A stretch of 13,070 bases of DNA. Origin: a bacterium (GTDB lineage Bacteria > Zixibacteria > MSB-5A5 > GN15 > FEB-12). Numbering within the stretch: the first letter of the stretch is position 1; every line of letters starts with the position of its first letter. The notes below the pieces were generated by a model. That model worked only from the letters and a program-made list of their open reading frames with translations. It ran no database searches and was not told where the DNA came from. Below are positions 1-13,070 of the stretch, one piece after another. The stretch is from NCBI GenBank assembly GCA_043811375.1, contig JBDRNJ010000066.1, positions 1 to 13,070 on the forward strand, in the 5' to 3' direction. The position numbers and the translations under genes are program-made.

Positions 1-30
1 AAGGTGTTGCACTTCGTTTGTGAAGCTAGG
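1..30 (-). mobile_element. IS30-family element terminal inverted repeat (probable left end of a minus-strand copy that continues beyond the window start)
   Basis: Reverse complement of 5-30 (CCTAGCTTCACAAACGAAGTGCAACA) matches 12931-12956 (GGTGGATTCACATTTGAAGTGCAACA) at 19/26 positions, including an 11-bp core GAAGTGCAACA. The 12931-12956 copy abuts an IS30 transposase C-terminus. The exact boundary is uncertain by about 2 bp. Confidence 0.75.
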
Positions 31-137
31 GAATCCAGTAACCTATTGATATATATAGTTTCCTGCTTACGCAGGAATGACAGAAAAAGCAAGGTAGTAA
101 CATTCATGTCTTTCATTCGGTGTTTTTCAACACCCTG
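31..137. mobile_element. Right half of a MITE-like element: GAATCCAG remnant, spacer, REP-like hairpin arm (60-81), 15-bp TIR (123-137), then CTAA (138-141)
   Basis: 123-137 TTTTTCAACACCCTG is the exact reverse complement of 12861-12875. The reverse complement of 60-81 (GTCATTCCTGCGTAAGCAGGAA) matches 12909-12930 at 21/22 positions. Confidence 0.75.
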
Positions 138-181
138 CTAAAGGTTTTATACCATTTCACTTTCATCAGTACAGAATTGTT

Positions 182-251
182 GTGGTCAGCGTACGTCCTC
201 GTGCGCCGACTTCTCTCTGGGACGCGGCAGACGAGGACGTCCGCCGCGCAC
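182..251. repeat. Inverted pair of REP-like hairpins (REPIN-like) downstream of glmS
   Basis: 182-210 GTG-GTCAGCGTACG-TCCT-CGTGCGCCGAC (begins GTGG) on + and 225-251 GTGCGCGGCGGACG-TCCT-CGTCTGCCG on -. The shared core ACGTCCTCGTnnGCCG matches at 14/16, and each copy folds on itself. Confidence 0.6.
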
Positions 252-281
252 GAATACTTGATTAATGAATGTAACTTAGTA

Positions 282-2108
282 TTATTCCACCGTTACCGAC
301 TTGGCCAGGTTCCGGGGCTGATCCACCGGGCAGCCACGCATGACCGCAATATGGTAGGCCAGCAATTGCAGGGGGATAATCGACAGCAGCGGTGTCAGCA
401 GTCGAAATGTCCTGGGAATATAAATGACATGATTGACGCGGTCGGCAATCTCGGTGTCGCCCTCGCTGGCGATCGCGATCACCTTTCCGTTGCGTGCTCG
501 TACTTCAGCTATGTTGGACATGACCTTGTCATAGACGGAATCTTTCAGAGCAATTACTACCACCGGCATGTTTTCGTCGATAAGAGCAATCGGGCCATGT
601 TTCATCTCGGCCGCCGGATACCCCTCGGCGTGGATATAGGAGATTTCCTTGAGCTTGAGAGCGCCCTCCAGCGCCACCGGAAAGTTGATGCCGCGCCCCA
701 GGTAAAGGAAATTGTTGGCCCGGTAATACTGGGCTGCGATTTCACGTATCTGTTCTTCAGCTTTCAGAATCGTATCCACCTGGTCGGGGATATTCTGAAT
801 AAAATCCAGAATCTCCTGGCCCTGCTGCACCGACAGGGTGCGCATACGTCCCAGTAATGTGGCTACCATTGACAAAACCATAACCTGAGATGTAAACGCC
901 TTGGTGGAAGCTACGCCGATTTCTGGTCCGGCATGGATATAAACGCCGCCGTTGGTTTCACGGGCTATGGTCGAACCGACAACGTTGACCAGGCCGAGCG
1001 TCGTGACGCCGTGTTTCTGTGCCTCCCGCAGCGCCGCCCGGGTGTCGGCCGTTTCACCCGACTGACTGATAGCAAAGAGTACCGTAGAGTCATCGAACAC
1101 CGGCAGACGGTAACGGAACTCGGAGGCGTACTCCACCTCCACCGATACCCGCGCCAGTTCCTCTATGATATACTCACCGATCAGGGCGGCGTGCCAGGAT
1201 GTGCCGCAGGCGGTGATGATTACCCTTTTTATATCACGTAATTCGTCGTGCTGAAGATTCAGCCCGCCCAGACGAGGGATGCCCTCTTCGTAGTTCAGGC
1301 GGCCACGGAAGGCGTTGAACAGCGTGGTGGGTTGCTCGTGAATCTCCTTGAGCATGAAGTGTTCGTAGCCCTCTTTCTCGATCTGGTCAAGAGTCCAGCT
1401 TATCTCCTGTATCTGGTGCGTGATCTTCACGTTCTGAATGGTGGTAATGTTGTAATCGTCGGACGTGATAGTCGCGATCTCACCATCCTCCAGGTACACT
1501 ACCCGGTTGGTATGTTCCAGCATGGCGGAAACATCGGAGGCGACAAAGTTTTCGCCGTCGCCGTCACCTATCACCAGCGGCGAGCCCATGCGGGCCACCA
1601 CCAACATGCCCGGGTGCAGGGACGAAATGACGGCAATGCCGTAGGTCCCGTCGACCTGGGTGAGTGCCACCCGAACCGCTTCCGTTAAAGAACCCTTGTA
1701 GTTAAAACGAATCAGGTGTACCAGGATTTCGGTATCGGTCTCGGTCTTGACATCAAATCCCTGGCGAATCAAGAACTCCCGCAGAGTCCGGTAGTTTTCG
1801 ATTATGCCGTTGTGAACCAGTGCAATTTCCCCTTTGTCGTCGGTGTGCGGATGAGCGTTGAGTTCAGTCGGTTCGCCATGGGTTGCCCAGCGGGTGTGGG
1901 CAATACCCTGGATGCAGTCGTAATCCTGATCACCCAGCGTCTCCTCCAGACGCACGATTTTTCCGGCAGATTTAGCCACCATCAGGCCACCCTCGGTCAA
2001 CAGTGCTATTCCGGCTGAATCATAGCCACGGTACTCAAGCCGCTTGAGACCGCTGATTAGCAGCGGCTGCGCCTTCCTGGAGCCGACATATCCGACAATA
2101 CCGCACAT
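282..2108 (-). CDS. glmS: Glutamine--fructose-6-phosphate aminotransferase (isomerizing)
   Basis: 608 aa. N-terminal MCGIVG catalytic Cys, EYRGYDSAG, HTRWATHG, SQSGETADT, and C-terminal PRNLAKSVTVE. Confidence 0.98.
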   Translation of the reverse strand: MCGIVGYVGSRKAQPLLISGLKRLEYRGYDSAGIALLTEGGLMVAKSAGKIVRLEETLGDQDYDCIQGIAHTRWATHGEPTELNAHPHTDDKGEIALVHNGIIENYRTLREFLIRQGFDVKTETDTEILVHLIRFNYKGSLTEAVRVALTQVDGTYGIAVISSLHPGMLVVARMGSPLVIGDGDGENFVASDVSAMLEHTNRVVYLEDGEIATITSDDYNITTIQNVKITHQIQEISWTLDQIEKEGYEHFMLKEIHEQPTTLFNAFRGRLNYEEGIPRLGGLNLQHDELRDIKRVIITACGTSWHAALIGEYIIEELARVSVEVEYASEFRYRLPVFDDSTVLFAISQSGETADTRAALREAQKHGVTTLGLVNVVGSTIARETNGGVYIHAGPEIGVASTKAFTSQVMVLSMVATLLGRMRTLSVQQGQEILDFIQNIPDQVDTILKAEEQIREIAAQYYRANNFLYLGRGINFPVALEGALKLKEISYIHAEGYPAAEMKHGPIALIDENMPVVVIALKDSVYDKVMSNIAEVRARNGKVIAIASEGDTEIADRVNHVIYIPRTFRLLTPLLSIIPLQLLAYHIAVMRGCPVDQPRNLAKSVTVE

Positions 2109-2125
2109 ACACTATATCCCTTCAA

Positions 2126-3484
2126 TCAGGTGAAATAGGCCATAACGTCCCGCGACAAACGGCGGGTTTTCCCGGGGTCACCAGTTTCAACAATCAACCG
2201 AAAAATAGGTTCGGTATTTGAGGTTCGGATCTGCACCCAGCCGTCGGCAAAATCAAAACGCCGACCGTCGCGTCGGTCAACCTTGATAGTACCCAGCAAC
2301 TTCCGCGCTTCGGCAGTGAACTTCTCAAGTTTACCGGAGAAGTCGCCGGGAAGAGCCGCCTTCGACTTCATGTTATAATACTTCGGCAGAGTTTCGACAA
2401 GTTGCAGTAGTGTCTTTTTTTCTTCGGCCAGCACCGACAGCGTCAGGGCGGCGGCGATGAGCGAATCACGACCGGCGTGAAAATCCGGATAGATGACTCC
2501 TCCGTTGCCCTCCCCGCCAATGATTGCCTTCCGAGATCGCATTGTCTGCACGACGTTGGCTTCTCCGACCAGCGAATAACAGACCCGAGACCCATAACGG
2601 CGGGCGACGTCAGCTGTGGCTTTTGACGTCGACAAATTGATGACGGTGACACCGGGAGTCTTTTTCAGCACCGCCATGACGGCGATAGTCAGGGTTAATT
2701 CCTCGCCGATCGGATGACCCCGATGATCCACCAGCGCCAGTCGGTCGGCATCGGGATCGCAGGCCAGACCGAGATCGGCCCGGTGACGGCGTACCGCCCG
2801 GCCAAGCTGCACCAGGTTCTTCGGCACCGGTTCCGGTTGATGGACAAAGCGACCATCGCCGCTACAGTTGATTTCATGAACCTGCACGCCCAACTTTCGC
2901 AGTAACAACGGCAATGCCACCGAGCCGGCGCCGTTGACGGCATCAACGACGACTTTGAACCGGCGTCTGCGTATGGCCGCCCGGTTGACGGTCTTCACCG
3001 CCAGAGTCCGTTTGACGTGCTCCTCGATCCAGTGAGTCTGACAATCGGTGCTCCCCAACTTTTCGTGTGACTTGAACGCCAGACGTTCGGAGTCGAAGAT
3101 TTTCTCCAGTCGCTTAAACTGCGCCGGAGTAATAAACTCTCCGCGACTGTTAAAGAACTTCAGGGCATTCCATTCAGCCGGATTATGCGACGCCGTCACG
3201 CAGATACCGCCGGCAGCCTTGAGCTGTTTGACGGCTATCTCTACGGTCGGTGTCGGCACCACTCCGATATCGACAACATCGATCCCCACCGATGCCAGAC
3301 CGGAAATTACCGCCGGCACCAGTATTTCACCGGAGGGACGACTGTCACGACCGACCACCGCCCTGCCTTTCTTAAGCAGGGTGCCGAACGCCGCCCCATA
3401 GCGGCCGACCAGCAGCGGGTCGATACCTCGACCGATAATGCCGCGGATACCGGATGTTGATTTTATCAGATACTGTCGAGCCAT
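2126..3484 (-). CDS. glmM: Phosphoglucosamine mutase (alpha-D-phosphohexomutase family)
   Basis: TASHNP phosphoserine loop, DPDADR metal loop and GEGNGG. Ends 17 bp upstream of glmS. Start moved to ATG 3484 (MARQY...) because AGGT lies 7 nt upstream. GlmM versus PMM/PGM specificity is inferred from gene context. Confidence 0.88.
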   Translation of the reverse strand: MARQYLIKSTSGIRGIIGRGIDPLLVGRYGAAFGTLLKKGRAVVGRDSRPSGEILVPAVISGLASVGIDVVDIGVVPTPTVEIAVKQLKAAGGICVTASHNPAEWNALKFFNSRGEFITPAQFKRLEKIFDSERLAFKSHEKLGSTDCQTHWIEEHVKRTLAVKTVNRAAIRRRRFKVVVDAVNGAGSVALPLLLRKLGVQVHEINCSGDGRFVHQPEPVPKNLVQLGRAVRRHRADLGLACDPDADRLALVDHRGHPIGEELTLTIAVMAVLKKTPGVTVINLSTSKATADVARRYGSRVCYSLVGEANVVQTMRSRKAIIGGEGNGGVIYPDFHAGRDSLIAAALTLSVLAEEKKTLLQLVETLPKYYNMKSKAALPGDFSGKLEKFTAEARKLLGTIKVDRRDGRRFDFADGWVQIRTSNTEPIFRLIVETGDPGKTRRLSRDVMAYFT

Positions 3485-3526
3485 TCTATTTACCTGTATC
3501 GAGCGCCGCACCAATTGTCTGCAGGT

Positions 3527-3556
3527 ATGATAACACCAACCGGGTCAACAATTCAA
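3527..3556 (-). promoter_or_regulatory. Candidate sigma70 promoter for glmM-glmS
   Basis: Minus strand TTGAAT-18 bp-TATCAT, with a TGn extension before the -10. Confidence 0.45.
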
Positions 3557-3603
3557 GTACTGCTCGATAATTTTATGGCACCCCGCAGTCCAGTCGGAAT
3601 GGA

Positions 3604-3632
3604 TTGACGCTCCGGAGTGATTTGGCTAACTT
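3604..3632 (+). promoter_or_regulatory. Candidate sigma70 promoter for the glyA operon
   Basis: TTGACG (3604-3609)-17 bp-TAACTT (3627-3632). GGAG RBS at 3657-3660. Confidence 0.55.
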
Positions 3633-3667
3633 ACCCTCACAACCAGTAACAAAAACGGAGTGAATCT

Positions 3668-4924
3668 ATGTCATATCTAAAGCAGGTCGACCCTGAAATA
3701 TACAGCGCTATGGTTGGTGAAACCGACCGCCAGTCAGTCAAGTTGGAGTTGATCGCATCGGAAAACTTTGTGTCCGAGGCGGTTCTCGAAGCGGCTGGTG
3801 GCATCATGACCAACAAGTACGCCGAGGGCTACCCCGGCAAACGGTATTACGGCGGTTGCGAATTCGTTGATATCGCCGAGGACCTGGCCCGCGACCGGCT
3901 GAAACAACTGTTCGGTTGCGAACATGCCAACGTCCAGCCGCATAGCGGCTCCCAGGCCAATATGGCGGTCTATTTTACCGTCCTCAAGCCCGGAGATAAA
4001 GTGATGGGGCTCGACCTGTCGCATGGTGGCCACCTAACACACGGCCACCCGATCAATTTCTCCGGCATGTTGTACGATTTCGAGGGGTACCAGGTCGACC
4101 GGGAAACGGAAGTGATAAACTATGACCGCCTTATCGAGCAAGCCAAACAGGTGCAGCCGAAGATGATAGTCGCCGGCGCCTCGGCTTACCCACGAACACT
4201 GGACTTCGAGAAAATCCGCCGGGCCTGCGACGTCTGTGATGCCTACATGATGGTTGATATCGCTCATATCGCCGGTCTGATCGCCGCCGAGCTGCACCCC
4301 TCCCCTATCCCCTACGCCGACTTCGTGACTTCCACCACCCACAAAACCCTGCGCGGACCGCGAGGCGGGGTGGTCATGTGCAAAGAAAAGTACGCCGCCG
4401 ATCTCGACCGCACCGTCATGCCCGGTATTCAGGGCGGACCGCTGATGCACGTCATCGCCGCCAAGGCAGTCGCCTTCAAGGAAGCGCTCACCGATGAGTT
4501 CCGCCAGTACCAGAAACGGATTATAGACAACGCCAAAACTCTGTCCGAAGCTCTCAAGAACTACGGCTACCATATCGTTTCCGGCGGCACCGACACACAC
4601 CTGATGCTGGTTTCCTTCATCGACGTACCCAAAGTGACCGGCAAGAAAGTCGAGAAGGCGCTGGACAAGGCCGGGATCACCGTCAACAAGAACACCGTTC
4701 CGTTTGATCCGGAGAAACCGTTTGTCACTTCCGGTATCCGTATCGGCACCCCGGCCATCACCACTCGCGGCATGGGCACCTCCGAGATGCCGGTTATCGC
4801 CGAGCTTATCCACCGTGCCATCCAGAACCGCCGCAAGGACGAAGTGCTGGCTGAAATCGCCGGGGAAGTCGCCACCCTGTGTGAGAGATTTCCACTTTAT
4901 CCCGATCACCCCAGGAAGGTTTGA
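3668..4924 (+). CDS. glyA: Serine hydroxymethyltransferase
   Basis: 418 aa. [41 protein letters not shown] (PLP lysine) and SGIRIGTPA. Confidence 0.98.
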
Positions 4925-4926
4925 TC

Positions 4927-5235
4927 ATGTTAGTCCAGGTAGCGATATTCCCCACCGGCACACGGTCCGCGTCGATCTCGGCCGACGTCTCCAAAGTGAT
5001 CGACATCATCGATAAGTCCGGCCTGCCGTACAAATTGTCGGCCATGTCGACCATTATCGAGGGTAACTGGGACCGGGTAATGAAAGTCATCAACAAGGCG
5101 CGCCTGATGTTGCGTCGGCGGCACAGCCGGGTTTACATAGTGATTACCATCGATGACCGCAAGGGCGCCCGCAACCGCCTGACCGGCAAAGTCAAATCAA
5201 TCGAAAAACGACTCCGACGAGAGGTGAACAAATAG
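4927..5235 (+). CDS. MTH1187/YkoF-family thiamine-binding-like protein
   Basis: About 102 aa with family-typical segments (FPTG..S.S..V...IDII..SGL.Y.L..M.T.IEG.W; RVYIVITIDDR). ATG 2 bp after the glyA stop, with AGGAAGG upstream. Confidence 0.85.
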   Translation: MLVQVAIFPTGTRSASISADVSKVIDIIDKSGLPYKLSAMSTIIEGNWDRVMKVINKARLMLRRRHSRVYIVITIDDRKGARNRLTGKVKSIEKRLRREVNK

Positions 5236-5237
5236 TT

Positions 5238-5345
5238 GTGGGGTATGTCTCCTCGAGACCTGCCGGGCGGCAAGCCAAAGGCAAACCGCTCTATTCTGTA
5301 GATTGGGTTCTGCCGTCCCGCGCAGCGGGACAAAAAACCCGACAC
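5238..5345 (+). repeat. Two tandem REP-like hairpins (GTGG-type and GTAG-type)
   Basis: 5238-5264 GTGG-GGTATGTCTC-CTC-GAGACCTGCC (imperfect stem). 5298-5343 GTAG-ATTGGGTT...GTCCCGC-GCA-GCGGGAC...AACCCGAC (perfect 7-bp inner stem plus an outer stem). Confidence 0.45.
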
Positions 5346-5366
5346 TTGACATAAAAGGAGAAAATC

Positions 5367-5684
5367 ATGGAAGATATCCGGGTTGTCTTCATATCGGTAC
5401 CGTGTGAGGAAGCCAACAATCTGGCCAAAGGGATGCTCAACGAACGTCTGGCCGCCTGTGTCAACATCGTGCCTAAAATCGAATCCTGGTACTGGTGGGA
5501 TGACAAAATCGAGCATGATAACGAGGCTATGCTGATCGTCAAGACCACGCAGCAACGTTTTGACGCTCTGCGTGAATGGGTAGTCGTCAACCACCCTTAC
5601 GGACTACCGGAGATAATCGCCCTGCCTATCTCCGAAGGCCTCCCCCAATACCTCGCCTGGGTGAAAAAGGAAACCGAGGGGTAG
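5367..5684 (+). CDS. cutA: Divalent-cation tolerance protein CutA
   Basis: 105 aa. LAACVNI.P.I.S.Y.W, E..LIVKT and HPY.LPEII.LP motifs. AAGGAG RBS. Confidence 0.95.
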   Translation: MEDIRVVFISVPCEEANNLAKGMLNERLAACVNIVPKIESWYWWDDKIEHDNEAMLIVKTTQQRFDALREWVVVNHPYGLPEIIALPISEGLPQYLAWVKKETEG

Positions 5685-5695
5685 GGGGGCATACA

Positions 5696-6763
5696 ATGGC
5701 TCGAAAAAAGCAGCGAAGAGAAAAACGAAGGAGGCCTATGCCTACACAGAAAAAGGGTAAATGGCGTAGAAGAGCTGAGATCACGGCACTTGCCTTGGGA
5801 ATCCCAGCGTCGATTTTCGGAATTGTCATGTTCGTATCCTGGATGATGGACCAAAATGAGCTAAAACAGCAGAATAGGATGCTCACGGAGCTTTTAAACA
5901 GAGTTTTCAGAGATCAGGCACTAACTAGAGCCGAACAGATAGAGGGATTGAAACCAGGCGAACTCTATAAGAACGTCAACAGAATTCTCGTACGAATCGA
6001 CGAAAATGATATACCGGATTCCCCTAAGAACTTTGACACCTTGCATAAATATGTGAGGCGGCATATCGAGGCTGGCGGAGACCTCAGTGGGACCACTCTG
6101 CTGAAAATGGGCAATGTGTGGATCAACAGAGGCAGAATCGACGAAGCAATGTTCTACTACACGGCAGCGGTTGACGGCGGTCGGTTGACAGGCGAACCAG
6201 CAGCCCTAGCCATTGCGTTCCATAACCTTGCGTATGCTAGCTTCATAAAAAAACGCTTGAAAGATGCCGAGAAGTGGTGCAACGAGGCAATTAAAGTATC
6301 CGAAAGAAACGATGACAGTTGTCTCCTTGCCTCCACATGGAACATGATGGGGATAGTGCTGGGCGAGAGAGGAGTCCCACACTTGCGAGACAGTGCCGCG
6401 GTCTTGCTTCATCGGGCTGTCACAGTCGCAAGGCTCTGCCACGATTCTTCACTGTATGCCCAAGCATACGCGAATCTAGCTGTCGTGCATCTGAAGCAAC
6501 ATCGTGCGGATAGTGCTGTCAGCTACTATTTGCAGGCACTCCCGGTATACCAGTCAATCGAGGATGGTGGCGGAGAAGGAAAAACATACGAGGGACTTGC
6601 ACTTGTTTACGAGTCGCAAGATAGTATCTCACAAGCCCTGTACTGTTGGGATAAGGCTATGCACGTATATCGTCTCAATGGCTTCGAAGAAGATGGCAAC
6701 CGGGCACACCTGAGACTCTTTGAACTTAAGAAGAAGATCGGCTATTACCCTGATTTGCGCTGA
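5696..6763 (+). CDS. Membrane-anchored tetratricopeptide-repeat protein
   Basis: Very basic N-terminus, one hydrophobic helix (ITALALGIPASIFGIVMFVSWMM), then about 5 TPR-like units (AIAFHNLA, ASTWNMMG, AQAYANLA, GKTYEGLA). Start set at ATG 5696, after the cutA stop. ATG 5738 is an alternative. Confidence 0.75.
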   Translation: MARKKQRREKRRRPMPTQKKGKWRRRAEITALALGIPASIFGIVMFVSWMMDQNELKQQNRMLTELLNRVFRDQALTRAEQIEGLKPGELYKNVNRILVRIDENDIPDSPKNFDTLHKYVRRHIEAGGDLSGTTLLKMGNVWINRGRIDEAMFYYTAAVDGGRLTGEPAALAIAFHNLAYASFIKKRLKDAEKWCNEAIKVSERNDDSCLLASTWNMMGIVLGERGVPHLRDSAAVLLHRAVTVARLCHDSSLYAQAYANLAVVHLKQHRADSAVSYYLQALPVYQSIEDGGGEGKTYEGLALVYESQDSISQALYCWDKAMHVYRLNGFEEDGNRAHLRLFELKKKIGYYPDLR

Positions 6764-6784
6764 ATCACCTTTGTTTGAAGTTTT

Positions 6785-6811
6785 GTAGGTCGAAACCCCT
6801 GCGGTTTCGAC
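6785..6811 (+). repeat. GTAG-type REP-like hairpin between convergent genes
   Basis: GTAG-GTCGAAACC-CCTGC-GGTTTCGAC, a perfect 9-bp stem. A second, inverted copy lies at 7840-7866. Confidence 0.7.
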
Positions 6812-6824
6812 AGCAGCAAGCCAC

Positions 6825-7811
6825 TCACGCGAAACAGGTGAAATCCATATCGATTATCGGCGTCCGATTCTCTATTGATTCCCGCCGACCCTGCATGAAA
6901 CGTTCGCTCCACGGATTAAGATCGTCAATACCCTCTTTGTGCAACAGAATGTAGAGTATCAATTCACGCAGTTTCAGAAAATCCTGAAAGTGGTTCAGCC
7001 ACTGTGAGTCAAAACTGTTCTCTCGACCGTAACCTTCCAGCAGGCAGGACAAAAAACGTCGGGCGAAATCTGTTGTACCGCCTGACTTTGAGTCACGGTG
7101 GGCATAAAACAACGCCACCGCCAGATCGTCGGCAAACCAGTGGTAGTGACAATCAACGAAATCAAAAACGGTGATTGAGCCGTTGTGGACAACGAAGTTG
7201 CCGTGATGGACGTCTTCATGCACCAGCCCGTAACTGTCATTGTCGGTTGGCAGCACCCGCAGGCGATCCATTAGCTGATCGAAGCGGTCTCTGACCAGAA
7301 TCTGATCGGCGGGGAGGTGACGGTCGACTTTGAGATCTTCGTCTTTGTGCCACTGCTGTCGCCGGTACGAGGGATCAGCCGGTCGGTAGCTTTTCGTCAG
7401 GGCGTGCATGCGACCGATTACCTGACCCCAGGCTGCAAACAGACTGTCATTCCAGTCTTCTTCCCCGGGGTGATGCCCCCTGGCTTTCTCGAATGCGTAA
7501 GCGAGGAACCGGCCACTGTCAGCCTCGATCTCCTCGACGAAGTTGCCGGTTTCCGACGGCACCGCCCGTGCCACTGCCGCGCCGCCATCGGAGAGATGGT
7601 TGACAAAATCAAGTTCGCCCATTATGTACGCTGCTGTGCGGCGCAGGGTATGGGTTATCTTGAGGATATACTCCTGCCCGTTCTTTTCGTATTCGTAGAC
7701 ATAGCTTTCAAAGCTGCCCAGCTTCTTGATTTTATCCGGCGCGATACCGAAGCGTTTCATTGCATCGCCCAGGATGCGATCATTGTAGAGTTGTTGAATG
7801 GCTTTAATCAT
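6825..7811 (-). CDS. APH/choline-kinase-superfamily phosphotransferase, AmiN/YerI-like
   Basis: 328 aa. Brenner-type motif GLVHEDVHHGNF and FDFVDC. ILKITHTLRR, EKA.GH, DWND.LF, GRMH.LTKSY and RQ.W segments resemble Bacillus AmiN/YerI as recalled. Confidence 0.8.
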   Translation of the reverse strand: MIKAIQQLYNDRILGDAMKRFGIAPDKIKKLGSFESYVYEYEKNGQEYILKITHTLRRTAAYIMGELDFVNHLSDGGAAVARAVPSETGNFVEEIEADSGRFLAYAFEKARGHHPGEEDWNDSLFAAWGQVIGRMHALTKSYRPADPSYRRQQWHKDEDLKVDRHLPADQILVRDRFDQLMDRLRVLPTDNDSYGLVHEDVHHGNFVVHNGSITVFDFVDCHYHWFADDLAVALFYAHRDSKSGGTTDFARRFLSCLLEGYGRENSFDSQWLNHFQDFLKLRELILYILLHKEGIDDLNPWSERFMQGRRESIENRTPIIDMDFTCFA

Positions 7812-7839
7812 AGTGTCGCACTTATCTCACTCGAAAGAT

Positions 7840-7866
7840 GTCAAAGCCGCAGGGGTTTTGATCTAT
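7840..7866 (-). repeat. Second, inverted copy of the 6785-6811 REP-like hairpin
   Basis: Minus strand ATAGATCAAAACCCCTGCGGCTTTGAC matches GTAGGTCGAAACCCCTGCGGTTTCGAC at 22/27 positions. The CCTGC loop is identical and there is one compensatory G-C to A-T change in the stem. Confidence 0.65.
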
Positions 7867-7975
7867 AACTGCAAGGCCCCCCGATAATTGTCTTACAGGT
7901 AAAAGCGAACAGTTCATCGTACACGTGTCGAGTTTCTCGCAAGGGTGGCAATGCCAAACCCGAATGTGTCCCCCC

Positions 7976-9103
7976 CTATTTCAGCAGCGTCAGAAACACT
8001 CCGGCGGCGACAGCCGAGCCGATCACACCGGCGACGTTGGGACCCATAGCCGGCATCAGCGGGTTGACCCGACCGTCGGTGGCGTCGGAGACGAACTTCT
8101 GCACCACCCGGGCGGCCATCGGTACCGCCGAGACACCAGCCGCACCGATACAGGGATTGATCTTCTTGCCTGCTGAAAGAAACAGGTTGATGATTTTGGC
8201 AAAGACCACTCCACCGGCGGTACTGAACGAAAAGGCAATCGCGCCCAGTCCCAGAATCATCAGCGTGCGCAGGTTAAGGAAATGCTCGGAATCCATGGTA
8301 GCGCCGACCGTAAGCCCGAGAAAGATCGTTACGATGTCAATCAGAGAGCCGCCGGCGGTTTTGCGTAACCGTTCGGTGACGCCGCATTCGCGCAGCAGGT
8401 TACCGAACATCAGCATACCGATCAACGGGGCGCTGGACGGCACCGCCAGAGAAGCGATAACGCCGGTGACAATGGGGAAAAGGATGATGGCCGTTCTTGA
8501 AACCGGCCGGGCCTGGGGCATGTCGATGGCGCGTTCTTTTTTGCTGGTGAGCATCCGTATGATGGGCGGCTGGATAATCGGCACCAAAGACATATAGCTG
8601 TAGGCCGCCACCGCCACCGGGCCGAGCAGGTGCGGCGCCAGTTGGCTGGTGAGGAAGATCGAGGTGGGGCCGTCGGCGCCACCGATGATACCGATACAGG
8701 CAGCTTCCCGGAAATTAAACCCCAGCAGGTAAGCTGCGCCCAGAGCGGCCACAAAGATACCCAACTGTGCCGCGGCGCCCAGCAGGAACGTCAGCGGTCG
8801 ACCCAGCAACGGGCGAAAATCGGTCAGCACGCCGACACCCAGAAAGATAATGGGCGGCAGCAGTTCCGTCCTGATTCCTTGCTGATATATGAGCGCCATG
8901 ATACCGTTGCCATAGGAACCCATTTCGGCCAACGGCAGGTTGGCCAGAATAGTGCCGAAACCGATCGGGATCAACAGCAACGGCTCGTACTTTTTGGTGA
9001 TGGCCAGGTAGATCAGTACCCCGGCCACGGCAAACATGACCCAGTTGCCCCATTGCAGGTTGGCAAAACCGGATTGCTGCAGCAGTTCTAAAGCTGTATC
9101 CAT
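7976..9103 (-). CDS. oadB: Sodium ion-translocating decarboxylase subunit beta
   Basis: 375 aa polytopic membrane protein. YEPLLLIPIGFG, IGIIGGADGPT, AAYSYMSLVPIIQPP and AMGPNVAGVIGSAVAAG. Confidence 0.95.
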   Translation of the reverse strand: MDTALELLQQSGFANLQWGNWVMFAVAGVLIYLAITKKYEPLLLIPIGFGTILANLPLAEMGSYGNGIMALIYQQGIRTELLPPIIFLGVGVLTDFRPLLGRPLTFLLGAAAQLGIFVAALGAAYLLGFNFREAACIGIIGGADGPTSIFLTSQLAPHLLGPVAVAAYSYMSLVPIIQPPIIRMLTSKKERAIDMPQARPVSRTAIILFPIVTGVIASLAVPSSAPLIGMLMFGNLLRECGVTERLRKTAGGSLIDIVTIFLGLTVGATMDSEHFLNLRTLMILGLGAIAFSFSTAGGVVFAKIINLFLSAGKKINPCIGAAGVSAVPMAARVVQKFVSDATDGRVNPLMPAMGPNVAGVIGSAVAAGVFLTLLK

Positions 9104-9121
9104 GCGCTGTGACTCTCCCGC

Positions 9122-10981
9122 CTAAGCGATGGTCAGAATCGGTTTGGAGGAGTCGATTTCATCCCCGATCTGGACGTCGACCGAGGCCACGTTGCCGTCT
9201 ACCGGAGACTTGATATCGTGTTGAGCCTTCATGGCCTCCACCTTGGCCACGACCTTACCCTTGGTAACGGCATCGCCGATTTTTACCAGGATATCGACCA
9301 CTTCCACCATGCCGGCAAAAGTAGAGAAGACCGGCGTCCCGTTGGAGGCGGCCGGTACCGCCGGGTTCGCCGGGGCAGCTACGGTTGCAGCCGGTGCCGT
9401 ACCGGCTGCTGTCGCCGGTTCGACCGTTACCATGAAAGTACGCGTGCGACCGTTTTCCTGGACCGTGCACCGGGAGATCACCGGGCCGGTGATGACCGGA
9501 CCTCCGGCGGGAGCGGCGGCCGGTGCCGCAGTGGCCGGTTTGGGCTCTTCTTTCTTTTTCAAAGGCACATCGATTCTGGGTTTTCCCATCAGCAGCCGAA
9601 CGCCTTCATTGACTTCCACTTTCTTGCCGGGCACCATGGCCGCCATGACCAGGAAGATGTTTTTATCATTGATAGGGATGTTTCTCTCTTCGAGTATCTT
9701 GCGAGCAGGTCCGATGTTTTTTGGCGCCGCTTCGAGGGGATCGCCTTTGAAGGGAACCATTTCAAGTTGTTTGGAAGCTTTCTCGACCACTTCCGGATCG
9801 GATGGCAGCGGCGTCTTGCCGAAATAGCCCAGAACCGCGCGGCCGTAACCGGATTCGATTTTCTCCCAGCGACCATACATAACGTTGTTGAAAGCCTGCA
9901 ACCAGTACTGCTGGCTGCCGGGTGTCACGCTGGTCCAGGCGCCCGCGGCCTCGACCACGACAGGGAACTCGGCCAGAACTTCGCCATACTTGTGAATAAT
10001 ACCCGCCTTGACCATCATGTGCACATTGGGCCCGATAGCACCACCGGGCATCGGGAACCCCACCACGCGGGCGTCGGCGGTGGTGGTAGTCGGGTTGAAG
10101 GCGTAGTCTTTCATCGACTCGTTGAGCATGTCTTCGAGAATCGGCATCTTGCTGTCATCGATATCAAGGCTGTAGCCGGTCCCTTTCAGTGCGTGAGCCA
10201 TCGAGCGCACGTCCGGCTGCACCGTGCCGCTGGCCATCGGCCGCACCGACAGGTCGATCCCGTCGACACCGCCCTGGATACCGGCCATGTAGCAGGCGAC
10301 CGCCATGCTGGCCGTGTCATGGGTATGCTGCCACAGCGGCATCTCCGGCGGCATGATTTTTCTCAGCCCGACCGCGGTATCGTAGATTGTTTTGGGGTCA
10401 GTGGTACCGCTGGCGTCTTTAAGACAGATGCTGTCGATCTGAATATCGCCCTTGAGCAGACGGCGGCCGATATCAATATAGAACTCGGCCGTGTGGACCT
10501 TGTCGGATTTGAACGGCAGCCCCATCAGAGCAATACAGACCTGGTGATGCATACCAATCTCGACAATAGGGCGGCCGGTTTTGATCAGGTTCTCGACATC
10601 GTTCATATAGTCAAAATTGCGGTCCCAGGTCGTGCCGTACTCCTTCATCAGTTTAGCCTGAAGCTGGAGACCCTCCATCGACTGGGTGGTAAGAGTCACT
10701 CCCGACACCGAGCGGGTCAGTATTTGCAGGTCCGGCTCCGGCCCGACGGCTTCCCTGATAGTCTTCATGCATTCGAAAGGATCTTCACCGAGGTAGAAGT
10801 AGGGCGCCTGGTAGCGAGCGCCACCACCGAATTCAAAGTGGCGGATACCGAGTTCGGCAGCCGCTTTCATAGCCGGCAGAAAATCATTGAGCCGGACTTT
10901 GCCGCCGAAAGAACTTTGCAAACCGTCACGAAACGGGGTGAACATCACCCGGATGGTTTTGGGTTTTTGCGTGTATATCAT
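9122..10981 (-). CDS. oadA: Oxaloacetate decarboxylase alpha / pyruvate-carboxylase-B-type carboxyltransferase with C-terminal biotinyl domain
   Basis: 619 aa. FRDGLQS, LKDASG, HTHDT metal ligands, MPGGA, VTPGSQ, Ala/Pro-rich linkers and the EAMKA biotinylation motif. Lies between the gamma-like and beta subunit genes. Confidence 0.88.
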   Translation of the reverse strand: MIYTQKPKTIRVMFTPFRDGLQSSFGGKVRLNDFLPAMKAAAELGIRHFEFGGGARYQAPYFYLGEDPFECMKTIREAVGPEPDLQILTRSVSGVTLTTQSMEGLQLQAKLMKEYGTTWDRNFDYMNDVENLIKTGRPIVEIGMHHQVCIALMGLPFKSDKVHTAEFYIDIGRRLLKGDIQIDSICLKDASGTTDPKTIYDTAVGLRKIMPPEMPLWQHTHDTASMAVACYMAGIQGGVDGIDLSVRPMASGTVQPDVRSMAHALKGTGYSLDIDDSKMPILEDMLNESMKDYAFNPTTTTADARVVGFPMPGGAIGPNVHMMVKAGIIHKYGEVLAEFPVVVEAAGAWTSVTPGSQQYWLQAFNNVMYGRWEKIESGYGRAVLGYFGKTPLPSDPEVVEKASKQLEMVPFKGDPLEAAPKNIGPARKILEERNIPINDKNIFLVMAAMVPGKKVEVNEGVRLLMGKPRIDVPLKKKEEPKPATAAPAAAPAGGPVITGPVISRCTVQENGRTRTFMVTVEPATAAGTAPAATVAAPANPAVPAASNGTPVFSTFAGMVEVVDILVKIGDAVTKGKVVAKVEAMKAQHDIKSPVDGNVASVDVQIGDEIDSSKPILTIA

Positions 10982-11187
10982 TTCAACTCCTCTACATTGG
11001 TAATCTTCGTTCCCGGGTAAATTGTTTGCAGGACCGTTGAGACGGCAGCCACCATGGCGGCGTTACTATCGGCTCTCTCGGGAAAGACGACCAGTATCAA
11101 CCGCATGACAATTGCCAGGACGGACAGCAAAAGAAAAACGCCCGCAAAGGCCGAGGCGCATATAGCCAGCAAGTCAAGAGACTCCAT
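10978..11187 (-). CDS. oadG: OadG-like small membrane subunit (decarboxylase gamma/delta)
   Basis: 69 aa. N-terminal TM helix (GVFLLLSVLAIVM) and an AAMVAAVS helix. 4-bp ATGA overlap with oadA. GGAG RBS. Confidence 0.8.
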   Translation of the reverse strand: MESLDLLAICASAFAGVFLLLSVLAIVMRLILVVFPERADSNAAMVAAVSTVLQTIYPGTKITNVEELK

Positions 11188-11336
11188 TCGAGGTTACTCC
11201 ATTACGTAGCTGAGCCGGTTCGGCCGGGTTCGGAGATCAACTGTTGGATTCATGGCTGCTCTCCATATCTCTCGGTGACCCGCTCTATGTTAAACTGCTA
11301 AATAATGGAGCGAAACAGCCACTGTCAAGTGACACT

Positions 11337-12272
11337 TCAGTTTTTCAGTATCAGCCGACCCCTGGTTACAGGCCGATCAATCCCCTCCAGGTAGAGTTCC
11401 AGGTTCTTGCCGATTGAGGCCACCGTGCCGGCGGCCAGTTTTTCGCCGGGACCGGCCGGGGTATCGGCATAGACGGCAACCTCTCGGCCGATCACCAGCG
11501 ATCGGCGGCGGTAGACATCCAGCAATCGATCGTACTGTCCATCAAGCAGAAACCTGTAATTCCGGCTTAGTGCAGAGGTCAGATGCTCCAGCAACAATCC
11601 CTGATGGCACTTGTCGGATATTGGCACAAAATCTCGCAGCGCGGCCGCCCGGGACACAAAGGGATCGCGCTGTACTTGCGGCGTGGCTTCCACATTAAGA
11701 CCGATACCCAGGATAGCGCCGGAAACTACCTCCCCCTGGCTGAGGGTGTGGGCCAGTACGCCGGCCACCTTGGCATTGTCGATAACAATGTCATTAACCC
11801 ATTTGACCGTAGCCCTGCCTGTCAGACCTTCTATATTATCCACAGCCTCGATTACCGAGACGGCCGAGAGAATAGTGAAGCCGACACCGAAATGATCTAC
11901 TTTCTGCTGCGGTGCCAGAAAAGCGCAGAGGTGAATATTGCCCGGCAGCGCTACCCAGGGCCGATTTTTGAAACCATGCAGACCACCGCCGAACCCGGCC
12001 AGGCACAGCACTCCGCCCGGCAGCAACGGGTCCGATTGAGCCGTCTGTATGAGGGTGTCGTACTGAGACTCCGCCGCCAGCCTGACCACCAACATGTATT
12101 GCCACAGCCGGTCGGAATCAACTTCGGTTACGGACAGGAAATCGGTGTCGAATAGACCGGCGGTGAGCTTTCTGATCGGATCCGGTACTGCATTGACAGC
12201 GATTGTTTCCCATCCCGGATTTCGGTTCAGCACCTCCCGGGAGTATTCAATATTATCAGTGAGGATAACCAT
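11337..12272 (-). CDS. Biotin--protein ligase family protein (no HTH; atypical biotin-binding loop)
   Basis: KWVNDI, KVAGVL and ILGIGLNV motifs plus a C-terminal SH3-like tail. Lies next to a biotin-dependent decarboxylase. Confidence 0.85.
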   Translation of the reverse strand: MVILTDNIEYSREVLNRNPGWETIAVNAVPDPIRKLTAGLFDTDFLSVTEVDSDRLWQYMLVVRLAAESQYDTLIQTAQSDPLLPGGVLCLAGFGGGLHGFKNRPWVALPGNIHLCAFLAPQQKVDHFGVGFTILSAVSVIEAVDNIEGLTGRATVKWVNDIVIDNAKVAGVLAHTLSQGEVVSGAILGIGLNVEATPQVQRDPFVSRAAALRDFVPISDKCHQGLLLEHLTSALSRNYRFLLDGQYDRLLDVYRRRSLVIGREVAVYADTPAGPGEKLAAGTVASIGKNLELYLEGIDRPVTRGRLILKN

Positions 12273-12280
12273 AACGGCGT

Positions 12281-12766
12281 TTATTTTCGGAACCGGTCGT
12301 CGGAGAGTCTGTCTTTGGTGTGGCGGGATTTGCCGGTAAGCCAGCCGGTGCGTATGTCGATCTCTCGGTCGAATTCCGGAACATAAGGCTTGATATCAAG
12401 CAGCGGTGTGCCGTCGACGATATCCACACCCTCAATATAAAGTATAGAGCCTTCGATACGATCCAGCGCTACCACCGACAGCCCGATCGGGTTCGGCCGT
12501 CGTGGGGCGCGTGTGGCAAAAAGTCCGCGGAGCTGGTTATCAAGAAACGGTATTACCTGCAATGCGTAGCCCTGGGACAAGTGCAGGTGGTAAATCAGTA
12601 TGATATGAGAAAAGCCGTCAAGGTCCGCCAGTCCTTCCCGGAAATCGTCGAACACCTCCACGGTCCCCTTAATACCCTGTGCCGCTCGCGGCTGAATCGG
12701 CACGCCGGTGGTATCTTTATACGGCGAATGCACTACGCCGATCGGTTGATAATGAATCTGGTCCAA
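12281..12766 (-). CDS. tsaA: tRNA m6t6A37 methyltransferase TrmO/TsaA (YaeB N-terminal domain only)
   Basis: PIGVVHSPY, GLADLDGFSHIILIYHLH, GLFATRAPRRPNPIGLSVV and DGTPLLDIKPY. Start placed at TTG 12766 with GGAGG 9 nt upstream, giving 161 aa. Confidence 0.92.
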   Translation of the reverse strand: MDQIHYQPIGVVHSPYKDTTGVPIQPRAAQGIKGTVEVFDDFREGLADLDGFSHIILIYHLHLSQGYALQVIPFLDNQLRGLFATRAPRRPNPIGLSVVALDRIEGSILYIEGVDIVDGTPLLDIKPYVPEFDREIDIRTGWLTGKSRHTKDRLSDDRFRK

Positions 12767-12808
12767 TCCTGTTAACCTCCACAACGTCAGGTCACCGACA
12801 ACGCCGTC

Positions 12809-12837
12809 AAAGTACATGCGGCGGGAGCGCAAGGCAA
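12809..12837 (-). promoter_or_regulatory. Candidate sigma70 promoter for tsaA and the ligase gene
   Basis: Minus strand TTGCCT-17 bp-TACTTT, about 40 nt upstream of the TTG start. Confidence 0.5.
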
Positions 12838-12860
12838 GTTGCCGGAACTGCCGGACCTAA

Positions 12861-12930
12861 CAGGGTGTTGAAAAAGTGTTCTATCATGCTCAATTGCCAA
12901 CACACTTCGTCATTCCTGCGAAAGCAGGAA
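12861..12930. mobile_element. Left half of a MITE-like element: CTAA (12857-12860), 15-bp TIR (12861-12875), REP-like hairpin arm (12909-12930)
   Basis: CAGGGTGTTGAAAAA is a perfect inverted repeat of 123-137. The GTCATTCCTGC-GAAA-GCAGGAA hairpin stops exactly where the IS30 end begins. Confidence 0.75.
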
Positions 12931-13068
12931 GGTGGATTCACATTTGAAGTGCAACATGTTATTCCAAAATATCTCTGCTGGTGTTAGAAAGTCCAGACAT
13001 TTTCGTGGTGTGTTATTGTATGCCTGGATGAGTTCGAGGAAGCGATTGTCGGTGAGGGTGGCCAGGTC
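12910..13068 (-). CDS. IS30-family transposase, C-terminal 52 aa (gene enters from beyond the window end)
   Basis: Manual translation gives DLATLTDNRFLELIQAYNNTPRKCLDFLTPAEIFWNNMLHFKCESTFLLSQE*. This contains the IS30 C-terminal signature N-x-x-PRK-x-L-x-(F/Y)-x-TP-x-E. It is absent from the ORF track because it is partial. Confidence 0.85.
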   Translation of the reverse strand, partial: DLATLTDNRFLELIQAYNNTPRKCLDFLTPAEIFWNNMLHFKCESTFLLSQE

Positions 13069-13070
13069 GG
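12931..13070 (-). mobile_element. IS30-family insertion sequence, right end (IRR about 12931-12956)
   Basis: The transposase C-terminus overlaps a 26-bp imperfect inverted repeat of 5-30. Confidence 0.85.

Follow-up and report, generated by a model that had tools for sequence, protein, structure and literature searches.

A contig bounded by parts of two hairpin repeats of one type

Both ends of one bacterial contig coincide with ends of an insertion sequence, and at each the element abuts part of a short palindromic repeat. The locus raises the question of whether an IS30-family element selects one type of REP hairpin as its target and, if so, what sets the position of insertion. The window analysed here is contig C66 of the genome (G000) in full, a stretch of 13,070 nucleotides. 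Its relevant features are as follows.

1..30, minus strand: left end of an IS30-family element, with 100% identity to nucleotides 1-30 of the full copy at 37623-38656 of contig C64; the 26-bp left inverted repeat (IRL) lies at 5-30 and the IS copy runs off the contig start
31..38, plus strand: 3-bp target duplication (31-33), then the 3' remainder and tail of the split REP
60..81, minus strand: second REP of the dimer, in the opposite orientation, slightly decayed and untargeted
123..141, minus strand: cassette terminal inverted repeat (TIR, 123-137) and 4-bp flank CTAA (138-141)
12857..12875, plus strand: 4-bp flank CTAA (12857-12860) and opposite TIR (12861-12875) of another cassette copy
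12908..12930, plus strand: left 23 nucleotides of a CGTC-1/NTS REP (definition in PMC3733652 and PMC11893778)
12931..12956, plus strand: 26-bp right inverted repeat (IRR) of a second IS30 copy
12910..13070, minus strand: last 52 transposase codons (ORF 12910..13068), 92% identical to the full copy

Both contig ends are the ends of 1,034-bp IS30-family copies, and the window edges represent two different copies of the same element, about 12.9 kb apart. Copies of the targeting clade break assemblies, as they do at both contig ends here. An earlier note proposed that an IS30 lineage had become specialised for inserting into a REP-like hairpin. It placed the junctions correctly (IS end at 1-30 followed by GAA at 31-33; hairpin at 12909-12930 followed by the other IS end from 12931) and rightly read a single orientation from both IS ends. 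The note also considered that the ends might come from different elements; the element is the same, but the copies are separate. The hairpin that it rebuilt from the two edges therefore joins two insertion sites and is not one restored site, yet it is a valid model of the target, as judged from intact copies in the genome and a cassette on contig C72. At the right edge, the REP part comprises the tag, the left arm, the 4-nt loop and most of the right arm, with the duplicated GAA at 12928-12930 and 140 bases of the right IS end beyond it. A predicted transcript across 12908..12930 retains a 7-bp stem.

A single insertion position in this genome

All right-end junctions (9/9) and all left-end junctions (9/9) fall at the same position of a CGTC-1/NTS (dRS3-type) REP hairpin, and the register at window positions 31..38 is that of every left-end junction. 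With 18 of 18 junctions splitting a REP at one position, and the REP rebuildable from its parts, the genome displays the type 1 association by which REP-targeting IS are recognised (PMC1525189). The tabulation of junctions against empty repeats that the earlier note proposed thus bears out its main expectation: no flank is unrelated to the hairpin, and the existence of empty copies shows that the hairpin does not belong to the IS. A 22-nt rule for the left part of the REP fits 37 of 7,121,018 strand positions, of which 9 are occupied and 28 are empty; the rule was written after the junctions were known, and these numbers illustrate the rarity of the site and are not an independent hit rate. 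The intact hairpin has 25 exact matches to a degenerate pattern in the genome, and two dinucleotide-block shuffles yielded none at 0-1 mismatches.

The duplication is 3 bp long, as had been proposed, but GAA is not fixed, and the duplicated bases are whatever occupies nucleotides 20-22 of the repeat. The trinucleotides are GGA (four), GAA (three), GCA and GGG on the right-end side, and GAA (four), GGA (three), GCA and GGG on the left-end side. The rare GCA and GGG each occur once per side. The outer cassette flank ATAG is common to the two GGG halves, which gives a pairing independent of the trinucleotide. Some junctions form near-identical pairs (C14/C73 and C12/C66), the GAA and GGA counts differ by one between sides, and the flanks of the full copy on C64 (L001) do not match, being GAA and GGA. 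All three of these irregularities would be explained by recombination between IS copies or by assembly collapse.

The target repeat and its cassette

In the target hairpin, an unpaired tag (CGTC or TGTC) precedes an 8-bp stem with a 4-nt loop, and a CCA tail follows. Family CGTC-1 was defined by Di Nocera et al. (PMC3733652), and the NTS/SRM repeats are those of Chenal et al. (PMC11893778). We assign the target to family CGTC-1, which is equivalent to dRS3 of Neisseria and to NTS/SRM, on the basis of its defining sequence features. One of its stem pairs departs from the NTS consensus, with the change compensated. The repeat occurs in many copies, forms inverted REP dimers (at C72 and C74) and is associated with an SsnA-type gene. 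This gene, on C72, codes for a 96-aa GIY-YIG (SsnA-like) protein (L003 415-705, minus strand; 57.2 bits) and lies between two CGTC repeats, sharing the NTS-ssnA-NTS layout reported in PMC11893778.

Both window-edge hairpins sit in a 173-bp cassette that is bounded by TIRs and carries an inverted pair of REPs, a feature that the earlier note had missed. An empty 173-bp cassette (L002, C72:157881-158053) aligns with both window flanks. The first REP of the cassette takes 7 of the 9 insertions and the second takes none, and some IS copies may have spread along with the cassette. The two 4-bp flanks of the cassette are identical at C72, and likewise in the GGG pair. Three contig ends (C8, C80 and C89) carry an uncharacterised element that terminates in similar TIRs, but a full parent transposase was not recovered there. 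The cassette is MITE-like, and the candidate parent types are IS5 and IS1182.

An IS30-family element

The genome contains one full copy of the element, the 1,034-bp copy on C64, and 78 of the 80 relatives in the first set described below have the same length. The terminal inverted repeats are 26 bp long and imperfect (18-19 of 26 positions match; 19/26 for the window ends). Members of the IS30 family are about 1.0-1.2 kb in size and carry one ORF. The size, the inverted repeats and the short duplication (2-3 bp in the family) of this element are those of an IS30 member, as read from its sequence. The predicted transposase scores 246.6 bits against the IS30 model NF033563 (cut-off 80), with an HTH_38 domain at residues 5-47 and putative catalytic residues D180, D237 and E270. 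The family is recognised by an N-terminal helix-turn-helix and a D-(54-61)-D-(33)-E motif (PMC2516522), and both are present in the predicted protein.

An AlphaFold model of the transposase has a mean pLDDT of 89.5, with the last residues below 50. A fold search with this model returned only generic integrase-type folds, the best being retroviral integrases and IstA. One homologue with 81% identity carries a Zixibacteria name, which makes a Zixibacteria host probable, and none of the homologues found bore an ISfinder-style name. Residues diagnostic of the clade can be recognised in the transposase; they are phylogenetic markers and do not imply a role in targeting.

Register and orientation in relatives

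Relatives were chosen by protein similarity only, with their flanks disregarded. The first set was drawn from 564 confirmed stretches and consists of the best 80, which have 69-76% identity and come from 29 assemblies with the labels Chloroflexota, Nitrospirales, Binatia and Ignavibacteriales; all 80 have distinct flanks. In 69 of the 80 loci, the sequence GTCA occupies positions -22 to -19 relative to the right end, and the other 11 lack it there; it was found at an offset of ±1 in 0/80 and in reverse orientation in 0/80. A 3-bp duplication is present in 68 of the 80 loci, whereas 2 bp fits 5 and 4 bp fits none. Where the trinucleotide is not GAA, the duplication is present in 24 of 29 loci. 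Exceptions include two off-target insertions with intact duplications (L083 and L042). The flanks are mismatched in 12 of the 80 loci. There, as at L001, each flank derives from a separate repeat, which points either to recombination between IS copies, a form of genome rearrangement, or to assembly collapse.

The second set comprises 80 metagenome loci (53-65% identity), the best among 307 stretches near a 56%-identical relative, plus two loci from viral records. TCA occupies -21 in 76 of these 82 loci, and 46 carry the tag variant GCTCA. No TCA was found at offsets of 1-2, and none was reversed among 60 loci. The 3-bp duplication is present in 62 of 72. In the third set, GTCA is found at 31 of 41 anchors (2 of which are false anchors) and the duplication in 33 of 37. 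Additional Chloroflexota and same-phylum genomes show the same pattern.

In a placement-free scan, 154 of the 179 loci with at least 52% identity carried the motif beyond the end of the gene, as did 1 of 2 loci at 43-52%, the miss being L262, whose longer stem lies outside the pattern. The scan found the motif in 0/94 IS30 loci below 43% identity, a control weakened by the fact that many of these hosts may lack the repeat. Automatic end-finding gave counts of 78/87, 55/71 and 0/78, which are a rough check given that some ends were misplaced and 37 loci had no ends. Judged from these resident sequences, the targeting behaviour is real, strong and general. The specialisation proposed earlier therefore holds for this genome and for its relatives, although the target is not a narrow family but the CGTC/NTS super-family, with changed tags and longer stems included.

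One insertion (L378 667-690) has the usual register inside another hairpin, which is present as a single copy in that genome. This hairpin resembles a type I-E CRISPR repeat; a search for a CRISPR array beside it found none. The targeting clade is nearly absent from plasmid and viral records despite its spread over many phyla. The best plasmid match among 72,556 records has less than 60% identity, a result that fits a chromosomal target. Cultured carriers exist in Stappia and Pleomorphomonas.

Natural target variants and the setting of position

The sequences place copies of this IS30 clade in CGTC/NTS REPs, in a single register and orientation and flanked by a 3-bp duplication. We consider it likely that the transposase achieves this by reading the asymmetric 5' half of the repeat and cutting at a fixed distance from it. 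As expected for the family, transposition would yield a circular copy of the element in which the two ends are joined, and the DDE core would make a staggered cut in the target. Judging from the natural target variants, the binding site of the transposase would consist of the tag and the left arm, and the asymmetry of such a site would explain the single orientation. Position would be set as if by a ruler, with the duplication ending 22 nt from the G of GTC irrespective of the hairpin axis or the 3' tail.

This distance is kept where the hairpin closes 1 nt further (L181, L183, L184 and L255), where it closes 2 nt further (L262 only, with the duplicated bases changed accordingly) and where it closes 3 nt further (seven sites in one genome, G862). 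It is also kept, with the duplication intact, where the right arm is disrupted or lies further off because of an insert (L025/L040, L031, L037, L043 and L382). In the converse case, L049, the right arm is present and the tag is absent. Across the variants, the distance to the tag is constant, unlike the distances to the axis and the tail. These geometry classes come from 204 pooled anchors, which include a few left ends read in the wrong direction. The evidence for the clade consists of resident copies, and targets can mutate after insertion, which may blur single cases.

An alternative is that an extruded hairpin or cruciform is recognised, through its structure and some of its sequence, with the distance measured from the 5' foot. 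The stem is well preserved among the 80 targets of the first set (8 of 8 pairs in 51 and 7 of 8 in 13, hence 64 with 7-8 pairs), bases are conserved in both arms, and the empty REP dimer folds strongly (z -4.7). However, conservation of the arms is expected of any REP copy, and L025, L031, L037, L043, L060 and L382 have only 2-5 of the 8 pairs but the same tag distance and an intact duplication. We therefore regard recognition of the folded structure as unlikely.

Recruitment of the transposase, or nicking of the site, by a host REP-binding protein such as the SsnA GIY-YIG nuclease seems quite improbable. SsnA binds this class of repeat (PMC11893778), and the genome does carry its 96-aa GIY-YIG gene between two such repeats. 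The same report, however, has SsnA cutting single strands upstream of the repeat and not at the insertion site, and a clean 3-bp duplication fits a staggered cut by the transposase.

The chances seem slimmer still that the repeat mimics an IS end and is entered through the pathway by which IS30 targets its own inverted repeats. That pathway is orientation-specific (PMC9333248), and a 7-nt word is common to the reverse strand of the repeat and the tip of the IRR. The best ungapped match, though, is only 12/26 and places the tip outside the insertion point, the other three comparisons reach 9-10/26, and the products are plain insertions with duplications and not IR-IR junctions. With at most 12/26 identity and the wrong register, the comparison lends this route no support.

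We can give hardly any credence to unspecific insertion with survival only at a harmless, stop-supplying site, or to a hairpin that travels with the element: most members need the TGA of the repeat and 7 of the 9 copies here lie in near-identical cassettes, but 28 repeats in the genome are empty, both flanks vary in step (24 of 29 non-GAA duplications match), the register is exact to the base, members with their own stop (L261 and L262) occupy the same site, and any in-frame stop or other intergenic site would suffice for survival.

Reading of the asymmetric 5' half by the transposase is thus the account that we prefer. As for the circle that this account would include, no end-to-end joint was found among the contigs of four sequencing runs, a result that carries no weight, as contigs drop rare forms. 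None of the runs contains a fraction greater than 0.17 of the query words, and there is no RNA run among the matches listed.

A stop codon supplied by the target

The transposase reading frame has no stop inside the element. It crosses the IRR, continues through six codons read from the reverse strand of the REP and ends at the TGA of the tag; in the window, this stop codon occupies 12910-12912 on the minus strand, within the REP. The repeat-supplied stop had also been overlooked in the earlier note. In the first set of relatives, the stop lies six codons beyond the IRR in 68 of 80 loci. Among the best 120 matches in a protein collection, 101 end exactly six residues past the motif encoded by the IRR, 9 more (336 aa) have the same type of tail, 9 extend further and 1 terminates at the IS end. 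In such annotated transposases, the six C-terminal residues are host repeat sequence.

In more distant relatives, translation enters the inverted repeat in a different frame and stops within it. Two basal members with their own stop, L261 and L262 (46-50% identity; Stappia and Pleomorphomonas proteins), lie in repeats in the same register, the L261 record being without its left flank. L114, a third relative with its own stop, lies outside REPs. A quick tree made without bootstrap places all targeting rows in one branch (SH-aLRT 99), which also holds five proteins of unknown DNA context; the labels of L001 and L260 in this tree are wrong, in that both are shown as non-REP. Read-through types are mostly nested within the targeting branch.

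The stop codon was probably lost after targeting had arisen, and perhaps on more than one occasion; this order rests on the two sites L261 and L262. The tree suggests that a later frame change near the right end made the transposase gene dependent on its target for termination. The likely benefit of targeting would be a large supply of harmless intergenic sites common to many phyla, and the site would also provide a stop codon and a 3' hairpin. The clade would then exhibit a two-step path to target dependence, from targeting to loss of the stop codon.

Comparison with known systems

In IS30 of E. coli, an extra N-terminal helix-turn-helix is tied to the use of hot spots, whereas the transposase of the clade begins directly with HTH_38. 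The E. coli element uses circles and has a preference for nearly palindromic hot spots or its own ends, with 2-bp duplications (PMC9333248). The clade resembles it in its 26-bp inverted repeats, single DDE transposase, short duplication and marked target preference. It differs in that the duplication is 3 bp, lies off-centre in the REP and is made in one orientation.

Known REP-targeting elements include IS1397, ISKpn1 and ISPsy8 of the IS3 family, ISRm22 of IS4, and the IS110 members IS621, ISPa11, ISPpu9, ISPpu10 and ISRm19 (PMC1525189, PMC12288879). As in these elements, all or nearly all copies of the present clade split a REP at a fixed position. The IS110 members use a bridge RNA, whereas here one clade is paired with one repeat super-family across several phyla. 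A survey of REP targeting names the families IS3, IS110, IS4, IS256 and IS5, without IS30; for the IS30-family element IS1655, no more than 2 of 13 and 2 of 6 copies were close to REPs (PMC1525189). Likewise, the main texts of PMC3733652 and PMC11893778 do not contain the term IS30, and the CGTC survey found only 'a few fortuitous associations' with transposase genes (PMC3733652). Our literature searches returned no report of IS30 members targeting REPs; they covered main texts, outside the IS catalogues and the main IS reviews, and prior curation is possible. REP targeting as a mode is known in other IS families, and the target and geometry found here are apparently undescribed.

Termination supplied by flanking DNA also has precedents, among them IS1239 of Streptococcus pyogenes, a member of the IS30 family. 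In IS870 and ISMt1, the stop codon derives from the target CTAG, and in IS1239 the flank supplies termination after a 1-bp frameshift near the 3' end (PMC13630536). The transposases of the clade likewise end in flanking DNA. IS870, however, obtains its TAG from the 4-bp target itself, and IS1239 has variable tails at unspecific sites, whereas the stop of the clade lies 19-21 nt into a specific target and yields a constant tail of six residues.

These findings extend strict REP targeting to IS30. They also connect the CGTC/NTS repeats with a mobile element, where the founding survey saw no link to transposases (PMC3733652). We see an even chance that the broader interpretation is correct. The clade would be an undescribed, phylum-crossing IS30 subgroup in which a single DDE protein reads an asymmetric motif of about 16 bp and inserts at a fixed distance and in a fixed orientation, without a guide RNA, an adaptor or an extra targeting domain. 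With termination dependent on its target, it would be a dedicated parasite of CGTC/NTS repeats and a compact site-specific integrase. The natural target variants offer a sharp model of a plain DDE transposase that is both site- and orientation-specific, and a 330-aa enzyme with base-exact, one-way integration could serve genome engineering.

Other features of the window

Between 282 and 12832, the window contains ordinary genes. Pfam matches identify glmS, a TPR protein gene, a biotin-ligase-like gene and trmO; glmM, glyA, cutA and a set for a Na+-translocating decarboxylase are putative assignments made by reading the sequence. The idea that the contig is an excised circle found no support, as about 470 kb separates glmS from the biotin-ligase-like gene in the one relative that carries both. 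Downstream of glmS, the genes are not conserved.

A gene for an APH-family phosphotransferase (6825-7811, minus strand) is bracketed by 30-nt inverted palindromic repeats at 6783-6812 and 7839-7868. These repeats are of a different type from the CGTC REP, and the gene looks like a mobile cassette. Directly downstream of glmS, positions 182-251 form an inverted repeat with 27-nt arms. Similar words adjoin other IS junctions (C71), and this is likely a third repeat family.

Follow-up and report, generated by a model that had tools for sequence, protein, structure and literature searches.

IS870 belongs to the IS630 family of insertion sequences (IS), and members of the IS30 family duplicate 2-3 bp of the DNA into which they insert. 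Stop codons supplied by flanking DNA have been reported for IS870, ISMt1, IS1547, IS1110 and IS1239 (PMC13630536). In IS870 and ISMt1, as at the locus described here, the target supplies the termination codon (CTAG in their case; PMC13630536), although their stop falls within this short target word and the present one 18 bases beyond the IS end. IS1239 of Streptococcus pyogenes is an IS30-family member (PMC11602124), which has lost its internal stop through a 1-bp deletion close to the 3′ end, so that the flank makes the C-terminus, as the flank does here; its varied AT-rich sites, ~14-bp repeats and tails of 3-171 bp differ from an element that has a repeat as its target (PMC13630536). An earlier note on this DNA had called a multi-codon tail supplied by the target unusual, a view weakened by IS1239 as a precedent for a flank-made tail, albeit one of variable length (PMC13630536).

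REP sequences are the target of IS1397, ISKpn1, ISPsy8, IS621, ISPa11, ISPpu9/10 and ISRm22, which, likewise, insert at a fixed REP position and whose REP can be rebuilt from the flanks (PMC1525189). Such targeting was reported in the IS3, IS110, IS4, IS256 and IS5 families, but not in IS30, and no borrowed stop is described in the available text of that work (PMC1525189). Like IS30 of E. coli and ISApl1, the present element encodes one DDE transposase with a helix-turn-helix at its N-terminus, has imperfect inverted repeats of ~26 bp and measures ~1 kb, and the junction promoter described for IS30 resembles the one predicted here (PMC9333248). Their duplications are of 2 bp (PMC9333248, PMC10916398; for ISApl1 this applies to both the repeat and the spacer, PMC10916398) as opposed to 3 bp here. 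Moreover, the targets of IS30 are hot spots or the ends of IS30 itself, and REP targeting is not described in the text available, in contrast to the REP target found here. Sister and distant IS30 relatives stop inside or before the right inverted repeat (IRR), whereas the clade described below stops beyond it.

The locus is at the 3′ end of the window (the whole stretch of DNA analyzed, 13,070 nucleotides; Table 1), of which the last 140 bases hold the 3′ part of a minus-strand transposase gene that ends ...YNNTPRKCLDFLTPAEIFWNNMLHFKCEST-FLLSQE-stop; the window translation of this frame reads ...TPAEIFWNNMLHFKCEST-FLLSQE-stop. Both the six tail codons and the TGA lie outside the IRR. Translation and an independently set boundary confirmed the earlier reading that the frame is stop-free inside the IS and through the IRR to 12931. 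Replacement of the T of the TGA by C gives CGA, a common variant of the repeat. No promoter or terminator match was found near the tail. A misread frame was ruled out, as the TPxE motif fixes the frame, and a larger IS that includes the hairpin was rejected.

Table 1. Coordinates of the features at both ends of the window.
Feature	Position	Strand	Remarks
IS30-family insertion sequence, 3′ end	12931..13070	-	Contig breaks inside; full copy of 1034 bp at G000:C64:37623-38656
Right inverted repeat (IRR), 26 bp	12931..12956	-	In-frame LHFKCEST, stop-free; usual IS30 stop (VALxx-stop) in another frame
Predicted -35 hexamer within IRR	12948-12943	-	Part of predicted junction promoter
3-bp target duplication, first target-encoded codon (Phe)	12928..12930	-	Same triplet at 31-33
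Six target-encoded codons, FLLSQE	12913..12930	-	From hairpin stem-loop
TGA stop from repeat	12910..12912	-	First stem base plus two CGTC-tag bases, opposite strand
CGTC-1/NTS-type REP	12908..12930	+	CGTC tag 12908-12911, 8-bp stem, 4-nt loop; insertion severs 3′ tail
Half of ~170-bp MITE-like element carrying repeat dimer	12861..12930	+	15-bp terminal repeat 12861-12875
Left inverted repeat (IRL), copy of same IS at other contig end	5..30	-	Predicted -10 hexamer
Duplication (31-33), tail of interrupted repeat (34-38), second unoccupied hairpin (60-81) and other MITE-like half	31..137	+	Terminal repeat 123-137

The source genome (G000) has nine right and nine left ends of the element, one copy being fully assembled (P0001; 26-bp ends matching at 18/26 positions, 336 residues). 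In 9/9 right ends the IRR is identical to within 0 or 1 mismatch, and the sequences diverge from the very next base. The triplets at left versus right ends were TTC 4 vs. 3 and TCC 3 vs. 4, with CCC and TGC once each, which gives a 3-bp duplication with one discrepancy. A perfect 3-bp duplication was present in 138/178 unique full elements (20 passed a 2-bp test and 1 a 4-bp test), and in the relatives at 67/79 genome loci and 55/72 metagenome loci with both ends. The empty copy of the target, present at G000:C72, agrees with this boundary. Since the copies diverge at one base, carry a 3-bp duplication and have an empty target, the six tail codons and the TGA are target DNA. Thus, the claim that the target supplies the stop stands, with the TGA in the repeat beyond the 3-bp duplication, and the boundary does not lie beyond 12910, as had been considered, but is set by duplication, divergence and the empty site. 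None of the nine right ends has an internal stop. The FLLSQE tail emphasized in the earlier note is present here, but it is one of many: six codons are found in only 7/9 right ends, and the other two tails have 27 and 78 residues.

In the sole fully assembled copy (C64:37623-38656), neither the duplication triplets nor the flank types agree between the two sides, and this copy is likely a recombinant of two copies or an assembly chimera. The window is an entire contig (C66) whose ends are complementary halves, i.e., the left and right MITE-like halves with the same triplet and the same IS direction. Either a 12.8-kb housekeeping segment is flanked by two direct IS copies, or it closes as a circle or tandem unit. 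Another contig (C12) begins with the same end as C66.

The element is an IS30-family member by every feature that could be tested. The full copy scored 246.6 bits against the NCBIfam IS30 transposase model (NF033563, cut-off 80); the 52-residue window fragment, 92% identical to P0001, gave no model match alone. In the full copy, a single ORF, PF13936 (HTH_38) was above and rve below the cut-off. Of the DDE triad, D180 is invariant and D237 and E270 are at least 90% conserved (106 rows), the D-33-E spacing being a mark of IS30. The element measures 1034 bp and its relatives 1031-1052 bp, with imperfect inverted repeats of 26 bp. A stop inside the duplicated word, as in IS870, was not found: the duplicated triplet is itself a sense codon, the first of six, and the stop is 18 bases out.

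A stop beyond the IS is a trait of the whole clade. Of the 120 best homologues listed (of 7,977), 110 have six residues beyond the LHFxCES-type motif (recognized by pattern in 97, and by eye in 13 of the 14 that the pattern missed), and among the best 80 of 564 genome loci (hosts: Chloroflexota, Nitrospirota, Binatota and Ignavibacteriota) 0/79 stop inside the IS and 67/79 stop at +18, both queries including the tail and hence favoring six-residue tails. In a rescan with a query without the last 16 residues, 75/80 loci were scored (contig ends, a rearranged end and a variant IRR accounted for the five left out), of which 0/75 stop inside and 42/75 at +18. With all right ends counted in 30 genomes, TGA occupies +19 to +21 in 150/182, more than expected by chance, and the six-codon tail occurs in 118/178 elements across several phyla. 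The possibility that homologues normally stop inside the IRR and that this copy alone lost its stop failed, with 154/154 scored relatives lacking an internal stop. Most copies sit at one REP position, the REP being rebuilt from the flanks (on target: 9/9 right ends in G000, 68/79 genome loci and 72/75 rescan loci); the terminal codons of relatives mostly map onto the flanking repeat, as had been asked, but the tail is not always six codons. The fixed site and orientation held, 0/178 elements being reversed.

One copy in G091 (L178/L182) has a TAG inside the IRR frame and is also broken elsewhere (a split match with a stop). In the plasmid collection no match of at least 60% identity was found among the 5,000 best records, and viral contigs gave no IRR match; both results would fit a chromosomal repeat as target.

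The target has a CGTC tag, an 8-bp stem starting with AT, a 4-nt loop and a CCA-type tail (as at 34-38), and occurs as a dimer. Its architecture is that of the CGTC-1 family (PMC3733652), and it also fits the NTS consensus (PMC11893778). The remaining hairpin arm folds with z = -4.1. There were 23 exact empty copies of the repeat in G000 versus 0 in the control, and such copies were present in 30/30 genomes tested. The GAATGAC at 75-81 is a hairpin arm, as the earlier note had it, but belongs to the second, unoccupied hairpin of the dimer and is not the partner arm of this insertion. A small GIY-YIG gene (~96 codons, PF01541 match at G000:C72:211274-211498) lies between two inverted copies of the target-type repeat, at 211207 and 211522, in the NTS-ssn-NTS layout, and would encode an Ssn-type nuclease. 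The repeat dRS3, with which the NTS repeats are grouped, is a known integration target of filamentous phages. In the available text of PMC11893778 and PMC9778887 no IS30 insertion into NTS or dRS3 is described, the main text of the former does not mention IS30, and the only links reported between the CGTC repeats and other genes for transposases are "a few fortuitous associations" (PMC3733652).

A MITE-like element of ~170 bp, with terminal repeats of 15 bp (empty copy at G000:C72:157881-158050), contains the repeat dimer, and its right half adjoins 6/9 IS right ends in G000. An IS with ends similar to those of the MITE-like element begins at G000:C80, C8 and C89; this IS, whose transposase we take to be IS5-like, may mobilize the MITE-like element. 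Two further repeat families are present in the window at 182-251, 6783-6812 and 7839-7868, with ~15 genome matches to the arm 182-208 and ~20 to 6783-6812 (reversed controls, 0).

Conservation in the target is highest where the TGA lies. In 130 sites rebuilt from perfect duplications, G was found at +20 in 128, A at +21 in 125, A at +18 in 122 and C at +22 in 111, while +19 was T in 92 and C in 33, and it is probably this part that the transposase reads. At sites with perfect duplications but at most 4/7 stem pairs, and thus lacking the hairpin, GA at +20/+21 was kept in 5/9 unselected cases, as opposed to the expected 1 in 16. Only this count is unbiased: with hand-picked sites it becomes 10/14 and is partly circular, 5/14 off-target sites coming from 20 hand-picked regions, nearly all taken from lists requiring A at +21. 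These counts point to a transposase that recognizes the tag from a set distance, which would make the stop codon a part of its address. The helix-turn-helix of IS30 is reported to bind target DNA (PMC1525189).

The clade inserts into CGTC-1/NTS hairpin repeats at a single base and in a single orientation. According to the mechanism we propose, this would come about with the transposase probably reading the repeat tag A-Y-G-A-C (+18 to +22) as a ruler and cutting 18 bases away. As 18 bases are six codons and the tag holds TGA, a short tail would come free for most copies, and a frameshift could persist because most copies gain this short tail from the tag spacing. The tail residues themselves are probably unstructured and dispensable. 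Transposition would proceed through a circle as in IS30, whose IRR-IRL junction with a 3-bp spacer would form a promoter. The predicted junction with such a spacer has a 17-bp -35/-10 spacing and leaves a tail of 59-60 residues in 141/151 elements; by analogy with the junction promoter of IS30 (PMC9333248), the long-tailed transposase made from the circle should be active. The earlier expectation that off-target or circular forms would get other tails appears right. No circle or dimer junction was found in four runs of assembled contigs with ~93%-identical relatives, where contigs drop rare forms and the result is no evidence of absence, nor in viral contigs or 27 genomes. Positions 3-5 of the IRL (window 28-26, minus strand) are TAG, TAA or TGA in 141/151 elements, which fits the start of the -10 hexamer; with a circle spacer of 1 or 4 bp, these bases would terminate the frame immediately.

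How the stop left the element can be read from the IRR, whose third reading frame gives VALQx-stop. In a sister element (L173; Bradyrhizobium plasmid, ~50% identity, degraded) a nearly identical IRR is read as VALQT-stop. The distance from TPxE to the IRR, 23 nt in this sister, is 16 nt in 151 and 13 nt in 36 of the 187 clade ends. Of 97 representatives with the C-terminal motif, 30 were shifted, 21 ended in VALxx and 46 were classed as other, a group that contains CCT-type ends (third frame) as well as some members of both classes that had been missed. In distant IS30 proteins, each of the three IRR frames is used for the end. A quick tree with the tails excluded, which does not resolve the base of the clade, grouped 38/43 shifted rows together (branch support 97), nested in a larger branch that also holds VALxx relatives (support 99). 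To judge from these comparisons, the stop likely left the IRR-stopping frame through a single ancient frameshift of one base net, similar to that published for IS1239 (PMC13630536). For the target habit of the sister clade, only the one degraded element (L173) was found, and its flanks contain no repeat; viral contigs added none. A distant IS30 protein on another branch (P0200, 38% identity) also ends in LHFKC, perhaps through an independent shift into the same frame.

An important question is whether the borrowed stop does anything for the element. We consider it probable that it is a tolerated by-product of precise targeting and not a check on it. Among the homologues listed, the 110 proteins have 67 different six-residue tails, whose residues covary as DNA base pairs (F/E, S/G and C/A; P/R, L/Q and R/P), so the tails follow the pairing of the DNA stem. 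The T of the TGA covaries with its stem partner across the IS (A/T 95, G/C 30, G/T 15, A/C 3). The earlier note had proposed that only the exact site gives a defined C-terminus; that a working C-terminus depends on this site is not supported: 30/72 on-target metagenome copies are in CGA repeats, with fresh, perfect duplications in 28/30 and with tails that range from 8 residues to more than 123 (in 3 copies the contig ends before the frame does). In the LHFE/LHFD subclade, 26/39 copies are in such repeats with long tails. The 23 intact ORFs tested among long-tailed CGA copies comprised 17 sequence types with a median dN/dS of 0.21, which shows a living lineage, not that the long-tailed copies are the active ones; they may be dead ends moved in trans. 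Identical transposase cores occur with different tails, of 8 and 68 or of 2 and 6 residues. Also against an exact-site requirement is the G098 relative (L177, L181, L184-L186, L188-L191; 62-66% identity), which uses another CGTC-type repeat at a shifted position, with an apparently longer stem and loop; 7/9 copies run only two codons into this repeat before a TGA or TAA of the loop ends the frame. In the structure model, pLDDT is ~95 to about residue 320, then 56 and 50 over residues 321-336.

A second explanation, possible though rather unlikely and compatible with the by-product reading, is that the IRR-read extension LHFxCES became a useful part of the protein, e.g., in binding of the target or the ends, with the tail downstream irrelevant. 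It would fit the variable tails, and the last helix of the model is predicted to run to residue 328, although model confidence over the residues of the extension is low. The frame has been kept through in-frame indels, with linkers of 4, 5, 6, 7 or 8 codons in proteins (counted with a motif that sees only this frame; unfiltered DNA shows two spacings), and there is no reversion to the VALxx-stop frame in 187 clade ends; one frameshifted protein was seen (P0167). Such retention suggests that the C-terminal frame matters, but it comes from few independent indel events, and the constraint on the IRR as DNA accounts for the conservation of the extension.

The same retention has been set on the side of a further explanation, a softened form of the idea in the earlier note, which we regard as doubtful, namely that the stop in the target is kept by selection as an address check. 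Copies in the right repeat would make a short, stable transposase, and off-target copies, perhaps also the circle, would make degraded or weaker long-tailed forms, so that the element would spread only from safe sites. In its favor are the TGA at +19 in 150/182 ends and the fact that this shifted frame, unlike the other one, runs into a stop in the repeat; the G098 relative, on a different repeat type, again stops early, and off-target sites with perfect duplications often still yield tails of 4-8 residues (8/9 unselected). In G167, 12/12 copies are in TGA-type repeats, with empty TGA and CGA repeats available at 53 vs. 52 (binomial p ~9e-4), the two types also differing in their stems. On the other hand, DNA recognition alone can give a site preference, the LHFE/LHFD copies sit largely in CGA repeats with long tails, as described, and integration is expected from the circle, whose transposase would have the 59-60-residue tail. 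Moreover, IS1239 copies with 3-171 bp of added flank are numerous and transcribed (PMC13630536). In G160, 2/2 ends are in CGA sites; genomes with only long-tailed copies were not found beyond it, and no whole genome of the CGA-rich subclade was found among 201 genomes of one phylum or in viral contigs. Of the regulatory or selective role suggested earlier, the checkpoint has weak support, and a softer role, which may exist, has in its favor the frame retention and the TGA-site preference of G167.

Unlikely, too, is the far-reaching version in which a multi-phylum IS30 clade would use its target-finding word as the stop of its own gene, held in frame by selection, as an address check combined with a stage switch in which the short tail would serve excision and the long one integration. 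Correct insertion would then complete the gene, and the proteins made off target or from the circle would differ in tail and, with it, in stability or activity. Finally, an artifact, with the IS boundary misplaced or the stop lost by mutation in this copy alone, can practically be dismissed: only 140 bp of the copy are in the window, and 40/178 full elements, including the C64 copy, lack a perfect duplication, but the divergence at the same base, the empty sites, the 3-bp duplication in the other 138 and a frame common to all scored relatives from several phyla speak against it.

Target-supplied stops and REP targeting have each been published, and their combination was not found in the literature searched; no paper was found there on an IS30 clade targeting these repeats with a fixed tail, though an annotation may exist. 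With this clade, the IS30 family joins the REP-targeting insertion sequences, and the CGTC-1/NTS repeats, reported without associated transposases, gain a widespread dedicated invader. Annotation pipelines will overcall the IS end and the protein C-terminus of such elements. Inserting in a single orientation at a single base, which apparently lies 18 bases from a short tag, the 336-residue DDE protein amounts to a compact site-specific integrase. With the natural series of tails (2, 6 and 8-123+ residues, and ~59 predicted on the circle), it can be tested directly whether a target regulates stop-less transposase genes, an old question.
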